Shown here one piece after another: positions 1 through 64,000 of a stretch of DNA of 64,000 nt (position 1 is its first letter; each line of letters starts with the position of its first letter). The position numbers were made by a program, and so were the translations under genes. Under the pieces are notes generated by a model that had not been told where the DNA came from, did not search any database, and saw nothing but the letters and a program-made list of their open reading frames with translations. This stretch comes from an uncultured Desulfobacter sp. (GTDB lineage: Bacteria > Desulfobacterota > Desulfobacteria > Desulfobacterales > Desulfobacteraceae), in assembly GCA_963665095.1 (NCBI GenBank), contig OY762069.1:3328001-3392000 (forward strand), read 5' to 3'.

Positions 1-62
1 ACCAAAGGATTAGTACCGAGCTTCGTGCCTCAGCACGGTTACTAATCCTTTATTTGTTATGC
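1..62 (-). other. attC site (cut by window edge)
   Basis: R'' GCATAAC (+ gttatgc 56-62) just after the stop of 69..1031 matches the cassette entry GTTATGC at 1058-1052; palindrome aaaggattagta-ccg...cgg-ttactaatccttt. Confidence 0.85.
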
Positions 63-68
63 ATATTG

Positions 69-1031
69 TCAATCTTTTTCAGATAGGCCTATCATAATGC
101 CATTCGGGGCAAATCTGTCGCAATATGTCTCAATCCCTAATTTAATGATTAACGCTGTTGTCGATACCGCAAGTGCTTTGATCCCAATATTCATACTTGT
201 CATTGCCGCAATAATCGCACCGCCTAAATATTTTTTATCTAAAACTACAGAAAGCCCATTATTAAACCAAGCCTGATAGATTTCACTTTTAGGGTCGCAT
301 AATGATCTATAAAGAACTCTTTTAAAGGATGAAAAAACAGTTCGTCCTAATTCCTTTTCTTTGACAATTTCTTCCGGTGCAGGCAATATTTTTTTTTCGT
401 CATAAGGGAGTTGATCTCCAGAAAAATTATGAATTCTCAATAAATCATTGATGACCTTTCGTGGAAGATGTCTTCCGAAATCCGATAAAATTTCATCTTC
501 ATTCTTTGTTTGGATCAAAATTCCCGCTTCATTTTCAATTTGTTCAACCCTTAAAACATCGTCGCCTGAATTTTTGAGGGCGGCTAAAGCGGCTTCTTCT
601 TTGAATCGTTGAATAATTCTTCGTTTGAATTGCCTTCGTCTTTTATCGGATCTGATATATTTGCTTTTTTCCAAAACTGTTTCAATTAAGGGTTCTGCTA
701 AATCAATATTTTCATTCCTAAGATGACAGATCGCCAACAAAGAAGTTGCTTCCAAATACACTCTCGTTTGAGGATTACTTTTCTTTTGGACTCCGATTAA
801 GCCGGGAATCGCGATGTGTAGGTTGCCTGATTCCATTGCTGCTTCAAAAAGCCAATTCTTTGCCTGCATTAATCTTGTTTCGTGCCCTGACTGTCTCAGC
901 AGGTTTTGGATATCATATACTATCTGCTTTGCGAGTTCATAGTTCCCATTTTTAACAGCATTCCTGAGGTTCGGCTCCAAAATTTTCAGCCTTCTTTTCT
1001 GCTGCTTAGTTAATTTAGGCGGTCTTGCCAT
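69..1031 (-). CDS. cassette 8: hypothetical protein (320 aa, helical)
   Basis: ORF fills the space between two attC sites; AAGGA RBS; no motif recognised. Confidence 0.8.
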   Translation of the reverse strand: MARPPKLTKQQKRRLKILEPNLRNAVKNGNYELAKQIVYDIQNLLRQSGHETRLMQAKNWLFEAAMESGNLHIAIPGLIGVQKKSNPQTRVYLEATSLLAICHLRNENIDLAEPLIETVLEKSKYIRSDKRRRQFKRRIIQRFKEEAALAALKNSGDDVLRVEQIENEAGILIQTKNEDEILSDFGRHLPRKVINDLLRIHNFSGDQLPYDEKKILPAPEEIVKEKELGRTVFSSFKRVLYRSLCDPKSEIYQAWFNNGLSVVLDKKYLGGAIIAAMTSMNIGIKALAVSTTALIIKLGIETYCDRFAPNGIMIGLSEKD

Positions 1032-1051
1032 GTAATTCCTTTATATTCAGG

Positions 1052-1103
1052 GCATAACGGTTCCAAATAAGCGGTATCACCCGCTTTATTTGATTTGTTG
1101 GAA
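1052..1103 (-). other. short attC site (52 bp)
   Basis: minus strand TTCCAAC-AAATC-AAATAAAG-CGG-GTGATA-CCG-CTTATTT-GGAACC-GTTATGC; L boxes pair with one extrahelical base. Confidence 0.75.
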
Positions 1104-1128
1104 TTCCGTACATCAGATCCATACTCGC

Positions 1129-2295
1129 TTAATGGGGTAACTCGGTTCCTTCGCTCATGATCCGGATATATTCTGAATACGAATAAAGGCGATTACGCTT
1201 CTGGCCGCTTATTTCTTTCACTATACCAAGCTGTTCAAGTTCACGCAGACAGGCATTAACTGTAGCCGGTGCAAGTCGCGTTTTCTTTTGGACCCAATTG
1301 GGTGAAGCCATTGGACGCTCGAGCATTGCCTTATGAACGAGATGGGCCGAACCGGATATACGTTTCAGTCCGTTAATACGCACTCCATCTTCAGCAGACA
1401 GTTTCATAAGTTGCTGAACGGTTTCAACGGCTTTGGTTGCTGTATAAATAACGGCATCGACAAAGAAATTGAGCCAAGCCTCCCAGTCACCGGTCAGCCG
1501 TACTTCGTTCAAAAGCTCATAATAACGTTGTCGGTATGTTTTGAAATAGAGGCTAAGATACAGCATCGGTTCCTTGAGTACTTTTTCAGAACACAACAAC
1601 AGGGTTATTATCAAGCGGCCGAGACGACCATTACCATCAAGGAATGGATGGATGGTTTCAAACTGGACATGTGCCATTGCCGCCTTGATCAACACAGGCG
1701 TTTTTTCCGGAAGATCATGTAGAAACAGTTCCAGTTTCCCCATACATTCTTGAAGATATTCAGGTGGTGGGGGTACAAAAGCGGCATTACCAGGGCGACT
1801 TCCACCAATCCAGTTTTGACTCCTTCGAAATTCACCAGGATCACATTCTTTGCCACGACCTTTCGATAGCAATACACTATGGATCTCTTTGAGCAACCTG
1901 AGCGAAAGAGGGAAATCCTCTTTAAGTCGTCTGAGACCATGATTGAGAGCTGCTACATAGTTGCTTACCTCCTGCACATCATCTAAGGGAACTCCGGGTT
2001 GATGTTCGAATTCAAACATCAAAAGGTCCGAGAGTGAGGATTGAGTGCCCTCGATCATAGAAGAAAGTACCGCTTCCTTGCGCACATACATATAAAGGAA
2101 AAGCGATGTGTCCGGAAGCAGTACTGAGACACTGTCCAGGCGGCCAAGGGCCAGCAGAGCCTGGTCAAATTTTTCCCTGAGTTTGGATGACCATTCAATG
2201 GGAGGTGCCGGCGGCAAAGGGGCTGGAATGAATGCTTGAGTCTTTTCTCCAACTGTCGATATATTTATATATTGGCCTTGCAGATCTCTTTTCAT
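1129..2295 (-). CDS. cassette 7: Fic family protein with C-terminal HTH
   Basis: Fic motif HPFLDGNGRLGR; N-terminal SSMIEGT inhibitory-type motif. Confidence 0.93.
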   Translation of the reverse strand: MKRDLQGQYINISTVGEKTQAFIPAPLPPAPPIEWSSKLREKFDQALLALGRLDSVSVLLPDTSLFLYMYVRKEAVLSSMIEGTQSSLSDLLMFEFEHQPGVPLDDVQEVSNYVAALNHGLRRLKEDFPLSLRLLKEIHSVLLSKGRGKECDPGEFRRSQNWIGGSRPGNAAFVPPPPEYLQECMGKLELFLHDLPEKTPVLIKAAMAHVQFETIHPFLDGNGRLGRLIITLLLCSEKVLKEPMLYLSLYFKTYRQRYYELLNEVRLTGDWEAWLNFFVDAVIYTATKAVETVQQLMKLSAEDGVRINGLKRISGSAHLVHKAMLERPMASPNWVQKKTRLAPATVNACLRELEQLGIVKEISGQKRNRLYSYSEYIRIMSEGTELPH

Positions 2296-2352
2296 ATTTT
2301 TATTTCAATGTTTGAATTTGCAGGTTTTTTATTTCAAATTACATCTCAATCT

Positions 2353-2381
2353 AAAATAATGTCCTGTTGATATACTGTCAA
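2353..2381 (-). promoter_or_regulatory. putative sigma70 promoter inside the Fic cassette
   Basis: minus strand TTGACA-N17-TATTTT about 60 nt upstream of the fic start. Confidence 0.5.
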
Positions 2382-2449
2382 GAGACACACTATGATTGAC
2401 CAAAAATATCCGCCTGAGGATATTATTTATTTAATGCTGCGCAGCCGCC

Positions 2450-2538
2450 GTAAAACGTTGAGTTAAGCGGAAAAATTATAACCCAAAAACAACGTAAAAC
2501 CCGGCGGGTATTTTTCCGTCTTCAACTCTTTGTTACAT
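2450..2538 (-). other. attC site (89 bp) of the IS91-transposase cassette
   Basis: ATGTAAC-AAAGA-GTTGAAGA-CGGAAAAA...TTTTTCCG-CTTAAC-TCAAC-GTTTTAC; R'' matches cassette entry GTTACAT at 4152-4146. Confidence 0.85.
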
Positions 2539-2794
2539 TAACCGGGTCGAAGCCTCGCAGTTGATTTCTTGGGTAAAAGCAGGGGAATCCTTTTTTTCAA
2601 ACTTAGATTTAACAGCACAGATTTTAAAATTTGCCTGGTAAAATTGAGTGAGCATTAAGATTCTTCCTTCTATTTTATCCGGTCAGGCTTGAAAAAGAGC
2701 CGAAAAACCTGGTACCGGAGCGGATTGCCGATACGAGTCCCTGACAGGGAACTGCCTATTTTGATATCGGTAATTGTTTCCAAAGTAAAGCTTT

Positions 2795-4027
2795 TTATGG
2801 TTCCCCTGATTTAGCCGGAATTTGCTTGGCCTTGGTTTTTGGTAAGTCGTCTTTCACCACGTTGCCATGACCGTCCAGCACCAGGATCGTTATCATGTTC
2901 CCTTTGCCGCAGGCCGGGCATTGAGGCGTCTGTTCTTTCAGGGGTTCAGGATCAGGGGTATCCCGGTCATTCAATGCCTGGCGTATTTCCGATATATTTC
3001 GCCCTGCCTGCCCGTTGGCCAGAAACCCATAATATCTGATCCGGTGAAAGTGTTTTGGAAGAACATGCAAAAGGAAACGATCAATGAAGCTCATTACCGG
3101 TAAAGAAGTTGTTTCCCACTTGGATTTATTCCGGGTGTTTTTAAACCAGAACTCCACAGTCTCGTTGTTAACGGATATAATCCTGTTGTTGCTGATGGCT
3201 GTTGAATGGGTGTATCTACCGATATATTTAACGACTTCGGCTGGACCTGAGAATGGTGGTTTGGAATATACCACCCAGTCTTTTGGAGCGGTATGGTACA
3301 GCCATTGCCTGAATGCGCAGGGTTTTGAAAAATGAGCCAGTTCATCCGGGATGTTTAATCGTCCTCGACCGTGGGCTGCAATAAGGCCGTTAAGGAACTT
3401 TGCCCTGAATACATTTGAAAGCGCTTTGACCGGAAACAGGAATGTTGAGCTGTACTTGGGCTCCACCCATTCCCCATAAGTGTTTATTCCGCCTGCAGTG
3501 ACAATGAAATGGATGTGGGGATGCAGCCAGAGTTTGCCGCCCCAGGTGTGGAGGATACCGTAGAACCCGATCTTGGCTCCAAGACGCTTTGGATTCTCCC
3601 CGAATTCCAGCAGGGTCTGGGAGGCGCTTTCAAACAACAGGTCATACATTACCCGCCGGTTGAACCGGCACAAAGGGTTGAAGATATCCGGCAATGTGAA
3701 AACGCAGTGGTGATAGGACACCGGAAGCAGATCGTTGATCCTGGCCGTCACCCATCTGTGACGGGCGATATTGTTTCAACCCGGACAATGGCGGTTCCGG
3801 CAGGAGTTGTATCCTTTTTCAAGGTGGCCGCATGTGTCGCATAGCTCCCAGTGGGTGCCAAATTCTCCGCGTCGGCAGTGCTCGATATCGTACATAACCT
3901 TGTGTTGTCTGGGGTGCAGGCGGTGTGCTGATCTGAAGGGAGGACCGTATTTTCTAAATATATCTCCGACGCTTGGACCGGTTTCGGGTTTTTCAGGGAG
4001 CTTGGTATGGCTGCAAAGTGTTTTCAT
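2795..4027 (-). CDS. cassette 6: IS91-family (Y2 HUH) transposase, 410 codons with one in-frame TGA at 3776-3778 (pseudogene or recoded)
   Basis: ORFs 3776..4027 and 2795..3751 are in the same frame; Zn-binding SCRNRHCPG(*), HCVFTLP, LHTWG...HPHIH, YIGRY, FHRIRYYG. Confidence 0.85.
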
Positions 4028-4145
4028 CGGTTATGGAAGCCCGTTCTCCGGAAAAGTTTGCACCATAGATTATGAAGTCCTTATTTTATAGGCGTTTCGA
4101 GCTCTGCAGTTGGCTTCAAGATGTTGCATTCACCGTCCAGGTTTA

Positions 4146-4195
4146 ATGTAACGGCCAAAATCTGCGGCTTGTCCGCAGCATTTTGATTGTTGGAT
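4146..4195 (-). other. short attC site (50 bp)
   Basis: ATCCAAC-AATCA-AAATGCTG-CGG-ACAAG-CCG-CAGATTT-TGGCC-GTTACAT. Confidence 0.75.
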
Positions 4196-4366
4196 ATTCT
4201 TCTTTTTCTATATTGCCATTTTTGGCTCTCAAAAAGCGATTATAGGACCATTTTTAGGCGTTTTTAGGACTTAAATTGCATAATTTATTTCATTATGCTT
4301 GATCCGACCCCGTGGTTAGAAAAGTTTTCCATATCTCTCCTCTTTGAAAATTACCGGCTGACCGGT

Positions 4367-6886
4367 TTATTTTTTTTGCAAATCAACTTCCATAAATGGG
4401 AGGAAATAATTATCAACGATTCTTTTTGAATTGATTGGCGAACTGGTTAAGATGTGATTACACTCTCTTTCAAGTTCTTCATCGGAGAGTTGTGAGGAAC
4501 AAAGTTTTTTTAATACGCTCCGGGTGTCCGATACTAAGGCAGTTAATTTCTCATATGTAAGTGCATGAGACGCTCCGGCGACGGCGGCTTCTGTCGCAAT
4601 ATTTTTTGGGTGCACTGAAACACGAACACATTTATAGTCCTTATAATTTTTAGCGAACCATTCTGCCGCGACTAAAAGTTGACCATGCTCTTCTTTAGTA
4701 AGAGCATTTTTTTCTTTTTTTCTGCTTTTTGCTTCTATGACAAAACCGAGTTTATTGGGCAATAGCCAGAGAACATCTGGCCCTTTCCCATTAATATCAT
4801 GCCGTTCTGAAGAGAATCCAAGTACATTGGCGAGATCTGCCAATGCTTTTTCAAATTTATTTGATGAAGCATTGGCATGAAGTTGCACAACAATTTCTTC
4901 AAAAGATTGTAAAAAGCCTCTGCGCAGTCTGTAACCGCCTATTTGTTTTACAATAGCTTGGGCTTGTTTATTTGGCACAGTTAGAGGCCTATATGGTGGC
5001 AAGATTTTTGGCCTAATAAGATTACGATTATGTGCGAATGCCTGTTTTTGTAAATCTTCGGATCTCTCTGTGTTGCCCCACTTGTCTGCGATTCTGGCTC
5101 CTAGCTGTTCCATCCAACCACGAGTCTGTGAATCCAATATACTATCATGAGTTAAAAATTTTTCAATTTTTGTAATTGCCTGTTCGTGATAACCGTCATG
5201 CCAGAGGTTAATGGCTTTTCGTTCTGTTGCAGCTTGATCATAATTTTGAACACCTTGACTTTCTTCATCTACCAACTCCGCAAGTGTTTCTGCATGATAT
5301 TCAGTCCAGTCAGTATCGCGGCTAAAGCTTCGTTCTATGGCCTTGGCCAAATCCTTTAACTCTTTTACCTCTTTGCTAACTTCAGTACCAATTTCTAATT
5401 GAGCTCTTGTGGCAATGGTTAGATATCGGAAATTAGCATCTTTCGCAATCCAGGCGGCTAAATTAGCCCCTGAAAGTATTACAACACAGTGATCGCCTGA
5501 GCCTCTCGCTCCTCGCCCAATTCCCTGTTCAATACGTTGTGCAAGCATTCTAATAATTGTCGCACCATTATAAAGGGCACTGGCTCTGTATAGCTCATAA
5601 GTTGAGGTCCCTGCGGGCAATCCGTGCATGATAAGTAGGCGACAAGAGTCACCTGGTAAATCAATCCCATCATATCTATTAGAGAACACAGCCGGACCGA
5701 ATGTTTTTCCCGTTTGCAATTCCTCTACTATTCTTTCAACGTCAGCAGATCCTTTGGCCACAGTTGCTACATCATTCCAGTCAGAAGCAATTTTATCTGA
5801 TGGTGTGAGCACAACAGCTCCCAACTTTTTTTTATCAGATGTCCAGTCAATCAATTTTTTTATTGCTTCATTTACATTAAAATCAAATGGCATTAAATCC
5901 GGAATCAAAATCATTCTCTCACTAACGCCTGCTAAGGAGCGAGATGTAAGAGCCTCTGTAACTGATTCTGGATTTGCATCAAAGGTACGAATTATTTCAC
6001 TATCATCCGCAATTGTAGCGGACATATAAATGCGGCGAGGTGCTTCAGCAAAGGTAGGGAAGGCATTAACCAAAGGGAGTATAGGTGTGATAGTAAAAGC
6101 ATCTTTGCTGATAAGTGCGTGGCAGAGATGGAGATTGTCTCGTAATAGTGGCCAAATTAAACGGTAGCTGTCAGCATCGGATTTGATTTGCTCACGAACG
6201 GTGTCAAGCTGTTCATGCCAAGCCCAATAAGGGACTTCTAAAACTCCATACTCAGCACCCGAAACTATATCATCAAATGAGCCCAACTTATCTATGTCCC
6301 TGAATGCTTTTCTAAATAACTCAGTTAAACGCTCATATCGATCTCCGTTATTTTTCAATATATCGAGCGTGAAGGACTCTCGAACCGTTGAAAATGCGGC
6401 ATGTGCATCATCAAGTATGATTGCCGCTACTTTTTGGGGATACCCTGAGCCACGTATTCCGAATTTACTCAAACCATGAAATAGCGCCTTATAGGTAGCG
6501 ACCATTATGGCGTTCCCATTAACAAAATCATCATTCAATGGCCGCCCCCTTTCGTAGGCTACCGCTGAAATTCCATGAGCTTTTGCTTTTTCAAGTGTTT
6601 GATTCACAAGTTGTACAGTTGGTGACAAATACAATACTGGTTCACCAGTTTCATTAAGTGTAGACTGTGCAATCAGAAGTCCAACTAAAGTTTTCCCACC
6701 CCCAGTGTGCAATTTTAAAACTACATCTTGATTGGATCGAGTTTCAAACCATGATTGAAGAACCCCAGCTTGACTTGTGTAAAGGTCATTTATCCCTGGC
6801 GGTTTTGGTAAACGGCGGAAAATTTCTGCTGGGTCAAGTTGTTTTGTTTTTTTCTTTTTAGTTCTTAATTTACCAAAATCTACCAT
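4367..6886 (-). CDS. cassette 5: SF2 helicase with C-terminal PD-(D/E)XK nuclease-like domain (Hna-like anti-phage protein)
   Basis: Walker A LHTGGGKT, motif II DDAH, MSAT, QGIGRGAR; C-terminal GPDVLW...IEAKS...GQL; 839 aa. Confidence 0.75.
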   Translation of the reverse strand: MVDFGKLRTKKKKTKQLDPAEIFRRLPKPPGINDLYTSQAGVLQSWFETRSNQDVVLKLHTGGGKTLVGLLIAQSTLNETGEPVLYLSPTVQLVNQTLEKAKAHGISAVAYERGRPLNDDFVNGNAIMVATYKALFHGLSKFGIRGSGYPQKVAAIILDDAHAAFSTVRESFTLDILKNNGDRYERLTELFRKAFRDIDKLGSFDDIVSGAEYGVLEVPYWAWHEQLDTVREQIKSDADSYRLIWPLLRDNLHLCHALISKDAFTITPILPLVNAFPTFAEAPRRIYMSATIADDSEIIRTFDANPESVTEALTSRSLAGVSERMILIPDLMPFDFNVNEAIKKLIDWTSDKKKLGAVVLTPSDKIASDWNDVATVAKGSADVERIVEELQTGKTFGPAVFSNRYDGIDLPGDSCRLLIMHGLPAGTSTYELYRASALYNGATIIRMLAQRIEQGIGRGARGSGDHCVVILSGANLAAWIAKDANFRYLTIATRAQLEIGTEVSKEVKELKDLAKAIERSFSRDTDWTEYHAETLAELVDEESQGVQNYDQAATERKAINLWHDGYHEQAITKIEKFLTHDSILDSQTRGWMEQLGARIADKWGNTERSEDLQKQAFAHNRNLIRPKILPPYRPLTVPNKQAQAIVKQIGGYRLRRGFLQSFEEIVVQLHANASSNKFEKALADLANVLGFSSERHDINGKGPDVLWLLPNKLGFVIEAKSRKKEKNALTKEEHGQLLVAAEWFAKNYKDYKCVRVSVHPKNIATEAAVAGASHALTYEKLTALVSDTRSVLKKLCSSQLSDEELERECNHILTSSPINSKRIVDNYFLPFMEVDLQKK

Positions 6887-6994
6887 CGTAATTCCTCAAT
6901 TAAAATATGGAGGGTGTTTACAGCAGGAATAAATTAATATTTTTTAAACCCACCGGATTATATATCACAAGTATTCAACATTCTATTTGAAATT

Positions 6995-7045
6995 CGTTAA
7001 CATTGAACATCTGCGGCTTGCCCGCCAGCATGTTCGTTGTTGGAA
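6995..7045 (-). other. short attC site (51 bp)
   Basis: TTCCAAC-AACGA-ACATGCTG-GCGG-GCAAG-CCG-CAGATGT-TCAAT-GTTAACG; similar to the 4146-4195 site. Confidence 0.75.
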
Positions 7046-7289
7046 TCACGTATACTGTCCTCTTATCTTCAATGTTCACTTTAATTCAAGCAATGGGTGT
7101 AGATTCCCGAAATAATCTGAACAAAAACCCGCCAAATTTTTCATATTAAATTGACAAAGTTCCATTTTTCTCAAATTATCCTGTACAGGTTCTGATCAAA
7201 GCATTCTGACAAAAATGAAAAGGGCGAAAAGCTTTGCAGAGCCTCGCCCTTAAGACCGGGATTTATAAAATCCCAAAACAACCATAAAA

Positions 7290-7736
7290 ATGATAATAAA
7301 GGTCAAAGCTGATATCAAGCAAATTTTCAAGCAGGGCAAAAATTTTACATGGCCAAAACCGTCACGATGTCCACATTGCAACGACTCCAGGCTGTGGGGA
7401 CACGGCTTTGTACTCTCCTTTTTTGATGGATTTGATCAAGGGGTGTATTTGAAGCGATATCGCTGCCCCTATTGCAAAACCGTATTCAAATTGAAGCCAT
7501 ATGGTTTTTTCAAGAGGTTCCAGGCCAGTATCTGGCAAATCCTTACCAGCATTATGAGTCGTCTATACACAGACCGGTATCTGCCGGAACTCTCCTGGAG
7601 TCGACAGCATTTTTGGTTTACTGCATTGAAACGAAATATAGCGGCCTACCTGTCCAACAGTTGGGACAAAGGTGTGGTTGCTGGTTTTATCAAGCTAATC
7701 GGTATGGGTAAAATCCCGGTTACCAGTTCAATTTAA
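7290..7736 (+). CDS. CxxC/CxxC zinc-finger protein (DUF6431-like) of transposon A
   Basis: CPHC...WGHG...RYRCPYC; first gene inside the element. Confidence 0.7.
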   Translation: MIIKVKADIKQIFKQGKNFTWPKPSRCPHCNDSRLWGHGFVLSFFDGFDQGVYLKRYRCPYCKTVFKLKPYGFFKRFQASIWQILTSIMSRLYTDRYLPELSWSRQHFWFTALKRNIAAYLSNSWDKGVVAGFIKLIGMGKIPVTSSI

Positions 7737-7839
7737 CCATGGGGCTGGATCAGGTTTAAACCACCCTACCGAAGGCTGTGATTTACCGAAGGATCATACT
7801 GTCATACAAGCCCTTAGAACCAAATTTTAAGGAGGAAGT

Positions 7840-9096
7840 ATGACAGAAAATCAGAAAAAAGAGGTTGCCGTGTTCAGGTTTGGGGTCATTTGTGAATTTG
7901 TGACCGGAACAAATTTTGATTACGGTGAAAAAGAACGAATTTTACAGCAGAAGTGCGCCCGCAAATGGTCCATCCCGTATTCTGGAAGGACCAGGCTTTC
8001 CAGAAGTACGATTCTGGGATGGGTCCGGCAGTATAACGGTCGAATAGAGTCTCTTTACCCCAAAGACCGTTCAGACCAGGGAAAATCAAGGGTATTCGAT
8101 GACGAGACTGCATCTCAACTAATCAAACTCCGGTTAGACCAGCCTGATGCGACAGTCGATACATTGATCTGTTCACTTCAAAAAACTACATGCCAGACAT
8201 ACAGTCCATCCAGTGTATACCGTTTTTTACGCGGCCGGGGGCTAATGAACACGGCCCGGCCAGAGGATAGAAGAAAGTTTGAAGCCCCGCACCCCAATGA
8301 TATGTGGCAAAGCGACGTCATGCACGGCCCTACAGTCCTGGTTCAGGATAAGCAAAGAAAAACGTACCTGATTGCCATTATGGACGATCATTCCAGGCTG
8401 GTTACGGCTGCAGGTTTTTATTTATCTGAGAATCTGAAGACCTATCTTATGGTGCTGGAGCAGGCTTTTTTGAGCCGTGGGCTTCCCCGCAAGCTGTATG
8501 TAGATAACGGTCCTGCGTTCAGATCCCATCATTTAAAATATGTAGCAGCGTCTCTGTCCATCGCTTTAATCCATGCAAGGCCATATAAGCCCCAGGGGAA
8601 AGGTAAAATCGAGCGCTGGTTCAGAACGGTTCGGCTTCAGTTTCTGCAAAGATTTACAGGTAAGACCCTGGATGATCTGAATGGGGCATTTGAGAAGTGG
8701 CTTCATAATGAGTACCATCAGCGTAAACACAGCTCCACAGGCGAATCACCGTTTAAAAGATTTACCTCGGCCATGGAGTGCATCCGTACCGCCCCACCGG
8801 ATCTGAAAGACCACTTCCGCAAAACCGCCCGGCGCAAGGTGGCAAAGGACCGAACCATCACCCTTGACGGCAACATGTTTGAGGCCCCGGTTGCGCTGAT
8901 CGGCAGACATGTGGATGTAAAGTACCATGAGGACACCCCTTTGCAGGCTGAAGTTATCTATAAAGCAAAGTCTTATGGCTTGTTAACCCCGGTGGACCTT
9001 GCTGTGAACTGTCGGGTCAAGCGGCACCGCTGGAACGAAAATGATATCCGGATTATGCCTGAACCCTCAAATTACAAGGGAGGGCAACTGTTATGA
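7840..9096 (+). CDS. DDE (rve) transposase, IS481/Mu-like, with HTH and Mu-type C-terminus
   Basis: WQSDVMHG, DDHSR, YVDNGPAF, KGKIERWFRT; AGGAGG RBS. Confidence 0.9.
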   Translation: MTENQKKEVAVFRFGVICEFVTGTNFDYGEKERILQQKCARKWSIPYSGRTRLSRSTILGWVRQYNGRIESLYPKDRSDQGKSRVFDDETASQLIKLRLDQPDATVDTLICSLQKTTCQTYSPSSVYRFLRGRGLMNTARPEDRRKFEAPHPNDMWQSDVMHGPTVLVQDKQRKTYLIAIMDDHSRLVTAAGFYLSENLKTYLMVLEQAFLSRGLPRKLYVDNGPAFRSHHLKYVAASLSIALIHARPYKPQGKGKIERWFRTVRLQFLQRFTGKTLDDLNGAFEKWLHNEYHQRKHSSTGESPFKRFTSAMECIRTAPPDLKDHFRKTARRKVAKDRTITLDGNMFEAPVALIGRHVDVKYHEDTPLQAEVIYKAKSYGLLTPVDLAVNCRVKRHRWNENDIRIMPEPSNYKGGQLL

Positions 9097-9902
9097 GTGA
9101 AATGTATCGTACCTTTTTTGGCTTATATAGGGAGGCCTTCCCGGCGCAGATAGAAATCAATGATATCCTGGTCACCCCGGAGGTCTCGGGCGTTAAAAAT
9201 CGGATTGATTATTCCTTAAGACTTGGCTGCAGTGCGGTTATCACAGGGGATGTGGGCAGCGGAAAGTCCACCGCCTTAAGGTATGCCGCCTCATCCCTAC
9301 ACCCTTCGGAATACAAAGTCTTTTATGTTACGGCCTCAAGCGGTTCCATCATGGAACTTTACCGGCAGATTGTTGAAGAACTGGGCATAGAGCGGACATC
9401 GACGTCCCGCGCTGTTATGATCTCCATTATTAAAAATGAAATACGTGAATTCGTCCTGGGAAAAAAGATCAAAACCGTTTTGATTATAGATGAGGCATCT
9501 CTGCTTCGCATGGAAGTCTTTGCCGAACTTCACACCCTGGTTCAATTTGAAAAAGACGCCATGCCCTGGCTGCCTGTGATCCTTGCAGGTCAGCCGACAT
9601 TGATAGATAAGCTTCAGTACCGGACGTCAATCCCGTTTGCATCCAGGATTGTGGCTAAAAGCCATCTGGATGGTCTGGATGTGGCTGGAATGAAAACTTA
9701 CCTGATCCATCATTTAAAACTATGCGGTGTTGACACCAACTTTTTTTCTGACCAGGCGGTGACTGCGATTCATCAAGGCTCCGGCGGCCTTTTACGAAAG
9801 GCGAATAATCTTGCCAGAGGCTCATTGATTGCTGCTGCGGCAGAAAAATCAATGACGGTATCTGCAGAGCATGTCCGCATTGCTTCATCGGAAATTTTTT
9901 AA
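9093..9902 (+). CDS. ExeA/TniB-like AAA ATPase
   Basis: GDVGSGKST, LIIDEA, LAGQP; overlaps transposase stop (ATGA). Confidence 0.88.
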   Translation: MSEMYRTFFGLYREAFPAQIEINDILVTPEVSGVKNRIDYSLRLGCSAVITGDVGSGKSTALRYAASSLHPSEYKVFYVTASSGSIMELYRQIVEELGIERTSTSRAVMISIIKNEIREFVLGKKIKTVLIIDEASLLRMEVFAELHTLVQFEKDAMPWLPVILAGQPTLIDKLQYRTSIPFASRIVAKSHLDGLDVAGMKTYLIHHLKLCGVDTNFFSDQAVTAIHQGSGGLLRKANNLARGSLIAAAAEKSMTVSAEHVRIASSEIF

Positions 9903-9933
9903 GAAAAAACAGCCATAGAGCAGAATATTACGA

Positions 9934-10111
9934 TTTCGGTGAAACGGAGCCGGGCTCTGCTGAGGAGCAACCTGGTAAGGGATAGCCGGAAGCAGGCAGC
10001 ATTGAATAATGCGCCAGGGGAAGTGGGGATTACCTGCTTCCCCTTTCTGCTTTATTCAAGCTGTTCTGCCTATGCCTTAAAAACCTACTGAGAAGGAGCG
10101 CAGCGACTTCT
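9934..10111 (+). ncRNA. putative structured RNA at 3' end of transposon A
   Basis: about 85% identical by hand alignment to 24586-24770, with compensatory changes; strand assumed from gene orientation. Confidence 0.55.
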
Positions 10112-10195
10112 GTAGCTGTCTTAAATAATATGGAAAAGATTTAATCTGTTCAAAATAATTAGAAAATTTAAGTCAGGATAAAATGCGACTCAACA

Positions 10196-10721
10196 ATGGG
10201 CATGCCCGCTGCACGGAGTTCACGTGCCAATTCTTCTTTCCAGGTCCCGTCTTCATCGATACGGATATAAACGATACCATCGAAGTCTGAAGGAGTCTCC
10301 AAACCAGGACTAATCAAGGCGCAAACCCTTGGTTGCCCGAGATGGGCGAGAAAGTACCCAAGTTCAAGAATGACATTCTGACGTGCCCGGGGCTTCAATT
10401 TTTTGTCGTTTATACCTCCAATATCATCATCTGTCATAATAACAACAGCAAATGTAACGAGTTCAGCCTCTTCTATAAACTTTGTAAGAAGATGTCTTCC
10501 CATATTGGGTTGTTCGTGGAGAACTATTGGTTCTAAACCATGCGCTTTTAATTCACGAACAACTTCAATCCGAGCTGTATCATTTTGCCCGTGTACAACA
10601 AAGACTCGATTAGGCTCTCGATCACTAATTGATGTTTGTTTTGATCCTGGCGATAAGGATTCTACTCCTAAACCCTCGTGGTGATCTACTGCATCGTTAT
10701 TGTCGTCTCCATTTTCTTGAA
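10196..10721 (-). pseudogene. cassette 4 gene 2, C-terminal part: TIR-like domain (PF10137/Cap12-type)
   Basis: RVFVVHG...PIVLHEQPN...FAVVIMTDDD...RARQNVILELGYF...PSDFDG; in frame with 14074..14756 once IS21 is removed. Confidence 0.85.
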
Positions 10722-10820
10722 TGTCAGGCGGGGCGTGAACATGTCATAAATCTCCCGGTTTAAAAATGTAGGCGATTAAAGGGCCGGCCTCCAGATGCAT
10801 GTAGACCGGCCTCGGCTTTG

Positions 10821-11555
10821 TTATTCTTCCGTCACATCTTTCATTCTAAAACTCTTACCCTCAATGACCACAGGCTCGGTGTGGTGAAGAAGCCTGTCCA
10901 GCAAAGCTGATGTTAATGTCATGTCATTGTTGAAGATCTCCGGCCAATCTTTGAACACCCGGTTTGTGGTTATTATGATGGCTCCTTGCTCATAGCGCTG
11001 ACTGATAATTTGGAACAACAGGTCTGCCCCAATCTTGTCAATGGGCAGGTAGCCCAGTTCATCCATGATCAACAAAGTTGGCTTGAGGTATTTTCTCAGT
11101 TCCTGCTTTAACTGACCCGCCTTCTGGGCTGCCACCAGATTGTTGACGATATCAATGGCAGAAGAGAACAGAACCGTATGGTTTTTCAGGCAGGCCTGGT
11201 AACCTAAAGCAGTCGCAATATGTGTTTTCCCAACACCGACCGGGCCGATCACGATAATGTTACCCTTTTCTTCAATGAACTTGAGTCTGAACAGATTCTG
11301 GATCTGAGCCTGATTGATTTTTCTGGGCCATGACCAGTTGAACTGGTCCAGGGTTTTGATTACCGGGAACTTGGCCATACGGATACGGCGCTGGATGGTT
11401 TTATCATGGCGCAGTAGTGATTCATGCCTGGCAAGCTCTGATAGATATTGAACGTGGCTCCATTGCTTCTGGGCAGCCAGGGTAGCCACTGACTCATAGT
11501 TTTCCCTGATATAAGGTAGTTTTAAGTGGGACAGGCATTTCTCAAGATCAGGCAT
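10821..11555 (-). CDS. istB: IS21 helper ATPase IstB
   Basis: GPVGVGKTH, LLIMDELGY, LLDRLLHH, IEGKSFR. Confidence 0.95.
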   Translation of the reverse strand: MPDLEKCLSHLKLPYIRENYESVATLAAQKQWSHVQYLSELARHESLLRHDKTIQRRIRMAKFPVIKTLDQFNWSWPRKINQAQIQNLFRLKFIEEKGNIIVIGPVGVGKTHIATALGYQACLKNHTVLFSSAIDIVNNLVAAQKAGQLKQELRKYLKPTLLIMDELGYLPIDKIGADLLFQIISQRYEQGAIIITTNRVFKDWPEIFNNDMTLTSALLDRLLHHTEPVVIEGKSFRMKDVTEE

Positions 11556-13023
11556 TTTTATCTCCTATGGCGGTATAAATATTAAGATCAGGCTCCTGGA
11601 TTGTCAGGTTCAGTAAATCTGCTTTATGTGTAACATGCAGGGCTCCGGGCTCCTGGGGAGACCGAACCCGCTGCTCAAGGAGGTTGGCGATGTATTCACA
11701 TGAGAATGCAGAGAACTTAAAGGCATCTTCAATGGCCATGGCAACTTGTTCCCGGGAGTAGATTTCACTCAAGGCCACGATTTGCCGTACATGATGGGAG
11801 GCGTTAAGCCGCCTGTTCTGCAATTGCCTGTAATACTCCCGGGCCTTGTCAGAGAGGCTTAAAAAACGCATATAAATTGCCTGGTCTCTGGCCTTTTTGC
11901 GCTGGCTCAAAAGGATTTTAGAGTGATCAGGATCTTCAAGGTCGTTTTTGCGGCCATAGGATCTGACATGGCGGGCAACCAACTTGTCTTCATGGTAAAA
12001 GCAGATCCGATCAGGGTAAAGCTTGGCAGTCAAAGCCACCCCTGCCAGCTGGGCGGGTACTGTGTAAGCATTTGTATCGATGACTACCCTGTACTGTCTT
12101 GAAGCCCGTACCTGCTTTACCACACCGATATCATAGGGTTCTGACGGCAGAGGGTATAGGTGGGGCAATTCCAGGGCATACATCTCTGCGGGCTTTTGAC
12201 CGGTCTCTCCGTGGGTTCTGACATTGGCGACAGTATCAAGCCAGTGTTTGCAGGTGGGCTCCATGATCTTAAAATCAGGGATTTCAAGACCGTTGAGCAG
12301 ATTCTTTTTGACATAGCCCACAGCATTTTCAACCCGGCCTTTTTCATTACCCTTGCGCACATTACAGGGAACAATTGTAAATCCGTAATAATCTGCAAAA
12401 TCAAGGTATCTGGGGTTGAAGACCGGGGCTTTCCCCAGCAGTCTTTTTAGAACAGCGGATTTGAGATTGTCCACCATGACCTTTTCCGGCACCTTTCCAA
12501 AAAACTCAAATGCATTCTGGTGGCAGCCTAAAAAATGCTCCATGGTCTGGGAGACCGTGAACTCAACGTACATCATGCGGCTGTGGCACATCACCATCAC
12601 AAAAAAGCTCAACCGCCGGGTCGTGTTGCCCACCCTTACTGTACTATAAGAACCCCAGTCCACCTGGGCAGCTTCACCCGGAGCAAAACTCAGTTTCAAA
12701 TACGCCTTTGTTTTGGGCGGCCGCACCTTCCTGACATAATCCTCAACAATGGTGATGCCCCCGGCAAAACCATCCTGGGTGATTCGTTGAAATATCTGGC
12801 GGGAACTGTAGGGATGTTTTTCAAGCATATGCAGGATGGCGTTCTTATACGGATCAAGCTTGCTTTCTCTGGGGGCTGACTGTCTGGGCTGGTACCTTTT
12901 CAGGTTGGCCCACCTGGCAACTGTCCTGGGGTCCAGATCAAGGGCATTGGCAATCTGGCTGTATGTCAGGCCGTCTCGGGTAAAGTAATTTCTGATTTGA
13001 ACATAGGTTTCGTAATCAATCAT
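11548..13023 (-). CDS. istA: IS21 transposase IstA
   Basis: APGEAAQVDWG, VDNLKSAV, EKGRVENAVGYVK. Confidence 0.95.
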   Translation of the reverse strand: MIDYETYVQIRNYFTRDGLTYSQIANALDLDPRTVARWANLKRYQPRQSAPRESKLDPYKNAILHMLEKHPYSSRQIFQRITQDGFAGGITIVEDYVRKVRPPKTKAYLKLSFAPGEAAQVDWGSYSTVRVGNTTRRLSFFVMVMCHSRMMYVEFTVSQTMEHFLGCHQNAFEFFGKVPEKVMVDNLKSAVLKRLLGKAPVFNPRYLDFADYYGFTIVPCNVRKGNEKGRVENAVGYVKKNLLNGLEIPDFKIMEPTCKHWLDTVANVRTHGETGQKPAEMYALELPHLYPLPSEPYDIGVVKQVRASRQYRVVIDTNAYTVPAQLAGVALTAKLYPDRICFYHEDKLVARHVRSYGRKNDLEDPDHSKILLSQRKKARDQAIYMRFLSLSDKAREYYRQLQNRRLNASHHVRQIVALSEIYSREQVAMAIEDAFKFSAFSCEYIANLLEQRVRSPQEPGALHVTHKADLLNLTIQEPDLNIYTAIGDKNA

Positions 13024-13402
13024 GGTTGCCCTCCGCTGCTGCTTTTAGAATATCTGAAAGACGCAGCATGGAGCCGTGCCGTTTTGATTTACCAGGAGCA
13101 GGGTCAAGGGCAAGCACCTGGTAAATAGGTCTCTGCCAGGCAATCAGCCCATTCTGTATTAACCCGGAACGTGCTGTCTTCAGGCCATCAGAATCCATGC
13201 ACAGCCGATCCATGATCGCCTTATCTCCATAGTAGCTGATGCCTTGACTGTCGGCCACACACACCAGAAACAGATATAGGGCGGACTGGGAGTGTGTACA
13301 CCTGTCAATGTGCCGTTCACGCACCAGGCGATGATCGATCCAACTGAAGCTTTGGGGTGTTTTTCGAACCCTGGATGGTAAAATGGGGGCCTTTGCAATC
13401 AT
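13016..13402 (-). CDS. IS21-associated winged-helix-like protein
   Basis: 128 aa, overlaps istA start; FSWIDHRL...LYLFLVCVAD...SYY. Confidence 0.65.
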   Translation of the reverse strand: MIAKAPILPSRVRKTPQSFSWIDHRLVRERHIDRCTHSQSALYLFLVCVADSQGISYYGDKAIMDRLCMDSDGLKTARSGLIQNGLIAWQRPIYQVLALDPAPGKSKRHGSMLRLSDILKAAAEGNHD

Positions 13403-13883
13403 TTTGCTCTCCTTCTTTTTGGGGTTGTGAACATAAAATGTCTTGCCCGTATTTTTTCATACGAAGGAGCGTGGAAGCGATGTCATCTTGTAACGCACTG
13501 CCTGTAAAGTTGGCGATTAACCCTATAATGACAGGAGGTTGCGCCCGTAAGAAATCTTGTAACGCATTGTCCATGAATTGCGTTGAATCCTGTTTATTTT
13601 CAGCCTGTTGGGGCAATATCGAGTCTTGTAACGTATCTGGGCTTTTGGTCTTCTTCCAATATCCGGGATTCTTCTTTCTCCATTCCTGAACACGTTCAAC
13701 ATGGGCAGGCCCACAAAAGTAGTTTCGATTTTCAGGCTTGTTCAGCCATTTTTTCTGGCTGCACCTTTTGCTGGCTTTTCTGCACTCAGATCTGGAACAG
13801 TATTTTTGAGAGTCTATATTTCTTGGATTAGGAGCGAATAATCTTCTACAATTTCGGCACCTTCTTTTCTTGAGTAGTCCCAT
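13317..13883 (-). CDS. IS21-associated Cys-rich hypothetical protein
   Basis: CRNC...YCSRSEC; GGAGG RBS; inside the IS ends. Confidence 0.65.
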   Translation of the reverse strand: MGLLKKRRCRNCRRLFAPNPRNIDSQKYCSRSECRKASKRCSQKKWLNKPENRNYFCGPAHVERVQEWRKKNPGYWKKTKSPDTLQDSILPQQAENKQDSTQFMDNALQDFLRAQPPVIIGLIANFTGSALQDDIASTLLRMKKYGQDILCSQPQKEGEQNDCKGPHFTIQGSKNTPKLQLDRSSPGA

Positions 13884-14073
13884 CTACATATTGCCTCCGA
13901 TTCAAATCAGACATGAATAAGATCAGTATGTACGGAAAAAAGCATAGGGCAAAGAAAGGAAAAAAATGAAGAAGACGAAATTTTTAAATTTGATTTTTAA
14001 GAGAAGAAAAACCAGCTAAGAACATACATTTTCAAACCGGGGATTTGGCTGCATTTTCAAGACGGCCCTGACA

Positions 14074-14756
14074 TCTTGAAGGGCATTTCGCACAATGAAT
14101 GCTTGAAAGAGTGAATTCTCAGCAGTAACAGCTTGTGGGTTATCTAAGGCAAACTTGATAATAGCATTTGCTCTATCCCGACGGCTCCCAATACTGCGAC
14201 CAGCGTCTAATCCTTCCACTCCAGCCTCTAAAAGGAAGTCGTCTATTTCGGTGTGCCCCCAATCACCTATTTCATTCCGGCTTTGCAATAGTTTTTGGCG
14301 GCTTGGGGTAGGTAGTGGAATGTTTTTAAACCTTGATATGGCGGTATCGGTAAATGCATAGTCTGCACTATGTAAAATAGAAAATAAGTCGCAATCTTTT
14401 ACAGCCCAATGATTTCGACTGAATTCGAAATCTGCAATATCTAAATCATGCCGGAGTTTCCATATAGCATCGTTAACTAAAGAGATATTTGGGTCAAATT
14501 TAGAGACAACGAAACTAATGCTCCGTGCATTAGCATTAATAGTGTTTATCTGAACGACATGCACTACCTCATCGCCACGCCCTTCCTGCATCAGAATACA
14601 GGGCCAGGATTTTAGACAGTGTATCGACTCAGTCGATAAATTCCCCAACTGATCTTTGATAGAGCTACTTGTATATTCCAGAAATCTACTTCGGTCGATT
14701 TCGATCTTGGGTTTGAAGACATCTTCTACTAATCCAGAAACAATAATGCTGTACAT
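14074..14756 (-). pseudogene. cassette 4 gene 2, N-terminal part (interrupted by IS21); reconstructed protein 402 aa
   Basis: frame continues ...VRNALQ|ENGDD... across the TCTTGAA duplication. Confidence 0.82.
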
Positions 14757-14775
14757 AGATTATCGTCTTTCCTTA

Positions 14776-15951
14776 TTAAAGATTTTTATAATAGCTTTTC
14801 CATTTATCAAAAGATAAATTCTCGCCAATTGTATCGATTTGTGATGTGGGCTCTTCTCTATGTTTCAATGCAAGTGCCTCTGTAGTTACCCTCAGTTTTG
14901 ACATTTGCATTGCATGCCCAACAAAAAAACCTTCGAATTTGCCATTATTTTTTGAATCCCACGTTTGTTTTATTTCTTCATCTGTTAAATCTTTTTGAGA
15001 ATTATAGTAGTTGATCAAATCTTGATATTGCCCCTTTTTCTTTGAATACCCATAGAAGTGTTTGTAGTCTTTTTTTGAAATAGACCTCTTAATAATTCCC
15101 CCACCCATTTCATCTATGAATAATCCTACAGGATAATTGAATCCAAATTTTTTTTGAACATTTACTGGATGGAATAACATGGGGAAATTTATGTAATACA
15201 TCCAAAGTATAGGCTCAATTATCATTGATAATTTGTAGGGGAAGAAAAGACCTTCCAAGCTCTGCTCGGGGACAGATGAACATCCCATGTGTTTAGGGGA
15301 ATACATCGGTTGATAAGGATGTGCTGATGTTTTAGAAAGACCGTCTAAGTGTAGTTGTAATCGTTTTTTCACTGGTTTGCTAAAGCTATCAGATGGTAAG
15401 CAACCTTTGAGAATAGTTGCCCATTTTGGGTTAAACTTATTCTTAAAATACTCTTCAATAGTTGTATAGCTGCCTTCATTCTCGATTTTTCTGTATGAGT
15501 AATTTTGAAGCAGTGAAAATTCTAAAAAGAGTCTTAACAATAGCCCTATCGAGGCCGAAAATCCATTTAGGCCACATAAAATAGCCTCGATAAGTAAGTA
15601 TTTTGCTTCGTAATAAAAATACCATCGCCTGAAAATAGTTGACGCATCGCCTCCTTCATGGAATGAGGCAGAAAACATATCTTGGACTGTTAAATAAGCA
15701 AACAATTTCCACTTAAAATCAATCCAATAGATGTTAAGTATTTTGTCATCCTCAAGTACTTCAAGACTTTTTTTTGCTATACTTGATAAATTCGATTTTT
15801 GTAGAGATAGAATGGCTTCAATGCTACCAGGATCTTTCATCGTGGACGGATTTTTAATGCAGATATAAGTAGACGCAACTTTTCGGTGAGAGGCCATTTT
15901 ATTTATAAGCTCATCTAAAAAGTTTGTATCTGAATTGTCAGTTTTATTCAT
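14776..15951 (-). CDS. cassette 4 gene 1: hypothetical, HEPN/DUF5677-like
   Basis: LLRLFLE...Y and LSKTSAHP motifs; 19 nt upstream of the TIR gene with no attC between. Confidence 0.6.
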   Translation of the reverse strand: MNKTDNSDTNFLDELINKMASHRKVASTYICIKNPSTMKDPGSIEAILSLQKSNLSSIAKKSLEVLEDDKILNIYWIDFKWKLFAYLTVQDMFSASFHEGGDASTIFRRWYFYYEAKYLLIEAILCGLNGFSASIGLLLRLFLEFSLLQNYSYRKIENEGSYTTIEEYFKNKFNPKWATILKGCLPSDSFSKPVKKRLQLHLDGLSKTSAHPYQPMYSPKHMGCSSVPEQSLEGLFFPYKLSMIIEPILWMYYINFPMLFHPVNVQKKFGFNYPVGLFIDEMGGGIIKRSISKKDYKHFYGYSKKKGQYQDLINYYNSQKDLTDEEIKQTWDSKNNGKFEGFFVGHAMQMSKLRVTTEALALKHREEPTSQIDTIGENLSFDKWKSYYKNL

Positions 15952-15957
15952 ATCATT

Positions 15958-16019
15958 ACAGAACGGGCTGTTCAGGGGCGGCGAGGTACGAGCCGTCCAC
16001 TACAACAGCAATGTTATAT
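15958..16019 (-). other. attC site (62 bp)
   Basis: ATATAAC...GTTCTGT with gctgttg..tgg..cggc / gccg..cc..aacagc pairing; R'' matches entry GTTATAT at 16636-16630. Confidence 0.85.
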
Positions 16020-16616
16020 GCATTTTATGCCAAATTCCCTTTCCATTGCCGCACGAGTCATTACGATACTTTTTTGATCACGAGCCCCTTCTTTGTAGCT
16101 GACAACGAAAAATTTTTCTTTGCTTAACCAATCTTGGCTATATTCTAATCGAGCGGAACAGTGCTCAAAAAATAAAATATTTTCATATGCATCTTTAAGC
16201 GTGCAACTCTCCTCAAAGTATTTGGATATAATCTGTTTCATATCCGTCAAACAGGCTGCTATTTTGGGACCTAACCATTTGATTAAAGAAATTTCATCAT
16301 GAATGGCACCAATATTAAACAAGCCGTCTGAAATTTTTTTTTGTAATTTTGCCAAAACATGGACCGTATCATGTTTTGTCGTTTTTTTTATTATATCTTC
16401 ATCCTTTTTTAAAGCAGATGAATATATATTTTGTCCCATGAAAAAACTGTAAATGTCTTCAGAAACATTTATTACAGACTTGCCTTTCCATCCTTCAGCT
16501 TCTGAGGCCATTAATAATGGGGATTTTTCAAGAGCAGGATCAGTCCACAAACGAAGTCGGAAAATTAACTCTTCAGGCGTTTTATAGTAATCTATCGAAT
16601 CATAGCTGAGTTTCAT
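16014..16616 (-). CDS. cassette 3: hypothetical protein (~200 aa)
   Basis: stop lies in R''; the ORF-track start (16685) is inside the upstream attC, so ATG 16616 or 16631 is more likely. Confidence 0.75.
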   Translation of the reverse strand: MKLSYDSIDYYKTPEELIFRLRLWTDPALEKSPLLMASEAEGWKGKSVINVSEDIYSFFMGQNIYSSALKKDEDIIKKTTKHDTVHVLAKLQKKISDGLFNIGAIHDEISLIKWLGPKIAACLTDMKQIISKYFEESCTLKDAYENILFFEHCSARLEYSQDWLSKEKFFVVSYKEGARDQKSIVMTRAAMEREFGIKCI

Positions 16617-16629
16617 GTTTGTATATACC

Positions 16630-16752
16630 ATATAACGGGGAGCTAATCCGCCGGGAAAGTAAAGGCGACAAACCCTCAAAAACAAGGACTTTGGTTAAAT
16701 TTACACCGTTTCAAAGCGGCTCAGTTTTCCCGGTCGGGTTCAGCGCTTTTGT
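16630..16752 (-). other. attC site (128 bp reconstructed; last 5 bp at 18664-18668) interrupted by group II intron
   Basis: rejoined + strand ttttgt|tagca gives R'' TGCTAAC, matching entry GTTAGCA at 19535-19529; ccgggaaa/tttcccgg stem. Confidence 0.85.
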
Positions 16753-18663
16753 GTGTGCCGGGCACGGCACGTGTTCTTAAAAGTGAGTCAAACGTAAACG
16801 ATTTCAATGCGTTTGGCAAGTCTTAGGCCCAGCCGGATGGAGGCGAAGGGTGTAGTGGTAGTGCAACGGGGTACCGGTGACGGTGCTTCGGAAGGAAGCC
16901 GCCTTGCTGAGGCAAGGTACCGCAAAAGTACGGGATGACGTACAGGAATCGGATATAAGGCGCACATACCGGGACGAGCCTGCACAACAAGGTGAAGTCC
17001 TCTATCCATTACAGGGTATGTCCGTAAATCCGGCATTCACGTACTGAAAGACACGTGTTTACCCCGGGAGATCTCCCATGTGCCGTAACGGCTGAGGGGC
17101 GGGTAACCGACTCTGACCGCATGGGAGAAGTCAGCAGAAGGCATAGTAGGCGGAGGAAACGAGCCCTGCAAACCAGGGAGGACTCACCCCGGTGAAGGCC
17201 TGAACGGTGCCCGGGCCGAATGGTCCGGGTAAATGATAACGACAAATAGGAGATGTGTACTTGTGAACAGATCGCCACAGCAGATGGAACTGTTTCCAGC
17301 GTCACAAATTGCCGAACGTCTGGGAAACAATGCCCGGTTAATGGAGATGATCCTTGAACGCAACAACATTATCCTGGCATGGAAACATGTCTGTGCAAAC
17401 AAGGGTGCCCCTGGGGTGGATGGTATGAAAACCAGCCAGCTTGGCAGCTACCTTGCAAAGCACTGGCATGAAATCAAACAAGACCTGCTTAACGGCAGGC
17501 ACAAACCGCTACCGGTTAAAAGGAAGGAAATCCCCAAACCAGACGGCGGAATCCGTTTACTTGGAATACCCACGGTGCTTGACCGGTTTATTCAACAGGC
17601 CATATCCCAGGTCCTGGAACAGATCTGGGACCCCTTTTTCTCTGAACACAGTTATGGGTTCAGGCCCGGCAGATCCGCACACGATGCGGTAATGCAGGGT
17701 AAAAGGTACATGGTTGAAGGTTATACCTATGTCGTTGATATGGACCTGTCGAAATTTTTTGACCGAGTTTCGCACGACCGCCTGATGAGCAGACTCGCCA
17801 GAAGAATAAAAGATAAGCGCGTATTGAAGGTAATACGACAATATCTGAGGTCTGGTGTGCTGGTCTCGGGCGTCACGGTGCCTACAGAAGAAGGGACTCC
17901 CCAGGGAGGTCCTCTTTCTCCGCTGCTGTCCAATATTGTCCTGGATGAACTGGATAAAGAGTTGGAGAAACGAGGCCACCGGTATGTTCGGTATGCCGAT
18001 GATTTTATGATTTTCTGCAAAAGCCGCAAGGCTGCCGAAAGGGTTATGGAGAGTATCACCCGGTTTCTGACGGTGAAACTCAAGCTCAAAGTAAACCAGG
18101 AGAAAAGTGCTGTCAGCAGACCCTGGCTGAGCAAATTCTTAGGATTCACATATTTTCAAATGTGTGGGCAGTCCAAGATCCGGATTCACGCCAAGAGCAT
18201 GAAACGGTTCAAGGACAAGGTCCGGGAATTAACCAGCCGTAAACGGGGCAAAAGCCTGTGGCAGGTGATTCAGGACTTGAACCAGTACATTCGTGGATGG
18301 TGGGGTTATTTCCGGCTCACGGAAACCCTCTATTTTCTGAAAGAACTCAAGGTCTGGATACTGCGACGGCTGAGAAGTCTTGTCTGGAAACAATGGAAAA
18401 ACCCTGGAACCAGGGTTCGTAACCTGGAAAAACTTGGTATTTCGCATGGGGACGCCATGCTTTGCGGTAACGCCCGTAAAAAGTACTGGCACATGAGCAA
18501 AATCAAGTGGGTGGCCATTGCCATGCCTGAAATGTATTTTGTCAAAAAAGGATTATATCTGCCCGGGAACTGATTTCCGAAATCAGCCGAACCGCCTTGG
18601 TACGTGATCCGTATGCCGGGTGGTGTGGGAGGGCTCCTCAGTGATGGGGAGTCCTATCCCGAT
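16753..18663 (+). mobile_element. group II intron, class C-attC type (1911 nt)
   Basis: 5' GTGTG; domain V gaaccgcc...ggtggtgtgggagg; 3' end cctatcccgat; inserted at TTGT/TA on the attC bottom strand. Confidence 0.92.
17233..18573 (+). CDS. ltrA: group II intron reverse transcriptase/maturase (no endonuclease domain)
   Basis: NKGAPGVDG, LGIPTVLDR, PQGGPLSPLLSNI, RYADD, maturase RGWWGYF. Confidence 0.96.
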   Translation: MITTNRRCVLVNRSPQQMELFPASQIAERLGNNARLMEMILERNNIILAWKHVCANKGAPGVDGMKTSQLGSYLAKHWHEIKQDLLNGRHKPLPVKRKEIPKPDGGIRLLGIPTVLDRFIQQAISQVLEQIWDPFFSEHSYGFRPGRSAHDAVMQGKRYMVEGYTYVVDMDLSKFFDRVSHDRLMSRLARRIKDKRVLKVIRQYLRSGVLVSGVTVPTEEGTPQGGPLSPLLSNIVLDELDKELEKRGHRYVRYADDFMIFCKSRKAAERVMESITRFLTVKLKLKVNQEKSAVSRPWLSKFLGFTYFQMCGQSKIRIHAKSMKRFKDKVRELTSRKRGKSLWQVIQDLNQYIRGWWGYFRLTETLYFLKELKVWILRRLRSLVWKQWKNPGTRVRNLEKLGISHGDAMLCGNARKKYWHMSKIKWVAIAMPEMYFVKKGLYLPGN

Positions 18664-19519
18664 TAGCAGTATTTTCGCCGTCGTTTCTGAACACAAGTCT
18701 AAATTTAGGCAAGAATTTAACTTCCCCTTCGGAGCCTTTTTCGATTATTTCATCATATTTTTCAGGTCTCGACTCGACTTGAGTTAACTCTTCCTCATCA
18801 TAATCTGCCTTAGATGTGTCAAGCGGAACCCATCCCATGTCCTTTTCAATATCAGCCATAGAATATTTTCTCATATTGGATAACTGATTATTCATCAATG
18901 TCGGAAACACTTTTTCAAAAATTTTTCTTTTATCTGCCTCTTCAATGCAAAACGGAATAAACCATGGAATTGCTTGCTTTGGATGTAAATCATGAAACTT
19001 GGGGATGACCCACCGTTTTTCTCCATGTTTGTCTGTTCTTTTGAATGCGTACCTTTTCAATAAATATTCGGCGTCAATTAAGGTGCATCCAAAATCAGGA
19101 CTTGAGCAAGAAATTCCCTTTATATCTCCCAAAAATGAAAAATCTGGTGAAAAATTATAAAGGAGATAAAAAGGCTCACCTCCTTTAGATCTTGCATAAC
19201 TAATGAGGTCATTTATTTGATTACCATGTTCCATTTTTGGGTAAGTCTGACTTTTATAAACGATTTTTGATTGAATCGGAAAAAATAAAAATCCGTCTTT
19301 TGTTTGGACAAATAACTCAATATCATTCCCATTCGTTTTTTCATTCGTAGCTTCAAAAATAGATATCATTGATTTGGAACTATTACGATTGATCTCATAT
19401 ATTAAATTTTGGGTTATCGTAACTTCAAATATTTTCAATCCATATCGACTTCTCGAAAATTGAATTCTATCCCAAGTGTCTCTGGATAATTCTCGCAGTA
19501 ACCTGCACTGTTCTGCCAT
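18664..19519 (-). CDS. cassette 2: restriction-endonuclease-fold protein (DUF6615-like); native last codons displaced by the intron
   Basis: EVTITQNL...EKTNGNDIEL...QSK pattern; AAGGA RBS before ATG 19519; native end NKSAEPDREN* at 16721-16752. Confidence 0.6.
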
Positions 19520-19528
19520 ATTTTTCCT

Positions 19529-19586
19529 TGCTAACGTTGAATTCACCGGCGAGCTTCAGCGAGTCCGGTGCAATGACTGGTTAGCT
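19529..19586 (-). other. attC site (58 bp)
   Basis: AGCTAAC-CAGTC-ATTGCACC-GG...CC-GGTGAAT-TCAAC-GTTAGCA; R'' matches GTTAGCT at the attI junction. Confidence 0.9.
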
Positions 19587-20168
19587 TATTGTTTTTATAT
19601 ATTTTTTTGCTTTTTTCAGTTTCCATGTTTCATTAATTATAAAAATAAATAATCCTACATACAGGAACCTGATCACCACATTTTCAATCATGGTTAACTC
19701 TTTGCCATGAGAAAAAATATTTGGGTAGAAAAGTCCTATGATGCTTAATGTAACGGAAAATAGAAAATATATTCTAAAAAAATATTTCCATAATTTGTTG
19801 TCATTATCAAACAACTTGTCTGGAATAATCAAACCATTATATATTTTTATGTTTCGTTTATATGTTTTTACAACTTGTATTGTTTTTTTGGGAGTTGTGG
19901 AGTTTAAACATGCCTTCATTGTTTCGAAGTCAAAATTACAATTATAAAAAGCATTGAATTTTTCAAGGGAACTTAATTCTAGTATGGATTCTTTTTGATT
20001 TGACAGAGATGTTGGTAAATTGTTAACAATACTGTCAAGAATTTCAATATTTCTTTTTTTTCGTTCAATTTTTGTGTCAATGCGATTGACAAAAAATTTT
20101 AAATACCCCCAAATAGCAGCGATGCTGATACCTGCAGATTTTAGTATTTCAATTACTTGTTCGTTCAT
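19581..20168 (-). CDS. cassette 1: hypothetical membrane protein
   Basis: 195 aa, three hydrophobic segments, very AT-rich, stop within R''. Confidence 0.8.
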   Translation of the reverse strand: MNEQVIEILKSAGISIAAIWGYLKFFVNRIDTKIERKKRNIEILDSIVNNLPTSLSNQKESILELSSLEKFNAFYNCNFDFETMKACLNSTTPKKTIQVVKTYKRNIKIYNGLIIPDKLFDNDNKLWKYFFRIYFLFSVTLSIIGLFYPNIFSHGKELTMIENVVIRFLYVGLFIFIINETWKLKKAKKYIKTIS

Positions 20169-20179
20169 ATTTTTTGAAA

Positions 20180-20215
20180 AGCTAACAATATAATGTGTGG
20201 TTCTGTATATCCTTC
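20180..20215 (-). other. attI site (crossover G/TT at 20186-20184)
   Basis: GTTAGCT complementary to cassette-1 R'', no attC palindrome upstream, located between the first cassette and divergent intI. Confidence 0.7.
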
Positions 20216-20221
20216 AAATTA

Positions 20222-20251
20222 TTTATAATTTGACCGGATAGGCAAAGTCAA
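20222..20251 (-). promoter_or_regulatory. putative cassette promoter Pc
   Basis: minus strand TTGACT-N18-TATAAA pointing into attI. Confidence 0.5.
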
Positions 20252-20258
20252 GTATCAT
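20230..20258 (+). promoter_or_regulatory. putative integrase promoter Pint
   Basis: TTGACC-N17-TATCAT 50 nt upstream of the intI ATG. Confidence 0.55.
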
Positions 20259-20308
20259 TTACCTAACTGGATAACACCCGAACCTTAACGTTATCAAAGT
20301 TTGATATC

Positions 20309-21265
20309 ATGCTAAAAGTCCCACCAGCCCTAATCGCAAAATATGACCGGCTGCTGGTTAACAGCGAAGCGCAGCCAAAAGAATACCCTGCCTATCGAAA
20401 ATGGCTCAGGTACTATCTTGATTTTTGCAAAAAATATGATCATGAATATGCAGACTCCGAAAGCTTGTTGCTTTATATTGATAAGCTGAAATCAAAGAAG
20501 CAGAATTTGTTTCAGCAAAATCAGGCCCAAAAGGCAGTAAAGCTATACTATGCAGGACTGGAAAAACAAACACAAATCTTTGCCCATAACCATCCTGAGT
20601 CCATTCCCGAGATTCAAGAGGGGGCAAATCCTTTCTGCACAGGCAATGAAAACGATCTCTGGGATCGATCCATACAATTATTAAAAAATGAAATACTGGT
20701 CCGTCATTATTCAAAAAAGACCTTGAAATCTTATTCATTGTGGGCTGAAAAACTACGCTATTTTGTCAAAGGGAAAAAACCTGAAACTTTGAACGTTGAA
20801 GATGTGAAGGGTTTTCTGACATTCCTTGCTGTAAAGAAAAAGGTTTCAGCGTCTTCCCAAAACCAGGCGTTTAATGCTTTGTTATTTTATTTCAGGCATG
20901 TATTGAAAAAAGAATTCGGTAAGGTGGACGGGGTAGTCAGGGCCAAAAGGAGACCGTATGTGCCTGTGGTGCTGTCCAGGGAAGAGGTTGATCGGGTTAT
21001 TAACTGTCTGGAATACCCTATGATCTGGTAGTGAAGCTTTTGTACGGATGCGGTCTGCGTTTGGCGGAATGCATGAAGTTGAGAATAAAGGATTTTAATT
21101 TCGATCATAACCTGATCACCATCCACGATGGGAAAGGTAAAAAGGACAGGACCGTTCCAATACCGGAGACAGTCCGAGGGGAACTTGAACGGCAAATCAG
21201 TCATGTCGTTGATGTCCACGAGGATGATCTTAAAGAGGGGTTCTCTGGGGTTTTTATGCCCAATC
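20309..21265 (+). pseudogene. intI: integron integrase, 5' part (frameshift near 21018, then IS3 insertion)
   Basis: SASSQNQAFNALLFYF, PVVLSREEV, LLYGCGLR, DGKGKKDR; adding one T restores YPYDLVVKLLYG. Confidence 0.92.
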
Positions 21266-21446
21266 TGAAGTGGACCCCATGTCAAGACCGATTTTAACGT
21301 TTTTTAAGTGAGAATGATCACAAAAAATCATGGAAAAATTAAAGATAATTTGCAAGATATGCCAGGGATGAGGCAGAAGCTCCCCCGTTTATCTCGCAAA
21401 TAATCAATGGAACTTCTGCCCCTATTACCCTAACAGGGCAGGAGAT

Positions 21447-22022
21447 ATGCTATCAGAACTTATTAAAAACAAAAATCTTTTTTTCCATCTTTACGAAATC
21501 GATAAAAATACAGCAAAACAGTACAGACAGTTGCCTTGTCCGCATTGTGGAGGCCCCTTATATTTCAGCAATTACATGCGCAAGCCCCGGGGAGAGCCTG
21601 AGGGCGTGCCGGAGGAATTCTTTATTCAGTTCAGCCTATGTTGTGGAACCGAAGGGTGTCGCAAAAGATTGATGCCGCCGTCCTGCCGTTTTCTGGGGAG
21701 AAAAGTCTACTGGTTTGCAGTTATTCTGTGTGTTTTAACAGACTGGCAAAATACCAATGAAAAAATCACCGTTTATGATTTGTCCATACGAACTGGCATT
21801 AGCCGGAACACAATAAACCGCTGGCTTGCCTTTTTTCAGGATACATTTCCAGTGAGCCGAACCTGGCGAAGGCTTCGGGGGCAGATATCCGCTGGTGTCA
21901 GTAACAGCCGTCTGCCGTCAAGTTTCATCAATTATTGCCGGGCGGTGAAATCCAACGCCGAAAACGCACTTGTATCAAGCCTGATAATCTTATCAGGCGG
22001 GTCCAAAATCAGGGCCGGATAA
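21447..22022 (+). CDS. zinc-finger + HTH protein of transposon B
   Basis: CPHC...CCGTEGC; GISRNTINRW HTH-like segment; AGGAG RBS. Confidence 0.75.
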   Translation: MLSELIKNKNLFFHLYEIDKNTAKQYRQLPCPHCGGPLYFSNYMRKPRGEPEGVPEEFFIQFSLCCGTEGCRKRLMPPSCRFLGRKVYWFAVILCVLTDWQNTNEKITVYDLSIRTGISRNTINRWLAFFQDTFPVSRTWRRLRGQISAGVSNSRLPSSFINYCRAVKSNAENALVSSLIILSGGSKIRAG

Positions 22023-22128
22023 TCTCGCGCAGAGGATGAACATAGACAAATATATGCAGGCTGTTTTACCACCTGATTTCAGACGTTGATCCGAAATTTT
22101 AACCTGAAATTAAAAAGGAGCCTGATTT

Positions 22129-23574
22129 ATGAGTGGTAAAACACAGCACCCGGCAGACCTGTGGGCATTATTTCGCTTTTCGGTTATCGGCGGTTTACTG
22201 GCACGCCCTCCGGCAAAGGGAGAGTTGCAAAATGAACTGACCCGGCTCGCAGGTCAAATCTATTCTCATCCTGTGACGAACAAACCGACCTGTTTTCATT
22301 TTTCCACAATTGAGGCCTGGTATTACAGGGCAAAAAATTGCCAGGACCCAATTCTGGCTCTGGGCCGTAAAGTTCGTTCAGATATGGGCAAATCCACAGC
22401 ATTGAATGCTGAATTGATCCGCCTTCTTGGTGTCCAGTACAACACTTATCCGCAATGGAGCTATCAGCTTCATTGCGACAACCTGGCAGCTGAAATCGCT
22501 GAACAGGGCCTGTGTGAGAATCCGCCGTCCTATGCAAGTGTGAGAAGGCGTATGGTTGAACGGGGTTGGAGAAAAAAGGCTTCCAAGAACAAAAATCAAA
22601 CATCCGGACAGAAATCAGCTTTTAAGCGATTAGAAACGTATGAAGTCCGTAGTTATGAAACCGAAAACATCCATGAATTATGGCATCTGGACTTTCACGA
22701 ATGCAGCAGGCGCGTGGTGGACGAAAAAGGTCAGTGGCATACGCCCAAGGCATTGTGCATTCTTGATGATCGCTCCCGTCTGTGTTGTCATATTCAATGG
22801 TATTTGAATGAAACGGCAGAGGTTTTGATCCACGGCTTGTCCCAGGCGTTTTACAAAAGAGGGCTTCCCAGAGCCTTGATGACAGATAATGGTTCTGCCA
22901 TGATTGCTCATGAAACCGGCAACGGACTTAAACGATTGGGCGTCAGTCATGAGACCACGTTGCCATACTCGCCCTATCAAAATGGGAAGCAGGAAGCCTT
23001 TTGGGGTACACTTGAAGGCCGTTTGATCGCCATGCTGAGCCGGATGGATTCTTTGACCCTGGTATATTTAAATCAGGTCTCCCAGGCCTGGATCGAGATG
23101 GAATACAACAAGTCAACCCATGATGAAATTCATATGTCGCCATTGCAATGCGCCCTTGACGGCAAGGATGTGTCACGTCCTGCACCGGAACCTGAACAGC
23201 TTCAATTTTCGTTTACAGCCTGTGAATCCAGAAAACAGCGTCTGTCCGATGGTACCATCTCTTTGATGGGCATCCGGTTTGAAATCCCTTCACGGTTTAA
23301 TCATATCCAGCGTCTTCATGTCTGTTTTTGCTCCTGGGATAAATCGGTTGCCTGGCTGATAGATAAACGAACCGGAAATAAGCTTGCCGCAATTTATCCC
23401 CAGGACAAGACAAAGAATGCTTCAGCAATCCGTCGTATCAAATCCACTCCGGATGAAATTAACCCTGGCCATGAAACCCTGTCCGGATCAGAACCGGCCC
23501 TGCTTAAAAAGCTCTTGTCCGATTATGCAGCAACCGGAATGCCTTGTGCCTACTTGCCAATGGAGGAAAAGTGA
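22129..23574 (+). CDS. DDE (rve) transposase, IS481/Mu-like
   Basis: LWHLDFH, DDRSR, MTDNGSAM, QNGKQEAFW. Confidence 0.9.
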   Translation: MSGKTQHPADLWALFRFSVIGGLLARPPAKGELQNELTRLAGQIYSHPVTNKPTCFHFSTIEAWYYRAKNCQDPILALGRKVRSDMGKSTALNAELIRLLGVQYNTYPQWSYQLHCDNLAAEIAEQGLCENPPSYASVRRRMVERGWRKKASKNKNQTSGQKSAFKRLETYEVRSYETENIHELWHLDFHECSRRVVDEKGQWHTPKALCILDDRSRLCCHIQWYLNETAEVLIHGLSQAFYKRGLPRALMTDNGSAMIAHETGNGLKRLGVSHETTLPYSPYQNGKQEAFWGTLEGRLIAMLSRMDSLTLVYLNQVSQAWIEMEYNKSTHDEIHMSPLQCALDGKDVSRPAPEPEQLQFSFTACESRKQRLSDGTISLMGIRFEIPSRFNHIQRLHVCFCSWDKSVAWLIDKRTGNKLAAIYPQDKTKNASAIRRIKSTPDEINPGHETLSGSEPALLKKLLSDYAATGMPCAYLPMEEK

Positions 23575-24398
23575 TGAACAGCAAACGATTATTGGCTTAT
23601 TATGGATTGAAGTACAATCCTTTTTTACCAAATATTCCTGTGGACTCATTATGGCATCCACCCCGGATGGAGGCATTTATTACACGCCTTGAAAATATGA
23701 CCATGAACGGTGGATTTGCATTAATCGCCGGTGAACCCGGTCTTGGCAAATCCAAGACACTACAGGCGATTGCCCATCAGCTTGGCAAGCTTGATGAAGT
23801 CGTTGTCGGCGTTATGGAGCGCCCCCAAAGCAGCGTGGCCGATTTCTATCGGGAAATGGGGACACTGTTTGGTGTCAATTTGAGTCCGGCCAACCGTTAC
23901 GGAGGGTTCAAAGATCTGCGGCAACGATGGAAAAATCATATTAAAACAACCCTGTTCAGACCCGTCCTGCTCATTGATGAGGCTCAGGAAATGCTTACCG
24001 GATGCCTGAATGAGCTTCGGTTGCTCAACAGTATGGATTTTGACTCCCAGAATTTATTGACCACCATTATCTGTGGTGATACCCGGCTGCCGGAACGGTT
24101 CAGAACCAGTGCATTGGTAGCCCTGGGGAGTCGACTCCGGTTCCGGTTAAAATTGGATCCTTATACCCGGGAAGAATTGTTGGATTATATAGCGCATTGC
24201 CTAAATCAGGCCGGAGCTCCTCAACTCATGACAAAACCTTTAATCACCGCTTTGGTAGAGCACTGTACAGGAAACTTACGGGTCCTCAATAATATGTCGG
24301 CAGAACTGCTTGAAGTGGGCGTTCAAAGAGAGCTGCCGCAACTGGATGAGAAACTTTTCATAGAGCTTTTTTCACTGAAACCGTCGCCAACCAGATAA
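23574..24398 (+). CDS. ExeA/TniB-like AAA ATPase
   Basis: GEPGLGKS, LLIDEAQ; start MNSKR after GGAGG. Confidence 0.88.
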   Translation: MNSKRLLAYYGLKYNPFLPNIPVDSLWHPPRMEAFITRLENMTMNGGFALIAGEPGLGKSKTLQAIAHQLGKLDEVVVGVMERPQSSVADFYREMGTLFGVNLSPANRYGGFKDLRQRWKNHIKTTLFRPVLLIDEAQEMLTGCLNELRLLNSMDFDSQNLLTTIICGDTRLPERFRTSALVALGSRLRFRLKLDPYTREELLDYIAHCLNQAGAPQLMTKPLITALVEHCTGNLRVLNNMSAELLEVGVQRELPQLDEKLFIELFSLKPSPTR

Positions 24399-24409
24399 GA
24401 GGTATAAAA

Positions 24410-24652
24410 ATGACAATCAATGAAACACAACTTGAAAAAACAATGGCTGAAATTGTCGACGAGCTGGGCAATCTGGTCATGGAGTTGATCCTTGTCAGTT
24501 TAAAAAAAATAAACTCGGAAAATCATCTTTTGACAGAATTGCTGGAGATCAAACAAGAGGAACAAAGAGAAAATGAATTTTATGGTTTTGGTGAAACGGA
24601 GCCGGGACATCCTGGGGAGGAAACCCGGCAAGGGATAGCCAAAAGCAGGTAG
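24410..24652 (+). CDS. small hypothetical protein (80 aa) overlapping the structured element
   Basis: AGAGGT RBS, 11 nt after ATPase stop. Confidence 0.5.
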   Translation: MTINETQLEKTMAEIVDELGNLVMELILVSLKKINSENHLLTELLEIKQEEQRENEFYGFGETEPGHPGEETRQGIAKSR

Positions 24653-24770
24653 CATTGAATAATGCGCCGGGGGAAGCGGGGTTGACCTGCTTCCCCTTTC
24701 TGTATTATTCAAGCTTTCCTGCTCATGCCTTAAAAAACCCAATAAAATCAGTCGGAGCGCAGCGACATCT
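24586..24770 (+). ncRNA. putative structured RNA at 3' end of transposon B
   Basis: homolog of 9934-10111 with covarying stems. Confidence 0.55.
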
Positions 24771-25145
24771 GCTAATCATTGAAAATACAGTTATGCCTTT
24801 CCCTGATTTATCCTGATTGTCGCTCCATTGATTATCGTGCTTCCTCTCATTTAAGCTACATTTTCTCTGTTTCTAATTTCGAATCAGCCTGTTAAAGACC
24901 CTCTTTTCCGGCATATTTTTCTTGATATTTAATACCGCTATGTTATCCTCCCGCCGCCAACCCGGAGGATAGGGCAATGCTGGGAAGCAACCTGAGCGCC
25001 GTGGCTGGCGACGAAGACATGGGGGCAGTATACGTTTAATGTATGCTGTCCTTCCCCCATGTTTTTGTCCTTAATGCGTTAAATCCTCGCGCCTTAGCGC
25101 GAAATCAATACCCCGTAGGGCCGCCGGAGGCATCAGGCCTTTCCT

Positions 25146-25952
25146 TTAAGCCGCTCGATAGACCGAAAACGGCACCTTATACCCCAGGGCTGAATGAAGT
25201 CTCTCCCGATTATAAAACCCGATAAACGCTTTTAACGATTGCTGAGCCTCTCTTACCGTTCTGTAGTCCTTCAAATAGACTTCTTCGTATTTAATCGTTC
25301 TCCACAGCCGTTCCACAAAAACGTTGTCCAAGGCTCTGCCCTTTGAATCCATGCTGATTTTGATGTTTTTAGCCTGGAGTATCTTCAAAAATTTTAATGA
25401 AGTGAACTGACTACCCTGGTCAGTGTTGAAAATCTCAGGTGTCGATACAATCAATGCCTCCTCAAGGGCCTCAATACAAAATGTATTCTCAAGGGTGTTA
25501 CTGAGGCGCCATGAAAGGACATATCTGCTAAACCAATCCATAACCGCCGATAAGTACATAAATCCGTTTCCAATTCTAATGTATGTGATATCTGTACTCC
25601 ATACCTGATCTGGCCTGTCAATTACGGCATTTTTCAGCAAATAGGGGTAAACTTTATGGCTTTCATCCCTCCTTGTTGTTTTAGGTCCTGGGTAAATCGC
25701 TTCTATTCTCATCAGCTTCATCAGGCGCTGTACTCGTTTCCTGCTTACCGGATACCCCATATTGTTCAGCCAGGCTGTAAGCCTACGGCTTCCATAAAAG
25801 GGGGTTTTGGTATGCTGCTCATCAAGCAGATCCATAAGGGTTAATGTATACGGGCTTATGGCTACCGGCCTGTAATACAACGCCCCTTTTGAAACCTGAA
25901 GCAGTTCACACTGCCGGTTAATGCTGATGGAAGGATGTTGTTTATCTATCAA
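25146..25952 (-). CDS. IS3 transposase OrfB
   Basis: FYGSRRL, VWSTDITY, FNTDQGSQFTS, DNVFVERLWRTIKYE. Confidence 0.93.
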   Translation of the reverse strand: MIDKQHPSISINRQCELLQVSKGALYYRPVAISPYTLTLMDLLDEQHTKTPFYGSRRLTAWLNNMGYPVSRKRVQRLMKLMRIEAIYPGPKTTRRDESHKVYPYLLKNAVIDRPDQVWSTDITYIRIGNGFMYLSAVMDWFSRYVLSWRLSNTLENTFCIEALEEALIVSTPEIFNTDQGSQFTSLKFLKILQAKNIKISMDSKGRALDNVFVERLWRTIKYEEVYLKDYRTVREAQQSLKAFIGFYNRERLHSALGYKVPFSVYRAA

Positions 25953-25962
25953 CCCCCTTCTG

Positions 25963-26247
25963 TCAGAGATTGATTGTATTAACCTTTTTTTTTAACCAGT
26001 CATTCTCAACTTCGAGCTGACCGATTTTCTTATATAATTCGTCTATTAGATTCTGAGTATCATTTGGGCTTTTCTTTTTCGCTGATGAAAACAACGTCGG
26101 AAGACCCTCTATCGCTTCTTTCTTCCATCTGTTTAACATAGTTCGATGAACCTGGTATTTGGATGACAACTCCGCAAGAGTTTCATTTTCTCGAATCACA
26201 TCAACTACAACTTTAGCTTTGAACTTTCCGGTATAATTTTTTCTCAT
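25963..26247 (-). CDS. IS3 transposase OrfA
   Basis: FKAKVV...WKK...[28 protein letters not shown]9 run at 25985-25993. Confidence 0.9.
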
Positions 26248-26339
26248 GGACCTCCTTTTTCGGTACAAATTTGAACCGGGTTTTTATCACCTCATATGTA
26301 CCTTAGCAACTGGTTCAAATTTCGGGGTCCATTATAATC

Positions 26340-26689
26340 GCCTTGAGGTGAAATATAAAAATGCGCCCAGAGAATTAACCTGGCAATGGTTTTTTCCTGC
26401 AAAAGAGCTGACTTTTGTGGCGGATTCCAACGAATACCGCAGATATCATCTTCATGAAACCCATGTTCAGAAGGCTATAAAAAGAGCAGTCAGGAAATCA
26501 AAAATCATTAAGCGGGCAACAGCCCATACCTTCCGGCATAGTTTTGCAAGTCATCTGCTCCAGGCAAATTACGATATCAGAACGATTCAAGAACTTTTAG
26601 GGCATAGTGACGTTAGAACGACCATGATTTATACACACACAGTAAAATCAAAAACATTGAAAGAAATCAAAAGCCCATTGGATCTCTGA
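26340..26689 (+). pseudogene. intI: integron integrase, 3' part
   Basis: IntI-specific insert [17 protein letters not shown]...[33 protein letters not shown]. Confidence 0.93.
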
Positions 26690-26827
26690 AACGCATTCAA
26701 TTCTTGAAAAAAAGCAATCTAACGGCAAGCACTAATGGTATTGATGAACGCTTTTTTCGAAATTTTCAAGACACCATATATTGTGTCTGTTTTTGAACGC
26801 CTATAATAAATTTAATTTGGAGATTAA

Positions 26828-28144
26828 CAGTAGTGTCCGGTTAGGTTTTTGCTTGCGCTGTACTTGTGATTTTTTGATCTTTGACAATATTGTCTCTGTT
26901 TAAACCCTCAGTCGCACCCTAGTTCTGCTCGATCAGATCATTCAAGATGGCTGTTCTTAGCTGTCGAACCCTTTTAACAGAAACCTTCTCGTTAAATTCG
27001 TCTCGGCAATAGATTGCCAGCAACAGGTACGTGATGAGGCCACTAAGGATTTGCACCATGAGGCCATATTCACTACGGGCAATGAGGTGGTAAACTTTCA
27101 GGTGCTCTTTCCACCATTTGAAAAAATCTTCAATGGTCCACCGGAGTTTATAAACGGTCGCTATTTGTTCTGCTGTTAAATCATGCCTGTCCGTTGCCAC
27201 ATAGTATTTCACACCGGCAATTTTATAGCCAACAACCCGAACCGGCATTTTCGTCTGGTTTTGATTCGGAGTGCCAAGAAGAACCAGAGCGTCATAAAAG
27301 ATGTAACTGTCAGCGTTGACTTCGTGAGTATCAATTACCGTTCTGGTTGTTTTGGCTTTTATACGGCAAACAAAATGCTTGCCCTGCGCCTGAAGCAGAT
27401 CAAAATCGTGATGTGATTGATAACCACGATCCATGACACCAGTTTGCCCTTTGGAAAGTATCTTTGGAACAAAAGGACGCTCAGCTCCATTGCCCTCTGT
27501 CAGAAATATTTTGTTTGGAATGCCGTGATTAATATCAAATCCGCAATGTGCTTTGGCTTTCTTGCTTCCTTTCCTGTAGTTGGCCCAATGCATTGAAAGA
27601 ACAGCATTTATAAGACTGCCGTCAATGGATACCAGATCGCCCAACTCAGCATGCTCCTTTGGTAGACACCCAACAGCCTGTTTATAAAGGTCTTCGAACA
27701 AAAATTGCAGTTGTTCAAGCCCTCGGTGGTTGACTGCTTCGCAAAAGCTACTGCGGCTGATACCGCCTTCCGGAGCAATATGTTCTTTGGCAAAAATATT
27801 TTCCTTGAGATCTTGGACTAAATGCCGGGCTGATTTGTGTTCCTGCAGATGGAAATAAATCAGGGCATTTATCTGGTCTTCGAATGTCATTTTTAACGGT
27901 CGGTCTCCTCGAGATTTCAATTCTGGTGCTTGTGGAAACGACCTTATCAGAGGGTCACGAAACTTGTCAAAATTCAGGGACTGTATTGTGGCTTTGGTAA
28001 TTGAAATGCGCGTCATTTGGGCTCCTTGATAAAATTTTTCAAGGCGCGCAAAAATTTTTACGCACATTTGTCAACATAAAAATGACGTTTTTTTGAATAA
28101 TTTTAGATGTTTTTTATATGCAACAACCTAACCGGACACTACTG
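26828..28144 (-). mobile_element. IS4-family element (1317 bp)
   Basis: perfect IR cagtagtgtccggttaggtt; 9-bp duplication GGAGATTAA (26819-26827, 28145-28153). Confidence 0.93.
26919..28016 (-). CDS. IS4-family transposase
   Basis: SIDGS, MDRGY, YKLRWTIEDFFK (YREK); start MTRISI after AGGAG. Confidence 0.93.
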   Translation of the reverse strand: MTRISITKATIQSLNFDKFRDPLIRSFPQAPELKSRGDRPLKMTFEDQINALIYFHLQEHKSARHLVQDLKENIFAKEHIAPEGGISRSSFCEAVNHRGLEQLQFLFEDLYKQAVGCLPKEHAELGDLVSIDGSLINAVLSMHWANYRKGSKKAKAHCGFDINHGIPNKIFLTEGNGAERPFVPKILSKGQTGVMDRGYQSHHDFDLLQAQGKHFVCRIKAKTTRTVIDTHEVNADSYIFYDALVLLGTPNQNQTKMPVRVVGYKIAGVKYYVATDRHDLTAEQIATVYKLRWTIEDFFKWWKEHLKVYHLIARSEYGLMVQILSGLITYLLLAIYCRDEFNEKVSVKRVRQLRTAILNDLIEQN

Positions 28145-28149
28145 GGAGA

Positions 28150-28468
28150 TTAAGCATCTCCTGTAAAAAAAATGCAACAGAGCATGAGGTCCCCCTTCGT
28201 TTGGCTACGTCCCTCCAGTGGAGGACCATCTGCCTGTAAGAGAGCGTTAGGGATTCGTTTGCTACAAATTCTTAATGCAGCGTAGCGTTAAGAACTGCGC
28301 TCGAAGAGAAGCTTATGCTTACAACTGTTTGAGGACCAACTGGACCGCAGTTTTTGCAGTTTAGCGCAGCAAATTTAGAAGTTGTACAAACGGATTTCAG
28401 CGAACGACAGACAGGTGGTCTGGAACGGGTTGAACCGCAGATTTGCATTCAACTTTATTGAAGATTAA
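28150..28468. repeat. nested-palindrome non-coding element (MITE/REP-like or structured RNA)
   Basis: gaccatctgcctgt/acagacaggtggtc, gggattcgtttg.tacaa/ttgtacaaacggattt, ttcttaatgc/gcgttaagaa stems; no ORF. Confidence 0.5.
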
Positions 28469-28629
28469 CCATATTTTTACATGCGATTGCCCTGGGGTAA
28501 ACAAAAAAACGCTTTTGACAAAAAAAATGGACGTTTTTGATATCCGGGTCTGATCCTCAGGGCCTATAGTCATTGTAACATTTATTATTCGTCAGATATG
28601 ACAAGACACTTGAGTGAAACTATAATGCC

Positions 28630-29646
28630 ATGAAAAAAATACCTGAAATCCGCCATTCATGGGCACGGCTCTATTCGCTTCTGAGAATGGATCCGGCCGG
28701 GGATGTCCTGGTAACGGCTGTTAAACAAAAAATATTTGACCATCTTAGGAAACCTGAGCCTGCGGACCGGATTGCCCGGCTGTTGAACTCCCATCCCGGC
28801 AATACCAGTGTTTTTCTCAATGCACTGGCCGGTGTGGGGGTCATTCACAAAAAAAACGGGCAGTTTTCCAACACGCCTGAAAGTGATGCCTTTCTGGTCA
28901 GTACAAGCCCGTCGTACCTGGGGCCGTTTTTCTGCCGGGTCCGGAATTTTTTCACACGGTGCCGGTCCCCGGAACATATAGAATCGTTGCTCATGAACGG
29001 CCCGGCAAATAGCATGGCCACCAGGGATGATTCCGAGTGGGTGGCCTATACCCGGCAGGCCTCGGCCCACCAGTTTTGCGGCCCTGCACAGAGAACGGCA
29101 GAATTTCTGGCTTCCCTGCCTGAATTTCCGGGCATGAAGAAAATGCTTGATCTCGGGGGCGGGGCGGGGTTTTACACCATGTTAACGGTCATGGCCCATA
29201 AAACCATGACAGGTGTTGTTTTTGATCTTCCCCCGGTTGTTGCGGTCGCCCGTGAATTCATCAGGGAGTACGGGTTTTCAGACCGGGTATCCACCATGGG
29301 AGGCGATTACACAAAAGACCCCTTGGGCGATTCCTATGACCTGGTTTATGCCGGGGGCACGTTCAACTTTGCAAAGGCCCATATTGATACGGTTTTTCAA
29401 AAAATATATGCAGCCCTTAACCCTGGGGGTGTTTTTATATCCCAGCATGGCTCAGTTTCCAAAGACCGGAATGAGCCAGGCGATCAGACCCTGGATTTTT
29501 TGTTTGATGAACTTAGCGGGATGGATATCTTTTTCCCCAAAGGCATGATTGCCAAAGCAATGACCCGTGCAGGTTTCAAGGCCGTCACCAGCACAGTCCA
29601 AAAAAGTGAGTTTGGTGGCGCGGAAATTGACATTGCAAGAAAATAG
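28630..29646 (+). CDS. SAM-dependent O-methyltransferase with dimerisation domain
   Basis: MLDLGGGAG, VFDLPPV, GGDY, ALNPGG. Confidence 0.88.
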   Translation: MKKIPEIRHSWARLYSLLRMDPAGDVLVTAVKQKIFDHLRKPEPADRIARLLNSHPGNTSVFLNALAGVGVIHKKNGQFSNTPESDAFLVSTSPSYLGPFFCRVRNFFTRCRSPEHIESLLMNGPANSMATRDDSEWVAYTRQASAHQFCGPAQRTAEFLASLPEFPGMKKMLDLGGGAGFYTMLTVMAHKTMTGVVFDLPPVVAVAREFIREYGFSDRVSTMGGDYTKDPLGDSYDLVYAGGTFNFAKAHIDTVFQKIYAALNPGGVFISQHGSVSKDRNEPGDQTLDFLFDELSGMDIFFPKGMIAKAMTRAGFKAVTSTVQKSEFGGAEIDIARK

Positions 29647-29656
29647 GACCAGAGAA

Positions 29657-30871
29657 ATGATGATGACTAAACTCTCCTGCCGCAAACCACCCCTTGTTTT
29701 CCTGTTTGCACTGATTTTTATTCTTTTGGTTTCAAAAAGTGCCCTATGTTCCGACACCGATTTTACCACAATTAAAGACCATAGGGATAAATCCGTCAGG
29801 ATTCCCAGCACCATAAACCGGGTGGCAACCATCAGCGACGGTATGATCGCCCAGGTGATGACCTGTTTCGGCGTGGCCGGAAAAATTGTTGCCGCAGGTT
29901 CTGAATGCATCCCGCGGACATGGGCGCCCACCTATCCGGGAACCGGGGGAAAAACAGTTTCATACCATGGAGGCATGAATACGGTGACCTATCTGAATCC
30001 GCGGCTAATGGAGATTCCACTTATTGCAAAATACGGCTCTGCCATCAACTATGAAAAACTGGCAACTCTTAAACCCGATCTTCTCATTGCGCGCATGGGG
30101 TCATGTACCCTTTCTTCAGGCCGGGATGTGGTTAGAAAAAGCCTTGATCTTGTGGAGTCCTTAGGAATACCGGTGGTGATGCTGTCCGGTGAGCAAGCCG
30201 CAAAGGTCCCCGACGTTTCAGGCATGTACCGTGAAATCAGCCTTTTGGGAAAGGTGTTCGGCAAAGAAGTGCAGGCCGGTCAATTAATTGATTTCCTGGA
30301 ACAGACCCTTGGATTTATCAAGAACCGCACAGACCGTATCCCGAATGCTGATAAAAAAAGAGTCCTGTTGCTGGGGCTTTCCCCCAGAGCCAGAAGTGAC
30401 GGTGCCGCAGGACATACAAAAGGTACCGGCACCCTTCAGGGCATTTTTTTAAGCCAGTTTGTCAATGCCGCCAATGCCTATGAAGGCCCGGGGGCGTGGG
30501 CTGTTTTAAATGCGGAACAGATCCTTTCCATGGATCCTGATGTCATCATACTTATTACAGACTGGGGGTACCATCCCCCACAGGAACTTTACGATGCTTC
30601 TTATTACAAGAGTCTTAGACATCTTAAGGCCGTGAAAAACCGTTGTGTGGCCTCGCTTCCCTTCACCCCCTGCAATTGCGAAAAAAGACTTGAATTCCCT
30701 GTCGACATCATGGTTATGGCCAAAACAGCCTATCCCCGGCTGTTTGAGGATATAGACCTTGGCGACTGGATTCTTAAATTTTATCAGGACCTTTACGGCG
30801 TTGACGCCCAAACTGCAAAGGAACTTATGTGCTGCCAGTTTTTGGACTGGACCTTATCCAGTAAAAATTAA
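29657..30871 (+). CDS. iron/cobalamin-type ABC substrate-binding protein
   Basis: signal peptide, INYEKLATLKPDLLI, NAEQILSMDPDVII. Confidence 0.8.
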   Translation: MMMTKLSCRKPPLVFLFALIFILLVSKSALCSDTDFTTIKDHRDKSVRIPSTINRVATISDGMIAQVMTCFGVAGKIVAAGSECIPRTWAPTYPGTGGKTVSYHGGMNTVTYLNPRLMEIPLIAKYGSAINYEKLATLKPDLLIARMGSCTLSSGRDVVRKSLDLVESLGIPVVMLSGEQAAKVPDVSGMYREISLLGKVFGKEVQAGQLIDFLEQTLGFIKNRTDRIPNADKKRVLLLGLSPRARSDGAAGHTKGTGTLQGIFLSQFVNAANAYEGPGAWAVLNAEQILSMDPDVIILITDWGYHPPQELYDASYYKSLRHLKAVKNRCVASLPFTPCNCEKRLEFPVDIMVMAKTAYPRLFEDIDLGDWILKFYQDLYGVDAQTAKELMCCQFLDWTLSSKN

Positions 30872-30903
30872 GTATTTCAGAAAAAGAACCGCCCAAACCC
30901 AAA

Positions 30904-31867
30904 ATGAAAAGCACAATTGGGCTCAGACCCAGATATAATTTCAGTGACATCATCGGAGAGAGCCCCAGCCTTAAAAAGACCATGGAAACAGCAAAATTTC
31001 TGGCCCTCAGCAAAGAAAATATTCTGCTGACCGGTGAGAGCGGCTCTGGTAAGGAGCTGTTTGAACTGTGCCGCATTTCCCCGCAGCCTGATTGAAAGCG
31101 AACTGTTCAGGTACGAGCAGGATGCTTTTACCGGCGCGGAAAAAAGACGGACGTCCCGGAAAGATCGAGCTTGCCAACGGGGCACACTTTTTCTGGATGA
31201 AATCGGGGATATGCCCATTGATATCCAGGCCATCCTGCTTCGTGTGCTTCAGGACCGGCAGCTGGTTCGCATTGGCAGTGTCAAATGCCGGCATGTGGAT
31301 ATCTGTGTGATTGCCGCCACCAATCAGAATCTGAAGCAGTTGATTGAGGAAAAAAAATTCAGACAGGATCTGTATTTCCGGCTGTCAGTGCTCTCCTTGC
31401 CGGTTCCGCCTTTAAGGGAGCACCATGGAGATGTGGAGCTGCTGACACAGTTCTTTTTAGAAACCTATTGCAAAGAAAATGATCTGCCCGTGCCTGTGAT
31501 GGATACCCGGGTGCAGGCGCTGTTCAGTGCAAACCAATGGCCCGGCAACGTCAGGGAGCTGGAAAATGCAGTCAAATAGTGTGTAAATATGTCCAGGGGC
31601 AATACCATCCGGCTGGAACATGTCCCGGAGGATATTCACAAGGGAACAAGCAGCTTCTGTGTCGGGCCGGAACCGGTTAAAAGCAGTGACCCTTTTCTGG
31701 AGCAGACAGATGCAACCTGTCTGCCGTATTTAAAAGAGATTGAAGCCCTTTATGTTGCAAAGACATTGGAAGCAACAAACCATAACATGACCCGGGCGGC
31801 TGCCCTGCTGGGGATCAGCAAGACCACACTTTATCGGCGGATAAAGGGGCAGCAGGGTCACCTCTGA
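30904..31867 (+). pseudogene. degenerate sigma54-dependent activator
   Basis: LTGESGSGKELF then internal deletion/frameshift near 31062, DAFTGA, shifted GRPGKIELA segment, in-frame TAG 31577-31579 before Fis HTH; no sensor domain. Confidence 0.8.
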
Positions 31868-32014
31868 AAAGGCCGAGCCTGAGCATTTTAATTGCCCTTA
31901 AGAACCAGGCCAAGTTTTCTTGACAATGCAGCTCCTGTTTATATATTTATTTTCATGACTTTTTATATTGTAACTGATTCCCACTTTCCAACTTTAATTT
32001 AAGGATAAAAGCCC

Positions 32015-32674
32015 ATGTTGAAATTAGGTGAAAAAGGAGCCATCCTCCAGAACGACAACGAAACCTATGCCATTGCCCCCCACATTCCCTGCGGGGTTGT
32101 CACACCGGATCTGCTCAGAAAAATTGCCGATGTGGCGGATAAGTACAACGCCAAAGCGGTGAAGATCACCGGGGCCACCCGGGTGACCATTGTGGGGCTC
32201 AAAGAGGACGATATTGATGCCGCCTGGCAGGATCTGCAGATGGATATAGGCGCAGCCGTGGGTATGTGTGTCAGATCCGTACGGGCCTGTCCGGGCACCA
32301 CCTTCTGCAGACTTGCCAAGCAGGATGCCTTAGGGATGGGCATGGAGATGGATAAACGCTACCACGCCATGGAGCTTCCCGGCAAATTCAAAATGGCTGT
32401 GTCAGGCTGTAAGCTCTCCTGTGCCGAATCCTGGGTCAGAGATCTCGGACTTATCGGGGACCCCAAGGGCTGGACCATCGTACTGGGCGGCAATGTGGGC
32501 ATGAAACCCAGAATCGCCCGGCAGGTGGCGGAAGGCATTGGCACTGAAGAGACCCTGGCAGCCTGTGAGCGCATTGTCAATTTTTATCAAGAAAACGCCA
32601 AAACAGGTGAGCGCCTGGGAAAAATGATTGAACGCCTGGGGCTGGAACCGTTTGAGCAGGTTGTGAAAGGGTAG
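32015..32674 (+). CDS. nitrite/sulfite reductase 4Fe-4S domain protein
   Basis: VRACPGTTFC, KFKMAVSGCKLSCAE, GERLG. Confidence 0.85.
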   Translation: MLKLGEKGAILQNDNETYAIAPHIPCGVVTPDLLRKIADVADKYNAKAVKITGATRVTIVGLKEDDIDAAWQDLQMDIGAAVGMCVRSVRACPGTTFCRLAKQDALGMGMEMDKRYHAMELPGKFKMAVSGCKLSCAESWVRDLGLIGDPKGWTIVLGGNVGMKPRIARQVAEGIGTEETLAACERIVNFYQENAKTGERLGKMIERLGLEPFEQVVKG

Positions 32675-32676
32675 CA

Positions 32677-33585
32677 ATGAATTCCTGGCATATCCCAAAA
32701 ACGCGGTTTCCCATTGAGGTAACACCCCGGGTGCATGTGCTGGGCAACTATTTTTTCAACCTTACCCTGGTGTCAGGCACTGAACTGACCCTGCTTTTTG
32801 AAGCAGGGGTTTCAGCGGTGGTGGATGAGGTCATTGCCCAGCTGGACCAGCTTGGCATGGAGCCGGACATCATTGTGGTCAGCCATCCCCATTCAGACCA
32901 TGTCACAGGACTTCCCGGACTTGCGGACCGGTTTACCAAAGCCAGGATCATTGCAGGTATGGGGGCCAAAGCGTTTATGACCCACCCCAAGGCGGCACCA
33001 GCCCTGGTGGCCGAAGACCGGTTCATATCCCGGCGCCTTGAAGAGCTGGGCATTACACCGGGACGGCCAAGCCTTGAAGCGGCGCTTGATGTCAGCCGTA
33101 TTGAAGAGATTACCTCCCCTGCCCGGCTGGATCTGGGCTGGGGTGTTTTTTTTGATCTCATGCCGGCCAAAGGGCACTCCCCCGGGGCTTTGATGGGATT
33201 TATGCAGCCTGACAATGTGCTGTGCACCTCCGATGCGCTGGGATTTCACTATCCGGGAAGAGATTTCTGGCCCCTGTTTTTCACAGGGGTGACAGATTAC
33301 CTTGACACCCTTGACCAGATCAGGAAATTGGCCCCTTCAGTCATATCTCCTGCCCACCAGGGCCCCATTCTTTCAGATCAGGTGAACCAGGTACTGGCAC
33401 AGGCCCGTTCCCGAGCCCTTGACATTGTCGATAAAATCAGAGATACCCAACTTAGTGACCAGGATCTGATCAAAGAACTGTTCGACACCTCATACAAAGA
33501 GGAGTTTTCTCTATATACCCGGGAAAACATCATGAACTGCTCAGGACTGCTGGTTAAACGGGCCCGGGAATTTCAACCGGCCTGA
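32677..33585 (+). CDS. metallo-beta-lactamase fold hydrolase
   Basis: SHPHSDH, GHSPG, SDALG, PAHQG. Confidence 0.88.
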   Translation: MNSWHIPKTRFPIEVTPRVHVLGNYFFNLTLVSGTELTLLFEAGVSAVVDEVIAQLDQLGMEPDIIVVSHPHSDHVTGLPGLADRFTKARIIAGMGAKAFMTHPKAAPALVAEDRFISRRLEELGITPGRPSLEAALDVSRIEEITSPARLDLGWGVFFDLMPAKGHSPGALMGFMQPDNVLCTSDALGFHYPGRDFWPLFFTGVTDYLDTLDQIRKLAPSVISPAHQGPILSDQVNQVLAQARSRALDIVDKIRDTQLSDQDLIKELFDTSYKEEFSLYTRENIMNCSGLLVKRAREFQPA

Positions 33586-33642
33586 CACCGGCGATTGGCC
33601 CAGGCCACTATTCAAATTAACCTCTTATGAAAGCAGGGAATC

Positions 33643-34203
33643 ATGAAAAAATATCTGTTAGTCCTTATTATCTTATCTTTTTTTGTCAGTGCCTGCAGCA
33701 CGCTTAAAGTAACCTCCGATTTTGACGAGTCTGCAGATTTTACAAAGTATAAAACCTACTCCTATCTTGGCTGGAGCAAAAACTGCAGTGAACTGGTCAA
33801 TGACCTGGATAAAAAAAGAGTGGAAACCGCCTTCAACAATGAATTCAAATCCAGGGGAATGACGATTGTCGCCACCGGAGGGGACATTGAGATTTCCTTA
33901 TACCTGGTCACAGACACTAAGACGGCAACAACAGCCTATACCGATTATTACGGCGGATTCACCGGATATTACTACCGCCATGCCTGGGGCTGGGGACTTG
34001 GTTATGCCACCACCACCTACCATGAATATGACTATACCGTGGGCACACTGGTTTGTGATGTGATTGACGGTCAAAGTAAAAAGCTGGTGTGGCAGGGGGT
34101 TGGTTCCGGCACGGTCAGTGAGAATTCTGCCGGCAGGAAAAAGAAGATACCGGCTGCCGTTAAAAAAATCATGACACTTTATCCTGTTGCACCGGTTCAA
34201 TAA
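33643..34203 (+). CDS. DUF4136-type lipoprotein
   Basis: lipobox VSAC, DFTKYKTY, YTVGTLVCDVID...LVWQG. Confidence 0.8.
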   Translation: MKKYLLVLIILSFFVSACSTLKVTSDFDESADFTKYKTYSYLGWSKNCSELVNDLDKKRVETAFNNEFKSRGMTIVATGGDIEISLYLVTDTKTATTAYTDYYGGFTGYYYRHAWGWGLGYATTTYHEYDYTVGTLVCDVIDGQSKKLVWQGVGSGTVSENSAGRKKKIPAAVKKIMTLYPVAPVQ

Positions 34204-34226
34204 GTATACAGACGGGTTTTCAGGTA

Positions 34227-37200
34227 TTATTCCAGTTTTATGCCCAGCTCCCGGCAAAGCGCCTGCAGAAGCTGTGCAGCCCCATCGAAATCATATCCAC
34301 TGATTTTCCCGGCCAGCTGGGCCACAAGATTTCTGGGAACATCTTCCTGAATCACAGCCTTTAGCTGCCGGACAATGGTGCCGGCATCGGTATCATTGTC
34401 TTCAAGCATCTTTGAAAGGGTGATCAGTATCGGCCTTATCGCCTCAGGGGTGAAATCAGGTGCATGGGGCTGTAAAACCTGAACGGCTGGATCACTTCGG
34501 GTCTGCTGTGCCATGGCGTTAATTCCCTCAATTGTCTGTGTCAGGCAGACCTCAAACGCCCCAAGCAGGGAGTGGGCAGTGTCAATATCCGCTTCTTTCA
34601 AAGCGGTGTCTATCTGGGTTACGACGTTGAAAAGCGGCTTTGCCCCGATATTACCGGCCACCCCCTTGATGGTATGGGCAAGGCGCTGGGCGGTTTCCAT
34701 ATCAGCCACCGATAGGGCGCTCAAAATCCTGTCTGCCGTATCTGCATGGTTTTGGGCAAATTTATTCAAAAGGTCCCGGTACAGACGACTGTCACCACCG
34801 AGACGGGCAAGGCCATCCGCCACATCAATACCCGGCAGGGGTCCGAAACCACCGACGGCTGTTTCTGTCTCTTTATTTACCTGTGGGGAAGGGACCTGGG
34901 CCAGGTCCACTGAAGGATGAAGTGCCTTGCCCACTGGCCGGACCCATTTGCTCAGCACAGAAAGCAGGTCCTTTACATCAATGGGTTTGGCTACATGATC
35001 GTTCATCCCGGCATCCAGTGCCTTTTCCCGATCCCCGGTCATGGCGTTGGCGGTCATGGCAATGATGGGCAGATCATTGAACTTCGGATCTTTCCGGATC
35101 TGCCGGGCTGCTGTATACCCGTCCATTTCCGGCATGTTGATGTCCATGAGCACCGCATCATAAACGGCATATTCCAGCGCTTCCACAGCCAAAAGGCCAT
35201 TGTCTGCAATGTCAACAATGAACCCGTTGTTCTCAAGAATCCCCCGGGCCACCTGCTGGTTGACCTCGTTATCCTCGGCCACAAGCAGCTTTGCCCCCCG
35301 GATGGCCGCCACACTGGGAAGGCCTTCCCCGGCCTGCCAGCCAGAAGGCCGTGAAAGGTTTTTTCCGCCCAGGGCCGACATAATGGAATCCGACAGCAGG
35401 GACGGGGAGACCGGTTTGATCAGGTAGCCGGACAGACCCATGCGGTTTGCCTCCCGCATCAGCTCCTCCCGGGCGTAGGCTGAGACCATGATAATGGAAG
35501 GGATGTTCTCCTTCATGGAACTTTTTATCTGTGCGGCCGCATGCAGTCCGTCCATGCCCGGCATTTTCCAGTCCATGAGGACCAAAGCAAACGGCTCATT
35601 CGACTTTTCAGCCGCTTCCAGCTCAGCAAAACCCGCTTCGGCACTTTCAGCCTGAATCACTGTAAAGGACATGGCTTCAAGCATTTTCTCAAGTACTGTG
35701 CGGGAAATATAGTTGTCATCCACCACCAGTACTTTCTTATGTTGGATATCTGTATCATGCAGATCCGAGGTGATGGTGCTTAAGCCTGCACATTTCAGCC
35801 GCACGGTGAAAAAGAAGGTTGTTCCCTGCCCGTAGACACTTTCCACCCAGATGCGGCCTTTCATCATCTCCACCAGAAATTTGCTGATAAAAAGCCCCAG
35901 GCCTGTGCCGCCATATTTTCGAGTGGTGGAGGAATCAGCCTGGGCAAATGCCTGAAACAACTTATTCTGCTGCTCCCGGGTTAGCCCGATGCCGCTGTCC
36001 TGAACATAAAACTTCAACTGAACCTCATCGCTGTCGGATGCCAGTAAAGAACAGCCTATAACAATTTCTCCTGTCTCCGTAAACTTGACCGCATTATTGG
36101 TCAGGTTCAGCAGGATCTGGCCCATTCGGACGGGATCGCCAATGAGCTTGAGAGGTAAAGCAGGATCAATATTGTAAATCACCTCAAGCCCTTTTTCCTG
36201 GGCCCTGATACCCACCAGGTTCGTCACGGTTTCAAGCACGTCTTCCAATGAAAATTCAATATCCTCCATGCTGAGCTTGCCCGCCTCGATTTTACTGAAA
36301 TCAAGGATGTCGTTGATCACCCCTAAAAGGGCTTTGGAACCGGTTTCAATTTTCCGGATATAGTCTGACTGAATAACGTCAAGCTCGGTCTGCCGGGCCA
36401 GGTGGGAGAACCCGATAATGGCATTTAGGGGTGTGCGGATCTCATGGCTCATATTGGCCAGAAAATCGCTCTTGGCCTTTGTGGCCTCTTCGGCCACAAG
36501 CTTTGCCTCTTCCAGGTCTGCCGTGCGCTTCTTTACCAGCTCTTCAAGATGATCCCGGTAATCTTTCAACTCTTTCTCCGCCTGCTTGAGTTCGGTAATA
36601 TCCTTGGCAATGGAGGCAATACCCAAGGGCTTTCCCTCGTCATTTTTCAACAGCGAAAAGGTAAACAGCTGGGGAATCCTGGTCCCGTCTTTCCGAATTC
36701 TTTCCCCTTCTATATTTTTCAGAATTTCTCCGTTAATACAGCGCTGGAACAAGGCCTTTCCCCTGATATCCGCCTCCTTGGAAACAAGGGTCCCGATCTC
36801 CTTTCCGATAAGCTCGTCCCTGGAATATCCGTATGCTGTGCTAACCGCCTCATTCAGATCAAGAATAATCCCGGAAAGATCTGTGATGATGATGGGATCC
36901 GCCCCGTCCTCAAACACCCTAGACATCAGATGCAGCCCCCGCTCCGCCTCTTTCTGCTTGGTAATATCCTTGGCTGCCCCGGCAAGTCCTGTGACCTGCC
37001 CGTTTTTATCCAGAACAGGTTCATAGGCCGCTGATACCCAGATCCGGTCTCCATCCTTACACCGGATGCGCAGGATGCACTCATGGCGTTTCTGTTCACT
37101 TACGGCTTTTTCGGTGGCCCCAAGAAAAAGATCCCAGTCCCTGTCATCAATCAGGTGCCGGGGATAGTCCTTCATGACCATGCACTCTTCCACACTGTAC

Positions 37201-39890
37201 CCGGTAATCCGCTCAACCCCCTGATTGATCCAGAGCAGTCTGCCGTCAAGATCCAGCCAGCTCTGCCAGTCATAGGTATGTTCCGAAATAATCCGCAGCT
37301 GCTCCTGGGACGCCTGAATGGCCAGATGAAGCTTCTGACTCTCGGTAACGTCCTGATTCAGCCCGGCCAGCTTCAGCGGCTGCCCCTGCTCATCCCGCTC
37401 AATTATTTTCCATACGGAACTAACCCAGAACCAGTCGCTGTCGCTGTCGCTGTAGCTTTTATAGCGGTAGACAGACTGAACAGACGGGGCCTTCCCCTGA
37501 ACATACTCCTCGAATCTCTTTTCAGTTACCTTGAAATCATCAGGATGGAGAATGGTCTGGGCCATTGTGCCTGTTTTGGGTATCTGGTCTTCGGTATATC
37601 CATGCCGAATAAAGCACTGACTGGAGGAATGAGTCAGAATGTCCGTTTTCAAATCCATTTCCCAGTAAAACGCATTGGCCGTATCCAGGGCAAATATAAA
37701 TTTTTCATGGGACGTTTTAATCTGCTCGAAAAGCGCCTGGCGCTCTGTGATGTTCTGGGTCAGGCCGGTCACGGTAAGGCTTTTTCCCTGGTCATCCCAT
37801 TCCACGGTGTGCCCAAAGGTATTCAGCCAGATCCATGGTTCACCCTCTTTCTTCCAAACCCGGTAATCCACATTGATAACGGGAAGTTCTCCCTGATAAT
37901 GTTTTTCAAAACTATCCAGAACCTGTTGCCGGTCGTCCGGATGGATATTGGGGAGATGGGCATCAAGAGTCTTAGGGATCTCCTCTTCCTGATAACCAAG
38001 ATTTTCAAAAAAGCGTAAGGAGTCATAGGAAAACGTGTTGTCTCTCCGGTCAATCTGCCAGGAAAAGGCACCTACGGCATCCAGGGTAAACCTTAACTGT
38101 TCCTGGGACCTTTTGATTTTTTCGTTCAGAGTATACCGCTCTGTGATGTCCATAGTCAGGCCGGTAATTTTTGTCACCTGCCCGGAAGCATCCCACTGGG
38201 CTGCCCTGCCTGCGGAATGCAGCCACATCCACCCGGCATGCTTTTGACGAAACCGGTAATCTACCTTTGCTGAGCTGCGCCGGCCCTGAAAAATATCCTC
38301 AAATAATCCCTGAATAGAGTCTACATCATCGGGGTGGATCAAAGAATAAAAGGTCTCAGGTGTCGTTGGCGCTTCTTCCTCTGAATAGCCGGCTACGGTG
38401 AAAACATACAATGATGTATAGGCAATGGATCTGGTCTGGTAATCAACCTGCCAGGAATATGCCCCTGCCGCCTCCATGGCAAAGTTCAGCTGCTCACTGG
38501 ATGATTTCACCTGTTCAAGCAGAGTCTGGCGCTCCGTGATGTCCTGATGAAGCCCCACAAATTTAACCGGTTCCCCGTTTTCATCCCACTCAGTGCACCT
38601 GTAAGTCGTATTTATCCAAAACCAGCCGTTGTAATCCGGTTTGCGGAACCGAAAAGGGAACTGAATAGAGGGCAGTTTCTTTTCCATATATTCTTTGTTT
38701 TTTTCATCCTTCAGTGCGACATCATCGGGATGGACAAAAGCAGAAAACGCCTCATTGGTCCGGGGGATATTTTCTTCCGAATATCCGTGCCGCAGAAAAG
38801 TATTGATGGACGAATAGGTCACTGTGTCTTTTTTCAGGTCAAACTGAAAATAATAGGCATCGGCGGTTTCCAGGGCAAATCGAAGATCCTCCTCTGTCTG
38901 CCTGCGTTTGACAACTTCGCTTTGCAGGCGTCTGTTGACAATCACCCCCACCACAATAAAAATGAGCACAACAAGGACAGCGGGCACAGCCACGGTCAAC
39001 ATTTTTTCCCAGTCCACGCCGCTGTTAAAATCAAGGGAAATCCAGCGGTTATGAATCTCAGTTGTTTCCCGGGGCGTTAAAGAGGCAATGGCCTTGTCAA
39101 GTATCTCTGTCAGCACCGGCCAGTCTTTTCGCACGCCCATGCGAAGCCTGGCATCCATTTCCGGGACCACGCCCACAATTTTAAGCTGACTTAAGCTGGC
39201 ATTTTTAATAAAATAGGCGGCCTCGGCCGCATTGGTCACAAAAACGGCGGCCCGGCCCCGGGCAACAGCTATCAGTCCCTGTAACGGGGTGTCCACCGGA
39301 ATAAAGACCAGTCCCGGATAGAGCCGGGATAGCTGTCCCCTGACAGGATAGGATGCTATAACCGCCACCGGTTGCCCCAAAAAATCAGTGATTTCCCGGG
39401 GGGTGTCACTGGAATCATTGACAATCAGTGCCCAGGGAAACTCCAGGTAGGGTCGGGTAAAGTTCAGATAGACGTCACGGGTTTCTGTCTGAATCAGACC
39501 TACGATCACATCCAGCTCTTTTTTGCGGCCAGCCTCCTGAATTTCGGCCCAGGACAAAAGAGATCCATCGTCTTTGTCCACTCGTTTGAACCTGACATTC
39601 AGGCGCTTTGCAATCAGGTCCAGATAGTCGGCCACCAGACCGCTTTGCTGCCCCTGCCCGTCAATGAATTCAAACGGGGGACGCTCAGGGGCAAACCCGA
39701 TACGGATCACCGGATGATTTTTTAGCCATTGCTGCTGTGCATGGTCAAGTGCATTGGAAAATTTTTCAGCTGCAGGCCCGGCAACGGGTGTGGCAGGGGT
39801 GCCATGGGGGGCCTGGTTACAAAAACAGACACCGCGAAAACATAACAGGAGAAAGGGTATTAAAACCCACCGGAAGCCAAGGCGCATCAT
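34227..39890 (-). CDS. hybrid sensor histidine kinase (periplasmic SBP, ~6 PAS, HisKA/HATPase, 2 REC, HPt)
   Basis: FLANMSHEIRTPLN, YGGTGLGL, LMDWKMP, LMDINMP, AHTIKGVAGNIGA. Confidence 0.93.
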   Translation of the reverse strand: MMRLGFRWVLIPFLLLCFRGVCFCNQAPHGTPATPVAGPAAEKFSNALDHAQQQWLKNHPVIRIGFAPERPPFEFIDGQGQQSGLVADYLDLIAKRLNVRFKRVDKDDGSLLSWAEIQEAGRKKELDVIVGLIQTETRDVYLNFTRPYLEFPWALIVNDSSDTPREITDFLGQPVAVIASYPVRGQLSRLYPGLVFIPVDTPLQGLIAVARGRAAVFVTNAAEAAYFIKNASLSQLKIVGVVPEMDARLRMGVRKDWPVLTEILDKAIASLTPRETTEIHNRWISLDFNSGVDWEKMLTVAVPAVLVVLIFIVVGVIVNRRLQSEVVKRRQTEEDLRFALETADAYYFQFDLKKDTVTYSSINTFLRHGYSEENIPRTNEAFSAFVHPDDVALKDEKNKEYMEKKLPSIQFPFRFRKPDYNGWFWINTTYRCTEWDENGEPVKFVGLHQDITERQTLLEQVKSSSEQLNFAMEAAGAYSWQVDYQTRSIAYTSLYVFTVAGYSEEEAPTTPETFYSLIHPDDVDSIQGLFEDIFQGRRSSAKVDYRFRQKHAGWMWLHSAGRAAQWDASGQVTKITGLTMDITERYTLNEKIKRSQEQLRFTLDAVGAFSWQIDRRDNTFSYDSLRFFENLGYQEEEIPKTLDAHLPNIHPDDRQQVLDSFEKHYQGELPVINVDYRVWKKEGEPWIWLNTFGHTVEWDDQGKSLTVTGLTQNITERQALFEQIKTSHEKFIFALDTANAFYWEMDLKTDILTHSSSQCFIRHGYTEDQIPKTGTMAQTILHPDDFKVTEKRFEEYVQGKAPSVQSVYRYKSYSDSDSDWFWVSSVWKIIERDEQGQPLKLAGLNQDVTESQKLHLAIQASQEQLRIISEHTYDWQSWLDLDGRLLWINQGVERITGYSVEECMVMKDYPRHLIDDRDWDLFLGATEKAVSEQKRHECILRIRCKDGDRIWVSAAYEPVLDKNGQVTGLAGAAKDITKQKEAERGLHLMSRVFEDGADPIIITDLSGIILDLNEAVSTAYGYSRDELIGKEIGTLVSKEADIRGKALFQRCINGEILKNIEGERIRKDGTRIPQLFTFSLLKNDEGKPLGIASIAKDITELKQAEKELKDYRDHLEELVKKRTADLEEAKLVAEEATKAKSDFLANMSHEIRTPLNAIIGFSHLARQTELDVIQSDYIRKIETGSKALLGVINDILDFSKIEAGKLSMEDIEFSLEDVLETVTNLVGIRAQEKGLEVIYNIDPALPLKLIGDPVRMGQILLNLTNNAVKFTETGEIVIGCSLLASDSDEVQLKFYVQDSGIGLTREQQNKLFQAFAQADSSTTRKYGGTGLGLFISKFLVEMMKGRIWVESVYGQGTTFFFTVRLKCAGLSTITSDLHDTDIQHKKVLVVDDNYISRTVLEKMLEAMSFTVIQAESAEAGFAELEAAEKSNEPFALVLMDWKMPGMDGLHAAAQIKSSMKENIPSIIMVSAYAREELMREANRMGLSGYLIKPVSPSLLSDSIMSALGGKNLSRPSGWQAGEGLPSVAAIRGAKLLVAEDNEVNQQVARGILENNGFIVDIADNGLLAVEALEYAVYDAVLMDINMPEMDGYTAARQIRKDPKFNDLPIIAMTANAMTGDREKALDAGMNDHVAKPIDVKDLLSVLSKWVRPVGKALHPSVDLAQVPSPQVNKETETAVGGFGPLPGIDVADGLARLGGDSRLYRDLLNKFAQNHADTADRILSALSVADMETAQRLAHTIKGVAGNIGAKPLFNVVTQIDTALKEADIDTAHSLLGAFEVCLTQTIEGINAMAQQTRSDPAVQVLQPHAPDFTPEAIRPILITLSKMLEDNDTDAGTIVRQLKAVIQEDVPRNLVAQLAGKISGYDFDGAAQLLQALCRELGIKLE

Positions 39891-40053
39891 GCCCTCCTGT
39901 GAAATAATTCAGTTACATTCTGGAAGTCGCTATTAGAAAAAAACTCAACCGCTCAGGCAGGTTAGTTGATATTCCTGACCCGGCGCTTTTACAAGCTTAT
40001 GATCAATAATTTATTAAAGAATAGGTCATGCCCCTTCCTTTTGTCAAGCCAAG

Positions 40054-40935
40054 CTAGAGGGACGGGACAGAAACTTTACGCATCTTTTTTACAGTCAGCA
40101 CCACGTTGCCTGCAAAAATAAGAAAAGCCCCGAGCCAACCGGTCCAGGAGAGAAAGGGGTCCATGACGAGAAACGGCCCTAAAATCGCCGCCAGAAAAAT
40201 CCGGGTGGAGGCGATGATCCCCCCTTCAATGGCTGTGACGTATTTAAAGCCAAGGGTCATCAGATACTGACCGGCAATAGCTGCAGCTGAACACCCTGAC
40301 AGGTAGGCCAGCTCAAGGGGCCCGGGAATCTGCATTTCATGAAAAAACAGACACAATATCAGTGCGCCGCCCAGGCCGAACATGGCAAACAAAATGGTCT
40401 GGGTGTCGTGGTCCTGCCGGGCCAGGTTTAAAAAAATAACCGCAACCGATGCCGTGATACCCGATGCCAGGCCCCACAGGGACCCTGCTGCAAAATGGGT
40501 TTTGGCGGGCATTAAAATCAGGAACACGCCGGCAAAGGCCACCAGAACAATCCCCACAGCGCCGGCATCCCGCTGGGCTTTTAAGAATATCCATGAAAAC
40601 AGGGCAATGAACAAAGGAAAGGTCATGTTCAAAATATTGGCCTGGGCCACAGATGTTTGTGCAACTGCATTGAAAAAACAGAACACGGTCAGGGCATTGA
40701 ACACGGCCCGGCCCACAAGAAATCTTTTCTTAACCATCCTGATTTTTCCGCCGCCCAGGGCTATGGCCAGACAGACAACCACAAAGCCTAAAGCAAACCG
40801 GGCCAGGGTAAACATGGATGTGCTGATATTTAACCCGGCCATGGCTGCCCACTTAATCACCACCGTAGAGAGATAAAAACAAAAGGCAGATATAAACACC
40901 GCCAGGTATCCCAGAACTGCCTGTTTGTCCATCAT
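40054..40935 (-). CDS. DMT/EamA family transporter
   Basis: ~10 hydrophobic segments in two repeats. Confidence 0.85.
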   Translation of the reverse strand: MMDKQAVLGYLAVFISAFCFYLSTVVIKWAAMAGLNISTSMFTLARFALGFVVVCLAIALGGGKIRMVKKRFLVGRAVFNALTVFCFFNAVAQTSVAQANILNMTFPLFIALFSWIFLKAQRDAGAVGIVLVAFAGVFLILMPAKTHFAAGSLWGLASGITASVAVIFLNLARQDHDTQTILFAMFGLGGALILCLFFHEMQIPGPLELAYLSGCSAAAIAGQYLMTLGFKYVTAIEGGIIASTRIFLAAILGPFLVMDPFLSWTGWLGAFLIFAGNVVLTVKKMRKVSVPSL

Positions 40936-41172
40936 AACTGTGTCTGCCGAAAAGATATGGGGGTTAATGGCGGATGCACTGAATGATTTTTACGCTGTGA
41001 TCTGCTCAAAGATTTTTTACCGGGCCGGGGTTTGTATTGCCATATAACCTTGACTGATGGTACTGTGAGCCCAATCGTAATAGAAAGCAGGTGCACGCCT
41101 GTAATAAAAGATAAAAGGGATTCAACAGCTTTACGCTCCTTTAAATAAACGTTTGCCATAAGACCATAAATC

Positions 41173-42315
41173 ATGACCAAAGACAACGCTTCTTTTGACG
41201 ATCAGATCCGCCCCTTCCGGGATGCCATTGATGACATTGATGCCCGGATCATTGCCCTTCTGCACCAGCGCCAGGAACAGGTGGAAAATATTGTTGCCGT
41301 CAAAAAACAGCACAAGGCCAGTATTTACCACCCTGCCCGGGAGGAATATGTCATTTCCCGCTTAAGAAACAAGGCCTCTGACATGGATGTGGACCCTGAT
41401 TTTGTGGAAAGCCTTTACCGGCTTATCATGCGGCAGTCCAGGAAACGCCAGGGGCGCATGGCAAAAACCAGCCCGCTTCGGCCCGATGCACGGATTCTGA
41501 TTGTGGGGGGCGCTGGAGAAATGGGGCGTCTGTTTACAGGATTTTTTGCTAAAACCGGCTATCAGGTGGATGTCCTGGATAAGGATGACTGGGGCCGGGC
41601 TGAAAGCCTGTGCAGCAAGGCCGACCTTGTCATCATCTGTGTCCCCATTGATGTCACCGTGGCAGTGATTGAAAGGGTGGCGGGCCTGATGCGGCCGGAT
41701 GCGGTGCTGGCAGATATGACCTCCATCAAGCAACCTGCCATGGAGGCCATGTGCCGAACCCACAAAGGGCCGGTGGTGGGACTGCACCCCCTGTTCGGGC
41801 CCACCACAGACACCCTGGACAAACAGATCATTACTGCCTGTGCCGGCCGGGATGACGCGGCCTGCAAATGGGTGCTTGACCAGCTGGGCATCTGGGGGGC
41901 GGTGGTGGTTAAAGCCACTGCCAAAGAACACGATGACGCCATGGAGATCGTCCAGGCCCTGCGGCATTTTGCCACCTTCTGTTTTGGCAGCTTTCTGTAT
42001 GAACACAATGTGCCCATTAAACGCACCCTGGAATTTTCCAGCCCCATCTACCGCCTGGAGCTGGGCATGGTGGGAAGGCTCTTTGCCCAGGATCCCATCC
42101 TCTACGCGGAAATTATTTTTGCCACACCGGAGCGTTGCAAACTTCTGAAAAATTATGTGGCATTTTTCAGCCGTTATATTGAAATGCTTGATACCGGGGA
42201 CAAAGAGGGATTCATCAGGGAATTCAAGCGCCTGGCAGAGTGGTTCGGTCCCTTTGGGCACCAGGCGTTGCAAGAAAGTTCATATATCATCAATAAACTA
42301 ATTGAACGGTTCTGA
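41173..42315 (+). CDS. tyrA: bifunctional chorismate mutase/prephenate dehydrogenase
   Basis: RDAIDDID...PARE, IVGGAGEMG, GLHPLFGP, QALRHF, SSPIYRLEL. Confidence 0.93.
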   Translation: MTKDNASFDDQIRPFRDAIDDIDARIIALLHQRQEQVENIVAVKKQHKASIYHPAREEYVISRLRNKASDMDVDPDFVESLYRLIMRQSRKRQGRMAKTSPLRPDARILIVGGAGEMGRLFTGFFAKTGYQVDVLDKDDWGRAESLCSKADLVIICVPIDVTVAVIERVAGLMRPDAVLADMTSIKQPAMEAMCRTHKGPVVGLHPLFGPTTDTLDKQIITACAGRDDAACKWVLDQLGIWGAVVVKATAKEHDDAMEIVQALRHFATFCFGSFLYEHNVPIKRTLEFSSPIYRLELGMVGRLFAQDPILYAEIIFATPERCKLLKNYVAFFSRYIEMLDTGDKEGFIREFKRLAEWFGPFGHQALQESSYIINKLIERF

Positions 42316-42339
42316 TCCGGTTGGGACCTGACGCCGCTT

Positions 42340-43701
42340 TCATGGGGCGGTATCTTCATACTGCTTCAGTTTTTTCAGCAGGGTCTTTCGTGTGATCCCC
42401 AGGCGCCGGGCAGCCTCACTCTTATTTCCCCCGGCAGCTGTCAGGGTGGATAAAATGGCCTGCTCCTCCACTTTGGACAGCGTCATATTTTCAAGATTCC
42501 GTTCTGACGCACCGCCCGGCTCTAAGGTATCTTCCGAAATAAAGGAAAGATCCGACCTGCGAAGGTAATCGGTCCTGGCCATGACCACGCCGCGCTCCAC
42601 CGCATTCATAAGTTCCCGAACATTGCCGGGCCAGCCATACCGGATCATGGTATCCATGGCGTTGGGCGTAAATCCTTTAATATCCTTACGGTTTTTCCGG
42701 GCAAACTGATCCAAAAAATGCATGGCCAGTTCAGGGATATCCTCAATGCGTCTGCACAGAGGCGGGATATCAATGTGAACCACATTAAGCCGGTAATAAA
42801 GATCCTCACGGAACTGTTTTTCCGCAGACATGGTTTTCAAATCCCTGTTGGTGGCGGCAATAACCCTGACATCCACGCAGATGGTGGTGTCTGACCCCAC
42901 AGGGGTTATCTCTTTTTCCTGAATCACCCGCAAAAGCTTTGCCTGCATGGGAAGGCTCATCTCCCCGATCTCATCCAGCAGAATGGAACCTTTGTCTGCC
43001 AGAAGGAACTTGCCCTTGCGCTTTTTGTCCGCCCCGGTAAAGGCCCCGCGCTCATGTCCGAACAGTTCTGACTCCAGAAGGGTTTCCGTGATGGCGGCGC
43101 AGTTGATCCGGATATAGGGATGATCTTTTCTCATACTGTTGTTGTGCAGGGCCGCTGCCACAAGCTCTTTCCCTGTGCCGGACTCCCCTGTGACAAGCAC
43201 GTTGGCATCTGTGGGGGCCACCATGTGAATGGTATCCAGAAGGGCTTTCATGGCCGGACTTTGACCTAAAATATCATGCTGGAACACATTGGATGCCAGC
43301 TGTTTTTTCAAGTCCTGATTCTCGGTTTTAAGATGAATCCGTTCAAAGAGCCTGTCCACGGTGAGTTTGAGCTTGTCAAAGTCCAGTGGCTTGGTCAGAT
43401 AATCATAGGCGCCGATTTTTAGCGCCTGCACGGCAGTATCCACGGATGAATAGGCCGTCATAATGATCACCGGCAACGCCGGGTTAAAGGTGTGGATCTG
43501 AGCAAGCGCCTCCATGCCGGACATCTTCACCATTTTCATATCCATGAGCACCAGGTCAAAGGGGGACGCCTTAACGGCCTGCACCCCGTCATCCCCGTCC
43601 ATGGCGATCTGCACCTTGTATCCCCAGCCTTTCAGCAGGGTTTTCAGCATGGTGGCGTGGGCCGTGTCATCATCCACCACCAGCACCGTATGAACACTCA
43701 T
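42340..43701 (-). CDS. zraR: sigma54-dependent response regulator (ZraR/HydG-like)
   Basis: REC + GESGTGKE + GAFTGA + HTH; in zraSR/zraP-type arrangement. Confidence 0.8.
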   Translation of the reverse strand: MSVHTVLVVDDDTAHATMLKTLLKGWGYKVQIAMDGDDGVQAVKASPFDLVLMDMKMVKMSGMEALAQIHTFNPALPVIIMTAYSSVDTAVQALKIGAYDYLTKPLDFDKLKLTVDRLFERIHLKTENQDLKKQLASNVFQHDILGQSPAMKALLDTIHMVAPTDANVLVTGESGTGKELVAAALHNNSMRKDHPYIRINCAAITETLLESELFGHERGAFTGADKKRKGKFLLADKGSILLDEIGEMSLPMQAKLLRVIQEKEITPVGSDTTICVDVRVIAATNRDLKTMSAEKQFREDLYYRLNVVHIDIPPLCRRIEDIPELAMHFLDQFARKNRKDIKGFTPNAMDTMIRYGWPGNVRELMNAVERGVVMARTDYLRRSDLSFISEDTLEPGGASERNLENMTLSKVEEQAILSTLTAAGGNKSEAARRLGITRKTLLKKLKQYEDTAP

Positions 43702-43725
43702 TCCTACATCCTTCCTGTTTGTCTG

Positions 43726-45543
43726 TTACTTGTCCTGATCCTCTTCTTTTTCCCCATGGGGCTCATGTATCAGCGCCGCGGCATCATCAGGCAGGGTAAT
43801 ATAAAACACCGTGCCTTTGCCGGTTTCGCTTTCCACCCGGATCTCGCCGTTCAGGTTTTCAATGATCCTGTGGACGATGGAAAGGCCAAGCCCGGTTCCT
43901 TTGGCCCGGGTGGTAAAATAGGGATCAAAAATATGTTCAAGGTCTTTGGCCGGAATGCCGCATCCATTATCCGCCACCCGGATTTCAAGGCCTTCTGCAG
44001 TGTCTGCCGCATCCACCTTGAGCCGTCCCTGATTTTCCATGGCATTGAGCGCATTCATATACAGGTTGAGCAGTACCTGGGTCATACGTTCGGGGTCTGT
44101 ATGATAAACCGCTTTACCGGTGTGGATATCCATGTCAACCTGGATCTGCTTTTTTTCCAGATCATGGGCAACCAGTTTCAGGGAGTGGCGGATCAGCGGG
44201 GCGACTTCAACGGGCCGGACCGCCACAGCCATGGGTTTGGCAAACTCCAGCAGCTGGGTGATGGAACGGTTCATGCGTCCCACTTCCTCAATCATGATCT
44301 TTGCGATCTCAACATCCTCGGGTTCATCCTCATACCGTTTGGCAAAATAGGTGGCAAACCCTTTTATGGAGCTTAACGGATTTCTGATTTCATGGGCCAC
44401 CCCTGCAGCCAGCTTGCCGATGGCTGCCAGGCGACGGTTGGTCTCCACCTGCTTTTTCAGATCCCGGATCTGGGTCAGGTCCCGGAACAAAAGAACAAAG
44501 CCCTGGATCTGCCCCTCATCTCCGGCAATGGCGGAAGCTGTCACATCCAGGCGCAGATTGCCGTTCTCCCCCCGCAGGACTGTGATCTCCCCGGAAACCG
44601 TCCCGGAGGAGTCAGATATTCTGGCACACAGGGCCGCCATCTGGGGATACGCATTTTCAGGGACAATACCCAGTATTTTTTCAGCCGCCCTGTTGGCAGA
44701 GGTAACAGAAAAATCCGGATCCAGGGTAATCAGGCCTGAGGGCATGTTTTGAACCACATTATCTGAAAACGCCTTGATCTGAGCCAAGGAGGCCTGGGAG
44801 GACCGATAGGCCTGCAGGGCAAACAGGGCAATGATGCCTGAACAGCCGAATACAAAAAACAAAATGCCCCGGATCACGATATTTCTTAAGCCCCGGGCCT
44901 GCCTGGTCTGCACGCCTGCCATGGAGAGACCAACAAAAATGAAATATTCGCTTTGTTCAAACAGCCTGGGGTAAGGCATATCCAAATCCGGGGGACCTGC
45001 CCTTTCGGTCATCAGTGGCGCAGGTGCCATCATCATTCTGTCGGTGTTATGCCGGTGCCTGCGGAACATGGGCCTGAAGGGGGCAAACAGTTTGACAACT
45101 TCCAGTACCGGCCCTTCAGATGTATTCAAAGACCGACTGATCACCTGGCGGGGATCCCGGGGCAGGGTTCTGAAATCCTGCCACCCCTGATACATTTTCC
45201 CCACTTTTTCTGCATCGGAATGGGCAATAATCTTTCCCATTGCATCTGTAATCATGATATAGGACACATCGGGCTGGGCAGCAGTCTCTTCCAGCATGGA
45301 CTGGACCTTGGGTGTCCCCCACTGCATGCTCCCAATTCCTGTACGAGCACCGGCCTCAAAGGTTCTTATCAGTGAGGTCCCGGTCACAACAAACCGTTCA
45401 CGAATAAATTCATCCTGTTTCTTTACCCGGTCCAGGGTCATAAGGGTGAAAACAGGCAGCAGCACAACCAGAACACCCACCAGAACCAGAGGCGGTACAA
45501 GGCCCGGCATTTTTAAAGGGTGATGTAATTTAAACAGATTCAT
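43726..45543 (-). CDS. zraS: sensor histidine kinase (ZraS-like)
   Basis: LAAGVAHEIRNPLSSIKGFA, GTGLGL, two TM segments, PAS. Confidence 0.78.
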   Translation of the reverse strand: MNLFKLHHPLKMPGLVPPLVLVGVLVVLLPVFTLMTLDRVKKQDEFIRERFVVTGTSLIRTFEAGARTGIGSMQWGTPKVQSMLEETAAQPDVSYIMITDAMGKIIAHSDAEKVGKMYQGWQDFRTLPRDPRQVISRSLNTSEGPVLEVVKLFAPFRPMFRRHRHNTDRMMMAPAPLMTERAGPPDLDMPYPRLFEQSEYFIFVGLSMAGVQTRQARGLRNIVIRGILFFVFGCSGIIALFALQAYRSSQASLAQIKAFSDNVVQNMPSGLITLDPDFSVTSANRAAEKILGIVPENAYPQMAALCARISDSSGTVSGEITVLRGENGNLRLDVTASAIAGDEGQIQGFVLLFRDLTQIRDLKKQVETNRRLAAIGKLAAGVAHEIRNPLSSIKGFATYFAKRYEDEPEDVEIAKIMIEEVGRMNRSITQLLEFAKPMAVAVRPVEVAPLIRHSLKLVAHDLEKKQIQVDMDIHTGKAVYHTDPERMTQVLLNLYMNALNAMENQGRLKVDAADTAEGLEIRVADNGCGIPAKDLEHIFDPYFTTRAKGTGLGLSIVHRIIENLNGEIRVESETGKGTVFYITLPDDAAALIHEPHGEKEEDQDK

Positions 45544-45749
45544 TAAATTTCCAGCTTAATTAAAAAAATGACAGGTAAAAAATATGACTAAACACCGTGC
45601 AAGACCAGTACCAGTTTTTCTTAACAGTGCCAGAACCCGAAACCCGTGTTTGAACGATACCTTGTCCATATGCAAATTGTTGCGTAGCGCAGTAGACGAC
45701 TGATCTTTTTTGGTATAGGCCCATTAGGCCGCCGTTCAAACACAAAAGG

Positions 45750-45793
45750 ATACTTTTTACCCAACTGTATACCCCAGGGTGAGTAAAAAGTAT
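45750..45793. promoter_or_regulatory. putative activator (UAS) inverted repeat
   Basis: ATACTTTTTAC-N22-GTAAAAAGTAT ~90 bp upstream of the sigma54 promoter; GAGTAAAAA resembles the E. coli ZraR half-site. Confidence 0.55.
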
Positions 45794-45883
45794 ACACTTC
45801 CCCCTATTATTCAATACAGTACCAAAGGAGCAATATTAATATAACACACTGATTTTAAACTGTTTATAATTTTATCATAACGA

Positions 45884-45898
45884 TGGCACACCATTTGC
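45884..45898 (+). promoter_or_regulatory. sigma54 -24/-12 promoter
   Basis: TGGCAC-N5-TTGC exact consensus upstream of the zraP-like gene. Confidence 0.8.
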
Positions 45899-45993
45899 TT
45901 TATAGATTTACAAGAACTTGCAAGAACGAGAAAAAAATAATATTACAAACAGACATCACTACAGGACATAAAATTACAGCCAAGGAGGCAACC

Positions 45994-46548
45994 ATGAAAA
46001 AAACATTAACAACTCTGACTGTACTGATCATTGCATGCTGCTTTTCAGTCAGTGCATTTGCAACCCCCCCGAACCAGGGTAAAGAACAAAAAGGCAGACA
46101 ATTTCAGGCCGGTCCCAACCTCACCGAAAAACAGCAGACCCAGCTGAAGGCCCTGCACCAGAAATTTATTGACGACACCTATGAAATGCGTTCCGGCATT
46201 ATGACCTTAAACCAGCAGATCCGTATGTATATGGAAACCTCCAACCCGGATTATGCCAAACTGAAATCCATGGTCACGGAAAAAGCAGATCTCCAAAAAG
46301 ACCTGGCAGTCAAACGCATGGAGTTTGCCCTTGATGCAAGAAAAATCTCTCCTGAATTAAAATGCCCCCCCATGGGATTCATGGGTATGGACCACGGTAT
46401 GGGTCCTGGCCCGCACCATGACGGATCCGGAAGGCACGGCTTTGCCAAAGGCGGTCATGGAAACGGCCCTGGGCCCCGCATGGACTGTCCCAGGTGGACC
46501 AACAATAACAATGCACCAGACGATAGAACCTCACCTGAAAATAATTAG
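45994..46548 (+). CDS. zraP: periplasmic ZraP/Spy/CpxP-family protein
   Basis: AAGGAGG RBS, signal peptide, LTEKQ motif, Gly/His/Met-rich tail; divergent from zraSR-like genes. Confidence 0.75.
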   Translation: MKKTLTTLTVLIIACCFSVSAFATPPNQGKEQKGRQFQAGPNLTEKQQTQLKALHQKFIDDTYEMRSGIMTLNQQIRMYMETSNPDYAKLKSMVTEKADLQKDLAVKRMEFALDARKISPELKCPPMGFMGMDHGMGPGPHHDGSGRHGFAKGGHGNGPGPRMDCPRWTNNNNAPDDRTSPENN

Positions 46549-46591
46549 ATCCCCCTACTGAACAACCTTCTCTCGACTCTCTCCTCCCTCA

Positions 46592-46627
46592 CCCCCCGGG
46601 CCGAAAGGCCCGGGGGGACCATTTTTT
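46592..46627 (+). terminator. rho-independent terminator
   Basis: ccccccgggcc-gaaa-ggcccgggggg followed closely by T6. Confidence 0.75.
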
Positions 46628-46931
46628 CCGACCTTTCCCAATGTGTTTCCACAGGACCTTTAAAACAAGTTCGGAACACCCTTGGGGTCAGACAAAATCT
46701 CAGCGGATGCCATCAGTGAATCCAAAAGCATTGGAGGACGGAAATTGGCAGCATTTCATTTCTTGAATTTATTGAAAGGCCATAACGTCAAAAAAGATCA
46801 AATCCATTCAAACCACCCCTTGAATTTGTAGGCACTAGACCATTTTTGCCGGTCGCCGTATCCCTTTATTGGCGCTGTTTTTGATTTTTTGTATCCCCAT
46901 GACTGTCCAACGGGAGATACACCCCGTTGCC

Positions 46932-47738
46932 CTACAGTTCTGCCGCCACGGTATTTTCAAGAACGCCGATGCCTTCAATGTCAACTTCCACCCGGTCTCC
47001 CGGGACAAGATATTTGGGTGGTTTCCGGGTAAAACCCACGCCCTCGGGTGTGCCGGTGAGAATCAGGGTATCGGGCAGAAGCGTGCAGGACTGGGAGAGG
47101 TAAGATATAATCTGGGCCACGCTGAAGACCATGTCACTGGTGTTGCTCTGCTGCATGACGTCACCGTTTACCCGGCATTGGATGGCAAGGTTCTGGGGAT
47201 CAGCAATTTCATCCGGGGTCACCATGACCGGCCCTGCCGGACAGAAGGTGTCAAAGCTTTTTCCCTTGATCCACTGACCGGCACCGGCATGTTTCTGCCA
47301 CCGCCTTGCCGAGACATCATTGGCACAGGTATACCCCAGGACATAATCCAGGGCCTTGTCTTCGGGCACGTTCCTGGCTTCCTTTTTAATGATCACGGCC
47401 AGTTCAGCTTCATAATCCACCTCCGGCGGATCAGATGCGCATGCCGGTATGACAATGGCATCACCGTGGGCAGCCATGGCCCCGGGATTTTTCATGAATA
47501 CGGCCGGATATTTTGGAATTTCCAGCCCTGTTTCCAGGGCATGGCGCCGGTAATTAAGGCCAATGCAGATCACGGCCGAAGGTTCCACCACAGGTAAAAT
47601 CTTTTCAACACTTACCCGGTTCCCGGTGTTCCTGAAACTGTTGTCCCTGAACCGCTCCACCAGTGAGGCTGTGTGCCCGTCCCAGTCACATCCGGTAACA
47701 ACCATTCCCTGAAGCGTAACAAAATGAATAATCTTCAT
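46932..47738 (-). CDS. fumarylacetoacetate hydrolase family protein
   Basis: CIGLNY, DYEAELAVII, NDVSAR, KGKSFDTF, LTGTPEGVG. Confidence 0.93.
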   Translation of the reverse strand: MKIIHFVTLQGMVVTGCDWDGHTASLVERFRDNSFRNTGNRVSVEKILPVVEPSAVICIGLNYRRHALETGLEIPKYPAVFMKNPGAMAAHGDAIVIPACASDPPEVDYEAELAVIIKKEARNVPEDKALDYVLGYTCANDVSARRWQKHAGAGQWIKGKSFDTFCPAGPVMVTPDEIADPQNLAIQCRVNGDVMQQSNTSDMVFSVAQIISYLSQSCTLLPDTLILTGTPEGVGFTRKPPKYLVPGDRVEVDIEGIGVLENTVAAEL

Positions 47739-47812
47739 CTTAAGCGTCCTTTATTCTTGTTGGCTCTTAAGCTATATTCAGCCAGAAAGCATGATGCCGG
47801 CAAGGAAAAAAA

Positions 47813-48709
47813 ATGCAACCAATCTTCACAGGCACTATTCATAAAACAACCGACAGACAGAAGGCAGACCTTATTTTAGTCATCCTTGCCTCCCAGTCCG
47901 TCAAAGCGGTCATTGAAACCGATAAAAACGGCAGCTGCACCATTCTTGTGCAGGATGCCGATATCCGTGCAGCAGAAACACAGCTGGAATGGTACACAGA
48001 AGAGAATATTTCCGTTCAAAAGATCACCAGACAGCAGGCCACTGGCACATTTTTCTGCCCGGCCGCAGCAGCAACGGCCCTGTTCCTGGCCGGTATCCAC
48101 TACATACTTACCCATCAGGGCCTGTACCGGCAGGCCATTTTAAACTTTGGTTCATCTTCGTACTATCTGCATCAAGGCCAGACGTTCAGAGCTGTCACAG
48201 CCCTTTTTCTCCACAGCGGTGCCCGCCATCTTCTGGGCAATATGGCCGGCATCCTCGTGCTTGCCGGACCATTGCTGCGCCTGGCCGGCTATGGCAGGGG
48301 GCTGTTACTGCTGCTGGCCGCCGGCACCACCGGCAACCTGATATCTGAAAGTCTGGGCCGGGATGCAGGACTTTCCATTGGTGCCTCCACAGCTGTCATG
48401 GCAGCTGTCGGCCTTCTTGCAGCCCACCGCATGACGCTGGGCAATGGCTTTTCATATTCCATTTTTGCACGGCTCAAGGGGCTGGCACCGTTTGCTGCAG
48501 CCGCCACTATCGCCGCCATGTTCAGCCATGGGGAAAATACAGATGTGTCTGCCCATCTATTTGGTTTTCTTGCCGGCACCGGCATCGGCATTATTTATTT
48601 TCCCCTGTCCGGTCCACTGTCAGGGGCTATGGTGGAACGTTCATGCCTTGCCATTGTTTTTGTTGTCATGTGGACGGCATTTATTCAGGGGATGTGGGCC
48701 TTTTCTTAA
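47813..48709 (+). CDS. rhomboid family intramembrane serine protease
   Basis: FLHSGARHLLGNM, GAS, AHLFGF. Confidence 0.9.
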   Translation: MQPIFTGTIHKTTDRQKADLILVILASQSVKAVIETDKNGSCTILVQDADIRAAETQLEWYTEENISVQKITRQQATGTFFCPAAAATALFLAGIHYILTHQGLYRQAILNFGSSSYYLHQGQTFRAVTALFLHSGARHLLGNMAGILVLAGPLLRLAGYGRGLLLLLAAGTTGNLISESLGRDAGLSIGASTAVMAAVGLLAAHRMTLGNGFSYSIFARLKGLAPFAAAATIAAMFSHGENTDVSAHLFGFLAGTGIGIIYFPLSGPLSGAMVERSCLAIVFVVMWTAFIQGMWAFS

Positions 48710-48738
48710 ATAGCTTAAGATTCTTAGGACTACAGATG

Positions 48739-48872
48739 AAATAAGTTGATCAAAATTGCGCCGAACTTTGGCTCATATACAAGGCGCATGAAAGGCCTAA
48801 TAGCAGGCCTATTTGGCCTTTTATGCAACGCCGTAGATGAGCCAAAGGGCAAGTAATTTTGGTCAAGTTATA
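48739..48872. repeat. intergenic nested palindrome between convergent genes (REP-like)
   Basis: ttgatcaaaatt/aattttggtcaa, ctttggctcat/atgagccaaag, gcatgaaaggcc/ggccttttatgc. Confidence 0.6.
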
Positions 48873-48885
48873 AAATTTGTGGTCC

Positions 48886-49737
48886 TTAGATATTCACGCG
48901 GCCTTCAAAGGATTTTTCCGCCGGACCGGTTTTGAACAGATGCCCACTGGTTTCATCCCAGAAAATATCCAGATCCCCCCCTTCCAGATGAACAACCGCG
49001 CTGCGGCCCGTTCTGCCCGTCAGGTGGGCAGCAGTCAGGGCGGCACACGCCCCGGTGCCGCAGGCCAGGGTGATACCAACCCCGCGCTCCCAGACCCGCA
49101 TTTTCAACTCCCTGTCAGACACAACTTCAATAAATTCCACATTGGTTTTTTCAGGAAACACAGAATGGTTCTCAACCAGAGGGCCAAGTACACACACATC
49201 CACCATTGACAAATCATCCACAAAGATTACGGCATGGGGTACGCCGACACAGACGCAGGAAACGGCCACACTGCCCTGCCCTGTCTCAATGGGCACCTCA
49301 AGGGCCATCTCAAGATCACAATGGACGGGAACATCCCTGGGGGCAAGCTTTGGCGGCCCCATATCCACACACACGGCCACCAGGGTACCGTGATCATCTT
49401 TTTCAAGCCGGGGAATCACCGTGCCGGCCAGGGTCTGCACTGCGATCTCATCTTTGGCAAGGATGCCGGTCTCGTAGAGAAATTTTGCAAAACAGCGCAT
49501 GCCGTTGCCGCACATGTCAGCCTCACTGCCGTCTGAATTGAAAATTACATACCGGATATCATGGGTGTCAGACCTGCGGACAAAAATTAGCCCGTCAGCC
49601 CCGATGCCGAACCTGCGGTGACACAACTGCCGCGCCAGGTCGGAATAAGACCGACACTGTTCAATGGCCCGGTCCCGGTCGTCCACCAGAATAAAATCAT
49701 TGCCAATGCCGTGCATTTTCCAGAAATCTATGAACAT
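48886..49737 (-). CDS. dapF: diaminopimelate epimerase
   Basis: KMHGIGNDF, MCGNG, ERGVGITLACGTGACA. Confidence 0.96.
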   Translation of the reverse strand: MFIDFWKMHGIGNDFILVDDRDRAIEQCRSYSDLARQLCHRRFGIGADGLIFVRRSDTHDIRYVIFNSDGSEADMCGNGMRCFAKFLYETGILAKDEIAVQTLAGTVIPRLEKDDHGTLVAVCVDMGPPKLAPRDVPVHCDLEMALEVPIETGQGSVAVSCVCVGVPHAVIFVDDLSMVDVCVLGPLVENHSVFPEKTNVEFIEVVSDRELKMRVWERGVGITLACGTGACAALTAAHLTGRTGRSAVVHLEGGDLDIFWDETSGHLFKTGPAEKSFEGRVNI

Positions 49738-49780
49738 GGTACCATCCTCATTTTATCAGGCCTCTTTCTTTTGAACGGGA

Positions 49781-50911
49781 TCATTGATGCCGGGCCAGCA
49801 CCTCCAGGATTTGACCGCCCAGCGCTGCCACCTGCCATTTGCGGATACAGGCAATGCCCCCTAAATTTTCCAGGGTCACGGGATTTTCCTGAGCCACCTT
49901 GGCAATCAGGTTGTTGTTGATCAGAAATCCCGGTTCCATACCCAGAGAAACAGAGGCATCCTCCCGCATCTTTTTTAAGGCATTAATCCGGGCCAGTACC
50001 TTGGGGGTTTTTCTGGGCATACGGATTCTCGGAAAGGAGGGCAGATCTCGATGCGGCAGGGCCAGCGCCGTTTCAATGGCGTCCACACACAAAGTCCCAT
50101 ACATGCCGGCCTGCTTGGGGCTCAGCACTTTGAGCGCCAGGATTTCCGGCACGCTTCTCGGCCGGCGTGTGGCCATGGTCATGATGGACTGGTTTGACAT
50201 AATTTTAAACGGGGGCAGATCCTTTTTCTCTGCCTGGGACAAACGAACCCCAAGCAGGTGCTCAAGCACGGCAAGGCTGCGGTTGTCAAGCTTGCCGGCC
50301 CCTTTGAACCGCTTGAACAAAGGAAGGGTGTGGTTGTACTCATATTTGACTTTGGCCTGCAGCCCAAACTCCTCTTCTGCCCAGGCCAGGCGGCCTGCAT
50401 TCTCAAGCCGGCCCCTTAAGATATCATGCAACTCGGCAAGATTGGCCACATCCCCCACACTGTAGGCAATCATCTCATCCTTTAAAGGGCGCCTGGACCA
50501 GTCCACCTTCTGATATTTTTTATCCACATCAATGTTAAAAAACGACTTTAAAAGCGCACCTAAACCCCGTTCCTTAATATTAAGAAACCGGCAGGCTATC
50601 TCTGTGTCAAACAGACCGGCCACTTCAACAGACAATTCACGATCCAGGCTTCTGATATCAAAATCAGACCCGTGAAAGACTTTGATGATGCCTGAATCCT
50701 CAAGCACCCGGCACAGGGGTGAAAAATCACTGATGCAGAAAGGATCCACCAGATAGGCAAGGCTGCCGCCGGCAATCTGAATCAGGCATATTTTTTCAGA
50801 AAATGAGTGCATGGAATCCGCTTCCAGATCCACACCGATAATCTTATAGTTTTCAAGCTGCCGGCACGCCTGTGCCAGATCTTCATCTGTAGTTACAAAC
50901 TGATAAACCAC
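49781..50911 (-). CDS. rnd: ribonuclease D (3'-5' exonuclease + HRDC)
   Basis: VDLEAD, CLIQI, FDTEIA, DWSRRPL, HRDC DLPPFKIM. Confidence 0.85.
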   Translation of the reverse strand: MVYQFVTTDEDLAQACRQLENYKIIGVDLEADSMHSFSEKICLIQIAGGSLAYLVDPFCISDFSPLCRVLEDSGIIKVFHGSDFDIRSLDRELSVEVAGLFDTEIACRFLNIKERGLGALLKSFFNIDVDKKYQKVDWSRRPLKDEMIAYSVGDVANLAELHDILRGRLENAGRLAWAEEEFGLQAKVKYEYNHTLPLFKRFKGAGKLDNRSLAVLEHLLGVRLSQAEKKDLPPFKIMSNQSIMTMATRRPRSVPEILALKVLSPKQAGMYGTLCVDAIETALALPHRDLPSFPRIRMPRKTPKVLARINALKKMREDASVSLGMEPGFLINNNLIAKVAQENPVTLENLGGIACIRKWQVAALGGQILEVLARHQ

Positions 50912-51155
50912 CTTAGTTTTCCCTTGATTGTTTAAAGCACTTCTTTTAGTATTCTTTTTTTATATTTAACGGCTTTTAATTACAATGATTAATCATGAAC
51001 CCCTGATCATACTCCCCCAAGACCAAATGGGCAACCACATCAGGTATTCTATAAACGGTTCCGGACACTTCTTAAGGTTTCAACACCCGGGCAGGATCCG
51101 GAACAACGCATAAAAAACCAGACATAACTATTGGTTTTAAAACAGGAAACATACA

Positions 51156-53069
51156 ATGATTCAAATCACATTTCCGGATAATGCAGTAAAACAATTTGAT
51201 ACGCCGCCCACAGGCATGGATGTGGCCAAAAGCATTTCCGAAGGATTTGCACGTAACTGCGTGGCCATGAAAATAGACGGGAAGGCCCTTGATTTAACTA
51301 TGGTGATTGACAGGGACAGTGCTGTCAGTTTTATCACCGCCAATGATGGCGAAGGACTTGATATCCTTCGCCACTCCAGTGCCCATGTCATGGCCGAAGC
51401 GGTGCTCAACCTTTACCCGGATGCCAAACTGACCATCGGTCCCGTGGTGGAGGATGGGTTTTATTATGATATTGATATGCCGCCGGTCAGCGAGACAGAG
51501 CTTGAGACCATTGAGGCGGAGATGAAAAAAATCATCAAGGCCAAAGCGGGATTTGAACGGCGGGTGGTCACGCGCAAAGAAGCACTTGAGCTGTTTGCCG
51601 ACAACCCCTTCAAGGTGGAACTGATCAATGAACTGCCGGAAAATGAAGAAATCTCTTTGTACCGGAACGGCAAGTTTGTGGATCTGTGCCGCGGGCCCCA
51701 TATCCCCAACACCGGAATGATCAAAGGGGTGAAGCTGTTAAAAACCTCCGGGGCCTACTGGCGTGCGGACCAGTCACGGGAACAGCTGCAGCGCCTGTAC
51801 GGCATCTCCTTTTTTGACAAGAAAAAGCTCAATGCCTATCTCACCATGATTGAAGAGGCTAAAAAGCGGGATCACAGAAAGCTTGGCACCCGCCTGGATC
51901 TGTTCTCCTTCCATGACGAAGCACCGGGCATGCCCTTTTTCCATGCCAAAGGCATCGCCATGTGGAATGCGCTGCTTGATTACTGGCGCATGGAGCACAA
52001 AAAAGACGGGTATGTGGAGACCAAAACCCCGGTGATGATGACCAGAAAACTGTGGGAGCAAAGCGGCCACTGGGCAAACTACCGGGAGAACATGTACACC
52101 TCCACCATTGATGAAGAAGAGTATGCCATCAAACCCATGAACTGTCCCGGCGGCATGATTCTTTTCAAAACAAAGTCTCATTCATATAAGGACCTTCCCC
52201 ACAGGGCAGGCGAAATCGGCCTGGTCCACCGCCACGAATTTTCCGGCGCCCTTTCCGGGCTTTTCCGGGTCCGGGCCTTTCACCAGGATGATGCCCATAT
52301 CTTCATGACACCGGATCAGATCCAGGAAGAGGTTTTAGGCGTCCTGAAGCTGGCTGAACGGGTCTATGCCCGTTTCGGGCTCTCCTTTCACCTGGAACTG
52401 TCCACCCGCCCTGAAAAATCCATTGGCACGGATGAGCAGTGGGAAATGGCCACCAACGGGCTTCGTAATGCCATGGACGCCTATGGCAGAGAGTTCATGA
52501 TCAATGAGGGGGACGGTGCATTTTATGGTCCCAAAATTGACATCCATATTAAGGATGCCCTGGGAAGAACATGGCAGTGCGGCACAATTCAGCTGGACAT
52601 GGCGCTGCCCGAGCGGTTTGACCTGACCTACAAAGGGGCAGACAACGACAAGCACCGGCCCATCATGATCCATCGGGTCATTTACGGATCCATGGAACGG
52701 TTCTTCGGCATTCTGGTTGAACATTTTGCCGGCCGGTTCCCTTTGTGGCTGGCCCCGGTCCAGGCCGTGGTACTGCCCATTACCCAGGATCTGGCCCCCT
52801 ATGCCAAAGAGATTCAGCACCTTCTGGAAGTCCATGATATCCGGTGTGATGTGGATGAACGCAGTGAGACATTGAAAAAGAAAATCAGGGAAGCCCAGCT
52901 GGACTATATCCCCTTGATCCTCACTATTGGTGAGAAGGAAAAAGAGGAAAAGGTCCTGTCCGTACGCACCCTGGACGGCAAAGTGAAGATGGGCCTGAGT
53001 CATAAGGACTTTTTGACAAAGGTCTGCAGTCATATCAGGGAACGGGTACTGGAGGATATTGTCCTTTAA
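51156..53069 (+). CDS. thrS: threonine--tRNA ligase
   Basis: RHSSAHVMA, DLCRGPH, RDHRKLG, KPMNCPG, GAFYGPKID. Confidence 0.98.
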   Translation: MIQITFPDNAVKQFDTPPTGMDVAKSISEGFARNCVAMKIDGKALDLTMVIDRDSAVSFITANDGEGLDILRHSSAHVMAEAVLNLYPDAKLTIGPVVEDGFYYDIDMPPVSETELETIEAEMKKIIKAKAGFERRVVTRKEALELFADNPFKVELINELPENEEISLYRNGKFVDLCRGPHIPNTGMIKGVKLLKTSGAYWRADQSREQLQRLYGISFFDKKKLNAYLTMIEEAKKRDHRKLGTRLDLFSFHDEAPGMPFFHAKGIAMWNALLDYWRMEHKKDGYVETKTPVMMTRKLWEQSGHWANYRENMYTSTIDEEEYAIKPMNCPGGMILFKTKSHSYKDLPHRAGEIGLVHRHEFSGALSGLFRVRAFHQDDAHIFMTPDQIQEEVLGVLKLAERVYARFGLSFHLELSTRPEKSIGTDEQWEMATNGLRNAMDAYGREFMINEGDGAFYGPKIDIHIKDALGRTWQCGTIQLDMALPERFDLTYKGADNDKHRPIMIHRVIYGSMERFFGILVEHFAGRFPLWLAPVQAVVLPITQDLAPYAKEIQHLLEVHDIRCDVDERSETLKKKIREAQLDYIPLILTIGEKEKEEKVLSVRTLDGKVKMGLSHKDFLTKVCSHIRERVLEDIVL

Positions 53070-53162
53070 GCAGACCCTGACCGTGTTATTTTTCAGGGGC
53101 AGGCCGGTGTGTGCCTGCCCTTTTTCTTTCAGGCATTCACGGTTTGTATATCAGGAGATCAT

Positions 53163-54251
53163 ATGGCTGATTTTAGTGAGAAACTGGTGCAGATTCTCAA
53201 CTACGGCTCTCTGAACCTTGCGCTGGGCATGGGGTACGCCCTTGAGATTTTTGATGTGATGGACGATATAGGCAGGCCTTTAACCCTTGAGGCCCTTGCC
53301 CGGGAGACCGGCCTGAACCCGAGATATCTTAAAGAGTGGCTGGGCATCATGGTCACAGGCGGCATCATTGACATGTCAGAAGGCCGGGACCCGGAATCTG
53401 CGGACGGGGATGATACCTTTTTCCTTCCCCCGGCCCATGGGGATCTTTTATGCAGAAGAGCCGGGAACAACAATTTAGGCGTATATACCCAGGAAATCCC
53501 CCTGCTCACCACCTGCGCCATGGATGCGGTAAAACAGGGGTTTAAAACAGGCCAGGGTGTGCCCTTTTCCAATTACCCTGATTTCCAGGCATTCATGTCA
53601 GAACTGGCAAATGCCAAGCACCGTAAAGTGCTGATTCAGGAGTTTATCCCCTATGTGGATCAGGGCAGAGTGGAAAAGCGTCTTAGGGAAGGCATCCGGG
53701 TTTGTGATCTGGGCTGCGGCCAGGGCGTGGCCGTCTGCCTTATGGCCCAGGCCTTTTCCGAATCTGAATTTATCGGCATCGACACCCATGACCAGGCACT
53801 TCAAGCGGCCAGGGAACTGTCACAGTCCATGGAATTATCCAATATTGAATTCATCCATCAGGATGCGGCCCGGATCGGTGATGATCCGGCATTCAGCCGG
53901 CGGTTTGACTATGTGTGCGCCTTTGATGCCATTCATGACCAGTCCCATCCCCTGGATGCCCTTAAAGGGGTCAGATATATGCTTCGCCCCGGTGGTCTTT
54001 TTTCCATGGTAGACATCAAGGCGTCCACCTGCATTAAGGACAATACCGATCACCCCATGGGACCGTTTTTATATACCGTGAGCCTGATGCACTGCATGCC
54101 CGTCGGCCTGAACGACAACGGTTCCGGACTTGGCATGATGTGGGGAAAACAACAGGCCCTGGATCTGCTCAAGGAAGCGGGATTTTCAAAAGTGCAGGCC
54201 GAAGAGATCCCCAATGACGCTTTCAATCTCCACTTCCTGTGTACCCTGTAA
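53163..54251 (+). CDS. class I SAM-dependent methyltransferase with N-terminal wHTH
   Basis: VCDLGCGQG, AFDAIHDQ, YTVSLMHCM; AGGAG RBS. Confidence 0.88.
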   Translation: MADFSEKLVQILNYGSLNLALGMGYALEIFDVMDDIGRPLTLEALARETGLNPRYLKEWLGIMVTGGIIDMSEGRDPESADGDDTFFLPPAHGDLLCRRAGNNNLGVYTQEIPLLTTCAMDAVKQGFKTGQGVPFSNYPDFQAFMSELANAKHRKVLIQEFIPYVDQGRVEKRLREGIRVCDLGCGQGVAVCLMAQAFSESEFIGIDTHDQALQAARELSQSMELSNIEFIHQDAARIGDDPAFSRRFDYVCAFDAIHDQSHPLDALKGVRYMLRPGGLFSMVDIKASTCIKDNTDHPMGPFLYTVSLMHCMPVGLNDNGSGLGMMWGKQQALDLLKEAGFSKVQAEEIPNDAFNLHFLCTL

Positions 54252-54777
54252 AGAGTTGTCTGCACATTCAAATAAAACATTTTACACCGGACACGGCACC
54301 GGTCCGGATGCTCCCGCATACATGGCCTGCAGCATGCAGGCCCCATCAATGTTTTTGGCACTGGTCCCCGGATCAATCTGTGAAAAAGCACACCCATCGC
54401 ATGAGACAGGACTAAACATATGATTTCTGCGATGGAAAAATTCACCTGGAAAAACGTCGAATCGCTACGAAATGAAAATTCTTTTTGAAAGATCGTGTCT
54501 CTTGGTGTAAACTTTTCTATATTCTAAACCTGATACCATTTGAATTTGTTCTTTCTGGAAAACGCTCAGCATCGTTGGCCCGGATGCGTAGATGTGAATT
54601 GTAATTAAGGCGTCAATTCCTTAAAGCTCAAGTCTATCATTTGAACTGTTGCGAAAAATTAGGACACTCGCCACCATGGGGCAATGGCCGGCATATCTGT
54701 CTTAAGATATTTTCATGAAACAAGATATTTAAATTAAAGGGGATTTTCTTTTTCATATGGAAATTTTTGGAGGAAAT

Positions 54778-55704
54778 ATGGACAACAAACCAATTCTTAG
54801 AATCGGCTATCTAAATATCGCCGACCATCTTATTCTCGGTGTTACAGAAAGAAAAGTATTAAAGAAAGAGGAGGTGTTCAAATATCTTCACCTTGAAACC
54901 GTACCGTTCATCGACTGGCAGACGCTGAGTGTGGCGTTCTCAAGGGAGGAAATTAATGCCGCATTCATGCTGGCACCACTGGCCATGGATCACTTCAGAA
55001 AAGGAGAGGACATCCGGCTTGTCCTTTTAGGGCATCGCAACGGCAGTGTGCTGATCACCAACAAAGCTGCAAAAATAAAAAAAATGGAGGATCTAAAGGG
55101 AAAAGACATATTAATCCCTTATCATCTCTCCACACAAAATATACTGCTGCACAAACTGTTGAGTGACAGTGCTCTTGACGTGGGGATTGGAAAAGATGTG
55201 GAAGTGCAGACTGTGCCGCCGTCCAAAATGCCCACCTATGTTGAGATTGACACCCAGGGGGATATCGGGGGGTTCCTGGTGGCAGAGCCCTTTGGCACCA
55301 ATGTTATTGAAGCCGGACTTGGGGACGAATTTGAACTGTCCAAAAATATCTGGCCCGGTCATCCCTGCTGTGTGCTGGTTGTAAAAACAGATATTATCCG
55401 GTACTTTCCCAATGCCATTCAGGAGCTGACCAACAGTCTTGTCAAATCGGGCAGATTCATCAAGGACAACACCGAAGAGGCATCAAGAATAGGCGTTTTC
55501 TTTCTGAACCAGGACATTAATGTTGTGCGCAAGATACTGACAGCACCTGCCGACCGGATCACAACGGACCATCTGATGCCCAGCAGGAAAGATTTTGAAG
55601 AGATCCAGAACTATATTGTCAATGTCACAGGCAATATCTATGAAAAAATAGATCTGGATAAATTTATCTACACCGGTTTTGCCCATGAAGCCGGGGCAAC
55701 TTAG
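54778..55704 (+). CDS. CmpA/NrtA-type ABC substrate-binding-like protein (no signal peptide seen)
   Basis: RIGYLNIADHL, MLAPLA, VAEPFG, WPGHPCC. Confidence 0.8.
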   Translation: MDNKPILRIGYLNIADHLILGVTERKVLKKEEVFKYLHLETVPFIDWQTLSVAFSREEINAAFMLAPLAMDHFRKGEDIRLVLLGHRNGSVLITNKAAKIKKMEDLKGKDILIPYHLSTQNILLHKLLSDSALDVGIGKDVEVQTVPPSKMPTYVEIDTQGDIGGFLVAEPFGTNVIEAGLGDEFELSKNIWPGHPCCVLVVKTDIIRYFPNAIQELTNSLVKSGRFIKDNTEEASRIGVFFLNQDINVVRKILTAPADRITTDHLMPSRKDFEEIQNYIVNVTGNIYEKIDLDKFIYTGFAHEAGAT

Positions 55705-55844
55705 TCTGCACCGCCGCCCGGGGTATCATCCGGATATGGTGCTGGTTGAAAAATGACTGAGAATATCCATTGACTTTCTCTGCCGTCCATCTTATTTCAC
55801 TATAGTGAAATTTGAGTCACCCTATTCCATTAAGGAGCGGCAAG

Positions 55845-56987
55845 ATGGCGGCATTAATCATATTTTACCTGTTATTCCCAGCGGTTATTATTTACCTGTG
55901 CCTGCGATTCCCTTTGGCAGATAAAATCGGGATGATCATTCTGTGCTACGCCTCAGGTCTGATCCTCGGCAATATCAATATCCTGCCCGAAAACGCCGCC
56001 GGCATCCAGAATACCATCTGCGAAGCCACCGTGGCGCTTTCGCTGCCTTTGCTTCTTTTTTCCATGGATTTCAGGCTCTGGCTGGGTCTGGCCGGAAAGA
56101 CCATTCTCTCCATGGGACTTGCCATCCTATCCATTATCCTGGTGGCAACCGCCGGGTATCTGTGGATTCCCGGCATCACCCAGTGGCAGCTTGTGGGCAT
56201 GGCCGTTGGCGTCTACACCGGCGGCACCCCTAACCTGGCCGCCATAAAAACCGCCCTGAATATCGATCCTGATCTGTTTTTGTCCTTCAATGCCTACGAT
56301 ATTATTGCAGGGCTTTTGTGCATGGCCTTTTTCCTCACCATTGCCCAGCGCGTCTGCCTGATGTTCCTGCACCCCTTCAAACAGACCATGCAGACGGATG
56401 CGGCTGGTTGCGACCATGATGAGGGGACCCATGCCTTTGCAGGGATGCTCTTTCTGCCAAACCTGAAAGGCCAGGCAGCAGCGCTGTTGCTCTCTGCTGC
56501 CATTGTGGCGGTGTCAGCAGGTATCAGCGGGCTTTTCCCCAAAGACCAGGCCACAGCCGTTACCATTCTTTTTATTACCACCCTTGGCATTGCAGCCTCG
56601 TTTGTACCTAAAATCCGGCAGATAAAAAAAACGTTTCAGCTGGGCATGTTCCTGATCATGATCTTCTGCCTCACGGTCAGTTCCATGGCAAGTTTCGGAC
56701 AGCTGGCCAACCTGAATATTCCCATGATGTGTTATCTTCTGGTCTGTGTATTCGGTTCCATGGCGCTTCACGGACTTTTGTGCCGATTTTTCAACATTGA
56801 TGCGGACACATTTATCATCACATCTGCAGCGGCGATATGCTCCCCGCCCTTTGTACCCATGGTGGCAGCCGCGCTTAAAAACAGAGCCGTGATCCTGTCC
56901 GGACTGACAACGGGCATTGCAGGGTATGCCGTGGGAAATTACCTGGGCATCACCATTGCTCTGATCGTAAAACATTTTACTGTATGA
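55845..56987 (+). CDS. DUF819-type membrane protein
   Basis: multi-TM, YTGGTPNL, GYAVGNYLG. Confidence 0.75.
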   Translation: MAALIIFYLLFPAVIIYLCLRFPLADKIGMIILCYASGLILGNINILPENAAGIQNTICEATVALSLPLLLFSMDFRLWLGLAGKTILSMGLAILSIILVATAGYLWIPGITQWQLVGMAVGVYTGGTPNLAAIKTALNIDPDLFLSFNAYDIIAGLLCMAFFLTIAQRVCLMFLHPFKQTMQTDAAGCDHDEGTHAFAGMLFLPNLKGQAAALLLSAAIVAVSAGISGLFPKDQATAVTILFITTLGIAASFVPKIRQIKKTFQLGMFLIMIFCLTVSSMASFGQLANLNIPMMCYLLVCVFGSMALHGLLCRFFNIDADTFIITSAAAICSPPFVPMVAAALKNRAVILSGLTTGIAGYAVGNYLGITIALIVKHFTV

Positions 56988-57000
56988 GGGGAAATTATCC

Positions 57001-58419
57001 ATGAACACCATTACCATTCCTGATAAGGGCCGAAAATACGACGAAATTCTTTCAGACCTGAAATCCTTTGGCCAGGATGACCCTGACTACAAAAACGGCA
57101 GAACCTGGAGTCTTGTCTACTACCTTGATGAAACATATTCAGATTTCCTAAACCAGGCCAATAATCTCTACGCCTCCACCAACGGCCTGAATCCCATGGC
57201 GTTCAAGAGCCTGAAGCGTTTTGAAGCCGAAGTTGTAAAAATGACCTGTCACCTTTTGAATGCCGGGGAACAGGCCTGTGGCGTGATGACCTCAGGGGGT
57301 ACGGAGTCCTGTCTTCTGGCGGTCAAAACTTACAGGGATATGGCATTGGAAACCCGGGGCATCAAAAAGCCGGAGATGATTATCCCGGCCACGGCCCATG
57401 TGGCCTGGGAAAAAGGCGCAGAATACTTTGGCGTCAAACCGGTGCGCATTCCTCTGGACCAGAATTTCCGGGTGGATATCCAAAAGGCTGCCCGGGCCGT
57501 AAATAAAAGAACGGTGATGATCCTGGGCTCGGCGCCTGCCTATCCCCACGGTGTGGTGGATGACATTGAAGGGTTAGGCCTGATTGGCCTGGATCACAAT
57601 ATCCCGGTCCATGTGGATGCCTGTGTGGGCGGGTACCTTCTGCCATTTGTGGAGAGGCTCGGTTATTCAGTCACCCCCTTTGACTTCAGGGTGAACGGGG
57701 TAACTTCCATCTCCGCGGATACCCATAAATACGGGTTTGCCGCCAAAGGTGCCTCCACCATTATTTACCGGAACATGGATTACATGGCCCACCAGTTTTT
57801 CGTCTCCACGGAGTGGCCGGGCGGCGTATTTGCCTCACCAGGACTTTTAGGCACCAGGCCCGGGGGCGCCATTGCCGCTGCCTGGGCCGCCATGCAGGCC
57901 ACAGGGATGGATGGTTACCTGAATCATACGCGTAAAATCATGGAAACAGCCCACACCCTGATCAAAGGGATCAGCACCATTGACGGCCTTGAGGTCGTGG
58001 GCCGGCCGGAAGCTTCCCTGGTTGCCTACCGGTCTGTTGAAAAAAAACTCAATATTTACGCAGTGGGAGATCAGATGGAGGAACGGGGATGGCACATTGA
58101 CCGCCAGCAGAAACCTGAGTGTCTGCATGCCATGATTACGCCCCTGCACAACCAGGTTACCGACCAGTACCTTAAAGATTTGGCAGACAGTGTGGCCTTT
58201 GTGAGACAGAACCCCAAGCTTGCTGTTCAGGGCGGGGCTGCCACCTATGGCATGGTGGCAAAAATCCCCATGCGAAAAATGGTGAAAAAAAATGTGCTGG
58301 AAATCATGAAACAGGCCTATGGTCCAGACGGAGGGAATCTGGCGCTGGAAAGCACGGATGGCAAAGGCCCGGGCTGGCAGGAAAAACTGGCCCGGCTGTT
58401 TTTGCGGATACGCGGTTAA
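57001..58419 (+). CDS. PLP-dependent decarboxylase / sphingosine-1-phosphate lyase-like
   Basis: TSGGTES, HVDACVGG, SISADTHKYG, GTRPG. Confidence 0.88.
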   Translation: MNTITIPDKGRKYDEILSDLKSFGQDDPDYKNGRTWSLVYYLDETYSDFLNQANNLYASTNGLNPMAFKSLKRFEAEVVKMTCHLLNAGEQACGVMTSGGTESCLLAVKTYRDMALETRGIKKPEMIIPATAHVAWEKGAEYFGVKPVRIPLDQNFRVDIQKAARAVNKRTVMILGSAPAYPHGVVDDIEGLGLIGLDHNIPVHVDACVGGYLLPFVERLGYSVTPFDFRVNGVTSISADTHKYGFAAKGASTIIYRNMDYMAHQFFVSTEWPGGVFASPGLLGTRPGGAIAAAWAAMQATGMDGYLNHTRKIMETAHTLIKGISTIDGLEVVGRPEASLVAYRSVEKKLNIYAVGDQMEERGWHIDRQQKPECLHAMITPLHNQVTDQYLKDLADSVAFVRQNPKLAVQGGAATYGMVAKIPMRKMVKKNVLEIMKQAYGPDGGNLALESTDGKGPGWQEKLARLFLRIRG

Positions 58420-59087
58420 CCGGATGCAGGCACGTTCAACCCGGCCAGCACCATATCCATAAAGGCATCGAACAACGCCTTGTGAGAAAGGCCGTAAGCT
58501 GCTTCAAATCCCTGCTTTCGCATGAGAATGATCTGGATGACGCCTAAGACCTGCCCCCAGAGTATCATCATGAGCTGTTCCGCAGTTAAATCCGTTTGAA
58601 TCCGGCCCTGGTCCTTTGCCCGGTCAAGCATGTGAATCATCAGATCAGCCATGCGGTCTGTGGCTGCCTGGCACTTTGCCTTGTATCCCTCTTCCTGAGT
58701 GCGGGCTTTTTTTTCAGACGTCTGATACACACAGATGCCGGCCTCGTACACCATGATCAGTTTCAGATAATCAGGATACGCCATGGCAAAATTATAGAAA
58801 GAACAGCCCATATCCCGGATATCTGCAGCATCTGAAGCCTCTTCCAGCACGCCTGTCAACAGGGTCAGTCCCCGAAGCACAACAGCCAGAAAGATCTCCT
58901 CCTTGTCCTTGAAATAAAGATATATGGAACGTTTATTATAACCGCAGGCCCGGGCGATCTCTATAATGGTGGCACCATCATAGCCTTTCTCAAAAAAAAT
59001 AATTTCTGCCAGATCAATGATCCGGTTCTCCCTCTGCTGCTTTTCCCAGGCTTTACGGTCTTCTGCCTTCATTGTGCTCTCCATCAC
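58416..59087 (-). CDS. TetR family regulator
   Basis: FFEKGYDGATIIEIA...SIYLYFKDKEEI. Confidence 0.92.
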   Translation of the reverse strand: MMESTMKAEDRKAWEKQQRENRIIDLAEIIFFEKGYDGATIIEIARACGYNKRSIYLYFKDKEEIFLAVVLRGLTLLTGVLEEASDAADIRDMGCSFYNFAMAYPDYLKLIMVYEAGICVYQTSEKKARTQEEGYKAKCQAATDRMADLMIHMLDRAKDQGRIQTDLTAEQLMMILWGQVLGVIQIILMRKQGFEAAYGLSHKALFDAFMDMVLAGLNVPASG

Positions 59088-59453
59088 CCTTTTTTTTACT
59101 TAAGGGAACAAGATTACACTATGGTGAAGTTCAGGTCAAATGGGTGAAAACCTGTCCTTCAATGAGAAATCTTAAAAAACAGATAAGCCAGGCTGCCTGA
59201 TCCTGCCACCATCACATTGGAATGTGTTATACCGGCTGATGATTTTCAGTTGCTTTTTCCTTAGGGAGTGTTTATCTCCAATTACGCTCCGGTTACAGTT
59301 TTGCCTGCATTTTGCATCTGGGCAACTTTGTGGGCATATGCGTCTCTTCGAGCCGTCCAAACAGCAAACACGGGGTTTTCATTCAGGCAGTAGTTATCGT
59401 AGCCCTGTTGTTTATGGTATAGACGCAATCAAAAAAAATTAAGGAAAATTGAC

Positions 59454-60491
59454 ATGGCCGATTATCAGGACCTGATAACAAAAATGAACCATATTCCGGG
59501 AATAGTCACCACCATTGATTCCCATACCGAAGGAGAAGCCACCCGTCTCATTGTTGACGGTCCGGCTGTTCCGGGTGCCACAATGATGGAGAAACTTGAC
59601 TATTTCAAAACCAGGCATGACCGGATTCGCACACTTATGACCCGGGAGCCCCGCGGTTCCAGACAAATTCTTGCTGCGATGGTCACTGAAAGTGTAACCC
59701 CCGGCGCAGCCTTTGGGCTGATATATATGGATGCCAAAAGGTATCCCTATCTGTGCGGCCATGCCACCATCGGGGCCGTGGTCACACTGGCTGAAACAGG
59801 CGTATTACAGTTAAAAGAAGGGGATAACCGGGTGCTTGTGGATACGCCTTCCGGAATCATGGATGCCCGTACCAAGGTAAAAAACGGCAGGCCAACAACC
59901 GTTGCCATTAATATGGTACCGGCGTTTGTCTATGCAGTGGACCAGACCATTTCGGTTCCCGGGTTTGGCACTGTTCCCGTGGATATTGCCTGCACCGGCG
60001 GTTTTTTTGCCATGGTGGATGCCCGGAAAATCAATATGGAATTAAGCCTGGATAATAAAGCCGTACTGACAGAACTTGGGATGAAAATTATTGATGCTGC
60101 CAATGAGCAGCTTTCCGTGGTTCACCCCGAAAATCCCAGCGTCAATACCATAGATGTAACAGAATTCTATACCTCAACCCATACAGAAGGCAGTCCCTGG
60201 GGGCGGGGCGTGGTGATTTACGGTGAAAGCCACATGGACCGATCTCCATGCGGCACGGGCACGGCGGCTAAAATGGCCCTGCTCAGCCATCACGGGAAAA
60301 TAGGACTGAACCAGCCGTATAAAAATTTAAGCCCGCTGGATACAAGCTTTGATGTAAAAGTGGTTGAAAAAACCCGGATCGGTTCCCTGGACGCCTATGT
60401 GTCACAAATACGGGGCCGGGCATGGATTACAGGCATCCACCATTTTGTTCTGGCGGATGACGACCCGTTTCAGACTGGATATCTGATATAA
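59454..60491 (+). CDS. proline racemase / hydroxyproline epimerase family protein
   Basis: IDSHTEGE, EPRG, LCGH, DRSPCGTG. Confidence 0.92.
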   Translation: MADYQDLITKMNHIPGIVTTIDSHTEGEATRLIVDGPAVPGATMMEKLDYFKTRHDRIRTLMTREPRGSRQILAAMVTESVTPGAAFGLIYMDAKRYPYLCGHATIGAVVTLAETGVLQLKEGDNRVLVDTPSGIMDARTKVKNGRPTTVAINMVPAFVYAVDQTISVPGFGTVPVDIACTGGFFAMVDARKINMELSLDNKAVLTELGMKIIDAANEQLSVVHPENPSVNTIDVTEFYTSTHTEGSPWGRGVVIYGESHMDRSPCGTGTAAKMALLSHHGKIGLNQPYKNLSPLDTSFDVKVVEKTRIGSLDAYVSQIRGRAWITGIHHFVLADDDPFQTGYLI

Positions 60492-60506
60492 GAACGGCAC
60501 AGCGCC

Positions 60507-61049
60507 TTACCCTTTTACGGCAAATTCAAGACGGGCACAGAGCGCACAGAATTTTTCCCTGCCTGAAAAAGCATATCGGATGGAGTCCATCAGTGCCCGG
60601 ATTACGCCTGTTTTAGGCTCCGGGCTGAGCATATGCAATTCAATTGTTTTGATGTCTGTTACCACAGAATCCAGCAGTGGATATTCCGCCTGACATTTTC
60701 CTGCTGCAGATTTGACCTCTTCCAGCAGCAGGCTGAGTACCTGTCTGTCATTTTCCGTCATGATATATTCCCGGCCGAAAGCTGCGCTGCCGGAATCCTG
60801 CACAGAGGACGGCAGGGACAGCCCCAGCGCTTTAAGACCTGCCGCGGTGATCCCGATGCCGCCTGAAAGGGTTTTCAGTTCCGCATACCCTTCAATAAAA
60901 AGGGCCTCAGCCATCTGTCCGGCTTCGTTGCGGTCAAGGCCCAGGGCGTCGCCCGCATCATACATGGAGATCTGCTGTGCAGGGTCTGCCCCGGTCAATT
61001 CCTTGAGCTGGGTCAAATATGCTGTTAATTCAGGATTATTCAGGTCCAT
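60507..61049 (-). CDS. hypothetical protein
   Basis: 180-aa ORF with GAGG RBS. Confidence 0.7.
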   Translation of the reverse strand: MDLNNPELTAYLTQLKELTGADPAQQISMYDAGDALGLDRNEAGQMAEALFIEGYAELKTLSGGIGITAAGLKALGLSLPSSVQDSGSAAFGREYIMTENDRQVLSLLLEEVKSAAGKCQAEYPLLDSVVTDIKTIELHMLSPEPKTGVIRALMDSIRYAFSGREKFCALCARLEFAVKG

Positions 61050-61106
61050 GGAAATCCTCTAAACTTCCCTGTAAACAACACAGGATAGATTATTAAATTC
61101 AAGCAG

Positions 61107-61265
61107 TTAAGAAGATATACAGCCGTTGTTCTCAACAACCTTTGCATAACATTCAACGCGCTCCTTATCTGTTACACAGTTATTATCACAGGCGGTCAGT
61201 TTTTCAACAACCTTCTTCTGATCCCGGGCATCGCAATACTCTTTTCTATCTCTTGAGTCGCTCAT
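61107..61265 (-). CDS. small Cys-rich protein (52 aa), absent from ORF track
   Basis: AGGAGG RBS; MSDSRDRKEYCDARDQKKVVEKLTACDNNCVTDKERVECYAKVVENNGCISS*. Confidence 0.65.
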   Translation of the reverse strand: MSDSRDRKEYCDARDQKKVVEKLTACDNNCVTDKERVECYAKVVENNGCISS

Positions 61266-61491
61266 TATGTACCTCCTGATAGTGTCAATATTAAAGCCAA
61301 ACGCTAACTTATTTTGCTATACATAATAAAGTTAATTCAGTTCAGGATAGAGTCAAGCTGCCCGGCCAATTAAATTTTAAACCCATCCCATTTTTTCAGG
61401 ACATGAAACTTGCGCATCCCGGTACCAATATCGTATGATTTTTAAAAGCGCCTGCATGGTGCCTGCAACCTGACCAGGGAAGAGAAAGATC

Positions 61492-61710
61492 ATGGGAACA
61501 GTTTTAGAACCGGATAAAAACGCATTTTCAGCACTTTTAACGGCGCGCATGCCCTTTGGCAAATACAGTGGACAGCGCCTGGTGGACCTGCCTGAGCCCT
61601 ATCTGGTATGGTTCCACCAAAAGGGATTTCCGCCGGGAAAGCTTGGTGAGCAGCTGCAAACCGTATATGAAATCAAACGCAACGGGCTGGAATACCTTTT
61701 TAAGGTCTGA
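61492..61710 (+). CDS. DUF3820-type small protein
   Basis: MPFGKYSGQRLVDLPEPYLVWF...EIKRNGLE. Confidence 0.85.
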   Translation: MGTVLEPDKNAFSALLTARMPFGKYSGQRLVDLPEPYLVWFHQKGFPPGKLGEQLQTVYEIKRNGLEYLFKV

Positions 61711-61734
61711 ACAGACATCAGCTAAAGGATAATC

Positions 61735-62244
61735 ATGAAAACCCTGCACCTCATCCGGCATGCCAAATCAAGCTGGAAGGATGAAAGCCTTGCAGATATT
61801 GACCGGCCCCTGGCCCCGCGGGGAATCCGGGCCTGTGCGCTCATGGCTGAAAAAATAGCAGCTGCCGGATGTGATTTTTCCCATGTATTTACAAGTGCTG
61901 CCGTCCGGGCACAGGCCACCATCCGGCTGATTGCTGAAACCCTTGGTACTGTTCAGATGAGCTGGACAGTCGCGGATGGTCTTTACACCTTCAGTGCCCA
62001 CGATCTTCTGGAATGGTGCCGGGACAACCTGCCTGCCGATATTGACCAGGCCGTTATTGTGGGCCACAATCCGGCCATGCAGGATTTATCCAATCTAATG
62101 CAGGATGGCGCAGCAGGCAAAAGGATTGAAAAACTGCCCACCTGCGCTTATGTACAGATGGTTCTTGATGATGATTCATGGACCCGGCTTGGTCCGGGCA
62201 GACTTAAGCTGATTACCTTTTTAACCCCTAAAATGTTCAAGTAG
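61735..62244 (+). CDS. SixA-like histidine phosphatase
   Basis: LIRHAKSSW, DRPL, VGHNP. Confidence 0.88.
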   Translation: MKTLHLIRHAKSSWKDESLADIDRPLAPRGIRACALMAEKIAAAGCDFSHVFTSAAVRAQATIRLIAETLGTVQMSWTVADGLYTFSAHDLLEWCRDNLPADIDQAVIVGHNPAMQDLSNLMQDGAAGKRIEKLPTCAYVQMVLDDDSWTRLGPGRLKLITFLTPKMFK

Positions 62245-62332
62245 TGCCTGGTCTTAAACTCTTTTATTTGCTTGACACCATGGCAACATCTGCCATAGGA
62301 ATCGTTGTATACGACCACTCAAAAGGGAATCC

Positions 62333-64000
62333 ATGCCGTTGACCCGGAATCTTCTTTCACATCGTCCCCAGGAAAATAAAGTGGACCTGGCCACCCTGCC
62401 TGAAAGGCTTCAAAGCATACTGGACCAGACCCTTGTCATTGATTTTGAGGCCATTCCAGACGGCACCTTGTTTCACATCGGGGCGGAACTCAACGGGACC
62501 GTGTTTGAAGAAAATCAGATTCACCATCCGGCATCCGCTCTGAAACGGCTCTCCAGCTTTGCCCGGGATGCCAGGTATATTCTGGGGCACAATATCATGG
62601 CCCATGATCTGCCCCTGGCTGAGGCACTATGCCCGGATGCAGGCATTTTGTCCCTCATCCCGGTGGATACCCTGGTACTGTCCCCCCTGGCCTTTCCTGA
62701 AAACCCTTATCACCGGCTCATCAAAGGCTACAAGCTGGTCTCTTCTTCAAAAAACAACCCTGTGGCCGATGCCCGCCTGGCCAGGGTGCTGTTTGAGGAT
62801 CAACTCTTAGCGTTTTGGGCACTCAATGACACATGTGCTGACCTGATCGCGTTCTTCAGCTATGCCTTTGATCTGCCTGACAAGTGCTTCCAGGGAATCA
62901 GCAGCCTGTTTGAAAAAATCTGCGGACGGCGGCCGGATGCCGGCCAGGCAAAAACCATTTTCATGGATCTTTGCCGAAAACGTGCCTGTACCACAGCGGC
63001 TGAAGAGATATGGCAGAAAGTTTGCTTGGAGCCGGACAGAAAACCCCAGCTGGCCTTTCTGGTGGCCTGGCTGCAGGTGGCAGGCGGCAATTCAGTAATC
63101 CCCTCCTGGGTCAGACACAGGTTTAAAGAGATCCGGGACCTGGTTCAAACCCTGCGGTTTTCCTGCGGCAACAAAGCCTGCGACTGGTGCCGACAGCACA
63201 ACAATCCAAAGGTCCTGCTGAAACAATTTTTTGGGTTTGATGAATACCGGACCACTGGCGACGGCCGCATGCTCCAGAGAGAAATCGTCTCAGCCGCCCT
63301 GTCAGGGGAGCATCATTTAAGTATTCTGCCCACAGGCGGCGGGAAATCCATCTGTTACCAGATTCCTGCCCTGCACCGGTATGAGCGGACCGGGGCTTTG
63401 ACCATCATTATATCCCCGCTTAAAGCATTGATGAAGGACCAGGTGGACAACCTGAACCACGCCACCGGCACCCAGGCGGCAGCCGCCATCAACGGCAGCC
63501 TCACCCTGCCGGAACGCGGCGCAGTCATGGAAAAGGTCCGTCTGGGGGATATCGGTCTTTTATATATCTCCCCGGAGCAGCTCAGGAACAAAAGCGTGGC
63601 CGATCTCATTGCCACACGCCAGGTGGATGCCTGGATCTTTGACGAAGCCCATTGCCTATCCAAATGGGGCCATGATTTCAGGCCGGATTACCTGGATGTG
63701 GCAGACCTGATTGCAGCCCGTGCTGAAAAAGAGGGATACCTGCCCGTAATCGGTGCGTTCACTGCCACAGCCAAAAAAGATGTCAAAGAAGAGATCTGCC
63801 AGCATTTAAATGAAAAACTGGACATTGACCTGGCCTGTTTTGAAGGGGGCGTGGACCGGACCAACCTTAATTTCTATGTTCTGCCTGTCACCGCCAGTGA
63901 AAAGTTCGATGTGGTGGCCCGGAGCCTCAGTGACACCCTGGCGGAGACCTCCGGCAGTGCCATTGTCTATTGTTCATCCAGGAAAGGCACTGAGGCGTTA
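62333..64000 (+). CDS. RecQ-family helicase with N-terminal exonuclease-like domain (runs off window)
   Basis: translated by hand: IDFE, GHNIMAHD, VDTLVLSP, ILPTGGGKSICYQIPAL, DEAHCLSKWGHDFRPDY. Confidence 0.85.
   Translation, partial: MPLTRNLLSHRPQENKVDLATLPERLQSILDQTLVIDFEAIPDGTLFHIGAELNGTVFEENQIHHPASALKRLSSFARDARYILGHNIMAHDLPLAEALCPDAGILSLIPVDTLVLSPLAFPENPYHRLIKGYKLVSSSKNNPVADARLARVLFEDQLLAFWALNDTCADLIAFFSYAFDLPDKCFQGISSLFEKICGRRPDAGQAKTIFMDLCRKRACTTAAEEIWQKVCLEPDRKPQLAFLVAWLQVAGGNSVIPSWVRHRFKEIRDLVQTLRFSCGNKACDWCRQHNNPKVLLKQFFGFDEYRTTGDGRMLQREIVSAALSGEHHLSILPTGGGKSICYQIPALHRYERTGALTIIISPLKALMKDQVDNLNHATGTQAAAAINGSLTLPERGAVMEKVRLGDIGLLYISPEQLRNKSVADLIATRQVDAWIFDEAHCLSKWGHDFRPDYLDVADLIAARAEKEGYLPVIGAFTATAKKDVKEEICQHLNEKLDIDLACFEGGVDRTNLNFYVLPVTASEKFDVVARSLSDTLAETSGSAIVYCSSRKGTEAL

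Follow-up and report, generated by a model that had tools for sequence, protein, structure and literature searches.

The question raised by this locus is why two transposons with divergent proteins carry nearly the same stretch of some 150 nt, and what that stretch might do. Both elements lie in a 64,000-nt piece of the forward strand from an uncultured Desulfobacter sp. (assembly GCA_963665095.1, contig OY762069.1, positions 3,328,001-3,392,000), here called the window. Transposon A (7098-10195, + strand; 14 genome copies) has TGT..ACA ends and target duplications of 4-5 bp, and encodes on the + strand a Zn-ribbon protein (7290-7736), an IS481-like DDE transposase (7840-9096) and an AAA_22 ATPase (9093-9902). 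The lead for the Zn protein is a likeness to DUF6431, which is found on 41-90% of members in the three best clusters. Transposon B (21309-24849, + strand; 13 genome copies) has TGA..TCA ends, target duplications of 3-7 bp and + strand genes for a Zn protein (21447-22022), a DDE transposase (22129-23574) and an AAA ATPase (23544-24398), followed by a small ORF (24410-24652). Duplication lengths were read by eye in both elements, and the spread in B is unusual for a single DDE element. A hairpin (AAGGGCG..CGCCCTT, 7230-7250) lies upstream of the Zn-finger ORF of A, and B has a hairpin at 21372-21420.

Global alignment of the shared blocks (A, 9934-10084; B, 24586-24737) gives 128 identical positions out of 152 (84%), and in the same alignment the flanks are near background (82/150 and 43/88 identical); by BLAST the similarity spans 186 nt at 80.6% identity. 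The DDE and AAA proteins of the two elements are 27.6% and 22.6% identical, respectively. The original prediction of a block about 85% identical in two divergent transposons is thus borne out, and every pairing-preserving difference it listed is present in the two sequences. The + strand of the A block folds better than shuffled sequences (z -4.20; - strand, z -1.84), as does the B block (z -5.14). Searches with the covariance models of Rfam 15 gave no match to either block at the gathering score (best E 2), and the sole match among 13 homologous loci was an unrelated RNase P, in agreement with the original note, which could not assign the block to a known family. Resemblances to the glnA, c-di-AMP, SAM, guanidine-III, twister and HDV motifs found no support in Rfam.

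Anatomy of the cassette

The shared unit (hereafter the cassette) is predicted to run in the order promoter, covarying core of ~60 nt, guide hairpin, terminator-like stem and complementary site or tail (ATGCCT plus an A-tract). In A the core (9934-9991, + strand) comprises the helix P1 (9934-9940 with 9985-9991) and the hairpin P2/P2a (9949-9976), with the + strand linkers J1/2 (GAAACGGA, 9941-9948) and J2/1 (AGGGATA, 9978-9984), the latter being the first guide segment. The RNA gene of B (24586-24702, + strand) has a core at 24586-24644, then guide and terminator-like stem; its start is overlapped by the small ORF noted above, which encodes 80 aa and is probably a real fourth gene of B, since relatives have similar ORFs after the ATPase gene whether or not they carry the cassette.

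Evidence for the core comes from two alignments, both drawn from the matches listed. A plain alignment with 92 sequences has 92.4% of its cells paired and two-sided changes in 14 of 18 pairs, and none of 500 shuffles reached either the covariation or the pairing score; a model-fitted alignment of 84 sequences (from 100 input loci) gave 95.6% paired and two-sided changes in 13 of 17 pairs. Core pairs include 214 G-U against 19 A-C (the search pattern itself fixes the column that supplies 92 of the 214), and the independent set 95 against 29. These counts support both the covarying structured RNA and the preference for a + strand transcript that had been read from the G-U pairs of A and B. The linkers had been called invariant; this does not hold across the family, since of 124 contexts obtained with the independent pattern (among the matches listed) just 5 and 13 retain them. 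Instead the linkers vary in step, J1/2 and J2/1 being either A-G or G-A without exception (104 and 38 of 142), and J2/1 also covaries with the site (G-C 126, C-G 15 and G-G 1 of 142), both among the matches listed. Few independent events may lie behind the J1/2-J2/1 and J2/1-tail covariation. A base triple is possible.

Upstream of the core of A there is, judging from position, a candidate weak sigma70-type promoter (9899-9926, + strand; -35 TTAAGA at 9899-9904, -10 CAGAAT at 9921-9926), and at one further locus (L303) TTGACA-17-CAGAAT occupies the same place. Among the matches listed, 48 of 90 and 49 of 114 loci have a -10 hexamer at one constant distance ahead of P1 (most other offsets gave 0-9), and a TAnnTTTG-type box, which we take to be a Bacteroidota promoter, occupies the -10 position in 48 of 114. 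The fixed offset predicts that the RNA starts at P1. No promoter was found at the usual spacing before the RNA gene of B.

Downstream of the core, the second guide segment of A (9992-10012, + strand) folds as a small hairpin (9999-10012) when unpaired; a local guide hairpin is found in 164 of 190 loci, compared to ~112 expected from shuffles (among the matches listed). A GC-rich, terminator-like stem followed by a short U-tract (10017-10049, + strand) is the probable 3' end of an RNA of ~115 nt, and among the matches listed 78 of 157 loci have such a stem ahead of the site (compared to 4 with one on the reverse strand). The target site of A (10051-10085, + strand) consists of the complement of the second guide (10051-10070), TATGCCT (10071-10077), which would pair with J2/1, and an A-tract plus CC (10078-10085). 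Long-range pairing with the guide complement is found in 143 of 157 same-strand loci, with a median length of 154 nt (among the matches listed). Close to the site of A lies a DNA-type mini-hairpin with a GNA-loop (GAGCGCAGCGA, 10096-10106, + strand). In B, site and mini-hairpin together occupy 24703-24765 (+ strand), with CATGCCT at 24724-24730, an A-tract to 24739 and the mini-hairpin at 24755-24765. A mini-hairpin occurs within 40 nt of the site in 45 of 147 loci (among the matches listed), compared to 9, 6 and 6 in controls, 4 on the reverse strand and 3.9 in shuffles; a motif nearly identical to that of A lies downstream of the ColE1 origin. The bases assigned earlier to a second long hairpin are present, but a better reading divides them into guide, terminator-like stem and a target site of its own. 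Promoter, internal terminator-like stem, a 3' site on either strand and a third copy of the cassette were all absent from that account.

The third copy (cassette C, 24939-25131, + strand) is diverged and lies inside an IS3-family element, antisense to its transposase. Its + strand parts are a -10 (TATGTT, 24939-24944), a P2 module (24973-24992), a tail (~25071-25086) and mini-hairpins (25111-25131); the covariance-model match is weak (E 0.14), and both models miss it at E<=0.01. The genome contains nine identical copies of C, one partial copy and one at 88%. All cassette copies in the genome lie within A, B or the IS3-family element, with the possible exception of one diverged copy of C. Transposon B is itself inserted ~44 nt inside one end of this IS3-family element (21265-21308 and 24850-26330). 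The site ends exactly 110 nt from the right end in both A (10085-10195) and B (24739-24849), and the sequence between is unrelated. A conserved ORF beginning at the ATG of the tail was considered and is unlikely, because the ATG varies.

Distribution, carriers and the movable site

A two-motif pattern gave at least 114 loci in GTDB genomes, and an independent P2-hairpin pattern at least 119 loci, of several subtypes, in metagenomes. The RNA class is larger than these samples; at the same time loci are related by descent, and locus counts therefore overstate independent events. The matches listed come from Planctomycetota, Desulfobacterota, Acidobacteriota, Bacteroidota and other phyla, and among them the core spans 48-49 nt in 97 of 101 distinct cores. 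Covariance-model searches found the cassette in at least 2 of 151 genomes in the phylum of the window, at least 2 of 151 around a Bacteroidota genome and at least 12 of 151 around a planctomycete (each set includes its centre genome, and the counts are lower bounds because 34 candidates were scored per genome). Viral contigs gave no match with the strict or the Hymenobacter-type pattern and 6 loci with each of two looser patterns; plasmid searches gave few true matches. Alignment A2 excludes three loci taken for chance matches (L012, L070 and L076), of which L070 later scored as a true diverged copy. At one locus (L189, 2477-2623) core plus promoter are partially duplicated in tandem.

Carriers are diverse. 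Pfam scans covered 105 of 189 listed neighbouring ORFs in a first set and 94 of 136 in a second. Counted by locus among the matches listed, the neighbours are rve (33), IS110 (19), ISL3 (7), IS256-type (4), IstB (4), DUF1670 (3), Mob_Pre (2) and DDE_Tnp_1 (only 2), with single cases of IS200, TnpB, IS66, IS4-type and tyrosine integrase; these are raw counts, uncorrected for the abundance of IS families. The cassette thus stands beside IS3/IS481, IS110, ISL3, IS21 and IS256 elements (among the matches listed), and is carried by small plasmids with MobV and RepL-like genes, some of which have no transposase gene adjoining it. No element-encoded protein common to all carriers was found among the neighbouring ORFs scanned. 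Within elements its position varies (5', internal, 3', sense or antisense), and it is often antisense to the 3' end of the transposase gene. On plasmid pOR1 (L152, 14180-14280) an exact P2/P2a module with diverged surroundings lies between mob genes and a small ORF.

Relatives of the ATPase of A carry the cassette at 3 of 19 loci, counting one per genome or contig and leaving out 11 duplicate or own-genome rows; three of the 16 loci without it have less than 100 nt of downstream DNA. By these 16 loci the cassette is dispensable, and the low share among relatives, together with the many unrelated carriers, marks it as an accessory module rather than part of one transposase system. The original prediction of a transposon-encoded non-coding RNA therefore stands as regards a structured + strand RNA and is not supported as regards a tie to Zn-finger/DDE/AAA transposons; a role as transpososome cofactor is likewise not supported, the cassette being absent from most DUF6431/IS481-like/AAA elements compared.

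The site itself is movable. Among the matches listed, 160 loci have flanks: 108 have a same-strand site downstream of the RNA gene, 15 an opposite-strand site upstream of it, 5 an opposite-strand site downstream and 5 a site on each strand, and the strict pattern found none in 27. Put differently, RNA and A-tract follow in same-strand order in 113 of 160, and 20 of 160 have a site on the opposite strand only. These 20 are among the 47 loci that lack the usual downstream site, and 15 of them have the site upstream of the promoter. The control rate is 5 in 1504 windows of 95 nt (the downstream search window was 225 nt, the others 95 nt). In 19 upstream-opposite cases no position is common to -10 hexamers on the bottom strand, and the top-strand -10 is kept in 15; nor was a conserved divergent promoter for a two-piece RNA found in upstream-opposite loci. 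Guide-site pairing beats shuffles (p<=0.05) in 10 of 17 upstream-opposite cases tested.

Individual carriers show the same freedom. An end motif that we label ISL3-like, after the ISL3 transposases at its loci, keeps a distance of 29-32 nt past the site whichever way the RNA gene points (the same way at 7 loci, the opposite way at 3; 2 deviate). On a Tunicatimonas plasmid the other strand bears the site, upstream of the promoter, and the layout of pairing is unchanged; Hymenobacter-type plasmids have two facing sites, one on each strand, in one case with a cargo gene between, and the tail is locked within a near-perfect palindrome. Palindrome arms of 49 bp flank a 161-aa cargo ORF on a small plasmid (L232, 1104-1729), and the arms are adjacent in relatives. 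Since the site can lie on the opposite strand, upstream of the promoter, the transcript cannot always include it, and pairing in trans between the RNA and a DNA site is the most likely arrangement. The idea that an inverted tail is a mere anti-tail switch was dropped on account of the sites upstream of the promoter. Among 603 tail-like sites in the genome, no stand-alone site was multi-copy, those of A and B excepted.

A possible role in second-strand synthesis

Our preferred reading, held tentatively and with rather less than even confidence, is that the cassette could be a signal through which an RNA guides second-strand synthesis while the element is single-stranded. Its first part would be a small RNA gene with its own promoter, giving an RNA of ~110-130 nt in which P1, an 8x8 non-canonical internal loop and P2/P2a make up a rigid core, with two guide segments and a terminator-like end; its second part would be a DNA site of ~30 nt, complementary to the guides and followed by an A-tract and often a DNA mini-hairpin. 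Once the strand bearing the site is single-stranded (as in copy-out IS circles, or rolling-circle or transferred plasmid strands), the RNA would dock on the site and either serve as primer of the complementary strand or recruit host enzymes for it: initiation would thus proceed without an element-encoded primase. The 3' side of the docked RNA would point along the template and away from the mini-hairpin, as that of a primer would, and two facing sites would allow copying of both strands. Sequence comparison shows the structure, the promoter, the guide-site covariation, the freedom of the site in strand and position relative to the RNA gene, and the range of carriers; we infer that the RNA is made, that DNA is its partner and that it primes. 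More generally, it is conceivable, to about the same degree, that the cassette is a widespread protein-free module in which the small RNA of an element recognises an ssDNA site and acts as primer, or possibly catalyst, in completing the strand.

In favour of this reading are the opposite-strand sites, the constant spacing to the ISL3-like end motif, the covariation of J2/1 with the site, the terminator-like stem ahead of the site and the strand-specific mini-hairpins with their ColE1 likeness. A common feature of the carriers would also support strand initiation: they share a single-stranded or figure-eight stage. IS21, ISL3 and IS481 elements pass through such a stage. IS3, IS256 and IS30 are described as copy-out elements in the accessible text of PMC7780238, IS110 as releasing single-stranded circles in that of two preprints (10.64898/2026.08.31.748434; 10.1101/2025.10.25.684509), and RepL as a rolling-circle family needing an orientation-dependent sso in that of PMC5703833. 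That the pairing partner moves between strands would point to RNA-DNA recognition without a dedicated protein. Other observations count against priming. The RNA 3' end would be unpaired when docked, so that an extra processing step would be needed, and about two thirds of loci fit an ordinary single-chain pseudoknot equally well. The dispensability of the cassette, the 27 of 160 loci with no site by the strict pattern, and the failure to find stand-alone sites in other multi-copy elements of the genome also tell against it. By the rule used, the terminator-like stem is missing in half of the loci, and the mini-hairpin in 102 of 147 (among the matches listed). Within the IS110 group, and likewise within the IS3 group, the site may be on either strand with respect to the transposase. 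The nearer site of the Tunicatimonas plasmid and repL occupy opposite strands, so that the site is not on the strand that rolling-circle replication would be expected to displace.

The pseudoknot fit has its counterpart in an all-RNA device, in which read-through or a second transcript would supply the 3' strand and close a pseudoknot or triple helix, leaving a stable RNA of ~155 nt as decoy, sensor or regulator. The long-range basal pairing agrees with such a device, as do the perfect J1/2-J2/1 swap and the possible triple, which are tertiary contacts of the RNA type. We nevertheless consider it unlikely: every one of the three inverted arrangements would need an additional promoter, and no such promoter is conserved; the Hymenobacter-type tail is locked within its palindrome; and the strand-specific DNA mini-hairpins are left unexplained. 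A purely DNA account, either a single-strand origin of folded ssDNA primed by RNA polymerase or a mere terminator spread by recent swaps, appears very improbable given that -35/-10 spacing is conventional, that the two parts can occupy different strands and that covariation is deep across phyla. This last point also speaks against the recent DNA swap that might by itself have explained the similarity of A and B, even if the two share one genome and could have exchanged the block; on the side of a DNA origin, the available text of PMC5703833 describes ssoA as ~160 nt long, structured and primed by RNA polymerase.

Three further explanations keep an active RNA or an independent element. In a cis origin of the ColE1 kind, read-through RNA would clamp the displaced strand, form an R-loop and be cut at the A-tract for extension by Pol I, with the mini-hairpin as primosome site. 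The order of promoter, structured RNA, A-tract and GAGCG-N-AGCGA motif is that of ColE1, but the scheme is unworkable as such where the site is upstream and opposite (15 loci, plus 2 with both), the cassette is much shorter than the ColE1 region and plasmid carriers encode Rep proteins; we think it improbable. It is just as doubtful that the docked RNA cuts or marks the DNA site instead of priming, whether as a ribozyme itself or by guiding a host nuclease, helicase or recombinase: no Rfam ribozyme matched and no conserved junction or scar was seen at the site, even though the fixed-length core, two guide arms beside a conserved A-tract and the lack of a common element-encoded protein would suit such a role. 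Finally, a selfish hitch-hiker or a regulator of transposase expression, comparable to Ssr9 or IS antisense RNAs, would account for the patchy, accessory occurrence and the frequent antisense position, and Ssr9 (in the available text of PMC12288879) provides a precedent; against this, own terminal repeats or stand-alone copies were not found in the genome, position varies and some plasmid cases have no adjoining transposase gene. We regard it as a slim prospect.

Returning to RNA-guided strand initiation, the cassette would work most like an sso/ssi or ColE1-type primer system, with a guide logic like that of bridge RNA. ColE1, as presented in the accessible text of PMC3167613, uses an RNA primer, RNase H, Pol I and ssiA/n'-pas, with a primosome assembly site downstream of the origin. 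The likeness (promoter-driven structured RNA, A-tract, downstream GAGCG-N-AGCGA motif) rests on short motifs; unlike the ColE1 origin, the cassette measures ~150-190 nt in all, has a terminator-like stem before the site, has a site whose sequence is the complement of RNA segments and which may lie on either strand and at varying positions, and occurs mainly inside IS elements. With ssoA/ssoU (PMC5703833) and RSF1010 ssiA/ssiB (PMC8567376), as far as the available texts describe them, it would share a strand-specific DNA signal, and it has in common with them flexible position and occurrence on small Rep/Mob plasmids, the facing sites of Hymenobacter-type plasmids being a further likeness; those signals are read by RNA polymerase or primase, whereas the site of the cassette is matched by a separately encoded RNA with covarying guides.

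Like the bridge RNA of IS110, as outlined in the accessible part of its literature, the cassette RNA is IS-encoded and structured, and some of its segments would base-pair with the DNA of the element that encodes it. Guide RNAs of TnpB and IscB are likewise IS-encoded structured RNAs that pair with DNA. Unlike bridge and omega RNAs, the cassette has no dedicated partner protein, is common to unrelated transposase families and plasmids, and has an internal site that is neither element end nor insertion target. Membership among bridge or omega RNAs was rejected: the neighbours (rve, IS110, ISL3, IS256, IS21 and RepL/MobV) show no linkage to one recombinase or nuclease family. MITE membership was rejected as well, on the terminal repeats and stand-alone copies missing from the genome. 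Ssr9/MITEPpu9 of ISPpu9 is similar in being a small RNA gene downstream of an IS110 transposase and dispensable for transposition; according to the available description (PMC12288879) it differs in pairing with Asr9 RNA, in having its own end boxes and in being reported from three strains. Mobile or repeat candidates of the Breaker laboratory (PMC11109978, available text) are also multi-copy covarying motifs near transposases; MRSC-65-2, the one example compared of 250 candidates, is a single long stem, unlike the cassette.

No description of the cassette was found in the literature searched, that is in the accessible text of PMC3167613, PMC11109978, PMC7780238, PMC12288879 and PMC5703833, Minerva, COMPASS and the two IS110 preprints; supplements of PMC11109978, PMC8632094 and PMC5737381 and the COMPASS database may list the motif. 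The cassette is real and widespread; its function we infer. Conversion of copy-out IS circles to double strands is left to unnamed host factors in the available text of PMC7780238 and of the preprints (10.64898/2026.08.31.748434; 10.1101/2025.10.25.684509). The cassette is a concrete candidate for completing these circles, open to compensatory mutation tests. If true, there would be an RNA-guided single-strand origin common to copy-out IS families and small plasmids; if priming fails, there is still an abundant RNA class without Rfam match.

Three neighbouring features of the window were recorded in passing. A TIR-domain ORF (CAP12/Pycsar-type, 10168-10503) is cut by the right end of A, and an IS21-type element with two extra ORFs (10821-13883) adjoins this interrupted ORF. 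Further along is a group II intron (RF02001, 16871-17058) with its RT/maturase-like ORF (17233-18573).
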